Shown here: positions 1 through 64,000 of the stretch, piece by piece
How the letters are laid out: the number at the start of each line of letters is the position of its first letter
Position numbering within the stretch: position 1 is the first letter of the stretch
NCBI GenBank assembly: GCA_017461505.1
Contig: JAFTXV010000004.1
Span: forward strand, 13,490 to 77,489
Direction of reading: 5' to 3'
Source of the DNA: Paludibacteraceae bacterium
GTDB lineage: Bacteria > Bacteroidota > Bacteroidia > Bacteroidales > Paludibacteraceae
DNA: 64,000 bases
Translations under genes and position numbers: made by a program
The notes under the pieces: model-generated
The model's input: the letters and a program-made list of their open reading frames with translations, nothing else
Told to the model about the DNA's origin: nothing
Database searches by the model: none

Positions 1-276
1 CACTTTGCTGCCTTTTTCCTTCAGCATCTTGGCTACTGACGATTGGCGGCTTTTGTTCATCAACTCCGAGCTCACGGTCAATTGGGTCATCTGTACATCT
101 TGCAGTTCCTTTTGCAAGTCACTCAACATACGCTGTTGGCGTTGCGATTGGTAACCGCTGTAGATATAGAAGAAAATCAATCCACTAATCAGCAGGATCA
201 ACTTATATTGCTGCTTAAACCACCCATGGCTCAGCACATTGCCGCTCAATATCTCTTTAATCGAAAACTTGCTCAT
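1..276 (-). CDS. FtsL-like cell division membrane protein (5' part only; 3' end runs off the window)
   Basis: Not in the ORF track because it is truncated. A minus-strand ATG at 276 gives MSKFSIKEILSGNVLSHGWFKQQYKLILLISGLIFFYIYSGYQSQRQQRMLSDLQKELQDVQ. This is a short N-terminus, one TM helix and a coiled-coil-like stretch. It lies directly after rsmH, as in dcw clusters. Confidence 0.6.
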   Translation of the reverse strand, partial: MSKFSIKEILSGNVLSHGWFKQQYKLILLISGLIFFYIYSGYQSQRQQRMLSDLQKELQDVQMTQLTVSSELMNKSRQSSVAKMLKEKGSKV

Positions 277-280
277 ACCC

Positions 281-1279
281 TCACAGTTTCTCCGCCACGC
301 GTAGTTTGGCACTTCGCGCTCTTGGGTTACGTTCCACTTCTTCTGCACTGGCGGTCAAGCCTTTCTCTATCACCTTAAACGGACTCAATATATTGCCGTA
401 AAAATCCTTCTCAATCTTACCTTCCAGATTGCCCGAACGCAAGAAATTCTTCACCATCCTATCTTCCAACGAGTGATAGGTCAATATCGCTATCCTGCCT
501 CCTGGTCGGAGCAAGTCTTTGGCTGCCAACAACATCTCACGCAACGCCCCCATCTCATCATTCACTTCTATGCGCAGGGCTTGAAACAATTTCGCCAACT
601 CTTTCTTGGCACCCGCTGGAATATCTAGCTCTACACCTTGAAAATCCCTTCCCTCTAGGGAGGGGGTAGGGGTAGGCTGCTTCCCCATAACTATACCCAC
701 CAACTCCTCCGTCCTCTCAATCGCCTTCTGAGCTCTCGCCTTCACAATCTTCTTCGCAATCTGACGCGAATTATTCATCTCACCATATATATATAGTACG
801 CGCGCGAGGTCTTCTTCGCTATAACTATTCAAAATATCCGCTGCTGTTCTGCCACCCGACTGATTCATTCGCATATCCAACGGAGCAGAGAAGCGAAAAC
901 TAAATCCTCGCTCTGGACAGTCAAAATGGTGGAACGACACACCCAAATCACCCAACAATCCATCTATCTGCTCCACCCCATAATAATCCATAAAGTTACG
1001 TAAGTAACGGAAATTGCTATGTACAAATTGCCAATGAGGGTGTCCCGACTCTCGATTCCCGAAATCAGAATCCATCGCATTACGATAAGCATCCAAATCC
1101 TGATCAAAAGAGTACAATACACCTCTCGCCTCATCGCCTTCTTGCCTTATTGCCTCTAGAATCGCCCTTGAGTGTCCTCCGCCACCGAAGGTCACGTCCA
1201 CATACAATCCATCGGGTTGAATATTCAACCCTTGGATTGTCTCTCTCAGCATCGCGGGAATGTGATAAATCTCATTCAT
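281..1279 (-). CDS. rsmH: 16S rRNA (cytosine1402-N4)-methyltransferase RsmH/MraW
   Basis: 332 aa. It has the SAM-binding motif VDVTFGGGGHSRAIL and full-length RsmH-like sequence. The gene order is mraZ-rsmH. Confidence 0.95.
   Translation of the reverse strand: MNEIYHIPAMLRETIQGLNIQPDGLYVDVTFGGGGHSRAILEAIRQEGDEARGVLYSFDQDLDAYRNAMDSDFGNRESGHPHWQFVHSNFRYLRNFMDYYGVEQIDGLLGDLGVSFHHFDCPERGFSFRFSAPLDMRMNQSGGRTAADILNSYSEEDLARVLYIYGEMNNSRQIAKKIVKARAQKAIERTEELVGIVMGKQPTPTPSLEGRDFQGVELDIPAGAKKELAKLFQALRIEVNDEMGALREMLLAAKDLLRPGGRIAILTYHSLEDRMVKNFLRSGNLEGKIEKDFYGNILSPFKVIEKGLTASAEEVERNPRARSAKLRVAEKL
645..686. repeat. GC-rich hairpin/G-run micro-element, copy in rsmH (antisense to the gene)
   Basis: The sequence reads tcccttccctctagggagggggtaggggtaggctgcttcccc. 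It encodes PTPTPSLEGRDF in RsmH. Confidence 0.85.
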
Positions 1280-1296
1280 AGTTAGTTCGGTTTAAT

Positions 1297-1794
1297 TTAT
1301 AGATTGCGGGGTCCCTGACAAAGCTCGCTTTGTGGGGTGCCTTTAGGCTGGGATTTCATTCTTGCTCTTATGCGCTCTGCCAAGTCTTTTTGTGGCATTT
1401 GTTTCTCTGCGAATACACTTGGGTTCCATATTGCAAAGCGGTCCAACATACCTACAAACAGTATATCTTGCTGAGCACCAATCATTTCCAAATTTTTCTT
1501 TTGCAGCAGCACTCGCCCTTGGCTATCCATATCCAACATCTCTGCCTCCGACATAAACTGCATCAATATCATCTGATCTTCAGGATCCCACTCGTCCAAC
1601 GCATTGCGTAGCTCACTCACTTTCGCGTGCCATACGTGTTCAGGATAGAAGATAACACACTCATTATCAGTATCTCGCCGCATCACTATATGCGCCGAAC
1701 CCATCTCTGCAAGAATCTTTCTGTAACTTGCAGGAATAAACACGCGACCCTTTCCGTCCAACCGTGCCTCAATATTTCCAATAAATGTGTTCAT
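1297..1794 (-). CDS. mraZ: Transcriptional regulator MraZ
   Basis: 165 aa. It has two MraZ/SpoVT-AbrB-type repeats (LDGKGRVFIPASYR and MDSQGRVLL). It is the first gene of the dcw cluster. Confidence 0.93.
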   Translation of the reverse strand: MNTFIGNIEARLDGKGRVFIPASYRKILAEMGSAHIVMRRDTDNECVIFYPEHVWHAKVSELRNALDEWDPEDQMILMQFMSEAEMLDMDSQGRVLLQKKNLEMIGAQQDILFVGMLDRFAIWNPSVFAEKQMPQKDLAERIRARMKSQPKGTPQSELCQGPRNL

Positions 1795-1807
1795 ATATTT
1801 TCCTATT

Positions 1808-1859
1808 TCTAACTTCTAACAGCCTTCTGGCAGTCTAACTTCCAACAGCCTTCAGGCGG
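1808..1859. repeat. 26-bp tandem direct repeat x2 in the mraZ 5' leader
   Basis: The units are tctaacttctaacagccttctggcag and tctaacttccaacagccttcaggcgg, identical at 23 of 26 positions. Confidence 0.9.
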
Positions 1860-1878
1860 TCTTTTTCAAATTCCGCTG

Positions 1879-1920
1879 CAAAGTTACAAAAAATATTTGA
1901 TATTCCCCACATTTCCCCAC
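1879..1920 (-). promoter_or_regulatory. mraZ promoter with MraZ-box-like GTGGGG repeats replacing the -33 element
   Basis: The minus strand reads GTGGGGaaatGTGGGGaatatcaaatattttttgTAacTTTGcag. The -7 box TAacTTTG is at 1886-1879. Two GTGGGG boxes lie at 1920-1915 and 1910-1905 with 10-bp phasing. Confidence 0.6.
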
Positions 1921-2135
1921 AAAAAATTTTTCAGTATCTTTTTCAGTATTATTTCAACAATTTTATCAACAACCTATCACACTGATTTTCTTGCACTTAC
2001 AAACATTATTAATTTAGTGGTGAAAAGTGGGGCAAAATTACACCATACAACAGCCAACTGGCAAACATACAATTAACACTTATCCCCTATCCCCTTTACT
2101 AATCACTTAGATTTTACATAGAATATACATATCAC

Positions 2136-2201
2136 ATACGTAGGATATACGTAAGATATACGTAGGATATACGTAACATATACGTAACATAAACGTAACA
2201 T
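2136..2201. repeat. 11-bp tandem array x6 (ATACGTARGAT / ATACGTAACAT)
   Basis: The units read atacgtaggat, atacgtaagat, atacgtaggat, atacgtaacat, atacgtaacat and aaacgtaacat. Each unit contains the TACGTA palindrome. Confidence 0.95.
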
Positions 2202-2302
2202 TTCGCTACTTTCACCGAAGGGATACCGAAACATGCACTTACATTAGTACCATTAAAACACAGCAAAACCATCATAACTCTTACAACTTTTCCTTCACAA
2301 AA

Positions 2303-2334
2303 TTTGCACATCCGCAAATTTTGTTGTACCTTTG
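2303..2334 (+). promoter_or_regulatory. Bacteroidetes-type promoter of the DUF59-lpxH-mazG unit
   Basis: TTTG at 2303-2306, a 20-nt spacer, then TAccTTTG at 2327-2334. This lies 26 nt upstream of the ATG at 2360. Confidence 0.8.
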
Positions 2335-2359
2335 CACGTTATTTACGAGATTGTATCAT

Positions 2360-2674
2360 ATGAACGAATTTTTAGAACTCGAAGAGCAGGTACTCCGTAT
2401 GATCAAGACGGTCTATGACCCTGAGATACCTGTCAACATATACGAACTTGGGCTCATCTATCGCATTGACCTACCTGGCGATGGTGTCTGCAATATCGAC
2501 ATGACCCTGACTGCCCCCAACTGCCCTGCTGCCGACTTCCTTGTGGAGGATGTCAAGCAGAAAGTGGGCTCTGTAGATGGAATCAACGAAGTAAATGTCA
2601 ACATCGTCTTCGAACCCGAATGGAACAAAGACATGATGTCGGAAGAAGCCAAACTTGAACTCGGTTTCCTATAA
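2360..2674 (+). CDS. DUF59 / SufT-like Fe-S cluster assembly protein
   Basis: The ORF 2321-2674 is trimmed to the ATG at 2360 because the promoter -7 box lies at 2327-2334. The sequence VYDPEIPVNIYELGLIY...DMTLTAPNCPAADF is the typical DUF59 core. Confidence 0.85.
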   Translation: MNEFLELEEQVLRMIKTVYDPEIPVNIYELGLIYRIDLPGDGVCNIDMTLTAPNCPAADFLVEDVKQKVGSVDGINEVNVNIVFEPEWNKDMMSEEAKLELGFL

Positions 2675-2697
2675 TCTAACAGCGAAGCGATCTAATT

Positions 2698-3489
2698 ATG
2701 ACATACTTCCTCTCCGATGCGCATTTGGGTTCGAGAGCCATAACCAATCCTGAGGCTCACCAGCAAACCATCATCACCATGCTCAACAACATGGCGAAGG
2801 ATGCTACTGCCATCTACCTGCTCGGAGATATCTTCGACTTCTGGTGCGAGTATTTCTGGCGCGACCGCAGCAAAGAGCAATACCTGCCTATTCTCAACAC
2901 ACTCAAATCACTGACTAATAAAGGAATACAAGTCCACTTCTTCATTGGTAACCACGACATCTGGACTTTCGGTTGGCTCGCCCAACAAACAGGCGTACAA
3001 GTCCACCGCAAGCCAACTTCCATCACTATCAACGGCAAACGCATCTTCCTTGCCCATGGCGATGGGCTAGTGCCTAGCAACTACCTGCAACAACTGCCCA
3101 AGACCTTCCAAAAGAAAGTCAAGCAGTTCATCTTCCTTCGCAAAGTCTTTCACAATCCCTTCCTCCAATTCCTCTTCCGCCTCCTGCCACCTACTTGGGG
3201 CAACGCGTTTGGCTACAATTGGGCAAAAAACAGCCGCCTCAAAGAGTTGGCAAAGCCCTGCCCATACAAAGGAGAGGACAGAGAGGAACTAGTGCTCTTT
3301 GCCAAAGAACAAGAGCAACTAGGCAATCACCACGATTATTACATCTTTGGTCATCGCCATATCGAACTCGATTTGATGCTCAGCCGCGACAGCCGAATCA
3401 TCATCTTAGGCGACTGCTGGCAACAATTCACTTTCGCCCAAATGGACAAACTCGGAAATACAATTCTAAACAATTCTACACCACTCTAA
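2698..3489 (+). CDS. lpxH: UDP-2,3-diacylglucosamine diphosphatase (LpxH family)
   Basis: 263 aa. It has the calcineurin-like metallophosphoesterase motifs SDAHLG, LLGDIFDFW, GNHD and AHGDG in LpxH order. Confidence 0.85.
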   Translation: MTYFLSDAHLGSRAITNPEAHQQTIITMLNNMAKDATAIYLLGDIFDFWCEYFWRDRSKEQYLPILNTLKSLTNKGIQVHFFIGNHDIWTFGWLAQQTGVQVHRKPTSITINGKRIFLAHGDGLVPSNYLQQLPKTFQKKVKQFIFLRKVFHNPFLQFLFRLLPPTWGNAFGYNWAKNSRLKELAKPCPYKGEDREELVLFAKEQEQLGNHHDYYIFGHRHIELDLMLSRDSRIIILGDCWQQFTFAQMDKLGNTILNNSTPL

Positions 3490-3507
3490 ACAATAGTTAA
3501 CAACCCT

Positions 3508-4296
3508 ATGCATACACGAGAACAACAACTTGCCGCTTTCGACCGCCTCTTGACGGTCATGGATGAACTACGAGAAAAATGCCCTTGGGACAGAAAACAA
3601 ACATTCGAGTCCCTCCGTCAGAACACCATCGAAGAGACCTACGAACTTGCTACTGCATTGCTCCAAAACGATATGAACGAAATCAGCAAGGAGCTTGGCG
3701 ATGTACTTCTCCACGTGGTCTTCTATGCCAAGATCGGTAGCGAATTAGGTGCTTTTGACATGGCAGACGTCTGCAATAAGATTTGCGATAAACTCATTTT
3801 CCGTCATCCACATGTATATGGCGAATATGCTGCCAACAACGCCAAAGAGGTGTGCGAGATGTGGGAACAAGTCAAACTCAAAGAAAAAGGCGGCAACAAA
3901 ACCGTCCTTGCGGGTATTCCTGATGCCCTCCCTGCTCTCGTCAAAGCATATCGTATCCAAGACAAAGTAGCCAATGTCGGTTTCGATTGGGAAAAACGCG
4001 AGGACGTATGGGCAAAAGTCAAAGAGGAGATTGCTGAGTTCGAGGCAGAAGTTGAGAACATGGACGAAGAGAAAGCCACCGAAGAGATGGGCGACTTGTT
4101 CTTTGCGCTCGTAAACGCTGCTCGCCTATATAATGTTCGTCCTGACAACGCACTAGAGAAAACCAATGCCAAGTTCATCCGCCGCTTCAACTATATCGAG
4201 CAACAGGCAAAAGAAAAGGGTCTATCCCTCAAAGAGATGACCCTAGATGAGATGGAAGCCCTCTGGCAAGAAGCCAAGACAGCAGAAAGAATCTAA
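3508..4296 (+). CDS. mazG: Nucleoside triphosphate pyrophosphohydrolase MazG
   Basis: 262 aa with two MazG domains. Motifs include CPWDRKQTFESL...EETYE and GDLFFALVNAAR. Confidence 0.9.
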   Translation: MHTREQQLAAFDRLLTVMDELREKCPWDRKQTFESLRQNTIEETYELATALLQNDMNEISKELGDVLLHVVFYAKIGSELGAFDMADVCNKICDKLIFRHPHVYGEYAANNAKEVCEMWEQVKLKEKGGNKTVLAGIPDALPALVKAYRIQDKVANVGFDWEKREDVWAKVKEEIAEFEAEVENMDEEKATEEMGDLFFALVNAARLYNVRPDNALEKTNAKFIRRFNYIEQQAKEKGLSLKEMTLDEMEALWQEAKTAERI

Positions 4297-4838
4297 AGGG
4301 ATACACTATCCACCTTGCTCACTGGCAACACAAACTTGAGAGAGGCAGTAGGGAACTTCGAATCACTCTCCACTGTCAACGAGAAAGAGGTCTTGCCCAC
4401 TTGCTTAGGCGACACATAGATTGGAAAAGCCACGAAGTTATATCCTGGATTAAAGTACAATTGACCGGCTGCTACATCCGAACGATCCGTCAACACTTCC
4501 TCTATCTTAGTATTTAGAGGATACCACAACGCGGTTTCGGTAGAATCCCAAGCAATTTTCACAGCAATCAGATTATTGCTCACCGTATAATAAGCAGCAG
4601 AAAACATCAGCGTATCGCCCAACGCCAACGTGTCGGTAACAAAAGAATTATCTTTATCGTCATAGGTCAGACGCAAGGTATCTTTTGCACCCACGATTGT
4701 ATCACTATTCAGGATGGGATTCACATACAAATACGAGCACTTAATCTCTGGAGTATAATCAGAGTGAACGCTATCCAAACAGCTAGTCATTGCCAAAGCA
4801 ACAACCAATACAGATATCAATACAAACAATTTACGCAT
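4293..4838 (-). CDS. Hypothetical lipoprotein
   Basis: 181 aa. It has a signal peptide with lipobox (LAMTSC). I recognise no family. Its stop overlaps the mazG stop in a convergent arrangement. Confidence 0.6.
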   Translation of the reverse strand: MRKLFVLISVLVVALAMTSCLDSVHSDYTPEIKCSYLYVNPILNSDTIVGAKDTLRLTYDDKDNSFVTDTLALGDTLMFSAAYYTVSNNLIAVKIAWDSTETALWYPLNTKIEEVLTDRSDVAAGQLYFNPGYNFVAFPIYVSPKQVGKTSFSLTVESDSKFPTASLKFVLPVSKVDSVSL

Positions 4839-4869
4839 AATATTAAAGAGTAAATATTAATTATTAATT

Positions 4870-4895
4870 AAAAAAATCGGGTCACTAGGACCCGA
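4870..4895 (-). terminator. Rho-independent terminator after tRNA-Leu
   Basis: The stem pairs tcgggtc (4877-4883) with gacccga (4889-4895) around a 5-nt loop. A U-run follows on the minus strand (A-run 4870-4876 on plus). Confidence 0.75.
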
Positions 4896-4897
4896 AG

Positions 4898-4979
4898 TGC
4901 GGCATAAAGGACTCGAACCTTCACTCCTCTCGAAACTAGATCCTAAGTCTAGCGCGTCTACCAATTCCGCCAATGCCGC
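4898..4979 (-). tRNA. tRNA-Leu (anticodon TAG), no encoded CCA
   Basis: The reverse complement folds as a cloverleaf. The acceptor stem is GCGGCAT/ATGCCGC. The anticodon arm is CTAGA-CTTAGGA-TCTAG with anticodon TAG. There is a long variable arm, the T-loop is TTCGAGT and the discriminator is A followed by CTT. Confidence 0.92.
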
Positions 4980-4991
4980 AGAAATCGGCTG

Positions 4992-5023
4992 CAAAATTAG
5001 TAAAAAAATTACATATACGCAAG
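4992..5023 (-). promoter_or_regulatory. tRNA-Leu promoter
   Basis: The minus strand reads aatttttttacTAatTTTGcagcc. The -7 box is at 4999-4992, about 13 nt upstream of the mature tRNA 5' end. The -33 element is weak (CTTG-like). Confidence 0.65.
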
Positions 5024-5055
5024 AAAAACAGCAAAAAGTTTGCTTTTATTAATAT

Positions 5056-6324
5056 ATGAACGAAACTTTTTATCATAATTTACCTTCTGGACTGCAAATT
5101 GTCCATCGCAAGACCACTTCCCCCGTCGTATATGTCGGTATCATGGTCGGAGCGGGCACACGCCATGAGCTACCAAACGAAAATGGTATGGCGCATTACA
5201 TCGAGCATTGTGTTTTCAAGGGAACAGAGCACTACACCGCCCGCCAAATCATCAATCATATCGAGGGAATCGGCGGCGAAATCAATGCCTATACCACCAA
5301 GGAAGAAACCACTTTCTATGCGGCCACCCTGCGCCAACACTTCCGCACCACTCTCCACTTGCTAGCGGATATGGTGCTTCGCCCTACTTTTCATAAAAAG
5401 GAAACCGACAAGGAGCTTACCGTCATTCTCGACGAGATAGAGAGTTACAACGACTCGCCTAGCGAACTCATCTACGATGACTTTGAGAACATGATTTTCG
5501 AAGGCAGTTCACTCGCCATGCCTATTCTCGGCACCAAGCGAACTCTCCGCCACATCTCCAAGTCACCTGATATAGCTCTCAATTGGATGAAAACGCACTA
5601 CCGCCCCGAACGCATGGTGCTCTTCGTCCTTGGCAATATCTCCACCCAGCAAGTCATCTCCGCCGCAGAAAAAGAACTCCTCGCCCATAGCCCGCAGGGC
5701 ATCCAATATTCTCTAACTACTCCTGCGGAGAATGTGCATTCCACCTCCCTTCCCTTTAGGGAGGGGACGGGGGTAGGCTTCTCCCGCACCTTCCGCCGCC
5801 ATACCCACCAAACCCACATCATGCTCGGCTCGCACGCCTACCCTATCGGGCATCCCAAGCAACTAACCATGTATCTGCTCAACAACATCCTCGGCGGCGG
5901 CAGCATGTCTAGCCGACTGTATCTAAGCCTTCGCGAGAAGCATGGTCTAGTCTATAACATCGACTCGCAAGCTGTACCCCTCAGCGATACTGGCTATTGG
6001 AATATCTACCTCGCTTGCGAACCACAGCATAAGGAGCAATGCCTAGAGCTCTGCCACAAGGAGCTCAAGCAACTGCGCGACACTACGCTAACATCGGCTC
6101 AACTCCAACGCGCCCTGCGTCAGTTGGAAGGACAGATGGCTATCTCTGCTGAGAATCAAGAGAATAATGCATTGGCGATGGCTAAGCAGATGCTCTATCA
6201 CCACCATGCTCCCGCATGGCAAGAGACATTCGCCAAAGTGCAACAGATCACTCCTACCCAACTCCAAGACGTCGCCAACGAAGTCTTCGACCCCGAAAAA
6301 ATCTACACACTACTATACGACTAA
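5056..6324 (+). CDS. M16 family (pitrilysin/insulinase-like) zinc peptidase
   Basis: 422 aa. It has the inverted zinc motif HxxEH (HYIEH) followed by EETTFY, with M16 N- and C-terminal domains. Confidence 0.9.
   Translation: MNETFYHNLPSGLQIVHRKTTSPVVYVGIMVGAGTRHELPNENGMAHYIEHCVFKGTEHYTARQIINHIEGIGGEINAYTTKEETTFYAATLRQHFRTTLHLLADMVLRPTFHKKETDKELTVILDEIESYNDSPSELIYDDFENMIFEGSSLAMPILGTKRTLRHISKSPDIALNWMKTHYRPERMVLFVLGNISTQQVISAAEKELLAHSPQGIQYSLTTPAENVHSTSLPFREGTGVGFSRTFRRHTHQTHIMLGSHAYPIGHPKQLTMYLLNNILGGGSMSSRLYLSLREKHGLVYNIDSQAVPLSDTGYWNIYLACEPQHKEQCLELCHKELKQLRDTTLTSAQLQRALRQLEGQMAISAENQENNALAMAKQMLYHHHAPAWQETFAKVQQITPTQLQDVANEVFDPEKIYTLLYD
5744..5786. repeat. GC-rich hairpin/G-run micro-element, copy in the M16 peptidase gene (sense)
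   Basis: The sequence reads cctcccttccctttagggaggggacgggggtaggcttctccc. It encodes SLPFREGTGVGFS. Confidence 0.85.
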
Positions 6325-6330
6325 TCAATC

Positions 6331-6368
6331 AAAAACGCGACCCCGATGGAGTCGCGTTCTTTATTTTA
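6331..6368. terminator. Bidirectional terminator between the M16 peptidase and M6 protease genes
   Basis: The stem pairs aacgcgac (6334-6341) with gtcgcgtt (6351-6358). An A-run lies upstream and a T-rich tail downstream. Confidence 0.8.
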
Positions 6369-6403
6369 TTTCATTGCGAGATTATACAACTATTTGCAGA
6401 TCA

Positions 6404-9214
6404 TCAATACAAGAATTTCACCCATTTATCTTTACGAGCAATCTTTTTAGATGATGTATATTTAGCTATATATATATTGCCAGGTGTGAATGCATATGGA
6501 GGTAATTCAACCATTGCCTGACCTTCACTTATCGCTTGCGACCATACCAACTTTCCATATAGATCATAAACATATAGAATCGCATCCTCAATGGAATTAG
6601 GTAAATATATCACATGTATATCCTGATTATAAGTCATATGCGACGCATCAATGCCTATTGTCAGATTAGGAGAATCTATCGCCTCACCAGGTAAAGTTAC
6701 AATACTTTTCGCTTTACTTGGAGTGGTGATATGTTCCTCACAGCCCTTATATCCATCCGTAGCCTGCAATTGATAAGAATATCTAGTATTTGGAGTCAGT
6801 TCTGTGAAAACATAACTTAATTCCGTATTAGGCACCTTAAGTTCACGACCTTGATAAATATACTCAATTTTTTCGTTACATCTAGCAGTAAAAGCATCTA
6901 CTGCAGTACCTTTTCCTCCAAAATCAACATAAGAAAGTCTAAATTGTATCAATTCATCTGAGACTGCAAAGTCTTTCGTAAATGTTTTACGTTTGGTATC
7001 ACTTGTTACATAGAACGTATCTCTTGTCAACCATTTCTTTCCATTTTGACTACCTTCCAACACCAATATTCCCATAGTGTCAACATCTGCAGCATAGGCA
7101 TTTGCCCAGAATGATATTTGAGTAATCGCAATAGGATAAAATGGAGATGTAATCATATCGCCCGTATTTTTATACAACATCGAGCGGACACCATCTTTCT
7201 TAGCGGCGGTGGTAGTAGTCGTAGTAGTACTTTGCCAACCAGCTTCGGCAATAGCCCCTGCATTATCAAAATTCTCAAAATCTTGTACAAAATCAGTTGT
7301 ACCCTCTTGCGACGTATATAAGTGAAGGAAATAGGCTTCTGCATCATTGACTGCCTTCCAATCTATTTCAAAAGAATAGGGAGTAATATTCTTTGCCTCA
7401 TTCAATCGTGGTGTCGTCACGTATGTAGGACGTGTTGATATTCCACTCAATGGAATAGAGAGCATACTGGTCTCTGTTTTCACAGTGATTAGTGCCGTTT
7501 CTAATTCACATTTGCGTTTTTGAGGGTTATAACTCACATAAAATGTAGCATCCAATTTGCCTTCGGCATCCACAGTATCCTTCAACGTGAGAGAGCGCAT
7601 CCAATATGGACTTGTACGCTTATTGATCGCTTCCGTATTGTTGGTGATATAGAAGTAACCTGTACGAGGAACCTCCACTGTTACCACCTCGCCTGCTCGC
7701 AATTGCTCCCCTACAAGACGAATAGCATATGATTTCCAATTCTCTGGTTTGTTATTATCATTCAATTGAGCTTCTATATGCAACTCACTAGGAGATGCTG
7801 ACAACACTCCATCTCCAGGCTGAACATATACAAACTCCAATAAATTGCCCTTATCAGTAATATTATATATCGTTTGATCACTAAGCAACGTGTTATTATG
7901 TAACTTAGGAATGAACGAAGTCACTCCACGAGTTCCTGGGTACGCATCCGAAGCAGAGGAATCTGTTTTGCGCCCTCCGGCCTCTTCCAAGTGCATACGC
8001 ATCGGATTGCTATTATTAGGTGTGTTATCTGCCCAAGCACCAGCACTATAATCAATATGCCATACCAACATACCTTGTCCTGGGAGATAGGCATCCCAAC
8101 CTACTTGGGTTCGATACTCAATCATGAAGAACTCGTTGGGTGAAGGAGATTTACCCATCAAGTTATGTTCGCTAGCCGCTATTAGATAGGCTGAATTAGT
8201 TTCTTGTAATGACTGCATGGCATACGCACCTGGCCTTTTGAGTTGCTCTGGTTTAAGCCAACCAAGATAGAAACGCTCATAACTACTGTAAGTAGGCGGA
8301 GTATGTCCATAGTTATTGTAGTTACCAGAAGCCATAATGGACCATGAGCCAACTGTGTATTGACCATACGAAGTGTCATACCAGTCAGGTAAACCCAACA
8401 CGTGACTAAATTCGTGGCAGAATGTACCTATACCACACATCACCGTTCCACCACTCCCTTTCAACTCAGATGTACAGGCATAAGTGGTAATTTGTTTGCC
8501 ATCCAACACGATATCCCTAGATTGCAGATTACTAGAGTGAGGCCATATGGTATTCTCGCTAGCGCCTTCCGCCTGATTATGACCTGCATAGTAGAAAAAT
8601 ATATTATCCACCTTACCATCTCCGTTGGTATCGTATTGCGAAAAATCAATATCTTCGTTGGCAAGTTGAACGGCTTCTACAAAAGCATCGAATGCATTGG
8701 TATCATGTATGTCTCCCTTTTGCTCACCATAGTAAGCCACATCCTTGCTCAGAGTGTATGGACCATACACATCAAACTCTGGCTGAAAGAGACTATCGGA
8801 ACAAGCTATAAAATAGTCACGACAAGAGCCCGTCGCGTTATTATCGCTATATCCTGATTGGTTTAATAGGTTATAAAATGCTTGTCGCGTGGTTTGAAAT
8901 TTAACATCCTTAAACTCTAGCAATATTACCAAGCTATGGGGAGTTCCATTCAGGGGGAATCCTCCAAGCATCTGCTTTTGTCGTATTTGACGTCGTTGTT
9001 TTATCTCCTCTGTTTTCCCTTTTGTAGGAAACTGTCCACGAATAAGGTTTCCCTCCATATCCGTAATATAAGAGTGAAACTCATCTCCATACTGACGGAC
9101 CTGAATCCAAGAACCATCTTCTAATTGCATCATAAAAGGGGTGGGATCTGCCATTACAGCAAAAGCTGAAAGAGTCATTAGCTGTAAAGCGAAAAGCAAA
9201 AATATCTTTTTCAT
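6404..9214 (-). CDS. Secreted M6 (immune inhibitor A-like) metalloprotease with a C-terminal T9SS-type sorting domain (putative)
   Basis: The ORF is trimmed to MKKIFLLFALQLMTLSAFA (ATG at 9214) because the promoter -7 box lies at 9248-9241. It has the zinc motif HEFSHVLGLPDWYD. It also has Fn3-like regions, a poly-Thr linker and a C-terminal beta-rich tail (ILYVYDLYGKLVW...). Confidence 0.8.
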   Translation of the reverse strand: MKKIFLLFALQLMTLSAFAVMADPTPFMMQLEDGSWIQVRQYGDEFHSYITDMEGNLIRGQFPTKGKTEEIKQRRQIRQKQMLGGFPLNGTPHSLVILLEFKDVKFQTTRQAFYNLLNQSGYSDNNATGSCRDYFIACSDSLFQPEFDVYGPYTLSKDVAYYGEQKGDIHDTNAFDAFVEAVQLANEDIDFSQYDTNGDGKVDNIFFYYAGHNQAEGASENTIWPHSSNLQSRDIVLDGKQITTYACTSELKGSGGTVMCGIGTFCHEFSHVLGLPDWYDTSYGQYTVGSWSIMASGNYNNYGHTPPTYSSYERFYLGWLKPEQLKRPGAYAMQSLQETNSAYLIAASEHNLMGKSPSPNEFFMIEYRTQVGWDAYLPGQGMLVWHIDYSAGAWADNTPNNSNPMRMHLEEAGGRKTDSSASDAYPGTRGVTSFIPKLHNNTLLSDQTIYNITDKGNLLEFVYVQPGDGVLSASPSELHIEAQLNDNNKPENWKSYAIRLVGEQLRAGEVVTVEVPRTGYFYITNNTEAINKRTSPYWMRSLTLKDTVDAEGKLDATFYVSYNPQKRKCELETALITVKTETSMLSIPLSGISTRPTYVTTPRLNEAKNITPYSFEIDWKAVNDAEAYFLHLYTSQEGTTDFVQDFENFDNAGAIAEAGWQSTTTTTTTAAKKDGVRSMLYKNTGDMITSPFYPIAITQISFWANAYAADVDTMGILVLEGSQNGKKWLTRDTFYVTSDTKRKTFTKDFAVSDELIQFRLSYVDFGGKGTAVDAFTARCNEKIEYIYQGRELKVPNTELSYVFTELTPNTRYSYQLQATDGYKGCEEHITTPSKAKSIVTLPGEAIDSPNLTIGIDASHMTYNQDIHVIYLPNSIEDAILYVYDLYGKLVWSQAISEGQAMVELPPYAFTPGNIYIAKYTSSKKIARKDKWVKFLY

Positions 9215-9240
9215 CTTGTGCATATTATCTAATTTGGGTG

Positions 9241-9272
9241 CAAAAGTACAAAAAAAAAACAATATATGCAAA
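9241..9272 (-). promoter_or_regulatory. Promoter of the M6 protease gene with an A10/T10 spacer tract
   Basis: The minus strand has TTTG (9272-9269), a 20-nt spacer containing T10 (9259-9250) and TActTTTG (9248-9241). Confidence 0.8.
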
Positions 9273-9371
9273 TTTTCTCACAACAAAAGATAATAAAGCG
9301 AGAAAGAAGGGAGGAATGGGATAAAAAAAGGAAGACAGGGAGAAATAGAGAGAGGCAGAATCATTGACGAA

Positions 9372-9400
9372 AAGAGGACGAACATTACGTCCGTCCTCTT
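9372..9400 (-). terminator. Terminator after the SusC/SusD/Big_2 unit
   Basis: The stem pairs aagaggacg with cgtcctctt. It is followed by uuucg on the minus strand. Confidence 0.6.
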
Positions 9401-9421
9401 TGTTATTATAGGTTAACTTGA

Positions 9422-10612
9422 TTATTTTGCCATGTGCAAAGTTTTAGTATCCAATGATTTGCCGTTCAAGGTTGGAGTTTTCTCCAAACGGTATGAACGA
9501 TTAATCAATTTAGGAGTTCTTGCGCTTACCTTTGCAGGTTCTTCCTCTAGTGCATCAAATACACCGTTTACATCGAATACGCGATCAATCTTAGAATAGT
9601 CGTATGGAGTAACGAGCTTAATCTTTTGCTCATTTTCAAGAACATCCATATCCACTTTGAAACCATAGAGACGGTCTTCAGCAGTAACGTTAGCCCAAGT
9701 TACATCAGCAGCAAACACCGCAGGAACTTCTTCGCCAGTTTCTTTGTCTTTGTATGCTGATTGACAAAAGAGTTTATTGACTGCACCTATGTATGCATCA
9801 TAACCCCAGTCTTCGCCGAAAAACATCAACGCACCTGTTGTGTTAGCCATCGCCTCCTCACGAACAGCATCAACCTCCTCTTGTGTAATATCCTCTCCGG
9901 CGCTGAAAAGCAATTGAATCCAATCTCCGTAGGTTTCAGCCTCAATGTTTCCTGAATTTGCAACAAGAGGAAGAACCTCACCCTCAGCTAAAGGCATAAC
10001 TCCAAAGTAGCCCATATTTACCCCTACACCAGCATAGTCTGGGAAATTTTCGTCATTAACGACATACGTTGGAAAGTTTTGCAATACAAACACAACACCA
10101 TCACCTACAAATGCACCAGCATTTTGATCAAATGTGATGTTTTCATCCCATGCATAATATTCTGGTACATATGTTAGTGCGCATTTAACTTCTCCGATAG
10201 TCAACTTAAGAATAGTATCTGTTCCAGGAATTAATTTTCCATCTCCTGGGAGATAGACACCCCAATCAGCGATGCTCAATTCATTATAGAAAGCATCAGC
10301 CTCTACAGTAACTACACACTCTGCTGTCTTTTCACCTGCTGTAGCTGTAATCACAGCTGTACCTTCTGCAACGGCAGATACCACACCACCACCAGTAACA
10401 ATGGCTACTGCATTATCGCTAGAAGCCCAAGCAACTGCTGTACCAGCAGGATCAACTGTCGCTTTCAACATTTCTTCTGCACCAACAGCAAGTGTTAGTT
10501 TTGTTTTGTCTAACGTAACTGAGTTTACAGTAGGTTCTGGTTCTGGAGTAGGTTTGCAACCAACCAGCAACACGGTTGCCAATGCAACTGCAATAAAACC
10601 AATCTTTTTCAT
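9422..10612 (-). CDS. Surface lipoprotein with an N-terminal Big_2 (bacterial Ig-like) domain
   Basis: 396 aa. It has a lipobox (LLVGC) and a PEPEP linker. The Big_2-like segment is VTLDKTKLTLAVGAEEMLKATVDPAGTAVAWASSDNAVAIV. It lies immediately downstream of susD, the usual position of a surface binding protein. Confidence 0.75.
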   Translation of the reverse strand: MKKIGFIAVALATVLLVGCKPTPEPEPTVNSVTLDKTKLTLAVGAEEMLKATVDPAGTAVAWASSDNAVAIVTGGGVVSAVAEGTAVITATAGEKTAECVVTVEADAFYNELSIADWGVYLPGDGKLIPGTDTILKLTIGEVKCALTYVPEYYAWDENITFDQNAGAFVGDGVVFVLQNFPTYVVNDENFPDYAGVGVNMGYFGVMPLAEGEVLPLVANSGNIEAETYGDWIQLLFSAGEDITQEEVDAVREEAMANTTGALMFFGEDWGYDAYIGAVNKLFCQSAYKDKETGEEVPAVFAADVTWANVTAEDRLYGFKVDMDVLENEQKIKLVTPYDYSKIDRVFDVNGVFDALEEEPAKVSARTPKLINRSYRLEKTPTLNGKSLDTKTLHMAK

Positions 10613-10696
10613 CTTCTTGTTGTTTTTGAATTAATAAATAATGTTAACTAATACATTTTTATAGAGATAATTCTATATACTATTTCTATACTATTC

Positions 10697-12325
10697 TTAA
10701 TTTGGATCAACCGCCATTTCAGTTGTACTTCTGAGGAATGGGTTGTAGTATTGCTCTCCAGTAGGTATTTCAAACGTAAACTGGCGCAACGTGCTTTTAG
10801 CATTAGGATCTGGAGTTTTATTTGAGCGTGCATGGTTTTCTCCCAAATTAACCACTACACCAAAACGGCGGAAAGTCTGTAAGCCAAATCCTTCTCCCCA
10901 GAACTCCACTCGCCAGTTATAACGAATCTCTTCTAGCAAGATAGCATTATCACTGAGCGTGCCTTTCCACGCATTGTACTCTGTACTCTTCTCAGGCATA
11001 GCTCTTTGATCGGTAATAGCGAGCAAATACTTTTGTGCATTCGCATTATCCGATTTTCTGCAATACGCCTCTGCGGCAATCATATATGCCAACTCTGTAC
11101 GCATATACACATTATCGCAAAGCCAATCGCGGTCAAGTTCGGTAGCAGATGGCACCTTCTTGTAATTGTTCTTTTGCTTAACAACAGGGCTATAGAACTT
11201 GCCATCAGGAGCATATTGATATTTCTTCTTTGCATCATAGAGATTATTGAACCAATATCGTCTAGCATCCCATTTCTTATCCTTGATGGAGTTATACAAA
11301 AGCTCATCAATACCTTTCACATCACCTGCCCATGCATAAGAATAAGAGAAGACATCCACTTGACCAAAGAATGAAGCAAGTGCTGTGGTTGTTTCCACAT
11401 TTACGTCTTGACCCCATACCCAGTTGTTACTTTCAATATTGGCAAAACCTGTTGTTAGAAGTTCGCTATAAGGTAACAATGTATGTGATGTATTGTTAAT
11501 GAACTCTTCAGCATATTTGATAGCATTATCGTTATCTCCTTTGTTGAGATAGAGATATGCTAGATTAAGTCGTGCTACATCACCATTCATTTCTTGCTTA
11601 ATGGTACGTGCCATTCCTTCTTTCTCAAGAATATCGAAATAGTAGATAGCAGCTTTGATATCCTCTTCAGCTCTAGTATAAACATCTTCCGCACTTGACA
11701 AAGGCGCACCTATTAATGTATCTGTTTCCGTAACTTCTTCTGTATAAACAGGCACACTCATATAATCTGTGAGTGAATATCCTTGGGATGCAATTTGCTC
11801 TGGTGTATAGCAGAACCACTTTTGCAAGTTTGCATAAGCCCATCCACGCATAGCCAACGCCTCACCATAATAGAAGAACATCTCTGCATTATCAAGGATA
11901 GTATCCACCTCTAATAGTCCATCTTTCCCGATGTGTTTTTGTGCTGCATTGATTGCCTTATTGGTAAGTCGGATAATATCATAATAGTATGACCACAGAT
12001 ACGCACGACGTGCATAACTTTGTCCTAACTCATCTCTATAGAACCAGCCATAATTCTGCGTTGTCAATGCCATATCACCACAAGTAAAATCTCCATACAT
12101 ATCAATAGAACGTTGACCAAAAACATCATGATCACCAGCATACTGATACATCATGGCATACACACCCATAACAGATCCTCTAAGTACACCTTCCATATTT
12201 TGATATTGCTCCTGAGTGATAGAACTACCTCCTGGCTGTTGATTAAGCCAATTGTCAGAGCAAGATGACAAAAAGACGACGAATGTTAATCCTATAATAT
12301 ATAATGTCTTTTTCATATTCATCAA
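10697..12325 (-). CDS. SusD/RagB family nutrient-binding outer membrane lipoprotein
   Basis: 542 aa. It has a lipobox (LSSCSD) and TPR-like SusD sequence character. It is directly downstream of SusC. Confidence 0.9.
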   Translation of the reverse strand: MMNMKKTLYIIGLTFVVFLSSCSDNWLNQQPGGSSITQEQYQNMEGVLRGSVMGVYAMMYQYAGDHDVFGQRSIDMYGDFTCGDMALTTQNYGWFYRDELGQSYARRAYLWSYYYDIIRLTNKAINAAQKHIGKDGLLEVDTILDNAEMFFYYGEALAMRGWAYANLQKWFCYTPEQIASQGYSLTDYMSVPVYTEEVTETDTLIGAPLSSAEDVYTRAEEDIKAAIYYFDILEKEGMARTIKQEMNGDVARLNLAYLYLNKGDNDNAIKYAEEFINNTSHTLLPYSELLTTGFANIESNNWVWGQDVNVETTTALASFFGQVDVFSYSYAWAGDVKGIDELLYNSIKDKKWDARRYWFNNLYDAKKKYQYAPDGKFYSPVVKQKNNYKKVPSATELDRDWLCDNVYMRTELAYMIAAEAYCRKSDNANAQKYLLAITDQRAMPEKSTEYNAWKGTLSDNAILLEEIRYNWRVEFWGEGFGLQTFRRFGVVVNLGENHARSNKTPDPNAKSTLRQFTFEIPTGEQYYNPFLRSTTEMAVDPN

Positions 12326-12364
12326 TTTTAATAAGTTTAACTCTATTTTACTACAATTGTTTTG

Positions 12365-15300
12365 TTAGAATGACAATTTAATACCGCCCATTATAGTAGA
12401 TAGTGGACTATATGCGTGTGTATCCGAACTACCTGTAAATGAGGTCATTGGGTTATATCCCTTACGCGCAGTAGCAATAGCTAAGTTATTAGCCGACACA
12501 TACACATTCAAACGGTTGAGCTTAATCTTCTCAATAAGCTTCTTAGGGAAATTGTATCCCAATTGAATACTATTGAGTGAGAAATATGAGTTGCTTGTCA
12601 AGAAACGTGTACTAGTCATATTCGCATATTGGTCAAACTCACCAGCTCCATTACTGAGTCGTGGTATATCAGATTGTTTATTATTCATCGTCCACGCATT
12701 ACGCATATCTACGTGCCAGTTGTGCTTACCTACTTGATCGTTTGCCATCAGTGAGAGATAAGTATAATCATATCCATATCCACCTATACGATAACTAGTT
12801 GCAATATCAAGTGTTACACCATATACATCCAAAGAGATACCCAATCCACCATCAAGGTCAGGCAAATAAGATTTATTAACGTATTGGAGTGTAGCGTACG
12901 AGCCATCACTAGTTGTTGTTGATTTTAAGTGACCCTCACTATCTGGATGCTCTTGTTGATATTGGTAAAGCGATGAAATATAGTTGTAGGATTGTACACC
13001 ATTCTCATCCACATAAGCATCACCAAGACCGCCATATCTCTCATCATAGTAAGCTTCATACAAAGCATCACCCGTATTTTCATCCACACCAGCATATACA
13101 TAAGTATAGTGATCATACATAGAATGTCCTACAGACATCGCACCATTCATAATCATACGTACAGGATTGCCATTTGCATCCACATAATCAATAGGCATCT
13201 GAAGCATTTTATTCTTGTAGTGCGCACCATTGAAACGGATATCCAATTTCACGTTACGCTCATCAACAGCATGCACCTTAAATGTAAATTCAACACCTTG
13301 GTTCATCATCTTCGCATCATTAGTAGGTACGCTGCTATATCCCAAAGATGGAGCCACTGCACGACTAAAGAGCATATTGTCTGTTACTTTGTAGAAATAA
13401 TCCAACTCCATATCCACCCATTTTCCGAAAGAGAGTTCCAATCCTAAGTCGGTTGTATTGGTACGCTCCCAAGTCAATTCTGGATTACCTTTGCTTGTCC
13501 AGATATATGCGATTTCATCGTTCACATTCTGAATGGTGTACATATCTGTGTAAGCATACAACGAATTAATTTGGTTACCAAGCACACCCCAAGAAAGGCG
13601 AAGTTTACCGTTCTTGAGCCATGAAACACCACTCATAAATTCCTCATTGGTAAACGACCACGAAGCACCTACAGAACCGAAGTGACCCCAACGATGACCT
13701 TTCGCATATCGGCTAGAACCGTCAGCACGGTAGTTTGCTGTTATACCATATTTCTCTGCGTACATATATGTAGCAGAAGCTAGATATGAATCCATCGTAA
13801 ATCGAGTTGTATTACCCTCAATGCTTTGCATTTGAATCGCATTACCCAACTCAAGACTCTCTCCATCTGCAAGATTTGACTTGTAACCATACACATATGA
13901 GTTGTTATACATATATGTTTCGTGTCCAGCCATAACGCGTATGCTATGATCTCCAATCGTCTTATTGTACTCCAGCAATTGTTGAGCAGCAATGGTCAGC
14001 ATATTAGTTGACTGTTGTAAAATACGTCCTAATCCAGCCGCATCTCCATACCATTTGTTTGTAAGATTTGAATAAAGGTTATTGTAGTAGTGCGCACCAA
14101 CATTCACCATTAATTTCAAATCCTTATAGAACTTAAATTCAAAACTTGCTTTTGCATCAAGTGTATTTTGCACTTGTCTCTCTTTATCCACAAGCAAAGC
14201 TCCTGCTGGGTTAATACCCATACCAAAAGAACGACCAATAGAATTACCTTCAAGGTCTGCATCTCCATAGTCGTATGCATAGCCACCAGTACGAGGATCA
14301 ATAGCGAGATTGCCCTCTCCGTCACGCAAATAAACAGGATAAATAGCTGGCACTGCATTCACATAGTAGAAACCATTATTCATAGCGCCATCACCTTCTT
14401 GGTTTGGAGCATTAAAACTCGTATGTGAATACGCGATATTGAGGTTCGCTTTAAACCACTTTTTAGGTTGATAGTCAAGATTAGAACGCACATTGAAGCG
14501 ATCAAAATCAGATCCCTGATAATATCCCTCATCCTTAAGATATCCAAATGAAGTATAGTAGCTCAGTTTCTCTGTTCCACCATGAAGCTTAACACTAGCC
14601 TCCGCTTTTTGACCAACACGGAAAATAGCATCCTTCCAACTCTCCAAATTCTCATAACCAGGACGACGGCTTGCACTAGCGTCAAAGGTAGGATTTACCA
14701 TGCCATAATTATCGTATGGAACAATCAACAAAGAGCCCTTGCGATCCCAAAGATTGTAATAAACAGGGAGTCCTCCACTAGAGTAGAGCATATTATTAGC
14801 AGACTTGATTGCTTGACTCTCTTTCTCTTTCTTTACAACAAGGTAATTATTATACAAACTTTGCCAAGCCATTGTAACATACTCTTCAGGACTGGTGATA
14901 CTCTCATACAAAGGCAATAGACGCATGTTCGCACCATACTTCACATCTACATCTATCTTGCCCTCTTCGCCCGAATTACCTTTCTTGGTTGTAATCACCA
15001 CCACACCATTCGCACCACGGCTACCATAAAGAGAAGTAGCAGTAGCATCTTTCAAAATAGTAGTAGAAGCAATATCGCCTGGATCAATGGAAGATATATC
15101 ACCATCATAGGTTACACCATCCACCACATACAAAGGCGTTGTGCTACCATTCAACGAACCTACACCACGAATAACAAGAGTAGCGTTGGTACCAGGCTGT
15201 CCACTAGTATTAACTACTTGAACACCAGCCACCTCACCAGCAAGTGCCTTGGAAATCTCGGTAGCATTCTTTTTATCAATAGCATCAGCATCAACAGCTT

Positions 15301-15652
15301 GTGCAGAACCTGCGAAACTACCCTTTGATACATTACCATAACCTGTCACCACGATTTCTTGCACCATTTCAGTGGCTTCGTGAAGAACAATTGTCATTCG
15401 CTCTTTGATAGCAACTTCTTGAGTCTGCATACCCACGAAACTAACTACCAATGTAGTAGCATCATCACTTACAGTCAGCAAAAACTCTCCATCGTAGTCC
15501 GAAATCGTACCATTAGTAGTACCTTTTACCATTACAGAGGCACCGATTACAGGTTGATCTTGCGAATCCAAGACTACACCACTGATTTGCTTCTCAGCCA
15601 TCATTCCGATAGTCAAAAAGCACAATGCCAAAAGCGTAAAAATCTTTTTCAT
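12365..15652 (-). CDS. SusC/RagA family TonB-dependent outer membrane transporter
   Basis: 1095 aa. The N-terminus has a carboxypeptidase-regulatory-like domain (ISGVVLDSQDQPVIGASVMVKGTTNGTISDYDGEFLL), followed by a plug and a 22-strand-barrel-type sequence ending in F. There is no STN/anti-sigma signalling domain. Confidence 0.93.
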   Translation of the reverse strand: MKKIFTLLALCFLTIGMMAEKQISGVVLDSQDQPVIGASVMVKGTTNGTISDYDGEFLLTVSDDATTLVVSFVGMQTQEVAIKERMTIVLHEATEMVQEIVVTGYGNVSKGSFAGSAQAVDADAIDKKNATEISKALAGEVAGVQVVNTSGQPGTNATLVIRGVGSLNGSTTPLYVVDGVTYDGDISSIDPGDIASTTILKDATATSLYGSRGANGVVVITTKKGNSGEEGKIDVDVKYGANMRLLPLYESITSPEEYVTMAWQSLYNNYLVVKKEKESQAIKSANNMLYSSGGLPVYYNLWDRKGSLLIVPYDNYGMVNPTFDASASRRPGYENLESWKDAIFRVGQKAEASVKLHGGTEKLSYYTSFGYLKDEGYYQGSDFDRFNVRSNLDYQPKKWFKANLNIAYSHTSFNAPNQEGDGAMNNGFYYVNAVPAIYPVYLRDGEGNLAIDPRTGGYAYDYGDADLEGNSIGRSFGMGINPAGALLVDKERQVQNTLDAKASFEFKFYKDLKLMVNVGAHYYNNLYSNLTNKWYGDAAGLGRILQQSTNMLTIAAQQLLEYNKTIGDHSIRVMAGHETYMYNNSYVYGYKSNLADGESLELGNAIQMQSIEGNTTRFTMDSYLASATYMYAEKYGITANYRADGSSRYAKGHRWGHFGSVGASWSFTNEEFMSGVSWLKNGKLRLSWGVLGNQINSLYAYTDMYTIQNVNDEIAYIWTSKGNPELTWERTNTTDLGLELSFGKWVDMELDYFYKVTDNMLFSRAVAPSLGYSSVPTNDAKMMNQGVEFTFKVHAVDERNVKLDIRFNGAHYKNKMLQMPIDYVDANGNPVRMIMNGAMSVGHSMYDHYTYVYAGVDENTGDALYEAYYDERYGGLGDAYVDENGVQSYNYISSLYQYQQEHPDSEGHLKSTTTSDGSYATLQYVNKSYLPDLDGGLGISLDVYGVTLDIATSYRIGGYGYDYTYLSLMANDQVGKHNWHVDMRNAWTMNNKQSDIPRLSNGAGEFDQYANMTSTRFLTSNSYFSLNSIQLGYNFPKKLIEKIKLNRLNVYVSANNLAIATARKGYNPMTSFTGSSDTHAYSPLSTIMGGIKLSF

Positions 15653-15757
15653 TAGTCTTTGTGATTTTAATATTATTTACATTTATTTTATTATCTTCTC
15701 CAACTTAGCACCATACTATGGGCGAAATAATATTTTCCGAAAGTATGGAAAATCGTG

Positions 15758-15789
15758 CAAAGATACTACTTTTTTTTTATAGTACCAAA
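15758..15789 (-). promoter_or_regulatory. susC promoter
   Basis: The minus strand has TTTG (15789-15786), a 20-nt spacer with A9 and TAtcTTTG (15765-15758). The leader is about 100 nt. Confidence 0.8.
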
Positions 15790-15979
15790 CATTTTGCAAA
15801 AAAAATGCCAAATTAGATGCTTTTTTTATGTTTTACAACATATTTTCAAGTAGCAACACACTTCAGGTTTCACCTATTAAATAAAGTATTAGCGCACGCG
15901 CACGCGAAGAAGTTAGAGATGGACTATTAAATAAAACTAACAAGAAACACATAAAAAACTGAAGAATACTAACAATTTT

Positions 15980-16011
15980 CTTGCGTATATCATTTTTTTA
16001 CAGTACCTTTG
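15980..16011 (+). promoter_or_regulatory. btuB operon promoter
   Basis: CTTG at 15980-15983, a 20-nt spacer with T7 and TAccTTTG at 16004-16011. The riboswitch starts immediately downstream. Confidence 0.75.
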
Positions 16012-16175
16012 CAGCCGCAATTGGTAAAAGCGCCATGCTTGGGAAGCAAGTGAGATTCTTGCACAGACCCGCTGCTGTGATTCGCAATTGCACATCTAAC
16101 TCTTTATGTCACTGGAGGTTATACCGGGAAGGCAGGATGTGTGAGCGATAAGTCAGAAGACCGACCGTTGCATTA
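16012..16175 (+). promoter_or_regulatory. Cobalamin (B12) riboswitch
   Basis: It has GGGAAGCaaGTGAGATTC, CACTGG...CCGGGAAGGC and the B12 box AAGTCAGAAGACCGACC. Closing pairing is possible between GCAAttGG and CCgTTGC. It lies directly upstream of a TonB-dependent receptor. Confidence 0.88.
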
Positions 16176-16208
16176 GTTGAACACTCTCGTGGTATAGAGT
16201 AAGGCAAC

Positions 16209-18359
16209 ATGCGTAGATTAGTATCCATATTATTTTTCACACTCATGTGTGTGGCAGCATTCTCTCAAAACAATGCCGCCGACTCTCTTTTGGCCTTATC
16301 GCCTGATAGCCTCATCGCCCGTTATATAGACCTAGAGGAGTACACCATCACCGCCCGTGTCAAAGAAAAGGACATCATTATTCCTCAGACACTTTCGGGC
16401 GTACAACTCCAAAAGATGAATGCCCTCAGCGTAGCCGATGCCATCCGCTATTTCTCAGGCGTACAGATCAAAGACTATGGTGGTGTGGGCGGTATCAAAA
16501 CCGTCAATATCCGCAGCATGGGCACCAATCACATGGGCGTGTATTACAATGGTATTCAGCTCGGTAATGCACAAAACGGACAAATTGACCTCGGCAAGTA
16601 CTCTCTTGAGAATATCGAAGAGATCCAACTCTACAATGGTCAGAAATCCGATATTTGGCAGTCCGCCCGCGAGTTTGGTGCAGCAGGTAGCATCTACCTC
16701 ACCACCCGCCGTCCACGCTTCGCCGAAGGCAAGACTGTGAATGTCAAAGCACAAATGCGTGCAGGTAGTTTTGCCCTTATTGACCCCAGTTTATTGCTTG
16801 ATGTCAAACTCAGCGAAACGATGTCGCTGACCATGAACGCCGAACTCATCTCTTCCGATGGCAAGTATCCTTTCCGCTACCGCCGCGTCACTCCTTCGGG
16901 CGAAGTAGCATACGACACTACAGCCATCCGCCAGAACGGCGACATCAACGCTATTCGCGTGGAAGCCGCTGTCAATCACTACTATAGCAACACAGGCTTT
17001 TGGAAACTCCAACTCTATCACTACAACTCCGAGCGCGGTGTGCCGGGAGCCATTGTGAATAATGTGTGGCGTAATGGCGAACGCCTTTGGGACCGCAACT
17101 CCTTCCTTCAAGCCTCGTGGCAAGACGAACTCTTCAACCGTTGGTCGGTACGCGTAAATGCCAAGTACGCCAACGATTATACCCGTTATATCAACAACGA
17201 TGACAAACTCATCCATGTGGAGAACCAATACCTCCAGCAAGAGGCGTACTTCACCATGGCGCACAAAGTGCGTATCTTCGACTGGTGGGACGTCAGTGCG
17301 GCATACGATGTGCAGTACAACCAACTCAGCATGTTCCTTGACGCGCACCGTTGGACACATTGGCTCAGCGCTGCCACCGCTATCAACATAAAGAACTACC
17401 TGCGCCTGCAAGCCAGCGTATTAGGGACATTTGTCAATGATGCGCAATCAACCAACAACGGCGAAGCCCATCAACGCGAAGCCATTAACGCGAAGCCATC
17501 AACGCTTGCAGAGCAAGCCACTAACGCGAGCGCAGCGAGCATAAAATGGACCCCAGCCATGTTCCTCTCCTACCGCCCTACCCAACTAGTAGATTTGCGT
17601 CTAAACGCCTTTTACAAACAGAGTTACCGCTACCCAACCTTCAATGACCTCTACTATACCGACATGGGCAACGCTTATCTCAAACCCGAGTTAGCAAAGC
17701 AGCATAGTGTTGGATTGAGCTTTACACAACCTTTCCGTATTGCGGGGCAAAAGGGCTCGGAGTTCCGCCTCAATGCCGATTACTACTACAATCGCATATC
17801 CGATAAGATCATCGCTTACCCAAAAGGCCAGCAGTTCCGTTGGACAATGCTTAACCTCGGATTGGTCAAAATCAACGGTTTAGACCTCAATGCGCAACTG
17901 CATTTTGTCTTGCCGATGGACTTCTACCTCACAGCCAAAGCGCAATATACCTACCAAACGGCTATCGATGTCACCGACCCCAACGACACCTATTATGGCG
18001 ACCAGATTCCGTATATCCCATGGCATTCGGGTAGCGCAGTGGGTATGTTTGGTTGGCAAAACGACTGGCAGCAGTATGGCTTAAATTACAGCTTTATCTA
18101 TGTAGGAGAACGCTACAACCAACAGGAAAATATCATCTATAACTACACCCAACCTTGGTATACCCACGATTTGAGCGTATTTGGAGAATGGGATATATAT
18201 AAGGTTAAAGGCAAGAGGTTAGAGGTTAAAGGCAAAAGATTATTTACGCTCCGCGTAGCGCTCGACATCAACAACTTGCTGTCGCAAGATTACGATGTGA
18301 TTCTCAATTACCCTATGCCCAAACGCAACTACAAATGTACGGTAAGTATAACATATTAG
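16209..18359 (+). CDS. btuB: TonB-dependent receptor, BtuB-like corrinoid transporter
   Basis: 716 aa with signal peptide, plug domain and beta-barrel. It is controlled by the cobalamin riboswitch and followed by btuFCD-type genes. Confidence 0.88.
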   Translation: MRRLVSILFFTLMCVAAFSQNNAADSLLALSPDSLIARYIDLEEYTITARVKEKDIIIPQTLSGVQLQKMNALSVADAIRYFSGVQIKDYGGVGGIKTVNIRSMGTNHMGVYYNGIQLGNAQNGQIDLGKYSLENIEEIQLYNGQKSDIWQSAREFGAAGSIYLTTRRPRFAEGKTVNVKAQMRAGSFALIDPSLLLDVKLSETMSLTMNAELISSDGKYPFRYRRVTPSGEVAYDTTAIRQNGDINAIRVEAAVNHYYSNTGFWKLQLYHYNSERGVPGAIVNNVWRNGERLWDRNSFLQASWQDELFNRWSVRVNAKYANDYTRYINNDDKLIHVENQYLQQEAYFTMAHKVRIFDWWDVSAAYDVQYNQLSMFLDAHRWTHWLSAATAINIKNYLRLQASVLGTFVNDAQSTNNGEAHQREAINAKPSTLAEQATNASAASIKWTPAMFLSYRPTQLVDLRLNAFYKQSYRYPTFNDLYYTDMGNAYLKPELAKQHSVGLSFTQPFRIAGQKGSEFRLNADYYYNRISDKIIAYPKGQQFRWTMLNLGLVKINGLDLNAQLHFVLPMDFYLTAKAQYTYQTAIDVTDPNDTYYGDQIPYIPWHSGSAVGMFGWQNDWQQYGLNYSFIYVGERYNQQENIIYNYTQPWYTHDLSVFGEWDIYKVKGKRLEVKGKRLFTLRVALDINNLLSQDYDVILNYPMPKRNYKCTVSITY
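17461..17535. repeat. Degenerate 14-15 bp tandem repeat embedded in-frame in btuB
   Basis: The units read gcgaagcccatcaac, gcgaagccattaac and gcgaagccatcaac, followed by gcttgcagagcaagccactaac and gcgagcgcagcgagc. The period is not a multiple of 3. Confidence 0.85.
18204..18245. repeat. 21-bp tandem repeat x2 in-frame near the btuB 3' end
   Basis: The units read aggttaaaggcaagaggttag and aggttaaaggcaaaagattat. They encode KVKGKRL and EVKGKRL. Confidence 0.9.
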
Positions 18360-19519
18360 GTGATAAGGCTATAAGGCTATTGGGCTATTGGTTATTGGCT
18401 ATTGGCTTAATGAGCTGCCGTGGGGATGAGATTATCTTCCCTGCGGAGTATGAAGTTTTGCCGATGGAATCGAGAGAATTGAGCAGTTTTGCGCCCAACG
18501 AGCCCATAGGCATGTACCTGCTCAATGAAGGTAATATGGGTAGCAACAAAGCCACGATTGACTACCTCGATTTCAGCAAGGGCATATATATCCGCAATAT
18601 CTACGGCGAACGTAATCCCAATGTTATCAAAGAATTAGGTGATGTAGGCAACGATATCCAAGTCTATGGCAATCGCCTCTATGCCGTCATCAACTGCTCG
18701 CACAAAGTAGAAGTGATGGATGCCCATACCTGTCGCCGTATTGGTCAAGTAGATATCCCTAATTGTCGCTACATTTGTTTTCGTGGCAATAAGGCATATG
18801 TAAGTTCGTATGTTGGACCAGTGAGCATCGATCCGAATGCTCAGTTAGGTGCGATATTTGAGATTGATACTGCCACGTTGCAAATTACTCGCAAAGTGAC
18901 TGTGGGTTATCAACCTGAGGAATTGATCGTTAACAATGAGCATATTTATGTGGTAAATTCTGGTGGTTATAGGGCACCAGACTACGATTCTACCATGTCA
19001 ATCATTTCCCTCAAAGATTTCCGTCAAGTACAAAAAATACCCGTATGCCTCAATCCTCACCGCATGCGTCAAGACCAATATAGTCGGTTGTGGATTACAT
19101 CTCGCGGAGATTATAAAGATGTTCAACCTATACTTACATGCTTCTCACTCATATCCAAAGAAATATTGCCCATGGCTAAAGCACCAACTGTTTCAGAGAT
19201 GGTAATTTGTGGTGATAGTATGTATTTTTATGGAACACATTGGAGTGAACAAACTATGTCAAATCAAATAACATATGGCATTTTTGACATCCGAAAACAA
19301 ACACTCGTTTCCGAACATTTTATTACAGACGGAACGGAACAAGAGATTAAGATTCCATATGGTATACAAGTCAATCCTTATAATGGTGATATATATGTTA
19401 CAGATGCAAAAAACTATGTCTCAAGTGGTCAATTACATTGCTACTCGCGCGAAGGCAAACGCAAGTGGTCTGTGCGCACGGGTGATATCCCTGCTCATAT
19501 GTGCTTTGTCTATCGTTAG
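18335..19519 (+). CDS. btuG: YncE-like beta-propeller surface lipoprotein, BtuG-like (putative B12-capturing lid of BtuB)
   Basis: 394 aa. It has a lipobox (LMSC) and repeated YVxN/YVTD-type propeller blades (IYVVNSGG, IYVTDAKNY). It lies immediately after btuB in a riboswitch-controlled operon. The start is uncertain because the ORF overlaps btuB by 25 nt. Confidence 0.6.
   Translation: MYGKYNILGDKAIRLLGYWLLAIGLMSCRGDEIIFPAEYEVLPMESRELSSFAPNEPIGMYLLNEGNMGSNKATIDYLDFSKGIYIRNIYGERNPNVIKELGDVGNDIQVYGNRLYAVINCSHKVEVMDAHTCRRIGQVDIPNCRYICFRGNKAYVSSYVGPVSIDPNAQLGAIFEIDTATLQITRKVTVGYQPEELIVNNEHIYVVNSGGYRAPDYDSTMSIISLKDFRQVQKIPVCLNPHRMRQDQYSRLWITSRGDYKDVQPILTCFSLISKEILPMAKAPTVSEMVICGDSMYFYGTHWSEQTMSNQITYGIFDIRKQTLVSEHFITDGTEQEIKIPYGIQVNPYNGDIYVTDAKNYVSSGQLHCYSREGKRKWSVRTGDIPAHMCFVYR
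18363..18406. repeat. Degenerate 8-9 bp tandem repeat (AAGGCTAT / GGCTATTG) in the btuG-like signal-peptide region
   Basis: The sequence reads ataaggctataaggctattgggctattggttattggctattggc. Confidence 0.85.
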
Positions 19520-20711
19520 TTGCGAGCAACCCGAAACACCCATGGTAGGCCTTGGTATAGACGATACCTATACCATTGAACGCATGCGCACGCTTATCCT
19601 TCATCCTGAGTATGAGGGCGAGCACTATGCATGGCGAATGGGGGATAAGGTAATTAGTACCGGACGCGACCTAATTTTCTGTCAAGCAGAGGCAGGCACA
19701 TACTACCTACGCTTTGACCTCTATTCCTCGAAACTACAGCAAAGCGATCTACAGCCCCAAGGGCGATCTACAGGCGCAGCCGATCTACAAGGGCTTTGCC
19801 CGACTCTTTCACACCACTTTGTGGTGAAGGTTTTTGACGAAGAAGTGGCGTATTCACCGTATATTTCTAAGGTGCTGGAGTATAATCCTGCTCCGGGACA
19901 GTTTATCAATACCATGCCGCAGTACGAAGTGGGTGATACCTACGCCACCATGCTGCAAAAAGTCGAAGAATCCATTGCAGGCACTAACCGCAGCCTAATC
20001 TCGCTCGGTGGTTGGGGCGGATATGTAACTTTTGCTTTCGACCACTCCGTAGTGAATGCCCCTAATTTGCCCGATTTCACCGTAGAAGGCAACGCGTTCT
20101 ATGCTTCAGCAGGCAACCGCAACGGCAGTAGCGAACCAGGAATAGTGATGATCAGTATAGATGTGAATCAAAATGGTCTGCCCGATGACCCCTTCTATGA
20201 ACTCGCAGGTAGTGAATATACCAATCCTGCTACAATCCACCAATATGCTCTCACCTACCATCGTACACCTGCCGAGCATACACCACAAGCAGACACAAAA
20301 AACTCGCTCTCTGACACCACATATATACTATGGAAGAATAATCAAGGCGAGCAGGGGTATGTACACAAGAACACTTTCCATTCACAAGACTATTATCCTC
20401 TTTGGTTTACCGATTCTACGCTTACTTTCTATGGTACTCGCTTGCCAGACAATGCTGTGGACAAGAGCGGAAAAGGCAATATGTGGGTGCAAACAGCATA
20501 CGATTATGGCTATGCAGACAGCCATCCTAATGATACTATCAGCCGCTGTTCGTTTGACATCGCTTGGGCAGTTACCGCCGAAGGCGAGCCTGTTAACTTG
20601 CCATGTGCCGACTTCGTGCGTGTCTATACGGGTGTACACCAGCAGTGTGGGTGGATAGGCGAAATATCTACCGAAATCTCTCACGCCCGTGATTTAAATT
20701 TAGAAGAATAA
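19416..20711 (+). CDS. Cell-surface lipoprotein of the corrinoid uptake locus (function unknown; candidate accessory B12-binding protein)
   Basis: The ORF 19275-20711 is trimmed to the ATG at 19416, giving MSQVV...LICALSIVSC with a lipobox. Even so it overlaps the preceding gene by 104 nt in another frame. The start is uncertain. Confidence 0.55.
   Translation: MSQVVNYIATRAKANASGLCARVISLLICALSIVSCEQPETPMVGLGIDDTYTIERMRTLILHPEYEGEHYAWRMGDKVISTGRDLIFCQAEAGTYYLRFDLYSSKLQQSDLQPQGRSTGAADLQGLCPTLSHHFVVKVFDEEVAYSPYISKVLEYNPAPGQFINTMPQYEVGDTYATMLQKVEESIAGTNRSLISLGGWGGYVTFAFDHSVVNAPNLPDFTVEGNAFYASAGNRNGSSEPGIVMISIDVNQNGLPDDPFYELAGSEYTNPATIHQYALTYHRTPAEHTPQADTKNSLSDTTYILWKNNQGEQGYVHKNTFHSQDYYPLWFTDSTLTFYGTRLPDNAVDKSGKGNMWVQTAYDYGYADSHPNDTISRCSFDIAWAVTAEGEPVNLPCADFVRVYTGVHQQCGWIGEISTEISHARDLNLEE
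19745..19789. repeat. Three copies of CGATCTACA at 19- and 17-bp spacing inside the lipoprotein ORF
   Basis: The copies start at 19745, 19764 and 19781. The spacing is non-triplet, so this is a DNA-level repeat and not a peptide repeat. Confidence 0.85.
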
Positions 20712-20715
20712 CCCT

Positions 20716-21855
20716 ATGAAAAAGTCATACTTACATATGATAATAATATGTGCCACACTGTGGTGCATGTACGCTTGCGGTTCTTCGAGCAATATAGATG
20801 ATTATAATGTGGCAGTTTATACCCCCACTCACGCTACGGGCTTCCGCATTATGGGTGCAGAGGGCAAGCAGAGCACTATTATTAGTGTCACGAATCCCTG
20901 GCAAAGCGCCAACGATGTAGAGACAATGCTCTTTATCGCTCGTGGAGGCGAGAGAGCGCCCGATGGTTTCCGTGGTCAAGTGCTGCAAGGCAATGCCAAT
21001 CGTATCGTATGTATGTCATCCAGCCATATCGCCATGTTGGATGCCATCGGGGTTGTAGAAAGCGTTGTGGGTGTATCTGGCAAGGATTTTATCACCAATC
21101 CTTATATTGTAGCCAACCGCCATTCCATCGCCGATGTGGGATACGATGGCAACATCAATTTCGAACTCCTCGTCGCTCAGCGACCCGATATTGTGCTACT
21201 CTATGGTGTCACAGGCGCTTGCACCATGCAATCCAAACTTGATGAATTGGGCATTCCATATATCTATATTGGCGAGTATGTAGAACAAGACCCACTTGGC
21301 AAAACCGAATGGCTCGTTGCTCTTGCAGAGATAGTTGGCTTTCGTGAGCAAGGCATTGCCTATTTCTCTCAAGTTCCACAGCGCTACAATCACCTCAAGG
21401 CCATAGCTGCCACAGCCACATCGCCCCAACCCAAAGTGATGCTCAACACGCCCTATGCCGATTCGTGGTTCATGCCTTCTACTACCAGTTACCTTGCTCG
21501 CCTGATTGCTGATGCAGGAGGCGATTATATCTACAAGAAGAATACCTCCAACCACTCCCAACCTATTGACCTCGAGGAAGCCGCTCTGTTGACCACAGAG
21601 GCAGATGTATGGCTTCATGTGGAGAGCGTCAGTTCGTTGCAAGATCTTTGCAATCAATATCCTAAGTTCGCCAAAATGCCTTGTGTGCAACGCGGCGAAG
21701 TGTATAATTGCGACAAACGCAGGGTCGCTGGTGGAGGCAACGACTATTGGGAGTCGGGCGTAGTGCATCCAGATGTCATTTTGCGCGATTTAATCAAGAT
21801 TTTTCACCCCGAATTAGTATCCGAAGAATTTGTCTATTATCGACAAATAGAGTAA
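20716..21855 (+). CDS. btuF: ABC transporter periplasmic substrate-binding lipoprotein (BtuF/FhuD-type, cluster A)
   Basis: 379 aa. It has a lipobox (MYACG) and periplasmic-binding-protein type 2 sequence. It precedes FecCD-type permease and ATPase genes. Confidence 0.85.
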   Translation: MKKSYLHMIIICATLWCMYACGSSSNIDDYNVAVYTPTHATGFRIMGAEGKQSTIISVTNPWQSANDVETMLFIARGGERAPDGFRGQVLQGNANRIVCMSSSHIAMLDAIGVVESVVGVSGKDFITNPYIVANRHSIADVGYDGNINFELLVAQRPDIVLLYGVTGACTMQSKLDELGIPYIYIGEYVEQDPLGKTEWLVALAEIVGFREQGIAYFSQVPQRYNHLKAIAATATSPQPKVMLNTPYADSWFMPSTTSYLARLIADAGGDYIYKKNTSNHSQPIDLEEAALLTTEADVWLHVESVSSLQDLCNQYPKFAKMPCVQRGEVYNCDKRRVAGGGNDYWESGVVHPDVILRDLIKIFHPELVSEEFVYYRQIE

Positions 21856-21856
21856 T

Positions 21857-22861
21857 ATGAAATCCCGTTCTACCTCCTTATTCATCGCCCTATCTCTCCT
21901 GCTGGTCATTCTGTTTGTGCTTGACCTGCTTATCGGTTCTGTTCATATCCCGCTCCGTGATATTTTGGGTACACTATTTGGCGGAGATGTGGACGCTGCT
22001 ACGCGCCTCATCGTGCTAGATATTCGCCTCATCAAAGCCGTTGTAGCGGTCTTGGCAGGCGTAGCACTATCGGTCAGCGGTTTGCAGATGCAGACGCTCT
22101 TCCGCAACCCTTTGGCGGGACCCTATGTGTTGGGTATCAGTTCGGGTGCCAGTCTGGGCGTAGCTATCTTTATTTTGGGTATGCCATTGTTGGGAGTGGC
22201 TACCAACAGCGCCATCTCCTCCATCGGCACTGCTGGTGCAGCGTGGTTAGGCGCAGCATTGATTCTTGCTTTTATTGCCTCGGTCAGTACCCGAATCAAA
22301 GACATCATGGTCATCCTCATTCTGGGTATGATGATTTCTTCTGGTGTGAGTGCGGTGGTGCAGATACTGCAATATCTGAGCAACGAGGAAGCGCTCAAGT
22401 CCTTTGTTATCTGGACAATGGGCTCGTTGGGCGATGTCACGAGTAGCCAACTCATGCTGCTATTGCCTGCGGTATTGATAGGTTTGGTCGTTTCGGTGGC
22501 AGTTATCAAACCGCTAAACCTCCTCCTTCTCGGCGATCAATATGCCCGCACTATGGGACTGAATGTCCGCCGTTCGCGCTATCTGATATTCCTCTCCACC
22601 ACCCTGTTGGCGGGTACTGTGACTGCTTTTTGCGGTCCTATTGGCTTTGTGGGCTTGGCTATTCCGCATATTGCTCGCATGCTATTTTGCAATGCCGATC
22701 ATCGTATCCTACTGCCTGCCACTGCCTTGTGTGGAGCAGTGGTCTTACTCGGCTGCGATATTATCTCCAAATGGCTCACACTGCCTATCAATACGGTCAC
22801 TGCCTTGCTCGGCATTCCTGTTGTCATTTGGGTAGTCATACGCAACAAATCCATAGTATAA
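21857..22861 (+). CDS. btuC: FecCD/BtuC family ABC permease
   Basis: 334 aa and polytopic. The FecCD-family sequence includes LAGVALSVSGLQMQTLFRNPLAGPYVLGISSGA. Confidence 0.9.
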   Translation: MKSRSTSLFIALSLLLVILFVLDLLIGSVHIPLRDILGTLFGGDVDAATRLIVLDIRLIKAVVAVLAGVALSVSGLQMQTLFRNPLAGPYVLGISSGASLGVAIFILGMPLLGVATNSAISSIGTAGAAWLGAALILAFIASVSTRIKDIMVILILGMMISSGVSAVVQILQYLSNEEALKSFVIWTMGSLGDVTSSQLMLLLPAVLIGLVVSVAVIKPLNLLLLGDQYARTMGLNVRRSRYLIFLSTTLLAGTVTAFCGPIGFVGLAIPHIARMLFCNADHRILLPATALCGAVVLLGCDIISKWLTLPINTVTALLGIPVVIWVVIRNKSIV

Positions 22862-22871
22862 TCAAGCCTTT

Positions 22872-22895
22872 CGCCTCATCGCCTAATCGCCTCAT
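22872..22895. repeat. 8-bp tandem repeat x3 (CGCCTMAT) in the btuC-btuD spacer
   Basis: The units read cgcctcat, cgcctaat and cgcctcat. Confidence 0.85.
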
Positions 22896-22900
22896 AGAAT

Positions 22901-23620
22901 ATGATCCAACTCCAAAACATATCCCTCGGATACGACGCTCATCACCTGCTATTAGACAATGTATCCACCACTTTCACTTGTGGTACAACGACTGCGCTCA
23001 TTGGTCGCAATGGTACAGGCAAATCCACATTGCTGCGTGCTATCGTTGGTTCTGAACCGCTCAAGCATGGTTCTGTTCTTATCAACGGCATTGACATTCA
23101 GCAGATTACTCCTCAGCAACTTGCGCAACAGGTGGCTTTCGTGACTACCGAACGTATCCGCATCGCTAATCTCTCGTGCCGGGATGTGGTAGCTCTTGGC
23201 AGGGCACCCTACACCAATTGGATTGGTCGTATGCAACCCGAAGACGAGACCATTGTCATGCAGTCGCTTGAGAAAGTAGGCATGGCGTCTTATGCCTTCC
23301 GCACCATGGATAAGATGTCGGATGGCGAGTGTCAGCGCGTGATGATTGCCCGTGCTTTAGCGCAGCAAACGCCTATTATCTTACTCGACGAACCGACATC
23401 GTTTTTGGATATGCCTAACCGATATGACTTGTGCCGATTGCTTGCTGATTTGGCACATCAGGAAAACAAATGCATTATCTTCTCCACCCACGAACTAGAT
23501 ATTGCCCAGTCGCTCTGCGATACGATTGCGCTCATCGATTCGCCCACCATGCACCATCTCCCGACTCAAGAGATGATTAATAGTGGCTATATAGAACAAC
23601 TCTTTAAGATTACACATTGA
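22901..23620 (+). CDS. btuD: ABC transporter ATP-binding protein (BtuD/FepC-type)
   Basis: 239 aa. It has Walker A (GRNGTGKST), an ABC signature (MSDGECQ) and Walker B (ILLDEP). Confidence 0.9.
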   Translation: MIQLQNISLGYDAHHLLLDNVSTTFTCGTTTALIGRNGTGKSTLLRAIVGSEPLKHGSVLINGIDIQQITPQQLAQQVAFVTTERIRIANLSCRDVVALGRAPYTNWIGRMQPEDETIVMQSLEKVGMASYAFRTMDKMSDGECQRVMIARALAQQTPIILLDEPTSFLDMPNRYDLCRLLADLAHQENKCIIFSTHELDIAQSLCDTIALIDSPTMHHLPTQEMINSGYIEQLFKITH

Positions 23621-23671
23621 CTTACGGCACCCTATACTACCAAGCATTTTAAGTACAAAAGTAACAAAATA

Positions 23672-23703
23672 TTTGCATACATATCTTTTTTTTACTACCT
23701 TTG
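23672..23703 (+). promoter_or_regulatory. Promoter of the lipoprotein / AAE transporter / secreted protein unit
   Basis: TTTG at 23672-23675, a 20-nt spacer with T8 and TAccTTTG at 23696-23703. Confidence 0.8.
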
Positions 23704-23756
23704 CCGCCGAAAGAATATATTTTAGATTGAATTTTAATCATTTAAACAACAAAACA

Positions 23757-25091
23757 ATGAAAAAACATCTTTTCCCTCTTATTTTGTTGGCATGCAGTCT
23801 GGTTGCATGTGACAATGGCTTCAAAGTGGAATCAGGATTCACATTGGTTCCACTAGAGAGTCAAATAACTACCGTACAACCTATGACGGGCTTGGTTATG
23901 TGGACAACTCATTCACAACGTTTGAGATATGCTCCTGTCATTCAATTGGAATTTCAATACTGCCTACCTTGTCGTGTAGTAACGGGCAAAGCGGATGGAA
24001 AAATTCAATATGACTGGTCATATTTTGAGCAGATCCTAGACGATATGAAATCGCGAAACCACCAAGGTGTCATTCGCTTCCGATACGAGTACCCAGGCAA
24101 CACTTTAGTTGATGGAGAGCCTGGCAGCACCGCTGTTCCACAATATATCAAAGAGTTAGAAGACTACAACGAGACTTTCAAGAAAAACGAAGATGGCCCA
24201 ACCTACTATGCAGATTGGACTAACAAAGAGTTGCAGTGGTTCACCAAACAATTCTATACCGATTTTGCAGAACGCTACAACAACGACCCACGAATCGCTT
24301 TCTTAGAGTTAGGTTTTGGTCACTGGTCTGAGTATCATATTTATGGTACACCTCTGAAACTAGGTACTAATTTCCCATCACACGACTACCAAAAAGAGTT
24401 TTTAACGCATGTTGACCAAGTATTGGACATCCCATGGGCTATATCCATCGATGCTGCCGATAGTTATTATACTCCTATTGTTAAAGATGAGCAGTTGATG
24501 GCACTCAACTTTGGATTATTCGATGACTCATTTATGCACGAACACCACGAGATAGCTCAAGGTGATGGCTACAACGAAAGATGCTGGCAAGAGATTGGTC
24601 GCAATACGCGTTGGCATACAGGAGTATGCGGCGGAGAGATTAGCTATTATACCAACTACGACCAACGCAATTTCCTTGATACGGCAGGCATGTATGGATG
24701 GACTTGGGAAGAGGCAGCTGCTAAATATCATATTACGTTTATGATAGCTAACGATGCTACTGGCAGTATCCATGGTTCTACTGAGCGATTCCGAGAAGCA
24801 GGTATAGCATCTGGCTACAATTTCCAAGTAGTCAACTGCCGAACCAATGGAGAAGAAACACGTTTCACTGTAAATAATATTGGAGTTGCGCCTATCTATC
24901 GAGATGCATATTTCCAAATCAACGGAACACAATCCGAAGCATCATTGCGAGGATTATTACCTGGCAACTCATTGGATATCACAATACCTACAGGTTTGGC
25001 AAAAAAAGAAGAATTAACCATTGTTTCACCACATATCTTACCAACACAAAAGATCGAATACGAAGCAACTAGCAATGAATTGGTTAAATAG
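23757..25091 (+). CDS. Lipoprotein, putative glycoside-hydrolase-like TIM-barrel protein (DUF4832-like, tentative)
   Basis: The ORF is trimmed to MKKHLFPLILLACSLVAC (ATG at 23757, downstream of the promoter). The LELGFGHWSEYH segment resembles DUF4832-type proteins as I recall them. I could not run a search. Confidence 0.55.
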   Translation: MKKHLFPLILLACSLVACDNGFKVESGFTLVPLESQITTVQPMTGLVMWTTHSQRLRYAPVIQLEFQYCLPCRVVTGKADGKIQYDWSYFEQILDDMKSRNHQGVIRFRYEYPGNTLVDGEPGSTAVPQYIKELEDYNETFKKNEDGPTYYADWTNKELQWFTKQFYTDFAERYNNDPRIAFLELGFGHWSEYHIYGTPLKLGTNFPSHDYQKEFLTHVDQVLDIPWAISIDAADSYYTPIVKDEQLMALNFGLFDDSFMHEHHEIAQGDGYNERCWQEIGRNTRWHTGVCGGEISYYTNYDQRNFLDTAGMYGWTWEEAAAKYHITFMIANDATGSIHGSTERFREAGIASGYNFQVVNCRTNGEETRFTVNNIGVAPIYRDAYFQINGTQSEASLRGLLPGNSLDITIPTGLAKKEELTIVSPHILPTQKIEYEATSNELVK

Positions 25092-26736
25092 TCTGTTTTT
25101 TGGTACAGGTGTACCACACTCTATCTTTATCCTTACTGTAGCTATTGCAGTAGGAATATCATTAAGTCACCATTTGAAGTTCAAAGGCATCACATTGGGT
25201 ATCACATGGATACTCTTTTGCGCTATTGCCATGTCCCATTTCGGCATGCACCTAGACCCTGTAGTGGAAACTTTCGCTAAGGATTTTGGATTGATTCTGT
25301 TTGTGTATTCCATTGGTTTACAAGTGGGTCCGAGTTTCTTCTCCTCATTTGGTAAAGGTGGTATCAAACTCAATCTATTGGCAGCAAGCATTGTCTTGCT
25401 GGGCTGTGTGACAGCCTATTTAATTCACCTCTTTGCAGGCGAAGATATTGCTACAATGACGGGTGTGCTCTTTGGTGCGGTAACCAACACTCCTGGTCTA
25501 GGTGCTGCACAACAGGCCTTTACAGATATTACAGGAAATACAAACCCCAATATCGCAAGCGGTTATGCAATGGCATATCCATTGGGTGTAGTGGGAATCA
25601 TCACCGTGATCTTAGCTATGCGATGGTTCTTCAAAATCAAGCTGGAAAAGGAAGAAGCACGTGTAGCCGCAGAAAGTGAAGTACAAAAAGAAATTGAGTA
25701 TATCGATATCTTACTGACCAACCCTCAAGTGGAAGGAGCATATATACGCGAACTATGTCAGCTCTGCCATATGAACTTGATTGTATCTCGATTGGTTCGA
25801 CCTGATGGAGAAGACGAGTTGCCAGATGTAGATACCATATTACACGTAGGTGACCGTATTCGTGTAGTAGTCGATAAAGAAAATGAAAAGAGCATACTGC
25901 TACTAGGTATGGAAACCACCCTACCTATTGACCATAAAGCGCAAGCACACTTGGTATCTCGCCATGTGGTAGTCACCAAAGCAGAACTTAATGGCAAACG
26001 TATTGGCGACTTGAACGTGCGAACTGCTTATCACGTGTCTATCACACGTATCCGCCGTGCGGGTATCGAACTATTAGCTACACGCGACTTGTACTTGCAA
26101 TTGGGTGACCGTATTACGGTAGTTGGCGAAGAACGTGCCGTAGATAAGGTTGAGAAACTGTTTGGCAACTCCACCAAACGTCTAGATATCCCCAATTTGG
26201 CTTCTATTTTCTTGGGATTGGCGTTGGGTGTAGCAGCAGGTGTATTACCTATCGCCTTACCGGGGTTGGCTCAACCATTTAAGTTGGGTATTGCTGGTGG
26301 CTCGCTAGTTATCGCTATCTTGATGAGTTGCTTTGGACCAAAGATGCATATCGTGACCTATACTACGAGTAGCGCCAACCTGATGATTCGTGAAATCGGT
26401 ATCGCTATGTTCTTGGCCGCAGTGGGGTTTGGAGCAGGCAAAACATTTATCCCGACCCTATTAGATGGCGGATACATGTGGATTGGCTATGGAGTCATTA
26501 TCACCCTTGTGCCACTGCTATTGGTGGGCATCGTGGCGCGTTTATGGCTTAAAATCGACTATTTCACCCTCATGGGATTGATTGCGGGTAGCACCACCGA
26601 CCCTCCTGCTCTAGCCTATGCAACTACCGTTTCCTCAACTAACGACCGCGCTGCTGTGGCATACTCTACTGTCTATCCGTTAACCATGTTTTTGCGTGTA
26701 TTAACAGGTCAATTGATGATATTATTATTCTTGTAA
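25075..26736 (+). CDS. AAE family (YidE/YbjL/AspT-like) transporter with two central TrkA-C/RCK_C domains
   Basis: The ORF is trimmed to MNWLNSLFFG. It has a duplicated membrane domain flanking two RCK_C-like segments (LHVGDRIRVVV and LQLGDRITVVG). Confidence 0.85.
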   Translation: MNWLNSLFFGTGVPHSIFILTVAIAVGISLSHHLKFKGITLGITWILFCAIAMSHFGMHLDPVVETFAKDFGLILFVYSIGLQVGPSFFSSFGKGGIKLNLLAASIVLLGCVTAYLIHLFAGEDIATMTGVLFGAVTNTPGLGAAQQAFTDITGNTNPNIASGYAMAYPLGVVGIITVILAMRWFFKIKLEKEEARVAAESEVQKEIEYIDILLTNPQVEGAYIRELCQLCHMNLIVSRLVRPDGEDELPDVDTILHVGDRIRVVVDKENEKSILLLGMETTLPIDHKAQAHLVSRHVVVTKAELNGKRIGDLNVRTAYHVSITRIRRAGIELLATRDLYLQLGDRITVVGEERAVDKVEKLFGNSTKRLDIPNLASIFLGLALGVAAGVLPIALPGLAQPFKLGIAGGSLVIAILMSCFGPKMHIVTYTTSSANLMIREIGIAMFLAAVGFGAGKTFIPTLLDGGYMWIGYGVIITLVPLLLVGIVARLWLKIDYFTLMGLIAGSTTDPPALAYATTVSSTNDRAAVAYSTVYPLTMFLRVLTGQLMILLFL

Positions 26737-26739
26737 ATT

Positions 26740-27630
26740 ATGAAACGCTTCTATTTTTTACTTATTGCCTTCATAGCAGTTGCTGCTTCAGCAGAAGTGA
26801 TTACTATGGACTTGATGACTGCCACCGATATGGTACCCAATGCGGTTACATATAGTACATCCTATGGATCAGGCTATTACGATGGCACCGATGTATGGGA
26901 TAGCACCTATAACGATAGCGGTATCTGCCAGTTTATCTATACCAACGGTGCACGCTTTATGCTCTCGCACTTGCCTAGTCAAAACTCATACGGAGGTATG
27001 AGTTGGGAGGGATTTACGGTCTCCAAAGTGTCGCAAGACACTGCCAACGTCTTTGGATGCGTAGCCAATGGCGGATTAGCTGGCGTAGGAACACCGTACG
27101 TTATTGGCTATTATTCTAGTTGGATTACCGAATCACTAGGATATTCATCCAATATCATTCTCTTTGACCAAGAGTATTATCCAGAATATGTGTATATCTG
27201 CCAAAATAGCAATACGATGGAAGCGATTACCAATGGTGGAGTTTTCAATGCACGAGCATTTACCGAAAACGATACCTTGGCTCTCATCATCAGCGCCTTA
27301 AATAGCGGCATGGAAGAAACCAAAAGTATTACGTATTACTTGGCTGTAGATGGAGAGAAAAACAATGGTTGGATCAAAGTGCCGCTTACAGCATTAGGAC
27401 AAGCAGCAGGACTAAGTTTTCGTATGACCACAACCGATATAGGGCAGTTTGGCGAAAACACTCCTATGTATTTTGCATTAGATGGATTAACCGTGAATAC
27501 AGAGATTGCTACAGCACTACCCCAAGTAGCTGTACAACAACCTAAAACAACCAAGATGATTGTGCAGCAACAAATCTATATCTTGCGAGGGAGCGAACTA
27601 TACACACCATTAGGACAACGCATCAGATAA
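26740..27630 (+). CDS. Secreted protein of unknown function (DUF4465-like, tentative) with a C-terminal beta-strand tail
   Basis: 296 aa. It has a signal peptide (AVAASAEV). The MSWEGFTVSKVS and PMYFALDGL segments recall DUF4465. The C-terminus is IYILRGSELYTPLGQRIR. Confidence 0.5.
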   Translation: MKRFYFLLIAFIAVAASAEVITMDLMTATDMVPNAVTYSTSYGSGYYDGTDVWDSTYNDSGICQFIYTNGARFMLSHLPSQNSYGGMSWEGFTVSKVSQDTANVFGCVANGGLAGVGTPYVIGYYSSWITESLGYSSNIILFDQEYYPEYVYICQNSNTMEAITNGGVFNARAFTENDTLALIISALNSGMEETKSITYYLAVDGEKNNGWIKVPLTALGQAAGLSFRMTTTDIGQFGENTPMYFALDGLTVNTEIATALPQVAVQQPKTTKMIVQQQIYILRGSELYTPLGQRIR

Positions 27631-27664
27631 AAAAGAAAGCCGCTGACTGACAGCGGCTTTTTTA
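27629..27664. terminator. Bidirectional terminator between the secreted-protein gene and rpsO
   Basis: The hairpin is aaagccgctg-actga-cagcggcttt, flanked by an A-run and a T-run. Confidence 0.9.
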
Positions 27665-27681
27665 ATTGGAGTAGCAGGTAA

Positions 27682-27951
27682 TTACTTACGGATACCCAAC
27701 TCTTTGATGATAGCACGATAACGCTCAATGTCTTTTGCCTTCAAGTAGTCAAGCAAACGACGACGCTTACCTACCAACATAGTCAAAGCACGCTCTGTAC
27801 CGAAGTCCTTGTGGTTCTTCTTCAAGTGCTCTGTCAAGTGGTTAATACGGAAAGTGAAAAGAGCGATTTGGCTCTCTGCAGAACCTGTGTTCTTAGCGTC
27901 ATTGCCATACTTAGCAAAGAGTTCTGCTTTTTTCTCTGATGTCAAATACAT
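27682..27951 (-). CDS. rpsO: 30S ribosomal protein S15
   Basis: 89 aa. The sequence SAESQIALFTFRINHLTEHLKKNHKDFGTERAL is a canonical S15 sequence. Confidence 0.97.
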   Translation of the reverse strand: MYLTSEKKAELFAKYGNDAKNTGSAESQIALFTFRINHLTEHLKKNHKDFGTERALTMLVGKRRRLLDYLKAKDIERYRAIIKELGIRK

Positions 27952-28049
27952 GATTGTAATTGATAATTAATTAGTTAAACAATAATGACCTCGCATGATG
28001 CTAGGATCCAAACGATGTCACATCTAGCTGCTTTCTCTAAAAAAGCGTG

Positions 28050-28081
28050 CAAAATTACTGCTTTTTTCTGATATACACAAA
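28050..28081 (-). promoter_or_regulatory. rpsO promoter
   Basis: The minus strand has TTTG (28081-28078), a 20-nt spacer and TAatTTTG (28057-28050). The leader is about 90 nt. Confidence 0.8.
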
Positions 28082-28116
28082 TTTTTTTGCTAAAACTTGC
28101 GTTTTTCGTCGATTTA

Positions 28117-29013
28117 TTACTTTATTTCAAATGGGAAACTACCTATAAGTTCGCCATCTACAAAGAAGTCGGCATTATAAACACCCGTCTGCAGTATCTC
28201 CTCTACTAACCAATACAGCGAACCCGAAATCTCTTCACCTGCATACTCAAAATCCTTAGATACAGAATAGGCAATCTCGCTATTCTCAAATGGGAACACA
28301 TGGTTGATACTCTTTTGCATCACCTCTCCGTCTGGGCGAGTGATACGCATATAGAGCGTTTTCATGCCTGGCTTATTGGTGATATTGCGACCAACGGTAT
28401 AGTCAAACTGCAATTTCTGAATCTGATTATAAATCGTTGTCTTGCGGTCACGTTTGTTGAGAGCTATCATTTCAAAATGACTAATCTCCAACATCGAAGC
28501 ACGGCTCACCACTTCTGCCAATTGCGTACGTTCCTCTTCCAATTGTTGAGCTTGACGCGCCACTTCTTGGTATTGTTGCTTCACTTGCTGATTTTCTTTT
28601 ACCAACTGCTTGTTGGTGCGGTCGAGCGAGTCAATCTGATGCACATAACTAACCATCACTTGGCGCACCGTTGCCAACTCCTTCTTGAGTTCGGCTATAC
28701 GACGAGCATTGGTTACCTTGGTGATACGCAACTCCTCCAGCAAGTCTTGCACACGCTGCTTCTCCTGCGAAAGCAATTCCACCAATGAGTCGTTGTGAAT
28801 ATCGGGTGTTTGGTAGCCATCAAACTGGATGGCGAGTTCTTCATACTCGTCTTCCAATTGCTCCTTCTCAAACTCCATCTGCTCAACTATCTCCTTTATC
28901 TCAGTCTTCTGCTGGAAGTTCATCCATACCAAAAAAGCGGACACCCCTACCAAGGCTGCTATCACGGCAATAAAAATCACCTGTTTAGATTCTTTCTTCT
29001 TTGTATTTGTCAT
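28117..29013 (-). CDS. Membrane-anchored coiled-coil protein, unknown function
   Basis: 298 aa. It has an N-terminal TM helix (VIFIAVIAALVGVSAFLVW), a long heptad-rich E/Q/K segment and a C-terminal globular part. Confidence 0.6.
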   Translation of the reverse strand: MTNTKKKESKQVIFIAVIAALVGVSAFLVWMNFQQKTEIKEIVEQMEFEKEQLEDEYEELAIQFDGYQTPDIHNDSLVELLSQEKQRVQDLLEELRITKVTNARRIAELKKELATVRQVMVSYVHQIDSLDRTNKQLVKENQQVKQQYQEVARQAQQLEEERTQLAEVVSRASMLEISHFEMIALNKRDRKTTIYNQIQKLQFDYTVGRNITNKPGMKTLYMRITRPDGEVMQKSINHVFPFENSEIAYSVSKDFEYAGEEISGSLYWLVEEILQTGVYNADFFVDGELIGSFPFEIK

Positions 29014-29020
29014 AAAATTT

Positions 29021-29052
29021 CACCTTTCCGTTTTCAGTTTTCACCTTTCACC
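29021..29052. repeat. T-tract heptamer word cluster (CACCTTTC / CGTTTT / CAGTTTT)
   Basis: The sequence reads cacctttccgttttcagttttcacctttcacc. It lies between the murF stop and the coiled-coil gene start. Confidence 0.85.
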
Positions 29053-30260
29053 TACAACACATCTAATAGTTTTTCCATTCGGGTACTACGTGAGCCTTTG
29101 AGGAGAATGTTTTTTCCTTTAAGGGGTTGCTCTTCTAAGTATTTGTGCAGCATTTCCACGTTCTCAAACACAGGGTATGGCGATGTCGTTTGCAGATATT
29201 CCTCTCCTACTAGGAAGACATTTTCTGCCTTACGCTCTGCCAACATATTCACAATATTCTGGTGTTCCAAGTGCGAGTATTCACCCAACTCACGCATCGC
29301 ACCCAAGATATACGTATCTCCTTTGAAGGCATTGATAGCCGCCTGCATAGAGGTTGGATTAGCATTATACGCATCCACTATCAGCTGGTTATTAGCCGTT
29401 TGCATCTTTTGCGAACGATTGTTCGTTGGCACATATTGACGGATGGCAGTCAATGCCTCTTCGCGAGAGATACCAAAATACTCACCCACACATATTGCCG
29501 CCGACACATTCTCTGCATTGTATTCTCCCACAAGATGTGTGCCATCGGGCATTTGTCCTGTGGTGTAAGGTACTGTTTTAAGGTCACCAGCCATCTTTGC
29601 CAAGTATGGGTTGTCCGTATTGCGGAAGATATATCCCTGATGCTCAAGCAGATAATCGTATAGTTCTTTTTTGGTTTGTTGTACCCCTTCAAAAGAACCA
29701 AATCCCTCTAAGTGGGCACGACCTACGTTGGTTATCAACCCACAATTGGGCGCTGCAATATCCACCAATTCCTTAATATCCCCAGGATGCGATGCTCCCA
29801 TCTCCACAATGGCCATCTCATGTGCACGTGTGATTTGCAAGAGCGTGAGAGGCACACCTATCTGATTATTAAGGTTACCTTGTGTGTAATGTAGGTTGTA
29901 TTTCGTGGAAAGAACGGTTGCCAACAGTTCTTTGGTGGTGGTCTTGCCGTTAGTACCTGTAATGCCAATGATAGGCAATCCCAACTCGCGGCGCCAAGCG
30001 CGTGCGAGGTCTTGCAGAGCGAGTAAGGTGTTAGGAACCAATAACGTACCCTCTGGCAGGGCGTATTCTGGGTTGTCGATGACAGCCAACGAGGCACCGC
30101 TTTCGAGGGCTAGTTTGGCAAACTTATTTCCATCAAAACGCTCACCATGCAACGCAAAGAACACGCAACCTGCAGGCAGATTGCGCGTGTCTGTACTCAC
30201 ACAGAGCGATTCTTTATCTTTTATCAGAAAATCCCAATTCATGCCGTTTTCCGTTTTCAC
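29052..30260 (-). CDS. murF: UDP-N-acetylmuramoyl-tripeptide--D-alanyl-D-alanine ligase MurF
   Basis: 402 aa. It has the Mur ligase P-loop GITGTNGKTTTKE and MurF-like domains. The first 6 codons (MKTENG) are translated from the heptamer repeat, so the ATG at 30242 (MNWDF) is an alternative start. Confidence 0.9.
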   Translation of the reverse strand: MKTENGMNWDFLIKDKESLCVSTDTRNLPAGCVFFALHGERFDGNKFAKLALESGASLAVIDNPEYALPEGTLLVPNTLLALQDLARAWRRELGLPIIGITGTNGKTTTKELLATVLSTKYNLHYTQGNLNNQIGVPLTLLQITRAHEMAIVEMGASHPGDIKELVDIAAPNCGLITNVGRAHLEGFGSFEGVQQTKKELYDYLLEHQGYIFRNTDNPYLAKMAGDLKTVPYTTGQMPDGTHLVGEYNAENVSAAICVGEYFGISREEALTAIRQYVPTNNRSQKMQTANNQLIVDAYNANPTSMQAAINAFKGDTYILGAMRELGEYSHLEHQNIVNMLAERKAENVFLVGEEYLQTTSPYPVFENVEMLHKYLEEQPLKGKNILLKGSRSTRMEKLLDVL

Positions 30261-30277
30261 CTTTCAGTTTTCCGTTT
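30244..30277. repeat. T-tract heptamer word cluster at the murF start
   Basis: The sequence reads ccgttttccgttttcacctttcagttttccgttt. Confidence 0.85.
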
Positions 30278-30278
30278 G

Positions 30279-30310
30279 CAAAGGTACTGCTTTTTGTTGA
30301 TATATGCAAG
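30279..30310 (-). promoter_or_regulatory. murF promoter
   Basis: The minus strand reads caaaaagcagTAccTTTGcaaac. The -7 box is at 30286-30279 and a CTTG -33-like element is at 30310-30307. Confidence 0.7.
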
Positions 30311-30368
30311 CAAAAGTGCAAATAGTGCAAAAATATTAACTATTAATTATTAACTATAACTTACCTAT

Positions 30369-30434
30369 TACGGGTTCATGACGGGTTCATACTATATGAT
30401 TACTATAAGATAACTATGTGATCACTATGTTATT
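30369..30434. repeat. Two adjoining 11-bp tandem arrays (TACGGGTTCAT x2, ACTATNWGATN x4)
   Basis: The units read tacgggttcat, gacgggttcat, actatatgatt, actataagata, actatgtgatc and actatgttatt. Confidence 0.9.
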
Positions 30435-30473
30435 CTGCCCACTCCTCTAGACCTTTTTAAGAGGACTGTGAAC

Positions 30474-30532
30474 TTTCCGTTTTCACCTTTCAGTTTTCCG
30501 TTTTCAGTTTTCACTTTTCAGTTTTCAGTTCC
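30474..30532. repeat. Longest T-tract heptamer word cluster
   Basis: The sequence reads tttccgttttcacctttcagttttccgttttcagttttcacttttcagttttcagttcc. Confidence 0.9.
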
Positions 30533-30745
30533 CACGGACTTTCCGCAGACACATTCTCATACCTCTTCAAAAAGTCCGCAGAAATCCATTTCCAGCACCT
30601 TTCTCCCTGAAAATCAATGCTCTCTTCTTAAATACGCAGAGTGGCATTTTTTACACTTTGTACATTTGGGGCATTTTCGAAAGTCCCTAAAGTGTACAAA
30701 ATGTACAAAGTGCCACATGTTTTTTTATTTCGCGTGTGTTTTTGT

Positions 30746-30779
30746 GGTTTTCAGTTTTCACCTTCCCGTTTTCCGTTTT
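30746..30779. repeat. T-tract heptamer word cluster
   Basis: The sequence reads ggttttcagttttcaccttcccgttttccgtttt. Confidence 0.85.
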
Positions 30780-30839
30780 ACAAAGGAGTGCTTGAAGACG
30801 AGCATTGATACGAGCAAGAAGAATAACAATATATGAGAA

Positions 30840-31964
30840 TTACATTTCTAATTCCAATACCTTTTCGATGATTGGTGCCATGTCGTAGTATTTATATTCC
30901 GCTAGGCGACCACCGAAAATGACACGTGTTTCATGATCGGCGAGTTGTTTGTATTGCTCGTAAAGTTGCGTATTGCGTTGGTTGTTGATAGGATAAAACG
31001 GCTCCATCCCTTCGCCCCACTCGGTGCTATACTCACGACTAATCACCGTCTTGGGATTATCATACACCGCCTGACCAAACGTCTCAAAATGTTTGTGTTC
31101 GATTACTCGCGTATAAGGTGTTTCACGGTCGGTATAGTTGATTACCGCATTACCTTGATAATTGGCAGTATCTATCGTTTCCGTCTCAAAACGCACAGTG
31201 CGGTAATCCAATGTGCCAAAGCAATAGTTGTAGTACTCATCAATTTTACCAGTAAAGACAATCTTGTCGGCTATATTCTCCCATTTCTGGCGGTCAGCAA
31301 AGAAATCAGTATTGACCAATGTATCCACTCCTTCGAGCAAGCTCTCTATTAATCGATTATATCCACCAATAGGTATGCCTTGGTAGGCATCGTTAAAGTA
31401 GTTGTTGTCATACACCATACGTACTGGCAGACGGCGGATAATGAACGCTGGCAGTTCGGTGCAAGGTCTGCCCCATTGCTTTTCTGTGTAACCCTTGATG
31501 AGTTTTTCGTATATATCACGTCCCACGAGGCAAAGGGCTTGTTCCTCCAAGTTCTGTGGCTCACGTCCATGTAGGGCGGACATCGCTTCTGCTTTTTGTT
31601 CGGCTATTTTTGTTTCTGCCTCGGTAGGCGTGACGACACCCCACATTTGGTGGAAAGTATTCATATTGAACGGCAGGTTATAGAGTTCGCCATGATAGTT
31701 CGCCACAGGGCAGTTGGTATAGCGATTGAAAGGCACGATGCTATTGACAAAATCCCACACCTCTTTATTATTAGTATGGAAGATATGCGCACCATACTTG
31801 TGTACGTGAATACCTTCTATCTCCTCGCAATAGATATTGCCTCCCAAGTGAGGGCGTTTGTCAATTACCAAACAACGCTTGCCTGCTTGCTTGGCGCAGT
31901 AGGCGAATGTGGCTCCGAATAAACCAGAGCCAACGATGAGATAATCGTAATGGTTAGTTAACAT
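30840..31964 (-). CDS. glf: UDP-galactopyranose mutase
   Basis: 374 aa. It has the FAD-binding motif DYLIVGSGLFGATFA and full-length Glf-like sequence, including GGRLAEYKYYDM near the C-terminus. Confidence 0.93.
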   Translation of the reverse strand: MLTNHYDYLIVGSGLFGATFAYCAKQAGKRCLVIDKRPHLGGNIYCEEIEGIHVHKYGAHIFHTNNKEVWDFVNSIVPFNRYTNCPVANYHGELYNLPFNMNTFHQMWGVVTPTEAETKIAEQKAEAMSALHGREPQNLEEQALCLVGRDIYEKLIKGYTEKQWGRPCTELPAFIIRRLPVRMVYDNNYFNDAYQGIPIGGYNRLIESLLEGVDTLVNTDFFADRQKWENIADKIVFTGKIDEYYNYCFGTLDYRTVRFETETIDTANYQGNAVINYTDRETPYTRVIEHKHFETFGQAVYDNPKTVISREYSTEWGEGMEPFYPINNQRNTQLYEQYKQLADHETRVIFGGRLAEYKYYDMAPIIEKVLELEM

Positions 31965-33501
31965 TTTCTTTTCTCTTGTATAAATCTATATTACAAATCG
32001 TAGAATCCGTCTTTGCCACCAAATCATACCTCTCATATAGAATATGGTCCGATTTTTCTCTTGGATCTTTTCTATCTTTAATATGAACTTTGATTACCCA
32101 TAATGGATTATAATCTGCAATATTGTCTTTTTGGTGTAACTCATCACTTTGACCGCATGTAATTTTATTACATTGTACAATTCCATTATTCCATAATATA
32201 GGAAAACATGCTAACATACTTGCACCACATCTGTTATTCTCATAATCTTCACTTGGAACAGCCCAAAATAAATTGTAATTCCAAATAGAATCTCTTTCAG
32301 ACATCGGTACGTTGGATAATAATTGTTCTACTTCTGAATAAAATCTCTTTGCGGAAGGTTCTCCACTTGCTAATACTTTGATATTGCTAATCGTCGCACC
32401 TTTTGCAACTTTTAAAATTGGACGTTTTTCGAATTGAGGCAAAAAGAACAAAATGAATGTACATATAATCAATAATACCTTATCTTTTGTCAAAAACAGA
32501 GCTATAATATAGAGCATAAACATTGGAACTAAAACAACGTAGTAATATATAAATCCCACATGAAATGTTCCCATGAATGTTAATTGAAGTATGATTAGTG
32601 GAATAGTTATCCACAACACCTGTTTATATTCTGTTTTATATAGCATACCCCACATAGCAGTAAAGAATAGTACATGAACTAATTTAGGGGTACTAAACAT
32701 TGAGCGAATTAACTTAAATATTCCGCCCGAATATGTCATATTAAATCCTATCAAACCATACCAGAATTCACCTAAAGCATTATGATATATAAAATATCCA
32801 AATATTGGTATAGCAACAATAATAAATCCTACTAGAAACATTCCAATATTGTACATTGCATTTTTATAATGTTTGTTATAAAAAAGATAGATTACTAGTC
32901 CACCCATTATACCTGCAAATTGTGCGAAGGCATCATTGGGACGTATAAAGAATGCAAGACCAAAGCACAAACCATAAATTAAACTATAAGATAATGGATG
33001 TGGTTGTGCTGGCGATTGGATTATATATTTCAAAATATAGTACGTTGATATTGCAAAAAATAGCAACATCCAACTTTCACATTTATTACCTTCACATATT
33101 ATTCCACTATAGATATACAACGTTACTAAAAGTGTAACAAAAGATAAAGTATTATTGAGGAAAAGTTTGGATGTTTTGAATAAATAGAGTAATGTAACAA
33201 ATAGCGCAATCACTTGCAAACAGAAAATACCAACACGACCTGGTATCAGCCATTGACCTAATGCCTGAATAAAATAAATAATTGGACCTTTATGGTCAAA
33301 TATATCTACATAGGGGATTTTGCCTTGTAAAATAGCTAGACCCATTGTCTTAAAAACTGCACTATCTACCGCATCATTTATATACAATGGGGAAGTAGAA
33401 TAAGAGTACAATAGTAGGAATCCTACTGAAATTGGCAAAAATAACAATACAAAATATTTGTTGCCACAAATTTTCTCTAATGCTTGATAAAATTCTTTCA
33501 T
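31954..33501 (-). CDS. Polytopic GT-C-fold glycosyltransferase (ArnT/PMT_2/GtrC-like) with a C-terminal periplasmic domain
   Basis: 515 aa with about 11-12 predicted TM helices. The first-loop acidic motif region is YINDAVDSAVF...GKIPYVDIFDHKGP, as in GT39/GT83-type enzymes. The non-membrane C-terminus is about 150 aa. The gene looks AT-rich by eye. Confidence 0.65.
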   Translation of the reverse strand: MKEFYQALEKICGNKYFVLLFLPISVGFLLLYSYSTSPLYINDAVDSAVFKTMGLAILQGKIPYVDIFDHKGPIIYFIQALGQWLIPGRVGIFCLQVIALFVTLLYLFKTSKLFLNNTLSFVTLLVTLYIYSGIICEGNKCESWMLLFFAISTYYILKYIIQSPAQPHPLSYSLIYGLCFGLAFFIRPNDAFAQFAGIMGGLVIYLFYNKHYKNAMYNIGMFLVGFIIVAIPIFGYFIYHNALGEFWYGLIGFNMTYSGGIFKLIRSMFSTPKLVHVLFFTAMWGMLYKTEYKQVLWITIPLIILQLTFMGTFHVGFIYYYVVLVPMFMLYIIALFLTKDKVLLIICTFILFFLPQFEKRPILKVAKGATISNIKVLASGEPSAKRFYSEVEQLLSNVPMSERDSIWNYNLFWAVPSEDYENNRCGASMLACFPILWNNGIVQCNKITCGQSDELHQKDNIADYNPLWVIKVHIKDRKDPREKSDHILYERYDLVAKTDSTICNIDLYKRKENVN

Positions 33502-33509
33502 CTTTTCTT

Positions 33510-34229
33510 TTATTTCAAATTCTTATTTATCATTCTAAAATCACCTAATGCTTTAACTCCTATCTTGAATATGCGCTTCATATTGATTGAGTTCACGCCG
33601 CCTTGACGAGGGCGGAATGTAATAGGATACCAAGCAATCTTCTCTTTCTTCTTGACTGCAATAGCAGATACCGCTACATTTGCCAAGAAGAAATTTTCAG
33701 GAATGAGTTTCATAATCGCTTGCAGATGATCCACATTCATCAATCGGAATGGTGTGTTTGCATCTTTAACCCATACGCCAAACATTAGCCAAACTACCCA
33801 ACGCAATACTTTTGTTACAAATACACGACTTGCACCATCTTCTCGCCCTCCGCGTGTACCTATTTGGAAGTCATACTCATGGCGATGCTCCCATAGTTGC
33901 CAAAACTCTTCTGGTAATGTTTGTCCATCGCTATCTGTTTGGAAAACGAAATTTGCAGCAGCATTAATGGCATAGCGATACAGATAGAGAACTGTTGCAC
34001 CGTGTCCAGAATTGGGCTTGTCAATAGGAAGCAAATGAGGATATTGGTTACATATACTTTGCATAATTGCGAAGGTATTGTCTTTACTTCCATCGTTGGC
34101 AATAACTAATTTTGCTTCATTGCCTTCTTGGTTGATTCGTTCACAGACAGGATGCCATTGTTGAATCACCTCTTGGATGTTTGCTTCTTCATTGTAAGCT
34201 GGCATCACAATATAGAGTGTGTCTTTCAT
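33510..34229 (-). CDS. GT2 polyprenyl-phosphate glycosyltransferase (GtrB/DPM1-like catalytic domain, no C-terminal TM helices)
   Basis: 239 aa. Motifs include IVMPAYNEEANI, NDGSKDNT, TDSDGQ and the interface-helix region FRPRQGGVNSINMKRIFKIG. Confidence 0.85.
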   Translation of the reverse strand: MKDTLYIVMPAYNEEANIQEVIQQWHPVCERINQEGNEAKLVIANDGSKDNTFAIMQSICNQYPHLLPIDKPNSGHGATVLYLYRYAINAAANFVFQTDSDGQTLPEEFWQLWEHRHEYDFQIGTRGGREDGASRVFVTKVLRWVVWLMFGVWVKDANTPFRLMNVDHLQAIMKLIPENFFLANVAVSAIAVKKKEKIAWYPITFRPRQGGVNSINMKRIFKIGVKALGDFRMINKNLK

Positions 34230-34636
34230 GATTGTTTGGTTTTGAAAGTGATATATTTATTGAGTACAAATTGAATCAGCGCAACGACTACTACCGAAAT
34301 GAGTTTGCATAATAACTCATTCCATCCGCCAATAGTCACCATCACATATAACATTAACTCGCTAATTCCTAAGCCAAATAAACCTACCACATAAAAGGAG
34401 ACAAATCGTTGGGGCGTTTTATCCTTGACTTTGAAATTGAATGTGCGATTGAGCAAAAAGCTACATATAATACCGCAATGAATACTAATCACATTTGCCC
34501 AGAGATAAGGGAGAATATCAAAATGGCATAGTAAGGTATAAATACCAAAGTCCAATGTGGCACATAAACCACCTATAATTCCGTACAAGATGAGATGACG
34601 GAATTTGTCGTAGAGATGTTTGATTGTTTGTTTCAT
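34226..34636 (-). CDS. gtrA: GtrA family membrane protein (lipid-linked sugar translocation-associated)
   Basis: The ORF 34226-34885 is trimmed to MKQTIKHLYDKF (ATG at 34636). The upstream part has no GtrA-like sequence and falls within the structured leader described under findings. The remaining 136 aa have 4 TM helices and end in NKYITFK, typical of GtrA. An ATGA overlap couples it to the GT2 gene. Confidence 0.8.
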   Translation of the reverse strand: MKQTIKHLYDKFRHLILYGIIGGLCATLDFGIYTLLCHFDILPYLWANVISIHCGIICSFLLNRTFNFKVKDKTPQRFVSFYVVGLFGLGISELMLYVMVTIGGWNELLCKLISVVVVALIQFVLNKYITFKTKQS

Positions 34637-34934
34637 GTCAGCATTTTTTTTACTGACATAAAAAAAGCGTGGTGCCTCTTCTTGTTTATTCTCAATTCCG
34701 AGGTTCCTGCAAGACCCTACAAACAAAAATAAACAATCAACGCCCACGCCGAATATGAAACGCCACCAAACAGAGCAGTCCACGCGTGGACGCTCTGCGG
34801 CGAGATATACATATCCCAACGGGCGTTTATTGCCTTCTTGTTTTGGGTTTGTGAAATTTTGCAGGATTTCGGAATTCCAAAACAAGCGCTAATAAACGCT
34901 TTTAATATGTCCGCAAACTTTTGGTTTGCGGTTG

Positions 34935-34966
34935 CAAAGGTACAACAAAATTTGCGGATTTGCAAG
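34935..34966 (-). promoter_or_regulatory. Promoter of the gtrA-GT2-GT-C-glf operon
   Basis: The minus strand reads CTTGcaaatccgcaaattttgttgTAccTTTGcaacc. The -7 box is at 34942-34935. The leader to the gtrA ATG is about 290 nt. Confidence 0.75.
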
Positions 34967-34993
34967 CAAATAGCGATTTTTTTCGCTATTTGC
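34966..34993. terminator. Perfect 11-bp-stem hairpin (insulator/terminator-like) just upstream of the gtrA promoter
   Basis: The hairpin is gcaaatagcga-tttttt-tcgctatttgc. Confidence 0.6.
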
Positions 34994-35007
34994 TGGATAA
35001 TGGACGC

Positions 35008-35066
35008 TCGCATAACGAGCTATGGGACGCCGTTAGGCTATTGGACGGCGTTTCGTCTATTGGGGA
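35008..35066. repeat. 18-bp degenerate tandem repeat about 2.5 copies long (GCTATKGGACGSCGTT)
   Basis: The sequence reads gagctatgggacgccgttaggctattggacggcgtttcgtctattgggga. Confidence 0.75.
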
Positions 35067-35107
35067 TATAGGAGGCAGTACAATGTGATTCTATAGGGAA
35101 GGTTGCT

Positions 35108-35162
35108 GAATAACCTAAGAATAACCTATAAATCACCTAAGAATAACCTAAGAATAACCTAA
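35108..35162. repeat. 11-bp tandem array x5 (GAATAACCTAA)
   Basis: The units read gaataacctaa, gaataacctat, aaatcacctaa, gaataacctaa and gaataacctaa. They are followed by gatttatagg, the inverse of cctataaatc inside the array. Confidence 0.95.
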
Positions 35163-35206
35163 GATTTATAGGTGCGTTTAGTGTGACAAAACCTTGAGTT
35201 CTTGCA

Positions 35207-35258
35207 GGTAAAAAATATGAAAAATCGCCACTTATGTCCGAATACATAAATGGCGATT
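35207..35258 (-). terminator. Rho-independent terminator of the MFS transporter gene
   Basis: The hairpin is aatcgccaCTTATGTccgaatACATAAatggcgatt. On the minus strand it is followed by uuuuucauauuuuuu. Confidence 0.85.
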
Positions 35259-35287
35259 GAGTATAGGGAGAGGTAAATAATATTAAT

Positions 35288-36937
35288 TTATTTGATATTT
35301 GGAGTTTCCAAACCCAAATGACGTTTCTTATCCACCACTTTGAGAATTAAACTTATTATGAAAGCAGCTATACCTAAACATGCTAACATAACCAATGGCC
35401 AGGTATAGTCATATTGTACTGCAGCTTGTTCACTTGTGATAAGTCCAGCATTCAGTTTAGCAATCAATTCAGGATTAGTGGCATCTAGAACGCGACCTAT
35501 CAATAATGGGAAAAGCCATAAGCCGATGTTTTGAATCCAGAAAATGAGCGCATAGGCAGAACCAATAATCTTTTCATCAACTAATTTTGGTACACTTGGC
35601 CAAAGCGCTGCAGGAACTAACGAGAATGAAGAACCCAAGATAAGAATAGTAACATATGCTACAACAGTACCACCAATAGAACTACCTTTAAATTGTGGTA
35701 ACACGAAAGCAAAAGTCAAATGGCAAATTATGAGTAATAATGCACCTAACATGAGCATGCTAGCCGCTTTGCCTTTGGTATCAACATACTTACCCAACAT
35801 AGGTGTAATAGCCATCGCAAGCAATGGGAATACAGCAAAAATAGCTTCAGCAGAACCACGCATATATCCCATATAGCAATATCCTATAAGAGCAACAATT
35901 GCCATAACCATTAAAGAAACCTTAAGAATGGTCTTTTTAGAGAAATTACTCATAAATGCTCCTAAAGCAACTACAAGCATCACTAAATATTGGATAAAAA
36001 TAACCTTTTCACTCGACCATAATTCATTGGACTCAACGAAAGTGAGGTTACATTGCAGCATGTTAACAGCATACTTCTGGAATGGGAATATAGCAGAATA
36101 ATACAACACACACAACAATGCAACCAACCAAAATCCCATACTAGAGAAGATTTTACCTAAATCAGAGATCTTGAATGGATCATCCTTCTCCTCTGCTTCA
36201 CCTGTTTGTGCATCTAACTTTCGATCCATGAAGAAATACACAATGAACATCATAAGCGCAATACACAAAAGAACCACGCCAAAAGCTACAGAACGAGAAA
36301 CATCTACATAGCCACCCAATTTAGCGAAATATGGCGAGAAAATCATGCAAGTAGCAACACCTAAGCGAGCCAAAGCCATCTCAGATCCCATCGCCATAGC
36401 TGTCTCACGGCCTTTGAACCATTTAACCACACCACGGCTAACAGTAATACCAGCCATCTCAACACCACAACCAAAAATCATAAAACCTAATGCAGCCACT
36501 TTAGCAGATGCTGGCATCTCTTTGGTAAAAGGCGAAACGCCAAGCTCTTCAAACAAAGGGATATAATTGAGATGATTAGTAAACCACTCTTGGATAGCAG
36601 AACCTTCGAATGCTTCAGAAATGGCATAATATTTTATTAAACCTCCGACTAGCATTACTGCACCAGAAAGAAGCGCTGTAAAACGCACTCCCATCTTATC
36701 AAGAATGATACCCGCAAATATCAAGAAGAAGATGAACACATTAAGGAAAGTTTCAGCTCCTTGCATAGTTCCAAAGACTGTAGAACTCCACCCCTTCTCA
36801 GATAACATTAAATCCTTAATAGGAGAAAGAATATCCATGAATACATGCGAACAGAACATCGCTAATGCGAGTAACAGCAGAGCTGTCCAACGCGCAATGG
36901 CAGAGTCGCGGAGAGTAGATTGCAAAGCTTTTGTCAT
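35288..36937 (-). CDS. MFS transporter (substrate unknown)
   Basis: 549 aa with about 12-14 TM helices. It has MFS-like loop motifs. Confidence 0.8.
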   Translation of the reverse strand: MTKALQSTLRDSAIARWTALLLLALAMFCSHVFMDILSPIKDLMLSEKGWSSTVFGTMQGAETFLNVFIFFLIFAGIILDKMGVRFTALLSGAVMLVGGLIKYYAISEAFEGSAIQEWFTNHLNYIPLFEELGVSPFTKEMPASAKVAALGFMIFGCGVEMAGITVSRGVVKWFKGRETAMAMGSEMALARLGVATCMIFSPYFAKLGGYVDVSRSVAFGVVLLCIALMMFIVYFFMDRKLDAQTGEAEEKDDPFKISDLGKIFSSMGFWLVALLCVLYYSAIFPFQKYAVNMLQCNLTFVESNELWSSEKVIFIQYLVMLVVALGAFMSNFSKKTILKVSLMVMAIVALIGYCYMGYMRGSAEAIFAVFPLLAMAITPMLGKYVDTKGKAASMLMLGALLLIICHLTFAFVLPQFKGSSIGGTVVAYVTILILGSSFSLVPAALWPSVPKLVDEKIIGSAYALIFWIQNIGLWLFPLLIGRVLDATNPELIAKLNAGLITSEQAAVQYDYTWPLVMLACLGIAAFIISLILKVVDKKRHLGLETPNIK

Positions 36938-36982
36938 AGTTAATAATTAATAGTTAATAATTAATATCTTGCTTATCACTAT

Positions 36983-37105
36983 TTATAAGGCTTCGTCCTC
37001 TGGTTTTTCGATCAGAGGACGAACTTGTTTCTTTTTCTTTTTGAGCCATGCTGCTTTACGTTGTTCGTACTCAGCATAGTGGGACTCCAAATAGCCGTCA
37101 GCCAT
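36983..37105 (-). CDS. Small conserved-looking protein (40 aa), translationally coupled to ompH
   Basis: Below the ORF-track size cut-off. The sequence is MADGYLESHYAEYEQRKAAWLKKKKKQVRPLIEKPEDEAL. Its ATG overlaps the ompH stop (TAATG). The N-terminal MADxYLE...Y motif resembles short Bacteroidetes proteins I recall, but this is unverified. Confidence 0.4.
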   Translation of the reverse strand: MADGYLESHYAEYEQRKAAWLKKKKKQVRPLIEKPEDEAL

Positions 37106-37596
37106 TACTTGATGCCGAGTTCTGCCTTAACAGCAGCAGTCAAATCCAATGCATCAGGAGCAATGTAGAGCATGCCTGCTTGATCCATCACATATGTACA
37201 AGCTTGTGCAGCACCCACCTTCTTGATTGCATTGAGCAATGCTTCACGAACTGGTTGGAGGTACTCTACTTGCTTTGCTTGGAGGTCTTGTTGTACAGTT
37301 TGATAGAACATTTGCATGCGTTGCTCCATCTCAGCCAATTCTTGTTGACGGAACTCTTTTACACCCGCAGTCATGGTAGCTTGTTGTTGTTGAAACTCAG
37401 TGAGTTTTTTATTAAACTCTTCTTGCATATTTGCCAATTGAGTCTCATAAGATGATTGCAAAGAATCCAACTTAGCACCCATTTGCTTAGTCTCTGGCAT
37501 AAGAGCCATGATTTCTTGAGAATTAACGTGTCCAATCTTTTGTGCGCTTGCGAGGATAGGCAAAGCCAAAGCAAGCATAAGAATCATTTTTTTCAT
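37105..37596 (-). CDS. OmpH/Skp family periplasmic chaperone
   Basis: 163 aa with a signal peptide. It has the OmpH-type coiled sequence IGHVNSQEIMALMPE...QQELAEMEQR. Confidence 0.85.
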   Translation of the reverse strand: MKKMILMLALALPILASAQKIGHVNSQEIMALMPETKQMGAKLDSLQSSYETQLANMQEEFNKKLTEFQQQQATMTAGVKEFRQQELAEMEQRMQMFYQTVQQDLQAKQVEYLQPVREALLNAIKKVGAAQACTYVMDQAGMLYIAPDALDLTAAVKAELGIK

Positions 37597-37619
37597 TGTC
37601 TTGTATCTTTATAAAGTTA

Positions 37620-38150
37620 TTATTTAGCACCTAATTTCTCTAGTACTTGGTCAGATATATCCAATTTACTCGACATATAAATCAAACTTGGTTCCGCCGA
37701 GCGGTCTTTCACGACATCATATCGCTTTTCGTTAGCAATATCTTGAATCGCCGTATATATCTCATCTTGAATAGGTTTGAGTAGCGACTCGCGCTTTTTA
37801 TACCACTCTCCGTCTTGTCCGAAATACTTACGCTTGAGTTCAAGCACCTCTTGTTCTTTAGCAAGGATTTCCTCTTCACGGCGTTGTTTCATTTCTGCCG
37901 AAAGGAAGATTTGCTCTGTTTGGTAGTTAGTAGCAAGAATCTGCGCCTCTTGTTGGGCAGTCTCAATATCCTTTTGCCATCTACGAGAGATCATAGTGAG
38001 CTGCTCGTTAGCGGTCTCGTATTGTGGTAGATTCTTGAGGATATATTGCATATCCACATAAGCCACAGAGAATTTTTGAGCTGCTGCAGGTACTATATTA
38101 AGACAAGCAGCAATGGCAAGGAATGCTATAAAAATATATCTTTTCATCAT
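37620..38150 (-). CDS. OmpH/Skp family periplasmic chaperone (second copy)
   Basis: The ORF is trimmed to MMKRYIFIAFLAIAACL, because the upstream extension would run into bamA. The sequence VAYVDMQYILKNLPQYE is OmpH-like. Confidence 0.8.
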   Translation of the reverse strand: MMKRYIFIAFLAIAACLNIVPAAAQKFSVAYVDMQYILKNLPQYETANEQLTMISRRWQKDIETAQQEAQILATNYQTEQIFLSAEMKQRREEEILAKEQEVLELKRKYFGQDGEWYKKRESLLKPIQDEIYTAIQDIANEKRYDVVKDRSAEPSLIYMSSKLDISDQVLEKLGAK

Positions 38151-38158
38151 TTTCAAAA

Positions 38159-40801
38159 TTATAATTCTTGTCCAAGTACGAAGTGGAATTGCGAGCCACC
38201 ATATTGTTTTGAGCCATTGATAGGGTCGAATCCCCAACCCCAGTCAATACCCATAAGTCCGAACATAGGCAGGAAGAGGCGTACACCCACACCTGCAGAG
38301 CGTTTGAGTTTGAATGGGTTATAATCTTTGATATCCGCAAAACAGTTACCTGCCTCTACGAATGCGAGTGCCCAAATGGTAGCATTCTGTTCGAGTGAAA
38401 TTGGGTAGCGGAGCTCCATTGTGAACTTATTATATACATATCCCATATTTCGTCCAACCGCTGGGTCATAAGGTGTGAGTGAACCCGATTGGTAACCACG
38501 CATGGATATGTACTCCGTGGAGTAACTAGAATAGCTAGACATACCATCACCACCCATATAGAAACTCTCAAATGGCGACTTAACATTCTTGTTATAATGA
38601 CCTAAATAGCCAAACTCTGCACGCGTCATCAAAACCAGTTTAGCATCGGGAGTGAGCGGCGTAAACACTTTACCAGAGAACTTCCATTTATGGTACTCAA
38701 GCAGATTATACTTTTCGGAATTAGTCATCTGCGCAAACTGAGCATCGGTCGTCCCCTTGATGAGCGAATATGGAGGTGTGATCTTCAGTCCAAGAGTGAA
38801 TTGCGAACCACGACGAGTATATATTGGATTGTCGATACTTGAACGTGATAACTGGAGATTGAGCGCAAAGTTATGACTCGTACCGTCAGTTAGAATCATG
38901 TATGGCCAATCCTTCATCATATACATCTGATAACTCAATTCGCCGTAGAAAGAGAAGTAATCGTCTGGCCAACTGAGTCGCTTACCATATCCCAAACTCA
39001 CACCGAAAGTACGGAGGTACTTCTCTGGATCTGCTTCAGACTCTTGCAATTGTTGATAATAATCCGACTGACCAGAGTAGGAATAATAGTTATAATAGGT
39101 ATTGTAAAGATTCTGGTAAGCTTTGTAGTAGCGGTCAGAGTATCCCGTTTGTGAAGCAAAGAATACGCTTGCGCTCAATGAGTTAGGACGTTTTCCACCC
39201 AACCATGGTTCAAGGAACGAAATCGATGCAGAGGTATAATAAACACCATTAGTTCGTGCATTGATACTAAAGGTTTGTCCTTCACCTTGAGGCACAATAC
39301 GATAACTCTTTGGATTAAAGAGGTTCTGGATGGCAAAGTTGGTAAACTTAAGACCCAAAGAGCCAACTAATCCAGTAGCACCCCAACCTAGCGAGAATTC
39401 GATTTGGTCGCTAGATTTGGTTTCTAGTTGGTAAGTGATATCCACTGTACCATCTTCAGGGTTAGGTTGAATATCTGGCACTAATTTTTCTTGATCGAAG
39501 TGTCCCATTTGCGCTAACTCACGAAGCGAACGCATGATATCGGATTGGCTGTAGAGCTGACCAGGCTTAGTGTAGAGTTCGCGGCGCACTACGTGCTCGT
39601 ACACGCGCGTGTTACCTACTATATTAATCTCATTGATGGTAGCAGGCTGTCCTTCATACATACGCATCTCAAAATCAATCGAATCATTGTTGATACGCAC
39701 TTCCACAGGATCCACATTGAAGAAGAGATAACCTTGGTCTGTATATAATTTAGAGACAGCATCATCGTCCTCGTTGAGACGTTTGTTGAGCTCTTTGAGG
39801 TTGTATGTTTCGCCCTTCTTAATACCTAAGACTGCATTCAAATACTCATATGGATATACGGTGTTTCCCACCCAAGTGATATCACCGAACACATACTTAT
39901 TTCCTTCATCTATAGTAAGATAAACATCCACACGAGTAGAGTCAATAGGAGATTGTACAACACTGTCGGCTATAATCATAGCATCGCGATAGCCTATCTC
40001 GTTGTACTTCTCAATGACTGCTTTTTTGTCATTTTCAAACTCGGCAGCCACAAACTTTTTCGGTCTGAAGAGATTGACAATATTGTTGTCATTGGTTTTC
40101 TTCATGGCACGATTGATTTGCGTTGCAGTTAGAGCCTCGTTGCCCGTAACAAAAATCTGTCCCACACGTGTTTTTTCTTGCTTATTAACATTCACAGCCA
40201 CCTTGACATATCCAGGGTGAGCCAAGTCATCAAATTGCAATACTTGCACTTGGGTGTGGTAAAATCCTTTTTCCTCTAAGTATTTGGTAATGATTTTCTT
40301 CGCACGATCAGCAAGGTCTGGTGTCATCTGTCCACCTTTCTGAATTCCTACCTTCACTTCGATATCCTCTTGCTCGGTTTTGCGCAAGCCATTGTAAACA
40401 ATGTCAGACACACGTGGACGTTGCTTCAAGGCAATCTCCAGCCAGATTTTATCTCCGTCTATCTTTGTAGCTTTGAACTTCACATCTGAGAACAAACCTT
40501 GTTTCCAGAATCGTTTGAGCGACTTGGTAATCTGGTCGCCCGGTATCTCAATCTTATCTCCTACCGCCAAACCAGAAAAACCGATCAATACAAAATCTTC
40601 ATAACTATCTGCTCCTGTGACAGATATTTCTGCTATTTCGTACGTTTTTCGCTGCATGGTGTACTCTATGACCGGCACTTGTGCTTGAAGTGCCAACGAG
40701 TCATCCTTAGCAGCAGACAATGAGTCCACTTGTGCCATCATTGGGATGGCAAACACAAGGATTGATATTATATTAATTAACTTGTTCACTAGTTTTTCCA
40801 A
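38159..40801 (-). CDS. bamA: Outer membrane protein assembly factor BamA (Omp85/YaeT)
   Basis: 880 aa with five POTRA-like repeats and a C-terminal Omp85 barrel ending in FHFVLGQEL. The surrounding gene order is uppS-bamA-ompH. Confidence 0.95.
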
Positions 40802-41513
40802 ATCTTCGTTCGCGATGTTGATAATCCACTATCGCACGGTAAAACTCTTCGTTAGTAAATTCTGGCCACAAGCAGTCGGTGAAATACAACTCGGCATATG
40901 CCAATTGCCACAATAGGAAATTGCTAATGCGCAATTCACCACTAGTACGAATAAGCAAATCGGGGTCTGGGATTGCTGCCGTAGTGAGATGAGCAGAGAT
41001 AGACTCTTCGTTGATATCCTCCACAAGCATTTTTCCCTCTTTCACAGCCTCTGCGATGAGTTGGGTAGAGCGAATCAACTCCCAACGTGCACTATAACTG
41101 AGTGCTATAACAAGTGTCAAACCCGTATTTTGACTTGTTTGATCAATACAAGTAACGAACTTTTCATATGTAGTTTGAGGCAAGCGGCTAATATCTCCAA
41201 TCGTTTGGAGACGAACATTATTCTTCATCAATGTCGGCGTCTCTTTGGCGATTGTATCTACCAACAATGCCATCAGCGCATCTACTTCTTCTTTTGGGCG
41301 ATTCCAATTTTCAGTAGAGAAAGTATATAAAGTCAAATATTCAATACCCAAAGCCGCTGCAGCCTCGGTGATAGAATGTACCGTTTCCACACCCTTACGG
41401 TGACCAAACATACGGGCTAGCCCTTGACGTTTCGCCCAACGTCCATTACCATCCATGATAATAGCCACATGGCGTGGGATTCGATCTTGCTGTATTTGCT
41501 CTTTGTATGTCAT
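40773..41513 (-). CDS. uppS: Di-trans,poly-cis-undecaprenyl-diphosphate synthase
   Basis: 246 aa. Motifs include [26 protein letters not shown] and [15 protein letters not shown]. Confidence 0.95.
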
Positions 41514-41525
41514 GCTTGGTTTTGC

Positions 41526-42293
41526 TTAATAATTACAAAATGGACAAACCTTATGGTCTGATGCAAATTCAAATACAACGCCAAGCGTGAAAGTTGAAGT
41601 CACATCATTGTTCATTATGTTTGAACCGTTTATTCCGTAGGCGTTATTTAACAAATCTGGACGTGATTGATCAACCACTCCTTCAAGTCCATCTCCATGT
41701 AATACATATATATTATGCTGCCAAGCCAATTGCAATTGCCAACGATCCGCAAACTTCCACTTTAAACCGACACCTACAGGAAGGTACATAGCATAATCAA
41801 TACAACTAGCCACATTTGTTTCTAACTTAGGATACGAAAGCTTATCATCGGCATATATATTATATGCAGTAAAACCCAATCCTAGAAAGATAAATGGTGT
41901 AATAGGACGCATATGGATGTTATACGGATCAATGCCAAAACGAAAAAAATTATATTCACCCGTTACATCAAAATGCCACATAGGAGTAGTATATTTACCC
42001 ACAGCTATTCCCCAGTCATTATCCGCCTTGATGGTACTAACCACCCTTTGGCGTTGCCCTTTCACTTGAAGTGCCCAACGTTGATCAATCTTGCATCGTA
42101 TCTGCGCACCATATACCTCCGAAGCATTCATAAAAGCATGTGGCGCCAACTCCCCCATATAATATCCAACGCCAGCCTGCACACCAAGCTCCAAACGATA
42201 CATCTTTGACTCACATAAAGCAATGGTAGGCACACATAGCACCCACATTAGGCCGATACTACGTATTATATTGGAGTGCAAGAACTTAATCAC
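41526..42293 (-). CDS. Outer membrane beta-barrel protein (DUF6089-like, tentative)
   Basis: 255 aa with a signal peptide and alternating beta-strand pattern. It begins RLELGVQAGVGYYMG and is a paralogue of the next gene. Confidence 0.6.
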   Translation of the reverse strand: MIKFLHSNIIRSIGLMWVLCVPTIALCESKMYRLELGVQAGVGYYMGELAPHAFMNASEVYGAQIRCKIDQRWALQVKGQRQRVVSTIKADNDWGIAVGKYTTPMWHFDVTGEYNFFRFGIDPYNIHMRPITPFIFLGLGFTAYNIYADDKLSYPKLETNVASCIDYAMYLPVGVGLKWKFADRWQLQLAWQHNIYVLHGDGLEGVVDQSRPDLLNNAYGINGSNIMNNDVTSTFTLGVVFEFASDHKVCPFCNY

Positions 42294-42300
42294 TAGTAGA

Positions 42301-43233
42301 TTAGTAAGTAATCAAGCGATCTTCATACCACTGACCCATATTCACAATCACACTGAGTGAGAATAGACAATCATGATATACACCTCGACTCATTTGAGCA
42401 AAGGTAGGGTGACCTGTAGGATCTAGTTCTATCGGATCAATCAACTTTTTCTTTTTATCTACTACTTGTACGTTAGACATAACGCCATCAATTGGACAAC
42501 CTCCCTCTAAATTTCCAGGAGTTAAGTACAGTTGATATTGGAACGCACCTTTAAGCTGCACATAGTCATTTATACGCCACTTAACACCAAAAACCAATGG
42601 GAGATAGGCGGCAACACCAAGAGAAGTTTCTCCACTGAGTTTATTTTTAGCACCTACAATCGGATAAGTGGAACTCAACTGCAAATTGCCATGAGAACCA
42701 ATTGCATTACGGATTGTTGCATCCTTATTGTAAAATGTCATACCCAAGCCAAATCCTACATAAGGAACCACATTATACAAACCTGCATTAGGCTGCATAA
42801 CGTTGGTATAATTCAAGATATTAAATTCAGCGATAGCATCTAAATGGCACAATGTATTGTAATACGTATAAGTTCTGTTATAGGTTTCAACGTCATTGCT
42901 ATTCGTTTCAATATAATGGATACGTTGAGCTGTTACCTGTGCACGCAGCGTCCAGCGAGAATCAAAGCGATAACCCAAAGAGCCACCATAAGTTTCAATA
43001 CCAGGCCATTTAAAAGTGGCACCATGACCTTGTTTCAAATACAGCGCATCATAAGAATGAATGCGATAAAGGGCATCATTACCTGCAATTGGATTACGTG
43101 GAGCCACATAAAATCCCACACCCGCAGTCAATCCCAACTCAAAGCGGTGTAAATGCTCACGAAAATCTGCAAACATCATCGTTGGGACACAAGCAAATGC
43201 CAACATTAAGACCAAAAAAGAGTTTCTCTTCAT
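42301..43233 (-). CDS. Outer membrane beta-barrel protein, paralogue of 41526-42293
   Basis: 310 aa with a signal peptide. It has RFELGLTAGVGFYVA and ends in Y. Confidence 0.6.
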   Translation of the reverse strand: MKRNSFLVLMLAFACVPTMMFADFREHLHRFELGLTAGVGFYVAPRNPIAGNDALYRIHSYDALYLKQGHGATFKWPGIETYGGSLGYRFDSRWTLRAQVTAQRIHYIETNSNDVETYNRTYTYYNTLCHLDAIAEFNILNYTNVMQPNAGLYNVVPYVGFGLGMTFYNKDATIRNAIGSHGNLQLSSTYPIVGAKNKLSGETSLGVAAYLPLVFGVKWRINDYVQLKGAFQYQLYLTPGNLEGGCPIDGVMSNVQVVDKKKKLIDPIELDPTGHPTFAQMSRGVYHDCLFSLSVIVNMGQWYEDRLITY

Positions 43234-43288
43234 AATTATTTCGTTTTTTTACATTTTATACAATCAGTTATTTGCTACAACTAGCCCG

Positions 43289-43320
43289 CAAAGGTACTGC
43301 TTTTTTTTGAAATATGCAAA
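43289..43320 (-). promoter_or_regulatory. Promoter of the beta-barrel / uppS / bamA / ompH operon
   Basis: The minus strand has TTTG (43320-43317), a 20-nt spacer with A8 and TAccTTTG (43296-43289). It abuts the radA stop. Confidence 0.8.
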
Positions 43321-44679
43321 TTATTTCTTAATTAAAATGCGAAAAGCATCTACAACACGACTAACCTCCATCACGCGTATGCGTAGTCCGTGCGCGTTGA
43401 ACTTCTGTCCAGCAGGAATGATAATCTGCTCAAAACCAAGCTTTTCCGCCTCTCTAATGCGTTGATCAATACGGTTTACAGGACGTATCTCTCCCGCCAA
43501 TCCCACCTCGCCAGTTATACATATTTTTGTATCAAGAGCAATGTCCATATTCGACGATAACACCGCCGCCAATACTGGCAAATCGATAGCAGGGTCATTC
43601 ACCTTGATACCACCTGCAATGTTCACGAATACGTCCTTTTGAAGCAGTTTGAATCCGACCCTTTTCTCCAAAACAGCCAAGAGCATATTCAATCGACGGC
43701 CATCAAAGCCAGTGCTACTTCGCTGAGGAGTGCCATATGCTGCACTTGCCACAAGTGCCTGAACTTCAATCAAAAGCGGACGTACACCTTCCACCGCAGC
43801 AGCTATAGCCACCCCTGATAATCCATCGCGATTACCCGACAATAGCAGCTCGCTCGGATTCAACACTTCGCGCAAGCCATCTTGCTGCATTTCGAAGATT
43901 CCTAATTCACTTGTACTTCCAAAACGATTCTTTTGTGCTCGCAGAATACGATAGACGTAGTGTTGGTCACCTTCAAATTGAAGTACAGTATCTACTATGT
44001 GTTCTAAGACCTTCGGCCCAGCCAGCGAACCCTCTTTATTGATATGCCCCACGATAATGAAAGGCACATTTTTTTCTTTCGCATACTGCAAGATTCGTGC
44101 TGCACATTCCTTCACTTGACTCAAACTACCAATACTCGCCTCTATCGACTCCGTACCTATCGTTTGAATACTATCCACTACTACTATTTCGGGTTGTATT
44201 TCGGTTACACTATCCAAGATACGCTCTAGCGAAGTCTCAGCCAAGATATATAGATTTTCCGCATTGCCAGATAAACGCTCTGCTCTGAGTTTCAGTTGCT
44301 TAGCACTTTCCTCGCCACTAGCATACAGCGTTTTCTTATTACCCATTTTCATCAGCACTTGCAGAGCAAGCGTTGATTTACCAATACCTGGCTCACCGCC
44401 CAATAGCACCAAACTTCCAGGCACTAATCCACCTCCCAGAACACGATTTAACTCCGAGGATTGCATATCCAATCGCATTTCCTCTTTTGCCTCCACCTCA
44501 TACAAGCGCTGCGCTTGTGCACCACGGCGCAAAGTAGCTCCGCCTTTCTTGGTAGATATAGGAGCAGTAACCTCTTCTTCGTATGTTCCCCATTCGCCAC
44601 AAACAGGGCAGCGACCAATCATTTGAGGAGATTGGGCACCACAATTGGAGCATACATATTTCGTGGAAGTTTTTGCCAT
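43321..44679 (-). CDS. radA: DNA repair protein RadA/Sms
   Basis: 452 aa. It has an N-terminal zinc ribbon (CSNCGAQSPQMIGRCPVCGEW), Walker A (GEPGIGKST), the KNRFG motif and a Lon-like C-terminal domain. Confidence 0.95.
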   Translation of the reverse strand: MAKTSTKYVCSNCGAQSPQMIGRCPVCGEWGTYEEEVTAPISTKKGGATLRRGAQAQRLYEVEAKEEMRLDMQSSELNRVLGGGLVPGSLVLLGGEPGIGKSTLALQVLMKMGNKKTLYASGEESAKQLKLRAERLSGNAENLYILAETSLERILDSVTEIQPEIVVVDSIQTIGTESIEASIGSLSQVKECAARILQYAKEKNVPFIIVGHINKEGSLAGPKVLEHIVDTVLQFEGDQHYVYRILRAQKNRFGSTSELGIFEMQQDGLREVLNPSELLLSGNRDGLSGVAIAAAVEGVRPLLIEVQALVASAAYGTPQRSSTGFDGRRLNMLLAVLEKRVGFKLLQKDVFVNIAGGIKVNDPAIDLPVLAAVLSSNMDIALDTKICITGEVGLAGEIRPVNRIDQRIREAEKLGFEQIIIPAGQKFNAHGLRIRVMEVSRVVDAFRILIKK

Positions 44680-45461
44680 TATAGTTCGATTTTCTCTTTT
44701 TCTACTGCTAATACGGTATTTTCAAAAACCTCTTTCGCTTCGTTCAAAAATACGGTATGATCATCTTCGCGAGCACTAAAATGCCCAATTATCAATTTTC
44801 CAGCCCCTGCTAATTTCGCAATCTGAGCAGCCTGCTTCGCAGTTGAATGCGTATGTTTCTTACATTTGTCAGCATCCTTTTCGGTGTACGTTGCCTCATG
44901 GAAGAGCACTTCTACTCCAGCAATCTGCTCAACTATCTGCTCGCGATACGCCGTATCCGAACAGTAGGCATAACGTTTACGAGGCTCTTTGTCGCGATGA
45001 TGTTCTGTAAACAAGAAACCACAAGTAGGTACTTTGTGTTTCAGCGGAATCGTTTCAATCGTTAGTGTACGATCCTCAAAAATCACCTCTTTCTTGCGCG
45101 GATTGATGGCATGAAACTCCACCTCATATGGCAAGTCTTGGCAATGATAATCTAGCAACGGACGAAGCAGTTTCTCCAAGTCAGCATGCGCATAGATATG
45201 CAAGGGTTGCGTCCGCCCCATCATTCCTAGAGTAGAGATTAATCCTATCAACCCAAAGCAATGATCACCATGCAAATGCGAAATCAGCACGGTATATAGT
45301 CGTGCAGTCTTCACACCCAACTGCCTCATTTTCAGTTGAGTTCCTTCTCCGCAGTCCACAAGAAACGACTTGTCGCACAATTCCACAATCTGCCCTGTAG
45401 GCGAATTCTGGAATGTAGGCATCGCACTGCCACAACCTAGTATGGTTACTTCGTTATTCAA
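44679..45461 (-). CDS. rnz: RNase Z / ElaC-family metallo-beta-lactamase nuclease, short form lacking the flexible arm
   Basis: 260 aa. It has HLHGDHCFGL (HxHxDH), later His/Asp motifs and GHFS. The roughly 50-aa exosite that lies between the H-containing strand and the GDT motif in B. subtilis RNase Z is absent (FTEHHRDKEPRKRYAYCSDT). Confidence 0.7.
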   Translation of the reverse strand: MNNEVTILGCGSAMPTFQNSPTGQIVELCDKSFLVDCGEGTQLKMRQLGVKTARLYTVLISHLHGDHCFGLIGLISTLGMMGRTQPLHIYAHADLEKLLRPLLDYHCQDLPYEVEFHAINPRKKEVIFEDRTLTIETIPLKHKVPTCGFLFTEHHRDKEPRKRYAYCSDTAYREQIVEQIAGVEVLFHEATYTEKDADKCKKHTHSTAKQAAQIAKLAGAGKLIIGHFSAREDDHTVFLNEAKEVFENTVLAVEKEKIEL

Positions 45462-45494
45462 AAGAGTTCTAAAAGTTTTAAGCGTTCTAAAGGT

Positions 45495-46286
45495 TTAGCC
45501 ACGAAGACTCAAATACACTCGCATAAACACCGCTTTGGTGTATTGAGGGAAGTCGCCTTGCTGAATCCAACCATGATAACCAGGATCACGACGGAAAACA
45601 TCCGCCACACGTTGCCCCTTGTACTTACCAAAATTGAATATCTCTTTACCCTCTGCGTCATACGCCACACGTCCCGCAAAGTCTGCAAAGCGCACTGCGC
45701 CCGTGGTATAATCTGCCAATTCCTCTACAGTATCAGGCAATTCGTATTTCTCCAACTGTGCTTTCAATACTTCGTAAGTAGCCATAGTATCTGCATCCGC
45801 AGCATGAGCATTGGTCAAATCCTTGCCACAGTAGAACTTATACGCAGCTACCAAATTACGTGGCTCTTGACGTTGGAAAATAGTAAACACATCTACCATA
45901 CGCATGCGTTTCAGATCCACATCTTGTCCCACACGCAACAACTCTTCCGCTAGCAATGGCACATCAAAATGGTTGGAGTTATATCCTGCCAAGTCGCTAC
46001 CTTCCAGCACCTTAACCAATTCTGGAGCAATCTCTTTGAAGGTAGGGCAATCCACCAAATCCTCATCATGTATGCCGTGCACAGCAGTAGCCTCATCCGA
46101 GATATGCATTTGTATTTCCTGCCCAAGCATCACCTGCGTAGGTTTAACGCGGAAAGTCTTCCCCTCGGCACAGCCGTTAGGGAAGACCTTGTAGTAACTC
46201 AATTCTACTATTCTATCTTGAGCTATATTCAAACCCGTAGTCTCCAAATCAAAGAAAACCAACGGGCGAGTAAGTTTCAATCTCAT
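45495..46286 (-). CDS. DnaQ-like 3'-5' exonuclease (DNA polymerase III epsilon family)
   Basis: 263 aa. It has Exo I (FFDLETTGL), Exo II (YNSNHFDVPLL) and Exo III (HAADADTMAT). It lies directly downstream of dnaN. Confidence 0.85.
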   Translation of the reverse strand: MRLKLTRPLVFFDLETTGLNIAQDRIVELSYYKVFPNGCAEGKTFRVKPTQVMLGQEIQMHISDEATAVHGIHDEDLVDCPTFKEIAPELVKVLEGSDLAGYNSNHFDVPLLAEELLRVGQDVDLKRMRMVDVFTIFQRQEPRNLVAAYKFYCGKDLTNAHAADADTMATYEVLKAQLEKYELPDTVEELADYTTGAVRFADFAGRVAYDAEGKEIFNFGKYKGQRVADVFRRDPGYHGWIQQGDFPQYTKAVFMRVYLSLRG

Positions 46287-46401
46287 AGTTTAATCATACA
46301 TTTTGTAGTTTGTTTTGAGCAGATTGCTGGGCGAACCGAGGGAGCAATGCGGAACATTGTGACCGAATAACAACCAGCAAGATGCCAAAAGAAACACAAA
46401 A

Positions 46402-47520
46402 TTAGTCGTTCAAGAGCATTGGCATTAACAATATCAATAACTCTTGATTTGCCTCGTTCTCCGAAGGCAAAATCAAACCTGCGCGAGCAGGATCTGCCAA
46501 AGCCAAGACCACATCTTGAGAAGCGATAGAAGACAAGATCTCAATCAAGAAAGGAGCCTTAAAGCCGATTGCCATTGGCATACCAGCATAATCGCATGCG
46601 ATGGTTTCTTCAGCCGAAGTAGAGAAGTCGATATCTTGCGCAGAAATCTTGATTTGGTTCTCGGTCAATGCCAACTTAATCAAGCTTGTACCTGTATTAG
46701 CAAACACAGCCACACGCTTACAAGCATTCACGATTGTTTGACGATCTACAATCACCTTATTGGTATTATTTTGTGGAATAACCGCATTGTAATTAGGGAA
46801 ACGACCCTCAATTTGGCGGCAAACAACAATGGTTTGGCCAAATGTAAAGGTAGCGTTCTTTGCACCGAAGTTAACCATCACATTATCTGTACCTTTTAAT
46901 ACTTGACGGAGCAATTGAGCTGGCTTCTTTGGCAGGATAAAGTTAACCGATTGCGCACCCTTTACGCTATCATTGGTATAGCGAACCAAACGATGAGCAT
47001 CGGTAGCAACAAGTGTAAGTTTATCCTCGTTCAAATCAAAATAAATACCATTCATTACTGGACGTAACTCATCGTCAGCCGTACAGAAGATAGTTTTGTT
47101 AATAGCGTCATACAATACATCAGCAGCCACCTCAAAACTATTCTCACCTTCCTCAATTGGCATCTCTGGATACTCGTTGCCATTCGCACCTACAAAACTA
47201 TAGGTACCATTTGCGCTGGTGATATTCAAACCAAAGTTTTGGTCATCAATATGGAAGGTAAGAGGTTGCTCTGAAAACTCCTTCAAAGTTTCCAACAGAA
47301 TCTTAGCCGCAACTGCTACCTTTCCTTCACCTTGTGCGTTATCTACAGTCATAGAAGTGCGCAAAGTAGTCTCACCATCAGAAGCAGTCAACATCAATTG
47401 ATCACCCTTCAAATCAAACAACACGCACTCTAAAATTTGCAAACTATTCTTTGCCGCAATCACACGGCTGGCTGCTTGCAATTGTGCAAACAATTCCTTG
47501 CTAGATACATTAAATTTCAT
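46402..47520 (-). CDS. dnaN: DNA polymerase III beta sliding clamp
   Basis: 372 aa. The sequence is DnaN-like over its full length (MKFNVSSKELFAQLQAASRVI...). Confidence 0.95.
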   Translation of the reverse strand: MKFNVSSKELFAQLQAASRVIAAKNSLQILECVLFDLKGDQLMLTASDGETTLRTSMTVDNAQGEGKVAVAAKILLETLKEFSEQPLTFHIDDQNFGLNITSANGTYSFVGANGNEYPEMPIEEGENSFEVAADVLYDAINKTIFCTADDELRPVMNGIYFDLNEDKLTLVATDAHRLVRYTNDSVKGAQSVNFILPKKPAQLLRQVLKGTDNVMVNFGAKNATFTFGQTIVVCRQIEGRFPNYNAVIPQNNTNKVIVDRQTIVNACKRVAVFANTGTSLIKLALTENQIKISAQDIDFSTSAEETIACDYAGMPMAIGFKAPFLIEILSSIASQDVVLALADPARAGLILPSENEANQELLILLMPMLLND

Positions 47521-47584
47521 ATCGGTATTAATTTATTTAATTCAACATTGCAAGAGTATCATCAAAGAATACCCTATTCGGCTG

Positions 47585-47616
47585 CAAAGTTACAAAAAAA
47601 TCACGAATAATGCAAA
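47585..47616 (-). promoter_or_regulatory. dnaN promoter
   Basis: The minus strand has TTTG (47616-47613), a 20-nt spacer with T7 and TAacTTTG (47592-47585). Confidence 0.8.
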
Positions 47617-47619
47617 TAA

Positions 47620-47651
47620 TTTGCACATTTTATTAAAAATTCGTACCTTTG
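47620..47651 (+). promoter_or_regulatory. murI promoter
   Basis: TTTG at 47620-47623, a 20-nt spacer and TAccTTTG at 47644-47651. The ATG is at 47668. Confidence 0.8.
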
Positions 47652-47667
47652 CAGCGAAAATAGCGGT

Positions 47668-48495
47668 ATGATAGGTGTTTTTGATAGTGGTTATGGCGGT
47701 CTGACTATCTTGAGTAAGATTCGCCAATTACTTCCCGAGTACGATTATCTCTACTTGGGCGACAATGCTCGTGCGCCCTACGGAACTCGCTCATTTGATG
47801 TGATTTACGAATACACCTTGCAAGCAGTAAACTACCTTCACGAACAAGGATGCAACTTGATTATACTAGCCTGTAATACTGCTAGCGCTGAAGCGCTCCG
47901 CACTATTCAGCAGCGTGACATCAATCCCGAAGAACTTCGTGTATTGGGTGTCATCCGTCCTACAGTAGAGGTTATTCCGCAGCGCACAAAAAACAAACAT
48001 ATTGGTGTACTCGCCACCCCAGGCACAGTTGCTTCTGAGAGTTATGTGATTGAGTTATTGAAGCAAGACCCTACTCTCGTTGTCACTCAACAAGCATGCC
48101 CTATGTGGGTGCCGCTGATTGAGTCAGGAGAACACTTGGGAGAGGGCGCAGACTATTTTGTAGAGAAATACTTGAACGAATTGCTCGAACAAGACCCTCT
48201 TATTGATACCATCATTTTGGGATGCACCCACTATCCACTTATTCAAGACAAGATTGAAGCATATTTGTTGCAAACCAACCGCCACATATCAGTTGTAACG
48301 CAGGGCGAGATTGTCGCGCAGAGTCTAGCGGATTATCTACACCGCCATCCTGAAATTGTCGAACGTATCTCCTCCCCTTTGAGGGGGAGGTCGGGAGGGG
48401 GCTTCCTTACTACCGAATCAGCCACCAAGTTTGCCGATTCTGCTTCGCTTTTCTTATCCGAACCGATTGAGGCGGAGCATATTGAGTTGCAATAG
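47668..48495 (+). CDS. murI: Glutamate racemase
   Basis: 275 aa. Motifs include IGVFDSGYGGLT, ACNTAS and LGCTHYP, which contain the catalytic Cys residues. Confidence 0.93.
   Translation: MIGVFDSGYGGLTILSKIRQLLPEYDYLYLGDNARAPYGTRSFDVIYEYTLQAVNYLHEQGCNLIILACNTASAEALRTIQQRDINPEELRVLGVIRPTVEVIPQRTKNKHIGVLATPGTVASESYVIELLKQDPTLVVTQQACPMWVPLIESGEHLGEGADYFVEKYLNELLEQDPLIDTIILGCTHYPLIQDKIEAYLLQTNRHISVVTQGEIVAQSLADYLHRHPEIVERISSPLRGRSGGGFLTTESATKFADSASLFLSEPIEAEHIELQ
48368..48407. repeat. GC-rich hairpin/G-run micro-element, copy in murI (sense)
   Basis: The sequence reads tctcctcccctttgagggggaggtcgggagggggcttcctt. It encodes SSPLRGRSGGGFL. Confidence 0.85.
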
Positions 48496-48520
48496 ATCCT
48501 TCTTGCAAATCTCTTGGTAA

Positions 48521-48575
48521 TTACGCACTATTCACGCACAATACACGGACAATAGACGCACAATACACGCACTAT
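48521..48575. repeat. 11-bp tandem array x5 (WCACGCACAAT)
   Basis: The units read ttacgcactat, tcacgcacaat, acacggacaat, agacgcacaat and acacgcactat. The array lies in a convergent intergenic region. Confidence 0.95.
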
Positions 48576-48616
48576 TCCTTTCACTTCCGTGAAGAATCAC
48601 TGGCAGATACATAAAC

Positions 48617-48656
48617 AAAAAAAAATCGTTCCCTTGAAAAAGAGAACGATTTTTTG
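48617..48656. terminator. Bidirectional terminator between murI and the lipoprotein gene
   Basis: The hairpin is atcgttccc-ttgaaaaa-gagaacgat. It is flanked by A9 and T5. Confidence 0.8.
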
Positions 48657-48670
48657 TTACTACAATTTAA

Positions 48671-49765
48671 TTATGGGCAAACAGGACGTATTGGCAAACC
48701 ATTACAACGATATTTTGCTCCCCGCACAGGCTCATCCACAGAAGCCCAATTGCCATCTCTATTAATACAATTTGCAATTTTACTACTACTAGGAAGGACG
48801 TCCGCATCATATGTACTCAACCAATACAACACAGATCTTCCTTTATGCACATAAATTTCATCAGGTACTGAATAATTTGTTGGATCATTCATAAAACCTG
48901 CGGCAGGCAAAAATATTGAATACTCATTTGGACCTATTATTTTTAACCCCTTAACGCCACTTAAGGTAGTCCATTCAAAATCGCATATTTTTTGCAACTC
49001 CCAATAATCTTCTATAGTTGGCATTCTCCAGTTTCCACCCCAATTAACATGTGCTGCATCATCTCCTTTGTGTAGTTGTTTTGTGCTACTCGAACCAGAT
49101 AGAGCTTCCGTCGCCTTATACTTTGTAACAGCATAATGACCACCATAGTATCTACTATACACAGCATGTCTATATGTTTTCCATGTATACTCTTGTTTGG
49201 GTCTAACTTCTGCCCACGCGAAGAAATTACCATATTCTTCTGGACTACTTGCGCCTATATTACATGTTGCCCATTTTAGTCCACTTGGCAAGCCCAAATC
49301 TACATAATCATGCCCTTCATGAGTACCCGAGATTGGTGGTAAATCAGGCGTCTCAAATGTTTTGATATCGCCAAAATACAACTTCCTATTCTTAACAGCC
49401 CATGCACGATAATAATATTTAGTAGCAGGATTTAAACGATCAATCGTAATATTTGGATCAAATCTATATTGTTCATGACAATCATCGAAGTAATCTTTAC
49501 CATATTGTTTTTTCAGCGACTTAAATTCTTCTTTGAGCGCTTTAGATTGGTGCACCAATTCTTCTTCACTTTCTCCCAACAAAACATTGTATTGATTAAA
49601 AGAAACGTATCCACGACCTATTTCACTTTTTATATAAACTGCAATATCTGCAGTAGTAGCCTCTAAATTCGAGACCTCACCAGTTTTAACCATCTTTGAG
49701 CACCCAGCCATAATGGTCACACAAAACACAAAAGCAAAATAAATAAACCTTTTCATAAAAAACAA
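48671..49765 (-). CDS. Lipoprotein with a FISUMP/DUF1566-like C-terminal domain (tentative)
   Basis: 364 aa. It has a lipobox (IMAGCS). The motifs LKWATCNIGA, GNFFAWAE, NWRMPTIEDYWEL, LPAAG and YWLST resemble TIGR02145/DUF1566-type domains. An alternative start is at 49756. Confidence 0.5.
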   Translation of the reverse strand: MFFMKRFIYFAFVFCVTIMAGCSKMVKTGEVSNLEATTADIAVYIKSEIGRGYVSFNQYNVLLGESEEELVHQSKALKEEFKSLKKQYGKDYFDDCHEQYRFDPNITIDRLNPATKYYYRAWAVKNRKLYFGDIKTFETPDLPPISGTHEGHDYVDLGLPSGLKWATCNIGASSPEEYGNFFAWAEVRPKQEYTWKTYRHAVYSRYYGGHYAVTKYKATEALSGSSSTKQLHKGDDAAHVNWGGNWRMPTIEDYWELQKICDFEWTTLSGVKGLKIIGPNEYSIFLPAAGFMNDPTNYSVPDEIYVHKGRSVLYWLSTYDADVLPSSSKIANCINRDGNWASVDEPVRGAKYRCNGLPIRPVCP

Positions 49766-49786
49766 TTTTATTGCACTTATTACACT

Positions 49787-51562
49787 TTAGATTCCTAGAC
49801 TTGCCTTGATCGCAGGGACTTTGGCTTCGGCTACGGCTACGGCTTTGTCGTAGTCAGCAGGAGTTGGCATCTCGGCAGGGATCTCGAAGTAGAACTTAAT
49901 CTTTGGTTCGGTACCACTTGGGCGAACGCTAATCTTCATACCACCTTCGGTGAAGTATTGGAGCACGTTGCTGGTTGCATTGAGCGCCATCACGATAGGA
50001 GTCTCTACCCACTCGCCATTCACGAGTTCGCGTTGAACGAGGGTCTTGAAGTCCTTAGACTTAATCACCTTCTCGCCAGCAATCTCCACAGGAGGATTTT
50101 GGCGATAGTTGACCATCATGGCTTGAATCTCCTCTGCGCCAGACTTACCAGGGCGAACGACATTGATAGTAGTCTCGCGTTGGAAGCCGTACTCCATATA
50201 CATATTAAGGAGATAATCGTAGAGGGTCATGCCGTTGTCCTTGGCATAAGCTGCAATCTCGCAGATGAGGCAGATAGCAGAAGGAGAGCATTTATCGCGT
50301 ACGCCGTCGAAAGCCAAGAAGCCGAAGCTCTCTTCGCCACCGCCGATGTATTTGTGGGTACCTTCCCACTCGCGGATACGGTTGGCAATCCACTTAAAGC
50401 CTGTATATTCGTCGGTCAAAGTCACACCTTGTGCGTCTGCCATCTTGCGAATTAACTCGCTGGTAACAATGGTCTTAACGAGGTAGTGCTCAGGGCGGAG
50501 TTTGCCAAGTTTCTTCATATTGTTGATGATGTAGTAGCAGTACATCATACAGGTTTGGTTGCCGTTGATGATGGTCCACTCGCCTTTGTCGTTGCGGCAA
50601 ACGATGGCGATACGGTCGGCATCTGGGTCAGAAGCGATGACAAGGTCGGCGTTGAGTTGGGTGCCGAGGTTCATACCCATGGTCATTGCCTCAGCGTTCT
50701 CTGGGTTAGGACTTTGCACGGTAGAGAAATTGCCATCGATGACCATTTGCTCAGGCACTACATGGATATTCTCGAAGCCCCAAGAGCGGAGGCACATTGG
50801 GATGATTTGGCGTCCTGCGCCGTGGAGAGGGGTATAAACGATATTGAGGTCTTTTTGGCGGAGAATAGTCTCTTGGTCAATCATGACGGTCTTCACAGCT
50901 TGCATGTAGTCGTAGTCCATCTCACCGCCGATGATCTCGATAAGATGCTCATTGCCAGTCATTTTCACATCAGCGAGAGTCACTTTGTTTACCTCGTCGA
51001 TGATACCTTGGTCGTGTGGTTGGAGCACTTGGCTGCCGTCCTCCCAATAAGCCTTGTAGCCGTTGTACTCTTTAGGGTTGTGGCTGGCGGTCACATTGAC
51101 ACCACCTTGCGCAGAGAGGTGACGGATAGCGAAGCTCACCTCTGGTGTTGGGCGTAGGCTCTCGAAGAGATACACCTTAATGCCGTTGGCAGCAAATACC
51201 GCAGCTACGGTCTCAGCAAAGAGGCGGCCGTTGTTGCGGCAGTCGTGACCTACTACGACGCTAACAGTGTCGCCCTTGAGGGTGGTGAAACCGCCTTCGC
51301 GTTGTACTTTGAGGAGGTAGTTGGCATAGCCTTGGGTGGCTTGTGCCACGATGTATTGGTTCATGCGGTTGGTACCAGGACCCATAAGGCCACGGAGACC
51401 ACCTGTACCAAATTCGAGGGTGCGATAGAAACTATCGATGAGTTCGGTTTTGTCTTCCGCCTCGATCATCGCTTTGACAGCGGCTTGTGTCTCAGCATCG
51501 TAAGGCGCTTTAGTCCATTGCTCAGCAATGGCTAATACTTTTTCGAGTTCTTCGTTTTTCAT
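49787..51562 (-). CDS. Phospho-sugar mutase (phosphoglucomutase/phosphomannomutase family)
   Basis: The ORF is trimmed to MKNEELEKVL (ATG at 51562) because the promoter -7 box is at 51609-51602. The active-site loop is TASHNPKEYNGYK. Confidence 0.9.
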   Translation of the reverse strand: MKNEELEKVLAIAEQWTKAPYDAETQAAVKAMIEAEDKTELIDSFYRTLEFGTGGLRGLMGPGTNRMNQYIVAQATQGYANYLLKVQREGGFTTLKGDTVSVVVGHDCRNNGRLFAETVAAVFAANGIKVYLFESLRPTPEVSFAIRHLSAQGGVNVTASHNPKEYNGYKAYWEDGSQVLQPHDQGIIDEVNKVTLADVKMTGNEHLIEIIGGEMDYDYMQAVKTVMIDQETILRQKDLNIVYTPLHGAGRQIIPMCLRSWGFENIHVVPEQMVIDGNFSTVQSPNPENAEAMTMGMNLGTQLNADLVIASDPDADRIAIVCRNDKGEWTIINGNQTCMMYCYYIINNMKKLGKLRPEHYLVKTIVTSELIRKMADAQGVTLTDEYTGFKWIANRIREWEGTHKYIGGGEESFGFLAFDGVRDKCSPSAICLICEIAAYAKDNGMTLYDYLLNMYMEYGFQRETTINVVRPGKSGAEEIQAMMVNYRQNPPVEIAGEKVIKSKDFKTLVQRELVNGEWVETPIVMALNATSNVLQYFTEGGMKISVRPSGTEPKIKFYFEIPAEMPTPADYDKAVAVAEAKVPAIKASLGI

Positions 51563-51601
51563 ATTGCTTGTATTTTTAAAGTTTGCACAATTTATCGGGT
51601 G

Positions 51602-51633
51602 CAAAGTTACTACAAATTTTTGAATCTTGCAAG
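51602..51633 (-). promoter_or_regulatory. Promoter of the phospho-sugar mutase gene
   Basis: The minus strand has TAacTTTG at 51609-51602 and CTTG at 51633-51630 with a 20-nt spacer. Confidence 0.7.
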
Positions 51634-51718
51634 GAAATAGGAGAAAAAATGGATTGATATGAAGTATGAGTGGAATAGATATGTGACAGGAATGGAAGAG
51701 AACAAGGGAAATTGGTGG

Positions 51719-53701
51719 TTATCGCACGTTCTGCAAAATGCCGAGCATTTTTTCTCCCAAAGCAGTCTTTCGTTCAATATGTTCCAACACAGCTTTTACA
51801 AATGAATTCGATTCAAATTTTCCACGAACCTCCTCAAAATCAGCTGCCATTTGTTCACGGTCTCCATCCACACCAAAACCTGTTTGGCTATTTAAGTCAA
51901 ACTCTTTTCGTGCATCGTTGTAAACCATATTATCCAAAGCAACCACAGCTTTTTGCCATTCAGAAATGGTTCGTTTGATTTGTGGCAAAGTCACTTTATC
52001 CACAGAACAGCCCCAAATCTTCTCTAGTCGCTCAAGCGCCCATGTCCATTCGTAAGAGTAATAATTGGCATGCATCTCTTGTAATCTCGCTTGGATCGTT
52101 TCGAGGGAATGAGCATCACGTTCTATTTCGTCTAGTAGTTTGGTGACTTCCGATTTTGGTGCAATCATACCAGCAAGATCCACCCAATCACCTAGTCCTA
52201 TATTGCTATCAGGCAACAAGATAGCTCGAATTTCTTCTATTGTTTGGAAGTTTTTGTTTTCCAATCGACTAATCAAACTATTGCCAAGGAATTTTTGAAT
52301 TCCAATCTTATATAATTCTCGTCCATGGCGGAGAGAGGAGTTGCGTATTTTGCAGTTTTTATAGCCATACACCTCTGTATTTTCGCCACTTAGCGTAGTT
52401 AGTTCCTCTAGGATTTCCGCGCCAGTCCACATCTTTTGTACCGTATATGGACTCAAGAGATTGAAGTTGATTTGATCCAACTTTTGACTATCGGTTCTGT
52501 TGTCACGCTTTGGCCATTTTTGCGCATCACGGATAGTTCCCACTGTTCGCAGATTAGCTCCTGGAACTAGATAACTCTCGGAATTATTTTCTATTAGATA
52601 AGAGAATGGCAGGTTGGATGTGTCTGCGTGGTGGGTATGTCGTCCCATAACGAGCGAGAATGCTCCAATCTTGCTAGGCCATAGCAAGTAACTATCACTA
52701 GTCGTTTTGGCACCGCGCTCAGCAACACCTTGGTGAATAGGACCTAGTTTATACATATGGTTGGACTGGTTGCTTCCTGAACCTGCATTGAGGAAAGAGA
52801 ACATACCCGCAATCAAAAGCGTGGACTTGTGGTGCGTGACTGTATAAGGTCCCGCAAAAATAGCACACGCTTCTCCGTGCATACCTTGACAGTTGCTAAA
52901 AAAGAGTGATTCGCTCGCGGAATAATGTTTATCAAAGACACATCCTTGTCCCACAAAACATTTGTCAACAAGTGTAGAATCATCAATCTTGACTCCAGAA
53001 CAGATGATAAAGTCGGAACATTTCACGCCACTTCCAAGACGGACAGGCGCCAGATCATTGGAGTTGACACTACCATTTTTGAGGCGGCTAACGCCAATTA
53101 ATTCGGCATAATCTCCAATTCTGACATTCTTAATACTTCCGCAATTGATAATGCGTACATGTTGCCCAATCTCTCCCACTTCTGAAGTCTGTTTTTCCGC
53201 ATAGGCGTCAATGAGCATTTCGACTTGCTTGATCATTTGTGGGCGATGGCGATAGAGAGTTAGGATATATGCTAAACTAGCTGATAAACAATCGAATATA
53301 GGAATCTCACGGCCACCTCCTTCGTTCATCACAGGCACACGCACACCATTACCGAACGAAGAAATGCCATCTACAAGAATGGCATTGACATTCTCAATAC
53401 AAGTGCCATCACCTATGCGATAGTTTGCGATGTAATTGTGGATATTATACAAGCGTACATCGTTACCTATTTCGCAATTATGCAAGGTAGCATGGTAGAT
53501 ACCTGAATGTACGCTCAGCCCTCCCGGCAAGATTGTTTCACGTGCAAAGATACCTAATCGATTATGTCCAGAAAAACGGACATCATGAATATATTGTGTA
53601 TCAAATCCTTCTGCTACTTCAATCCATTTCCAATCAGTAGCAGAACACCCCTGCGCTTGAAGTAGTGATATTTCGTTAGGAGTTAAAGATCTATATGTCA
53701 T
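51719..53701 (-). CDS. DUF4954-like protein (N-terminal left-handed beta-helix-like region, helical C-terminus), function unknown
   Basis: The ORF is trimmed to MTYRSLTPNEISLLQAQGC (ATG at 53701), because the upstream extension overlaps the polA 3' end. The family name is from memory and not verified. Confidence 0.55.
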   Translation of the reverse strand: MTYRSLTPNEISLLQAQGCSATDWKWIEVAEGFDTQYIHDVRFSGHNRLGIFARETILPGGLSVHSGIYHATLHNCEIGNDVRLYNIHNYIANYRIGDGTCIENVNAILVDGISSFGNGVRVPVMNEGGGREIPIFDCLSASLAYILTLYRHRPQMIKQVEMLIDAYAEKQTSEVGEIGQHVRIINCGSIKNVRIGDYAELIGVSRLKNGSVNSNDLAPVRLGSGVKCSDFIICSGVKIDDSTLVDKCFVGQGCVFDKHYSASESLFFSNCQGMHGEACAIFAGPYTVTHHKSTLLIAGMFSFLNAGSGSNQSNHMYKLGPIHQGVAERGAKTTSDSYLLWPSKIGAFSLVMGRHTHHADTSNLPFSYLIENNSESYLVPGANLRTVGTIRDAQKWPKRDNRTDSQKLDQINFNLLSPYTVQKMWTGAEILEELTTLSGENTEVYGYKNCKIRNSSLRHGRELYKIGIQKFLGNSLISRLENKNFQTIEEIRAILLPDSNIGLGDWVDLAGMIAPKSEVTKLLDEIERDAHSLETIQARLQEMHANYYSYEWTWALERLEKIWGCSVDKVTLPQIKRTISEWQKAVVALDNMVYNDARKEFDLNSQTGFGVDGDREQMAADFEEVRGKFESNSFVKAVLEHIERKTALGEKMLGILQNVR

Positions 53702-53726
53702 ATGAATATAATACTTTATCCGATGA

Positions 53727-56069
53727 TTAATGTGCTTGGAGCCAGTTGGTACCGACACCGCAGTCAGCAATGAGAGGTACGGTGAGATGCACTACATTCT
53801 GCATCTCACTAACCACTATTTCACGAACCTTATCTACCTCATTTTGAGGGACATTGAAGTTCAACTCATCGTGCACCTGCATAATCATTTGTGCCTTTAG
53901 TCCCTCCTCTTTCAGGCGTCGATGGATAGTGACCATTGCCATCTTGATAATATCCGCAGCTGTACCTTGGATAGGAGAATTGACTGCGTTGCGCTCGGCA
54001 AAGGAGCGGACTGTAGCATTATGTGACAAGATATCAGGGAGATAGCGTTTGCGTCCGAAGAGTGTAACCGCATAGCCCTGTTCACGGGCGAGTTGTTTTT
54101 GTTGCTCGATATAGTCAATCACACCTGGGAATGCAGCAAAATAGCCGTCGATGAGTGCTTTTGCCTCAGAACGAGAGCAGTCGAGTTGTTGGGCTAGGCC
54201 AAAGGCAGAAATACCATAAATAATACCGAAATTGGCCGTTTTGGCTTGTCTGCGTTGGTCTTTTGTGACATTTTCGATAGGTACATTGAATATCTTAGCC
54301 GCAGTTGCCGCGTGGATATCTTGCCCTGATCGGAATGCCTCAACAAGATGTGGATCCTGCGAGAAATGAGCCATAAGGCGCAGTTCAATCTGCGAATAAT
54401 CGGCAGAGAGGAAGAGGCATCCCTCATCAGGAATCACAGCCTGACGAATGAGTTGTCCGCGCTCGGAACGGATGGGAAGATTCTGAAGATTAGGGTTGGA
54501 GGAGGATAGTCGTCCCGTAGCCGTAACCGTCTGGTTATAAGTAGTATGAATCTTCCCAGTGGTAGGATTGATATAAGTTGGCAGGGCAGAGATATAGGTA
54601 GAAATCAGTTTCTTGAGTTCGCGGTAAGCGAGGATCATTCCTACCACAGGATGCTTGGGTTTGAGGGCAAGCAGTACTTCCTCAGAAGTGGAATATTGTC
54701 CGTTCTTAGATTTTTTCGCTTTGGCATCAAGTTGCAGTTGGTCGAAAAGCACCTCTCCTACTTGCTTTGGCGAATTGATATTGAAGGTTGTTGAGGCAGA
54801 TGTATATATCTGTTGCTCAAGGGTTTGCAGTTCCTCATTGAGTTGAGTCTCCGCCTGCTTGAGCATAGGTACATCAATGCGTACACCCGCCTGCTCCATC
54901 TCGCGAAGGATGGCGGAAAGTGGCAGTTCGACCTCTTGGTAGAGGTTCCAAAGCGAAGAATCAGCCTTCAGCGCATCCCAGTTTATCGGTTGATTAGGAT
55001 TGAAAGCCACCTCAGGATTCAACAAATAACTTACTAGCCGTCCCTCTACCGAATCACTTGTATCGTTCGGTAAGCCTTCGGTATCGTTTCGGAGTGGTAA
55101 CGGAGTGGTAACGGGATTGATAGATGCAAAGAGGTCAAGAGTAGCTTCGGTCTTCGTGGATTTTTTGGAGCCTATCCCACCCCTCCTTGAAGGGAGGGAG
55201 TTTTGTTGATTGGGAGCTTGTTTGAGAAGAGAATTGAACTCTAGCTCTCTGTACAAAGGTGCCAACTTATCCCAGTTTTTCTCCTGATACACAAGCGATT
55301 GCGCATCAAAATCTATTGGGACATCGGTTTTGATAGTCGCTAAGAAATAGGAGAAACGAATATCCTCCACTTGCTCCTGCACTTTGCGTTGAAGGGCACC
55401 CTTTAGTTGGTCGGTATTGGCAAGCAGATTATCAATCGAACCGAACTGTTGCAAGAGTTGCACAGCCGTTTTCTCTCCCACTCCTTTACAGCCAGGGATA
55501 TTATCACTACTATCGCCCATCAGTCCGAGCAGGTCAATCACTTGCGATTGATTTTGCAATCCATATTTTTCGCACACCTCTTGTGGGCCGAGCTTTTCAA
55601 ATCCTCCAGTATGGCGTGGACGATACATAAAAATATGTTCCGAAACAAGCTGACCATAGTCTTTGTCGGGTGTAGCCATATAGACCTCAAATCCCTCTTT
55701 CTCGGCCTTGTGTGCGAGTGTGCCAATCAGGTCATCTGCCTCGTATCCAGATACTTCAAGCACAGGCACATTCATTGCTTGGAGAATCTGTTTGATACGA
55801 GGGACAGCCCAACGTATATCCTCCGGAGTCTCTTGTCGTTGCGCCTTGTATTGCTCAAATGCCTCGTGGCGGAAAGTAGGACCTACGGGGTCAAAAGCCA
55901 CCGCTATATGACTGGGTTTGAGACGCTTAAGCAAGTCTTCGAAGGTAACTATAAAGCCAAAAATTGCTGAGGTATTTTCCCCGCGCGAGTTCATACGAGG
56001 TGCGCGAATGAAAGCGTAGTACGCGCGATAAATCATCGCATACGCATCTATGAGGAGGAGAGTTTTCAT
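53727..56069 (-). CDS. polA: DNA polymerase I with 5'-nuclease and polymerase domains but only a vestigial 3'-5' exonuclease region
   Basis: 780 aa. The 5'-3' exonuclease motifs include LLIDAYAMIYRAYYA and GDSSDNIPG. The family A polymerase motifs include DYSQIELR, RRQAKTANFGIIYG and QVHDEL. Only about 85 aa lie between the two domains. Confidence 0.93.
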   Translation of the reverse strand: MKTLLLIDAYAMIYRAYYAFIRAPRMNSRGENTSAIFGFIVTFEDLLKRLKPSHIAVAFDPVGPTFRHEAFEQYKAQRQETPEDIRWAVPRIKQILQAMNVPVLEVSGYEADDLIGTLAHKAEKEGFEVYMATPDKDYGQLVSEHIFMYRPRHTGGFEKLGPQEVCEKYGLQNQSQVIDLLGLMGDSSDNIPGCKGVGEKTAVQLLQQFGSIDNLLANTDQLKGALQRKVQEQVEDIRFSYFLATIKTDVPIDFDAQSLVYQEKNWDKLAPLYRELEFNSLLKQAPNQQNSLPSRRGGIGSKKSTKTEATLDLFASINPVTTPLPLRNDTEGLPNDTSDSVEGRLVSYLLNPEVAFNPNQPINWDALKADSSLWNLYQEVELPLSAILREMEQAGVRIDVPMLKQAETQLNEELQTLEQQIYTSASTTFNINSPKQVGEVLFDQLQLDAKAKKSKNGQYSTSEEVLLALKPKHPVVGMILAYRELKKLISTYISALPTYINPTTGKIHTTYNQTVTATGRLSSSNPNLQNLPIRSERGQLIRQAVIPDEGCLFLSADYSQIELRLMAHFSQDPHLVEAFRSGQDIHAATAAKIFNVPIENVTKDQRRQAKTANFGIIYGISAFGLAQQLDCSRSEAKALIDGYFAAFPGVIDYIEQQKQLAREQGYAVTLFGRKRYLPDILSHNATVRSFAERNAVNSPIQGTAADIIKMAMVTIHRRLKEEGLKAQMIMQVHDELNFNVPQNEVDKVREIVVSEMQNVVHLTVPLIADCGVGTNWLQAH
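55168..55200. repeat. GC-rich hairpin/G-run micro-element, copy in polA (on the minus strand, sense to the gene)
   Basis: The reverse complement reads ctccctcccttcaaggaggggtgggataggctc. It encodes SLPSRRGGIGS in the PolA inter-domain linker. Confidence 0.8.
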
Positions 56070-56098
56070 AATTAGAATTATGAATTAAGAATTTTGAA

Positions 56099-56761
56099 TT
56101 ACCACGCAATCGGAGACTGTCCGTGTTGTAGTAAGTAGTTATTAGCTTGAGAGAAATGTCCGCAACCAATAAACCCGCGATACGCACTCAGAGGACTAGG
56201 ATGGACAGTGGTGAGCACAAGATGACGCTTGCGGTCGATGAACTGCCCTTTGCGTTGCGCATAACTTCCCCAAAGCATGAAAACGATGTTCTCTCGCTGA
56301 TTATTAAGCGCTTGTATGGCAGCATCGGTAAGTTCTTCCCACCCTTTTCCTTGGTGACTACCCGCACGGTGTGCCTCCACAGTGAGGGTAGCATTGAGTA
56401 AAAGGACACCCTGCTCTGCCCAATGGGTAAGATTGCCAGAAGTAGGGATTGGCTTGCCAAGATCACGATTAAGTTCCTTGTAAATATTCTCTAACGAAGG
56501 CGGAATACGTACGCCATCTTGCACGGAGAAACAAAGTCCATGTGCCTGATTAACATCATGATACGGGTCTTGACCAATAATCACCACGCGCACTTTATCA
56601 AACGGGCAAAGGTCAAATGCGCGGAAGATCTGCCCAGCGGGTGGGAAACATTGCGTAGTACGATAAGCTTGGCGCACAAAATCGGTCAGCAACTCGAAAT
56701 ATGGTTTGTCGAATTCGGGTTGCAACACTTGTCGCCAACTCTCATCAATACGTACATTCAT
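56099..56761 (-). CDS. ung: Uracil-DNA glycosylase
   Basis: 220 aa. Motifs include GQDPYH and HPSPLS. Confidence 0.95.
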   Translation of the reverse strand: MNVRIDESWRQVLQPEFDKPYFELLTDFVRQAYRTTQCFPPAGQIFRAFDLCPFDKVRVVIIGQDPYHDVNQAHGLCFSVQDGVRIPPSLENIYKELNRDLGKPIPTSGNLTHWAEQGVLLLNATLTVEAHRAGSHQGKGWEELTDAAIQALNNQRENIVFMLWGSYAQRKGQFIDRKRHLVLTTVHPSPLSAYRGFIGCGHFSQANNYLLQHGQSPIAW

Positions 56762-56767
56762 AGCTCT

Positions 56768-57874
56768 TTAGTCTTTCAGAATGAGCATCGCATCGCCATA
56801 GTCACCAAAACGATAACCCTCTTTGACCGCCTCTTTATATGCCTTCATTACCACATCATGCTCGCCGAATGCAGTAACCATCATCAATTGAGAAGACATT
56901 GGCATGTAGAAGTTCACGAAGAAAGCGTTGGCAACGGTGAAATCATATGGAGGATAGATGAACTTATTGGTCCATCCTTCATATGCTTTGATTTGTCCGT
57001 TAGTACCCACCACATGCTCTAGCGCACGCATTACCTCAGTACCAACTGCACAAACACGGTTATTGTTGGCATGTGCCTTATCTACAGCAGCGACCAATTG
57101 AGGAGAAATACTAATTTGCTCGCTCTCCACTTTGTGTTTAGATAAGTCTTCCACATCCACGGATTTGAAGTTACCTAATCCCATATGCGAAGTTAGGGTA
57201 TATACATTTACCCCACGAATCTCTAAACGCTTGAGAAGGTTTTTCGAGAAATGCATACCCGCAGCAGGTGCAGCAACTGCACCAATCTTCTCCGCAAATA
57301 CAGTTTGATAGCGCTCTTCATCCATCTCATCTACGGGCAGGTCACCAAAGACCTCTTCGTATTTCTCTTGGTTTTCTTCATCCATTGGACGATGAATATA
57401 TTTTGGCAATGGTGTTACGCCCATTGCATAGAGGTGCTGCACAAAGTCATCTCCCTCATAATCTGTCAAGAAACGCAAGGTACGACCGCGAGAGGTGGTA
57501 TTATCAATCACTTCTGCGACAATGGTAGCATCTTCATCAAAGAACAACTTATTACCAATACGAATTTTGCGCGCAGGATCCACCAACACATCCCAGTAGC
57601 GATTCTCATGTTGCAATTCACGCAACAAGAAGACCTCAATATTCGCTAACGTTTTCTCCTTTTGTGCATATAAGCGAGCTGGGAAGACCTTGGTATCGTT
57701 GGCAATCACCACATCATCTTCGTCGAAATACGAAGCAAAATCAGTCATCATCTTATGCTCAATAACACCTGTTTTGGTGTGCAATACCAACAATCGAGCA
57801 TCATCACGAAAACGACTTGGAAACTGAGCGATTTGCTCCTCTGGTAATTTGAATTTGAAGTTACTTAATTTCAT
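56768..57874 (-). CDS. queA: S-adenosylmethionine:tRNA ribosyltransferase-isomerase
   Basis: 368 aa. It has the QueA N-terminus [19 protein letters not shown] and full-length similarity. Confidence 0.95.
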   Translation of the reverse strand: MKLSNFKFKLPEEQIAQFPSRFRDDARLLVLHTKTGVIEHKMMTDFASYFDEDDVVIANDTKVFPARLYAQKEKTLANIEVFLLRELQHENRYWDVLVDPARKIRIGNKLFFDEDATIVAEVIDNTTSRGRTLRFLTDYEGDDFVQHLYAMGVTPLPKYIHRPMDEENQEKYEEVFGDLPVDEMDEERYQTVFAEKIGAVAAPAAGMHFSKNLLKRLEIRGVNVYTLTSHMGLGNFKSVDVEDLSKHKVESEQISISPQLVAAVDKAHANNNRVCAVGTEVMRALEHVVGTNGQIKAYEGWTNKFIYPPYDFTVANAFFVNFYMPMSSQLMMVTAFGEHDVVMKAYKEAVKEGYRFGDYGDAMLILKD

Positions 57875-58556
57875 TATCTATCAAAGTTGTAAATTGTTCA
57901 AATGTCATGCAATCCTCTACACGAATATCCCCCACTCTTGTTCTTCGCAGTGCAATCAAATGTGCTCCACTATTCAAGCGCTGACCGATGTCGCGTGCCA
58001 GCGCACGGATATATGTACCTTTGGAGCACACGATACGCAAGGTCAATTGCATCTTTAGCTCGTCAAACTCCAGAATCTCAATCTCATCAATCACCAGCAG
58101 TTTGGCTTTCAGTTCCACCTCTTCACCCTGTCGAGCTAACTTATACGCACGTTTGCCGTCCACCTTAACAGCAGAAAACATAGGTGGTACCTGCCATTGT
58201 TCGCCTTCGAACGTAGGGATTACTTCCTCAATCAAGGCGCGCGTAATATGACCCGTTGGATAGGTGGCATCAATCTCCTTTTCGAGATCAAAACTTGGCG
58301 TAGTTGCACCTAATTGTAAAGTTGCAACGTACTCTTTTTGGTGGGCTTGCAGTTGGTCTATTAGTTTGGTCTTCTTACCTGTACAAACCACGACAACCCC
58401 TGTGGCCAATGGATCAAGTGTTCCAGAATGACCTACCTTGAGTTTTTTTACTCCTAATCTATTGCACAACAGCCATCTAGCCTTACCCACGACATCAAAA
58501 CTAGTCCAGCGATAGGGCTTATCAAATGCCAATATTTCTCCCTCAACAAAGTCCAT
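57861..58556 (-). CDS. truB: tRNA pseudouridine(55) synthase TruB
   Basis: The ORF is trimmed to [14 protein letters not shown]. The catalytic motif is [13 protein letters not shown]. Confidence 0.93.
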
Positions 58557-59349
58557 ATACAATAGCAAACACACCCATACAGAGGCAATAGATTGCGAAA
58601 TAAATCAATTTTTGTTTACGTACTATGTTAATCATGAACTTACATGCCAAACAGCCCGATGCAAATGCTGCGACAAAACCCACCAGCATTGGCACTAGTC
58701 CCAGCGAACTAACCACTTCGCCACTTAACAAATCGAGCAACTCCAAAAAGGCTTCGCCTAAAATTGGTATCAACACCATCAAGAATGAGAACTTGGTCAC
58801 ACTCTCCTTCTTCACGCCACACAGCAATCCCGTAGCAATAGTCGTTCCACTACGGCTCAATCCGGGTAATACTGCAACCGCTTGAGACAAACCAATGATA
58901 ATCGCATCCTTGTAGCCAACTTCATGTCCCATGCCCTCACGACGCTTACTCAACCATTCACTGAAATACAGCAAGATAGCTGTCACACATAAGCAAATAC
59001 CCACTAGCAACAAACCACTACCAAAGAAACTCTCCACTTGCTCTTTGAAGAACATTCCAACTACAAAAACAGGAATCATTGATACCAAAATCATGGCCAC
59101 ATAATTCTTGTCTTCGTTCCATTTTGTTGTTGTAAATGTACCCTTAAAGAGTTGAGCAACTTCTTTCCACAAGATTGCCAGTGTAGAAAGTACAGTGGCC
59201 GTATGAACAACGATTGCGAAGGTAAGATTCTCTTCGCCTGCGGTGCCTAGCAAAGCCTGGCCTATCTCCAAATGTCCCGATGAGGATACTGGCAAAAACT
59301 CCGTCAAGCCTTGTATAATGCCTAAAACCAATGCTTCCCACCAACTCAT
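58543..59349 (-). CDS. uppP: Undecaprenyl-diphosphate phosphatase (BacA/UppP)
   Basis: 268 aa. Motifs include [14 protein letters not shown] and [10 protein letters not shown]. Confidence 0.93.
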
Positions 59350-59564
59350 TTCTTACGAGGCTTGTATAATATAGCTACGATCATTGCCAAAAATCCAAAC
59401 AACGCAATCATCGGGCCTATTGTAATACGACGAAAAGAAAAAATATCTGGATTATACTCCGTTGCGCCACTGGGTTCACCTACCATCAACGCAAAACCAA
59501 TCACCACAACAACTAAACTAATGGCGATTAAGATAGCATTTATTTTCGGAAGATTATATTTCAT
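59346..59564 (-). CDS. Small two-TM membrane protein (DUF3098-like)
   Basis: 72 aa with two hydrophobic helices. It lies in the conserved position between ftsX and uppP. Confidence 0.6.
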
Positions 59565-60414
59565 ACAACTTATTGGTTTTCATTCGAATATATCTATTGG
59601 TTGCAGCTAGAGAAGCCAAGAAAGTGATTATCAATCCAGTCAGCACAATAATCGCAATCAAAAATACAATATTCTTAGTATTCAACGAGAACAACATCAC
59701 GCCCAAACGGTTCGCACAAGAATAATACGCCAATGCCAACATACCACATGCCACCACAGCCGCTTCCAGACCCATAAGGATATTACGACGTATAAACGGC
59801 CACTTAATCACCCATGGCGTAGCACCAACTAGGCGCATCGTATTGATTAAAAAGCGCTTTGAATATACCTGCAATTGAATGGTATTGCTAATTAGCACTA
59901 ATGCAATCACCAACAAAGCTAGTCCTATTACCAACAAGATCAAGGACGCCTCTCCCAAGTTCTTATCCAAGGTTTTTAACACATCTTCCTGATAAAGAAC
60001 TTTATTCACATAGGGTAACGTTAACAACTGCTGCTCTATTTGCACGACACTATCAGATTGCGCATAAGTAGCATTCAAATGTACTTCAAACGCATCTGTT
60101 AATGGATTATAACCTAGAAATTTCTGGGGGTCCTCACCTAGATTATCAATATGCTCTTGAAGAGCTTCTTCCTTTGTGATATAACGAAAATCCAGCACAT
60201 AGGGAGCACTTGATATTACGCGTTGCATACGAGTTAATTCATCTGCGGTGGTTTCTTCTTGCAGTACGATTGTCAATACCACATTCTCACGCACATAACG
60301 AATCAACTCACGTGCCGACATCAACATCACGCACTCCAATCCTACCAAAAACAACACCAACGATATAGACATCGTTGTGGTAAAATACATATTGAATATA
60401 CTACGACTTTTCAT
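59554..60414 (-). CDS. ftsX: FtsX-like cell division permease
   Basis: 286 aa with FtsX topology: TM1, a large periplasmic loop and three C-terminal TM helices. No ftsE is adjacent. Confidence 0.8.
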   Translation of the reverse strand: MKSRSIFNMYFTTTMSISLVLFLVGLECVMLMSARELIRYVRENVVLTIVLQEETTADELTRMQRVISSAPYVLDFRYITKEEALQEHIDNLGEDPQKFLGYNPLTDAFEVHLNATYAQSDSVVQIEQQLLTLPYVNKVLYQEDVLKTLDKNLGEASLILLVIGLALLVIALVLISNTIQLQVYSKRFLINTMRLVGATPWVIKWPFIRRNILMGLEAAVVACGMLALAYYSCANRLGVMLFSLNTKNIVFLIAIIVLTGLIITFLASLAATNRYIRMKTNKLYEI

Positions 60415-60465
60415 TATATGGAAGAAAGGGCAGGTGATGTCACCCGCCCTAAAGTACTCTTCTAA

Positions 60466-61398
60466 TTAATACTCCCACAAATCTTGTTCGGCGCTCAACA
60501 ACTCCCACTCTATACGCTCTTGCTCCTTCTTAATCTCCTCTGGAGTAGTCGCAATTTCAGGTATCATACGACCGTACACATTGTTAGCTCCCACAAGGTA
60601 AGACGTGTACAACTTTTGGGCAAAGAAGTCGTCAAATGTTACGCGTTTGGTATCATTACCACGAGGAGTAACATACTGTTGCGCCATGTATGGACGGAAT
60701 GCATCAAATGGCACCCAGAACAAGATTTGTCCATAAAGCGCATCCATAATTGGCATATCCTCGTAATAGGTCACATTATCCGAGTGCATTGGCGCAATCG
60801 CTAGAATTTTAGAATACATGCGAGAATAGTGCTTATCGAAGAAGACTACCTCTTGAATCATATACTTCAACTGATTACGTACAAAACTCTCATAGGAATA
60901 ACCATTGAAGCTCATCTTACCTGTGATAGAATCATAGTTGAGAAGCATATACTCTGATGTGGCTATATTACCATCACCATACCCCTCACGATCAGTGTTC
61001 AAGATAGTAGGAATCAATTCCTTTGGCATTGCACCCAAATTAAAATAAGGTTTGATATCACCTACCGTATTAGATTTCTCATATACAGGCATACCTTGTT
61101 CGATAGCGCGCAACAAAGTTCTAAACAACGAACTATACTGAGGATCCTCAGAAGTAAGAGGGGTGTATAATTGGTAATTTTGTTTTAGACGCATATCTAC
61201 AATACGATACACAATACGTGACCATACCACATCATCTGCACGGTGAGAAATGCTTACCAACGTATCAGAAGACTCCTGCAACTCCTGAGTCTCTAAACGA
61301 ACGATACCCATGTCGTCAAAAAACGAATTTACTTGATGCTGTGCATAACTCATTACGCTCGCCAACATCACAATAGCTAAAATACTGATTTTCTTCAT
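60466..61398 (-). CDS. gldN: Type IX secretion system ring protein GldN/PorN
   Basis: 310 aa with a signal peptide. It has the GldN-type segment HRADDVVWSRIVYRIVDMRLKQNYQLYTP and follows gldM. Confidence 0.8.
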   Translation of the reverse strand: MKKISILAIVMLASVMSYAQHQVNSFFDDMGIVRLETQELQESSDTLVSISHRADDVVWSRIVYRIVDMRLKQNYQLYTPLTSEDPQYSSLFRTLLRAIEQGMPVYEKSNTVGDIKPYFNLGAMPKELIPTILNTDREGYGDGNIATSEYMLLNYDSITGKMSFNGYSYESFVRNQLKYMIQEVVFFDKHYSRMYSKILAIAPMHSDNVTYYEDMPIMDALYGQILFWVPFDAFRPYMAQQYVTPRGNDTKRVTFDDFFAQKLYTSYLVGANNVYGRMIPEIATTPEEIKKEQERIEWELLSAEQDLWEY

Positions 61399-61406
61399 AA
61401 TACGTA

Positions 61407-62957
61407 TTAATTTAATTCTATTGGCAAACCGCGAAGTTGAATTTCTTTACCATCGGGTCCTTTTGCCTTAATATACATCAAGTTTATAGTGTTACCTTGT
61501 TTAAGTTTCTTAATAGCCGCTAGGGTCTTATTATCAAAACGGTCTCCTTTGACTGATAACGAAGCGCCAGTTGGTAATTTCACTTGGAAACCAACAATAT
61601 CAAATTTGGCTTGGATCAAACCATCTGCACCATACGAAGCTACAATTCTATTTTTTGGATTAATCAACTGAGCACGTGGAATACGCATCTCCTCTGTTGG
61701 AACACCATTAATCTCAAAATAAGCATCTGGACGAGGTAAGTTTTTCACACGATATGTATGTGAACCCATCAACATATCCTTATCGTTGACACGTGCATAG
61801 ACTTCTATATTCAACTGATCTGACGAATTTGCTCGTGGTTTGATAATCCACAATCCATTCTTGGTCGTAATATCAGCTTGATTACATTTTACAACCAATG
61901 AGTGGCTACTCACACCAGGTACCGATATAGAGAATGGGTTGTCGTATCCTCTATACATGATATTCAAATCCATATTAGACACCGTTGCACTAGGCTCACC
62001 TACTGTATAAGAGCGCTCAAAATCAATATATTGCATCACGCCTTGTTGATCCATGTAACCAATCTTTCCTGTCAACTTTTGTGGGCCAACCGTTGTTGCG
62101 ACAATTTCGTACACGCCATTACTTTGCAACTTCTGACCATTCACATAGTACTCTGGGGCACGAGTTGAGTCAATGGCAGCCAAAATAATCTGAGCGGTAA
62201 ATTTATTACCTTTCACTACATAATCCGCAGAAGGGATCACATAGGCACTGAACTTATTAACGCGTAAGTCGGTTGCGTCGGTTTGCTCCAACAAATAACG
62301 TACTGCACGCCCCTCACAACGAAGGATATCGTTTTGCAACTTAGTCAATACCGTAAGACACGCACACATTGGCATCTCATTGAACAATGTATTCTCCCAA
62401 GAAATTGAATCACCAGAGGTATTCACACCACGAGGAGTAACAAAGGTTCTATTAAATTCTGCATCCAACACTGGGCTATGTCCTGTGATATCAACCATAA
62501 ACTCGCGATAGGCATTAATCTTGTCTTTCAAGATGAGTGCATGCCTTTCGTTGATAGCATATTGGTGGGGAACGTTGGTATCATCCTGCTTTTTCACGTC
62601 ACGAACACGTGCGTTGGTTTTTGCATCTTTACCATCAGCAAAGAGCACCATCTCATCCTTGAAATTTTGCACATAAGCGTAGAATTCTTCCGATGATTGC
62701 TTCACCAACATCGCTTTGTCATACCATTCTTGAGTTTTCTCTGGATTTTGCTCCAAAGCAGCGTTGAATTGCGAGTAAATATCAAGGTTACTTTCGTTGA
62801 TAGTTGCAATCGTCTCATGCAAACTATCATCCACCTGAGTATAACCATTCAAGATGGCTGCACTGACGTTGAGCGCCAACATGGCGGTCAACACCAAGTA
62901 CATCATACTAATCATTTTTTGTCTCGGTGTTTCCGGACAATTCTTTGCTCCACCCAT
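61407..62957 (-). CDS. gldM: Type IX secretion system motor/stator-associated protein GldM/PorM
   Basis: 516 aa. It has the canonical N-terminus PRQKMISMMYLVLTAMLALNVS. Confidence 0.88.
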   Translation of the reverse strand: MGGAKNCPETPRQKMISMMYLVLTAMLALNVSAAILNGYTQVDDSLHETIATINESNLDIYSQFNAALEQNPEKTQEWYDKAMLVKQSSEEFYAYVQNFKDEMVLFADGKDAKTNARVRDVKKQDDTNVPHQYAINERHALILKDKINAYREFMVDITGHSPVLDAEFNRTFVTPRGVNTSGDSISWENTLFNEMPMCACLTVLTKLQNDILRCEGRAVRYLLEQTDATDLRVNKFSAYVIPSADYVVKGNKFTAQIILAAIDSTRAPEYYVNGQKLQSNGVYEIVATTVGPQKLTGKIGYMDQQGVMQYIDFERSYTVGEPSATVSNMDLNIMYRGYDNPFSISVPGVSSHSLVVKCNQADITTKNGLWIIKPRANSSDQLNIEVYARVNDKDMLMGSHTYRVKNLPRPDAYFEINGVPTEEMRIPRAQLINPKNRIVASYGADGLIQAKFDIVGFQVKLPTGASLSVKGDRFDNKTLAAIKKLKQGNTINLMYIKAKGPDGKEIQLRGLPIELN

Positions 62958-62992
62958 ATATTATATATAATAAGGTATAAAGACTACTATCA

Positions 62993-63916
62993 TCAAGATA
63001 GTGCGTTCAACATATTTCCATATACTTTATTCAAGTCTGCCACTTGATTTGCCAATTGCTTAGCTCCAGCAGCATACGCCTCTTGGCTCTTCTTAGCAGT
63101 TTCTGCCACATCTATCATAGCTTTCACATTTGCTGAGAGAGCCTCCACTTGAGCAGTAGCACCTACCACCTTTTCGGTCTGAGCCTTATATGCATCTACC
63201 TGTGATTGCAATGATTTCAGTTGCAATTCATATACGCTATTCAAAGTATTCAACTGCGCAGAAATTGCTTTTACTTGATTCTCGTAAGCCTTAGTACCTG
63301 CTGCTACTTTCTGCATATCAGCATTCACCTGAGCATAAGTAGCGGTCAACTCACTACCTTTTTCTCCGATAGCTTTACCTGCTACTACAAATTGCTCTGC
63401 GGCAACGCCTGCTGCATCCAATTTCTCATTCAACTTGTTAGTTGCTACAGCCACTGTACCCAACTCGCTCAATTGATTAGCTGTCTTGCTCAAATTGGCT
63501 ATACCCACTTTCAATGCCTCTACGGCTTTTTCATCTATCACAGGAACATTCGCTGATTGTTTACCACCTTCTGCTCCAGCTCCCAACAAAGTTGGACGTG
63601 GACGAGATTGCAACTCTTCCAACAATTGAGGCTCAGTGCCATACTCCATCAATTGTGGGAAAACGTTCTCCCAGTGAAAATCAGCATGAGGCTTATCTAA
63701 GCAACCGATAGCGAACAACAGTGCCTCGATACCCATACCAACGGTCAACATAATACCAGCACCAGGGAAGTGCATAATCTTAAATAATGCACCTACGATT
63801 ACCACCGAAGCACCCAATGAATATACTGCTCCTACCACTTTCTTACCTTGATAGGACTCATACCAGTGCATGAACTTTGCCCATGCACCTTTCTTAACTG
63901 TTTCTTGTGAACTCAT
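62993..63916 (-). CDS. gldL: Type IX secretion system motor protein GldL/PorL
   Basis: 307 aa. Two N-terminal TM helices (GASVVIVGALFKIMHFPGAG and EALLFAIG) are followed by a long coiled cytoplasmic tail. Confidence 0.85.
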   Translation of the reverse strand: MSSQETVKKGAWAKFMHWYESYQGKKVVGAVYSLGASVVIVGALFKIMHFPGAGIMLTVGMGIEALLFAIGCLDKPHADFHWENVFPQLMEYGTEPQLLEELQSRPRPTLLGAGAEGGKQSANVPVIDEKAVEALKVGIANLSKTANQLSELGTVAVATNKLNEKLDAAGVAAEQFVVAGKAIGEKGSELTATYAQVNADMQKVAAGTKAYENQVKAISAQLNTLNSVYELQLKSLQSQVDAYKAQTEKVVGATAQVEALSANVKAMIDVAETAKKSQEAYAAGAKQLANQVADLNKVYGNMLNALS

Positions 63917-63943
63917 ATCTTTATCTTTTTATTTTCAATCAGT

Positions 63944-64000
63944 TTATTTTTCTCCAATATGTGAACGAACACAACGGAAGCCGATATAAGAACGACATTC
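63944..64000 (-). CDS. gldK: GldK/PorK C-terminal fragment (5' part outside the window)
   Basis: The minus strand reads ...ECRSYIGFRCVRSHIGEK*. IGFRCV is the typical end of the FGE-sulfatase-like fold of GldK. It lies upstream of gldL. Confidence 0.55.
   Translation of the reverse strand, partial: ECRSYIGFRCVRSHIGEK

Follow-up and report, generated by a model that had tools for sequence, protein, structure and literature searches.

Triplex-type repeat units read in frame within conserved genes of a Paludibacteraceae bacterium, and their association with DUF559 endonuclease genes

Why should four conserved enzymes encoded within a short stretch of a single bacterial genome carry much the same GC-rich micro-hairpin in their coding sequence? 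The window analysed here is a stretch of 64,000 nucleotides from a Paludibacteraceae bacterium, in which an earlier note, made from the sequence alone, had pointed out four such elements. It took them for insertions confined to the ORFs of housekeeping enzymes, and compared them with the palindromic elements of Rickettsia. The observation is confirmed in part, and the interpretation is supported in part: the four micro-elements genuinely belong to a bacterial repeat family that is widespread and has the intrastrand-triplex architecture of BoxC/PIT/TMECO sequences. What was missed is that the same unit is a terminal inverted repeat of DUF559 endonuclease genes. The repeat family is already known, and the new part of our analysis is its link with DUF559, for which our search of open-access papers returned no precedent.

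All four copies were recovered at their reported sites, including the antisense placement of copy A and the sense placement of copy B, and their frequency is well above chance. A pattern search of the window yields eight overlapping matches where 0.18 are expected, a count reached in none of 100 shuffles, and an nhmmer profile built from the four copies retrieves those four alone at E<=2e-8, the next independent match in the window having E>6. The reference copy, B (5744-5786, + strand), is a solo unit lying in sense within an M16 peptidase gene (5056-6324, +) and is translated as SLPFREGTGVGFS. Its pyrimidine arm (TCCCTTCCC, 5746-5754, +) can pair with a first purine arm (GGGAGGGGA, 5759-5767, +) at nine of nine positions, one of them G-T, and a second purine arm, or 'tag' (GGGGGTAGG, 5769-5777, +), mirrors the first with allowed triads at seven of nine positions. 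Copy A (645-686, +) is a solo triplex-type unit, antisense inside rsmH (281-1279, -) and translated as PTPTPSLEGRDF; its blocks are, in order, ATCCCTTCCC, TCT, AGGGAGGGGG, TA and GGGGTAGGCT. Copy C (48368-48407, +), the most divergent in sequence of the four, is a solo unit in sense within murI (47668-48495, +), composed of CTCCTCCCC, TTTG, AGGGGGAGG, TC and GGGAGGGGGC and translated as SSPLRGRSGGGF. Copy D (about 55164-55203, -), again a solo unit, lies in sense in the linker of polA (53727-56069, -), where it encodes SLPSRRGGIGS; its blocks are CTCCCTCCCT, TCAA, GGAGGGG, T and GGGATAGGCT, the third arm being degenerate.

The unit thus described measures 36-40 bp and consists of a pyrimidine arm, a loop of 3-4 nt, a purine arm, a second loop of 1-3 nt and a further purine arm in mirror image of the first; as an oligonucleotide, the Bacteroidales version reads CTCCCTTCCCTTTAGGGAGGGGACGGGGGTAGGC. 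Copies A, B and C combine 8-9 Watson-Crick or GT pairs with 7-8 allowed triads and thereby display the three blocks that define BoxC/PIT/TMECO repeats, on which copy D, with 4 triads, is marginal. Combined hairpin and triad scores are 14.5-15.2 for A, B and C, against 8 +/- 1 for shuffled sequences, with a maximum of 12.8. The arm and the tag covary: among the matches listed, GGGAAGGG occurs with GGGTTAGG in a ratio of 63:2 and GGGAGGGG with GGGTAGG in a ratio of 51:1 (Fisher p = 1.5e-29, from counts that are not corrected for shared ancestry). Moreover, the tail of the unit has T or A opposite A in the mirror of the purine arm, a feature that a triplex predicts and a G-quadruplex does not. 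Hairpin stability is not significantly better than that of dinucleotide shuffles (z of -0.6 to -1.5 on the tag strand and -0.25 to -1.7 over both strands), and is therefore left out of the supporting evidence. The TMECO regular expression, CCCTCNCCC N3-6 GGGNGAGGG N3 GGGNGAGGG, finds no match in the window: the copies have the BoxC/PIT/TMECO architecture and do not belong to the TMECO sequence subfamily. It is for TMECO alone, an abundant motif class that marks variable loci, that triplex formation is established, by CD, NMR and DMS footprinting (PMC4666352); the Bacteroidales variant may form a triplex as well.

Comparison of orthologues shows that these units are inserted DNA, as the earlier note had supposed, and not ancestral protein segments. 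The same DNA of ~36 nt recurs across many phyla, both between genes and within genes that are unrelated to one another, and orthologues that are 85-99% identical have unrelated sequence at the same sites. The rsmH allele of a relative (L005) carries unrelated filler where the window has copy A, the segment at the site of copy D in the polA alleles of relatives is of similar length but unrelated in sequence, and the site of copy B is hypervariable among the 120 M16 homologues compared. Copy C comes close to fixation among homologues at 85% identity or more; P0218 is without the copy and P0208 has other filler. The units do encode peptides, but the net gain of 11-14 residues that had been attributed to them is overstated, being +7 aa relative to the rsmH allele of L005, about +4 relative to Bacillus subtilis MurI and +1 to +4 relative to other polA alleles. 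Mapped onto structures, copy A falls in a gap or loop of RsmH (1WG8, 3TKA) and copy B in the inter-domain linker of the M16 peptidase, a gap when aligned to 3HDI. The likeness to Rickettsia palindromic elements stands in this respect, as copies are translated in frame within loops or linkers. Other alleles have filler of unrelated sequence at the intergenic copy of L004 and at the sites in rsmH and polA, which leaves the insertion boundaries unfixed, and neither a target-site duplication nor a clean empty site was definable for any window copy.

How far the unit extends beyond this window was examined in a genome collection, where a scan, whose copies per genome and taxonomic range are lower bounds, found at least 139 copies in at least 119 loci, with the motif present in at least eight phyla. 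Among the matches listed, motif-bearing MAGs are Chloroflexota, delta-proteobacterial/Myxococcota, Alphaproteobacteria, Bacteroidota, Planctomycetota, Gemmatimonadota, Bipolaricaulota, Fraserbacteria and Thermotogae, with single matches in Pseudomonas and UBP2; the G-tail is conserved among these matches although the search pattern demanded just GGG. Host genes are varied across the family, which removes any restriction to housekeeping enzymes. Confinement to ORFs is true of four copies out of four in the window but is uninformative there, because the window is ~90% coding (a coding density of about 0.90 gives P about 0.67), and it fails as a trait of the family: L004, a relative, has a copy between genes, directly after a stop codon, and 22 of the 43 copies in low-GC genomes are outside long ORFs, the other 21 being inside. 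An intergenic copy at 1274-1308 of L004 abuts a T-run. Copies are found in both orientations relative to transcription. A common reading frame is shared by the three sense copies of the window; copies elsewhere are read in two sense frames and two main antisense ones, and one antisense copy outside the window has a peptide different from those of the two main antisense frames. By stretch scanned, there are four copies in the 64-kb window, three more in 15 kb of L004 and none in the 44 kb scanned for units in the relatives L207 and L208. Chloroflexota loci contain inverted doublets of the unit, and in L007 a hairpin is nested within the loop of a unit. Two other candidates for the identity of such repeats were discarded. 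A CRISPR-like array at L084 owes its 72-bp periodicity to a tandem composite of two hairpin repeats and has no unique spacers; integron attC sites were dropped because, for all the likeness of GTTRRRY to GTTAGGT/C, the Bacteroidales tag has no such sequence and the copies are scattered over housekeeping genes.

These data bear directly on two readings in which the units are not mobile-element ends. If the DNA likeness were a by-product of similar peptides, in the form of ancestral or convergent Pro/Gly/Arg-rich protein loops, one could point to the loop of similar length in B. subtilis MurI at the site of copy C and to the near fixation of that copy in homologues of at least 85% identity. Yet antisense copy A yields another peptide although its DNA is the same, this DNA also occurs between genes, in four main frames and across phyla, and in close orthologues the sites are occupied by unrelated sequences. 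This reading stands contradicted and is the least probable that we considered. Scarcely better placed, and very improbable in our judgement, is the hairpin/G-quadruplex switch raised in the earlier note, here understood as acting on transcription or translation of the host gene. The G-runs of the unit are indeed on one strand, and the T-run abutting the copy at 1274-1308 of L004 could suit such a role, but no copy has four G3+ tracts, the window holds no canonical G4 motif, the tail is a mirror of the purine arm, copies lie in either orientation to transcription, and PIT elements had no promoter or terminator activity in work cited by PMC4666352. At gathering threshold, an Rfam scan of the whole window returned just a cobalamin riboswitch and a tRNA, and a permissive scan over copy B gave chance-level matches only.

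A different origin is suggested by the gene that the units flank. This is a DUF559 gene in three genome loci, and of 74 DUF559 loci from metagenomes 43 have flanking inverted repeats of the unit, against 2 of 224 decoys. The units flank a DUF559 ORF in L064, and those of L087 lie on either side of a DUF559 domain that continues the frame of a DegT aminotransferase (Pfam E = 2e-31 and 4e-26); L127 as well as flank read-outs have units on both sides of DUF559. In an independent set of 80 DUF559 loci, a profile-detected unit is present in 10 of the 13 closest relatives, L127-L139, typically 45-75 bp upstream of DUF559 and farther in L139. From one DUF559 lineage to another the stems show covariation, and in the Bacteroidota arrangement the tag lies on the side away from the gene. 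In the delta-proteobacterial locus L064 the arrangement is the opposite, both units facing the gene with the tag proximal, which is as compatible with a gene that lies in the midst of repeats as with repeats that form its ends. Cassette ends may also bear additional units in tandem.

The whole cassette, present in Bacteroidota and in other phyla, measures ~0.45-0.5 kb and lies either between genes or, strikingly often, in frame inside conserved genes, where it is apparently translated together with its host. Among the 80 DUF559 ORFs, 21 are fully and 18 partly embedded, in frame with their host, and the hosts comprise IleRS, LeuRS, MetRS, MetH, an epimerase and DegT. Host sequence is separated from DUF559 by about 15-25 residues that are repeat-encoded. 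Pfam recognizes host domains and DUF559 alone in the embedded hosts, with no Hint/intein domain, and the host flanks of embedded cassettes show no unit-like sequence beyond the paired units. DUF559 itself is Vsr/EDxHD-like, with invariant E, D, H and D positions. Its structure matches include PDB 3HRL (1e-16) and the homing endonuclease I-Bth0305I (3R3P, 8e-3), so that by these two entries it is a homologue of a characterised homing endonuclease; the PADLOC 'HEase' model matches it weakly. Its association with the units makes the DUF559 endonuclease a candidate mobilising enzyme for the repeat class.

The window copies can be placed within this scheme, since they align with DUF559 right ends; copy B does so closely and over its full length with those of the DUF559 elements L087 and L127. 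The M16 sites of L004 and L007 have a left end and a right end with the gene absent. Neither the 64-kb window nor the loci of close relatives scanned for DUF559 yielded such a gene, and the source genome may accordingly contain orphan units only.

A connection of the same kind may exist in Escherichia coli. Some 170 bp downstream of ycjD, the sole DUF559 gene to bear a name there, stands a canonical TMECO/BoxC, which matches the TMECO regular expression with a hairpin and triad score of 17.2, and a decayed unit overlays the ycjD stop codon. Taking the 23 copies reported for E. coli (Holder 2015, PMC4666352) over 4.64 Mb, we estimate the chance of a BoxC within 200 bp of ycjD at P about 0.002. 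There are about 17-23 BoxC copies in E. coli against one named DUF559 gene, and the BoxC in question stands at 170 bp and does not abut the gene.

The BoxC/PIT/TMECO repeats have been described by Bachellier in the 1990s, by Hoyne & Maher (2000) and by Holder et al. (2015). The units described here share with them a C-rich arm of ~9 nt, a loop of 3-6 nt, a G-rich arm, a short loop and a mirrored G-rich arm, a length of about 37 nt, loci that vary between close strains and, probably, many dispersed and highly conserved copies. They differ from TMECO in sequence (CCCTTCCCT.. here, CCCTCNCCC in TMECO) and in the second loop, which is 1-2 nt in the best-scoring register (raw spacers 2-3 nt) instead of 3 nt. 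According to PMC4666352, TMECO occur solely in Proteobacteria and always between genes, and are 'not associated with mobile elements', whereas about half of the copies here lie in ORFs, in frame, as do all four window copies, and DUF559 genes have the unit as their inverted ends. The palindromic elements of Rickettsia and the REPs found within genes (Ogata 2000; Di Nocera 2013, PMC3733652) are likewise short palindromes carried in frame by housekeeping genes, DNA polymerase I included, translated and tolerated in loops; the families RPE-1 to RPE-8, however, belong to Rickettsiales, and RPE-1 is 100-150 bp long, in contrast to the 36-40 bp of unrelated sequence in this Bacteroidales MAG, and REPs have a 5' GTAG or CGTC tag and a RAYT where we find a mirror third arm and a link with a PD-(D/E)XK-type nuclease. 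REPtrons and REPINs offer the parallel of a small nuclease gene between inverted hairpin repeats, with dispersed non-autonomous copies elsewhere, but the enzyme is a Y1 HUH transposase instead of the Vsr/EDxHD-like DUF559, and RAYTs are single-copy and extragenic whereas the present cassettes occupy several loci and the inside of genes. With homing endonucleases (EDxHD, I-Bth0305I; Dassa 2009, Taylor 2011) the cassettes share a related nuclease, through the 3R3P match, and in-frame insertion at conserved sites of essential genes (aaRS, MetH and polA-type hosts). The differences are that neither an intein (Hint) nor an intron was detected, so that the cassette appears to be retained in the mature protein, and that it is bounded by hairpin/triplex inverted repeats, which homing endonuclease genes normally lack. 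MITEs and the GC clusters or 'byp' elements of yeast mitochondria resemble the units as short non-autonomous derivatives and as GC-rich hairpins invading the coding DNA of lower-GC genomes; here, no target-site duplication was seen, there is no DDE transposase and the window copies are single ends, and in place of translational bypassing, for which we saw no evidence, the units stay open in frame.

Two further explanations were weighed. The units could be structural DNA motifs or recombination hot spots maintained by the host and spread by recombination or slippage, into which DUF559 homes as into landing pads. The opposite orientation of the units around the L064 gene, the many BoxC of E. coli beside one named DUF559 gene whose own BoxC does not abut it, the hairpin nested in the L007 unit, which suggests loops as insertion targets, the extra tandem units at cassette ends and the lack of any mobile-element link in E. 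coli according to Holder 2015 (PMC4666352) all speak for it. It demands, on the other hand, that an inverted pair of units already be present in every host gene, while cassettes sit at different conserved sites of many hosts whose flanks are free of further unit-like sequence; unit sequence also covaries with the DUF559 lineage, and matched inverted copies stand on both flanks with the tag distal. We judge this explanation unlikely. Classical REP/REPIN elements mobilised by a RAYT (Y1 HUH transposase), some of them in genes as in Opitutus terrae and Rickettsia, are a decidedly poorer fit, and we think them improbable. They resemble the units in size and hairpin, the tail of the unit contains 'GTAG', REPs within genes are documented even for polA (PMC3733652), and the Chloroflexota loci do have inverted doublets; but on the same strand GTAG is 3' of the hairpin here and 5' in REPs, it is missing from the TTAGG and GAGAGG variants, and the 'tag', instead of being a tetranucleotide, extends over 9 nt that mirror the purine arm. 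The unit-flanked gene is DUF559 in the loci examined (with no systematic search for Y1 transposases), and the intragenic REP peptides in the part of Additional file 3 of PMC3733652 that we consulted are unlike these.

We therefore return to the DUF559 cassette, and consider it likely, as the best explanation of the whole, that the window copies are ORF-less solo units related to such cassettes. They would represent non-autonomous remains or satellites. The DUF559 nuclease would cut at or beside the hairpin/triplex ends, or at the target site, and repair would then copy or remove the cassette in a homing-like or hairpin-directed manner. Selection would retain only those insertions that are in frame, stop-free and located in surface loops or linkers, and repeated rounds of breakage and repair could render the insertion sites hypervariable. 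A broader proposal, which we advance tentatively and with a little less than even confidence, is that DUF559 proteins, YcjD and its relatives, are the missing enzymes behind the BoxC/PIT/'intrastrand triplex' repeats. Enzymes and repeats would jointly constitute selfish elements of a new class, each a gene for a Vsr-like endonuclease with hairpin/triplex inverted repeats at its two ends, inserted in frame at conserved sites of essential genes, read through with neither intein nor intron, and shedding solo or mini units that amount to protein-embedded MITEs at hypervariable sites.

BoxC/PIT/TMECO repeats have been known since the 1990s without an assigned function or a known route of spread. 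The DUF559 link turns this into a testable hypothesis, starting with YcjD against BoxC, and could explain the instability of BoxC/PIT/TMECO loci. It also accounts for the recurrent Pro/Gly/Arg-rich 'junk' peptides and the odd endonuclease domains annotated in aminoacyl-tRNA synthetases, MetH, polymerases and sugar-nucleotide enzymes, and the positions of the units flag loops that tolerate insertion. If true, it would reveal a selfish endonuclease gene that lives in essential genes by in-frame read-through, with no protein or RNA splicing.

The window carries four copies of a 36-40 bp unit consisting of a pyrimidine arm, a loop, a purine arm, a short loop and a second, mirror purine arm (the tail). 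Copy A (645-686, +) lies antisense within rsmH (281-1279, -), copy B (5744-5786, +) within an M16 peptidase gene (5056-6324, +), copy C (48368-48407, +) within murI (47668-48495, +) and copy D (about 55164-55203, -) within polA (53727-56069, -), the host identities being based on Pfam. All four copies described in the earlier note are present: a regular expression for the C-rich arm, loop and G-rich arm matched exactly these sites, a degenerate pattern gave 8 overlapping matches in the window against 0.18 expected, and an nhmmer profile built from the four found no further unit in the window. Database proteins identical or nearly identical to those encoded here carry names that assign the window to a Paludibacteraceae/Bacteroidales MAG. 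No Rfam family matched the unit, and hairpin energies are ordinary for the composition of the units. A tRNA gene (4898-4979, -) and a cobalamin riboswitch (16004-16183, +) upstream of a TonB-dependent receptor gene (16209-18359) are ordinary features of the window.

As had been proposed, the copies are inserted DNA and not ancestral protein: some orthologues carry unrelated or no sequence at the M16, rsmH, murI and polA sites. Among 120 M16 homologues (82-99% identity, 410-464 aa), the entire length variation is located at the site of copy B. In the DNA of relatives, this site holds a second hairpin unit ahead of the unit (L004), another hairpin nested within the unit loop (L007) or unrelated low-complexity repeats in place of the unit (L005, L006). 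The nested hairpin (L007 9595-9715, GCGGGGTCCCCGAAAACGC / GCGTTTTGGGGTGC) contributes 13 extra in-frame residues to the M16 gene, and hints that the loop of a unit can in turn be a target for insertion. In L005, unrelated filler occupies the rsmH site, and the sequence on either side is about 99% identical; for the polA linker, at least four alleles occur that are alike in length but unrelated in sequence; and the murI unit is nearly fixed among homologues of at least 85% identity, being missing from one protein (P0218) and replaced in another (P0208). Mapped on known structures, the rsmH segment is an alignment gap against 1WG8 and 3TKA, the M16 segment a gap in the inter-domain linker of 3HDI, and the murI segment takes the place of a loop only about 4 residues shorter in 1ZUW. 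From this site variability and these alignments, the copies therefore occupy fast-turnover permissive loops or linkers. In net terms they change protein length by less than the 11-14 residues they had been thought to add, and no target-site duplication or clean empty site could be defined for the window copies.

Other small repeats occur in the same surroundings. Just upstream of copy B, positions 5684-5740 hold part of another micro-repeat, CATAGCCCGCAGGGCATCCAATAT ('HSPQGIQY'); in the same place, the M16 linker of relatives (P0047, P0050, P0062, P0078; L006 10001-11272; proteins of 423 to 464 aa) has about 2 to 4 tandem repeats of a 54-nt unit encoding SEASHSPQGVQYPIAx. Short tandem CCAATAGC-type units in the window (18383-18405, -; 35018-35044, -), with the pair GCGTCCAATAGCC / GCGTCCCATAGC, resemble the filler that relatives carry at their M16 and rsmH sites; they may represent a second family of small repeats. 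The window PolA (780 aa) has 5'-3' exonuclease and polymerase domains, with no 3'-5' exonuclease domain found by Pfam. The linker holding copy D, about 135 aa long, is poorly conserved; some relatives have an AT-rich 'IQNSKFKIQNSK' filler there, also seen at the murI site of P0208.

Restriction of the units to ORFs, as claimed in the earlier note, did not hold. With about 90% of the window coding, the presence of all four copies in ORFs carries no statistical weight (P ~0.67 under random placement). In 15 kb of a relative, L004, there are three copies: two lie in genes (Usp and M16), and the third is intergenic, beginning 2 nt past a stop codon and followed by a T-run. Searching a genome collection with the pattern CCCTTCCCTNNRGGGARGGGN{1,4}GGG yielded at least 139 copies in at least 119 loci, from at least eight phyla. 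Loci below 53% GC, mostly Bacteroidota, account for 43 copies among the matches listed; by heuristic ORF calling, 21 of these fall well within an ORF of 200 aa or more (14 in antisense and 7 in sense orientation, with four main reading frames, two for each orientation), and 22 do not. For these listed matches the in-ORF share is below the ~90% expected from random insertion, yet far above that of classical REPs. Such a split would be expected from purifying selection acting on random insertions, not from an ORF-specific element.

Among the genome-collection matches listed, the tail is GGGG(G)TAGGC in Bacteroidales and GGGGTTAGGT in the other groups, a conservation seen although the search pattern demanded GGG only. 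In the same listed matches, purine arm GGGAAGGG is paired with tail GGGTTAGG (63:2) and arm GGGAGGGG with tail GGGTAGG (51:1), a covariation with a Fisher p of 1.5e-29, uncorrected for phylogeny. The tail is a mirror image of the purine arm in which A is faced by T, as is characteristic of an intrastrand purine-motif triplex. Pair-plus-triad scores reach 14.5-15.2 for copies A, B and C (shuffles ~8 +/- 1, maximum 12.8), a marginal 11.2 for copy D (7.9 +/- 1.1, maximum 11.8) and 17.2 for the E. coli BoxC near ycjD (9.1 +/- 1.0, maximum 12.2). This repeat class is already known, named in turn BoxC, PIT elements and TMECO (PMC4666352). The TMECO, of about 37 nt and defined by the expression CCCTCNCCC N3-6 GGGNGAGGG N3 GGGNGAGGG, was counted 3610 times in 262 proteobacterial genomes, its triplex being demonstrated by CD, NMR and DMS footprinting; in E. 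coli it is 'always intergenic' and tied to strain-to-strain variability of its loci, and Holder et al. report no association with mobile elements (PMC4666352). The window copies have the same architecture but not the TMECO sequence, with 0 matches to its expression; the Bacteroidales variant would presumably also form a triplex. The alternative of a G-quadruplex fails, since no copy has four G3 tracts and a scan of the window found no canonical G4 motif. In a Chloroflexota chromosome (OY759972.1; L084 2370-2700), a tandem array with a 72-bp period combines in each period a hairpin, ATTGCGGCnnnnGCCGCAAT, and a triplex-type unit, with CRISPR-like spacing yet without unique spacers.

We inspected loci with two inverted copies 400-450 bp apart. 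In a delta-proteobacterial MAG (L064) the copies flank a 131-aa ORF, and in a Prevotella MAG (L087) they enclose a segment inserted in frame into a DegT aminotransferase; the ORF and the segment each encode DUF559 (PF04480; E = 2e-31 and 4e-26), and a six-frame search of all loci located DUF559 solely beside units (L064, L087, L067). We refer to such a gene with an inverted unit at each end as a cassette, and to a unit without the gene as a solo unit. An independent sample comprised 80 metagenome DUF559 loci chosen by protein similarity alone. Among L127-L139, the 13 nearest relatives of the L087 protein, 10 have a profile-detected antisense unit, typically 45-75 bp upstream (farther in L139); in L127 the profile also detects a sense unit, about 25 bp downstream, and flank read-outs give G-rich units downstream in the others. 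A significant inverted repeat joins the two 150-bp flanks in 43 of 74 DUF559 loci, against 2 of 224 position-shifted decoys. The plan in this set is always tail, C-arm/loop/G-arm hairpin, gene, hairpin, tail, with the tail distal to the gene, and stem sequences covary between DUF559 lineages (examples are CCCCTCC/GGAGGGG, CCCTCTC/GAGAGGG, GCTCCC/GGGGGC, TTTCCCC/GGGGAAA). Copy B is a close full-length match to the right-hand unit of the cassettes in L087 and L127, and at the M16 site of L004 and L007 a left end is directly followed by a right end, as in a cassette minus its gene. DUF559 shows homology to 3HRL, an endonuclease-like protein (E = 1e-16), and weaker homology to I-Bth0305I, a homing endonuclease (3R3P, E = 8e-3); it has invariant E, D, H and D positions, and is related to E. 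coli YcjD (NCBIfam). Beside some DUF559 genes (L130, L138, L139, L148, L172), extra copies of one cassette end stand in tandem (2-3 times); single units can therefore amplify locally.

Many cassettes lie in frame within host genes. By heuristic ORF calling, 21 of the 80 DUF559 ORFs are in a reading frame that stays open for 100 or more codons upstream and 60 or more downstream, and 18 more are open on one side only. For 14 of these 18 the open side is downstream; among them are the L128-L136 cassettes, which lie about 80-95 codons into DegT. Hosts include isoleucyl-, leucyl- and methionyl-tRNA synthetases, methionine synthase, NAD-epimerases, DegT aminotransferases, an HD-domain protein resembling a CCA-adding/poly(A) polymerase-type enzyme and a CinA-like protein. 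In the six cassette-bearing proteins scanned with Pfam, DUF559 splits the host domains and no Hint/intein domain was found; only 15-25 repeat-encoded residues per side separate host sequence from DUF559. In marine and other metagenomic bacteria (L168-L170, L172, L181, L199, L164, L178, L195), in-frame DUF559 within IleRS, LeuRS, MetRS and methionine synthase is bracketed by peptides such as SPKGGE and SPLLWRGTGGEV, without an intein domain.

The DUF559 hypothesis predicts a BoxC beside ycjD. In K-12 (L209, NC_000913.3, 1351039-1351410 region), ycjD is followed, about 170 bp downstream, by a unit that fits the TMECO expression, the ycjD stop codon is overlapped by a decayed unit, and the last ~60 nt of the gene are duplicated between this decayed unit and the BoxC/TMECO. 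From the 23 copies in E. coli (Holder 2015, PMC4666352) and 4.64 Mb, the chance of a BoxC within 200 bp of a given gene is estimated at ~0.002. A 66-bp segment from the region downstream of ycjD occurs at a median of 17 places per genome in 5426 E. coli genomes. The locus has the appearance of a decayed cassette.

In the best interpretation, the window micro-elements represent solo units from a family of DUF559-associated cassettes and have been kept at sites where they do no harm. The DUF559 nuclease would act on the units, which would spread through homing-like repair or hairpin-directed transposition. In the main rival, units would be pre-existing hot spots into which DUF559 genes home. Several observations weaken the cassette-family reading: the six-frame search detected DUF559 neither in the window nor in the relatives' loci that it covered (in L207 and L208 the scan was for units, and found none), the copies offer no target-site duplication or clean empty site, the units of L064 are oriented around the gene opposite to the common plan, a 170-bp gap separates ycjD from BoxC in E. 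coli, ORF calling is heuristic, the counts from the genome collection are lower bounds and the arm-tail statistics ignore ancestry.

Intragenic palindromic repeats are already known (RPE; intragenic REPs, PMC3733652), and we found the link between DUF559 and these repeats in no paper of the open-access literature searched. Three features appear to be new: a Bacteroidales variant of the repeat class embedded in coding sequence, a systematic link of units to DUF559 endonuclease genes, and intein-less in-frame cassettes within essential genes.
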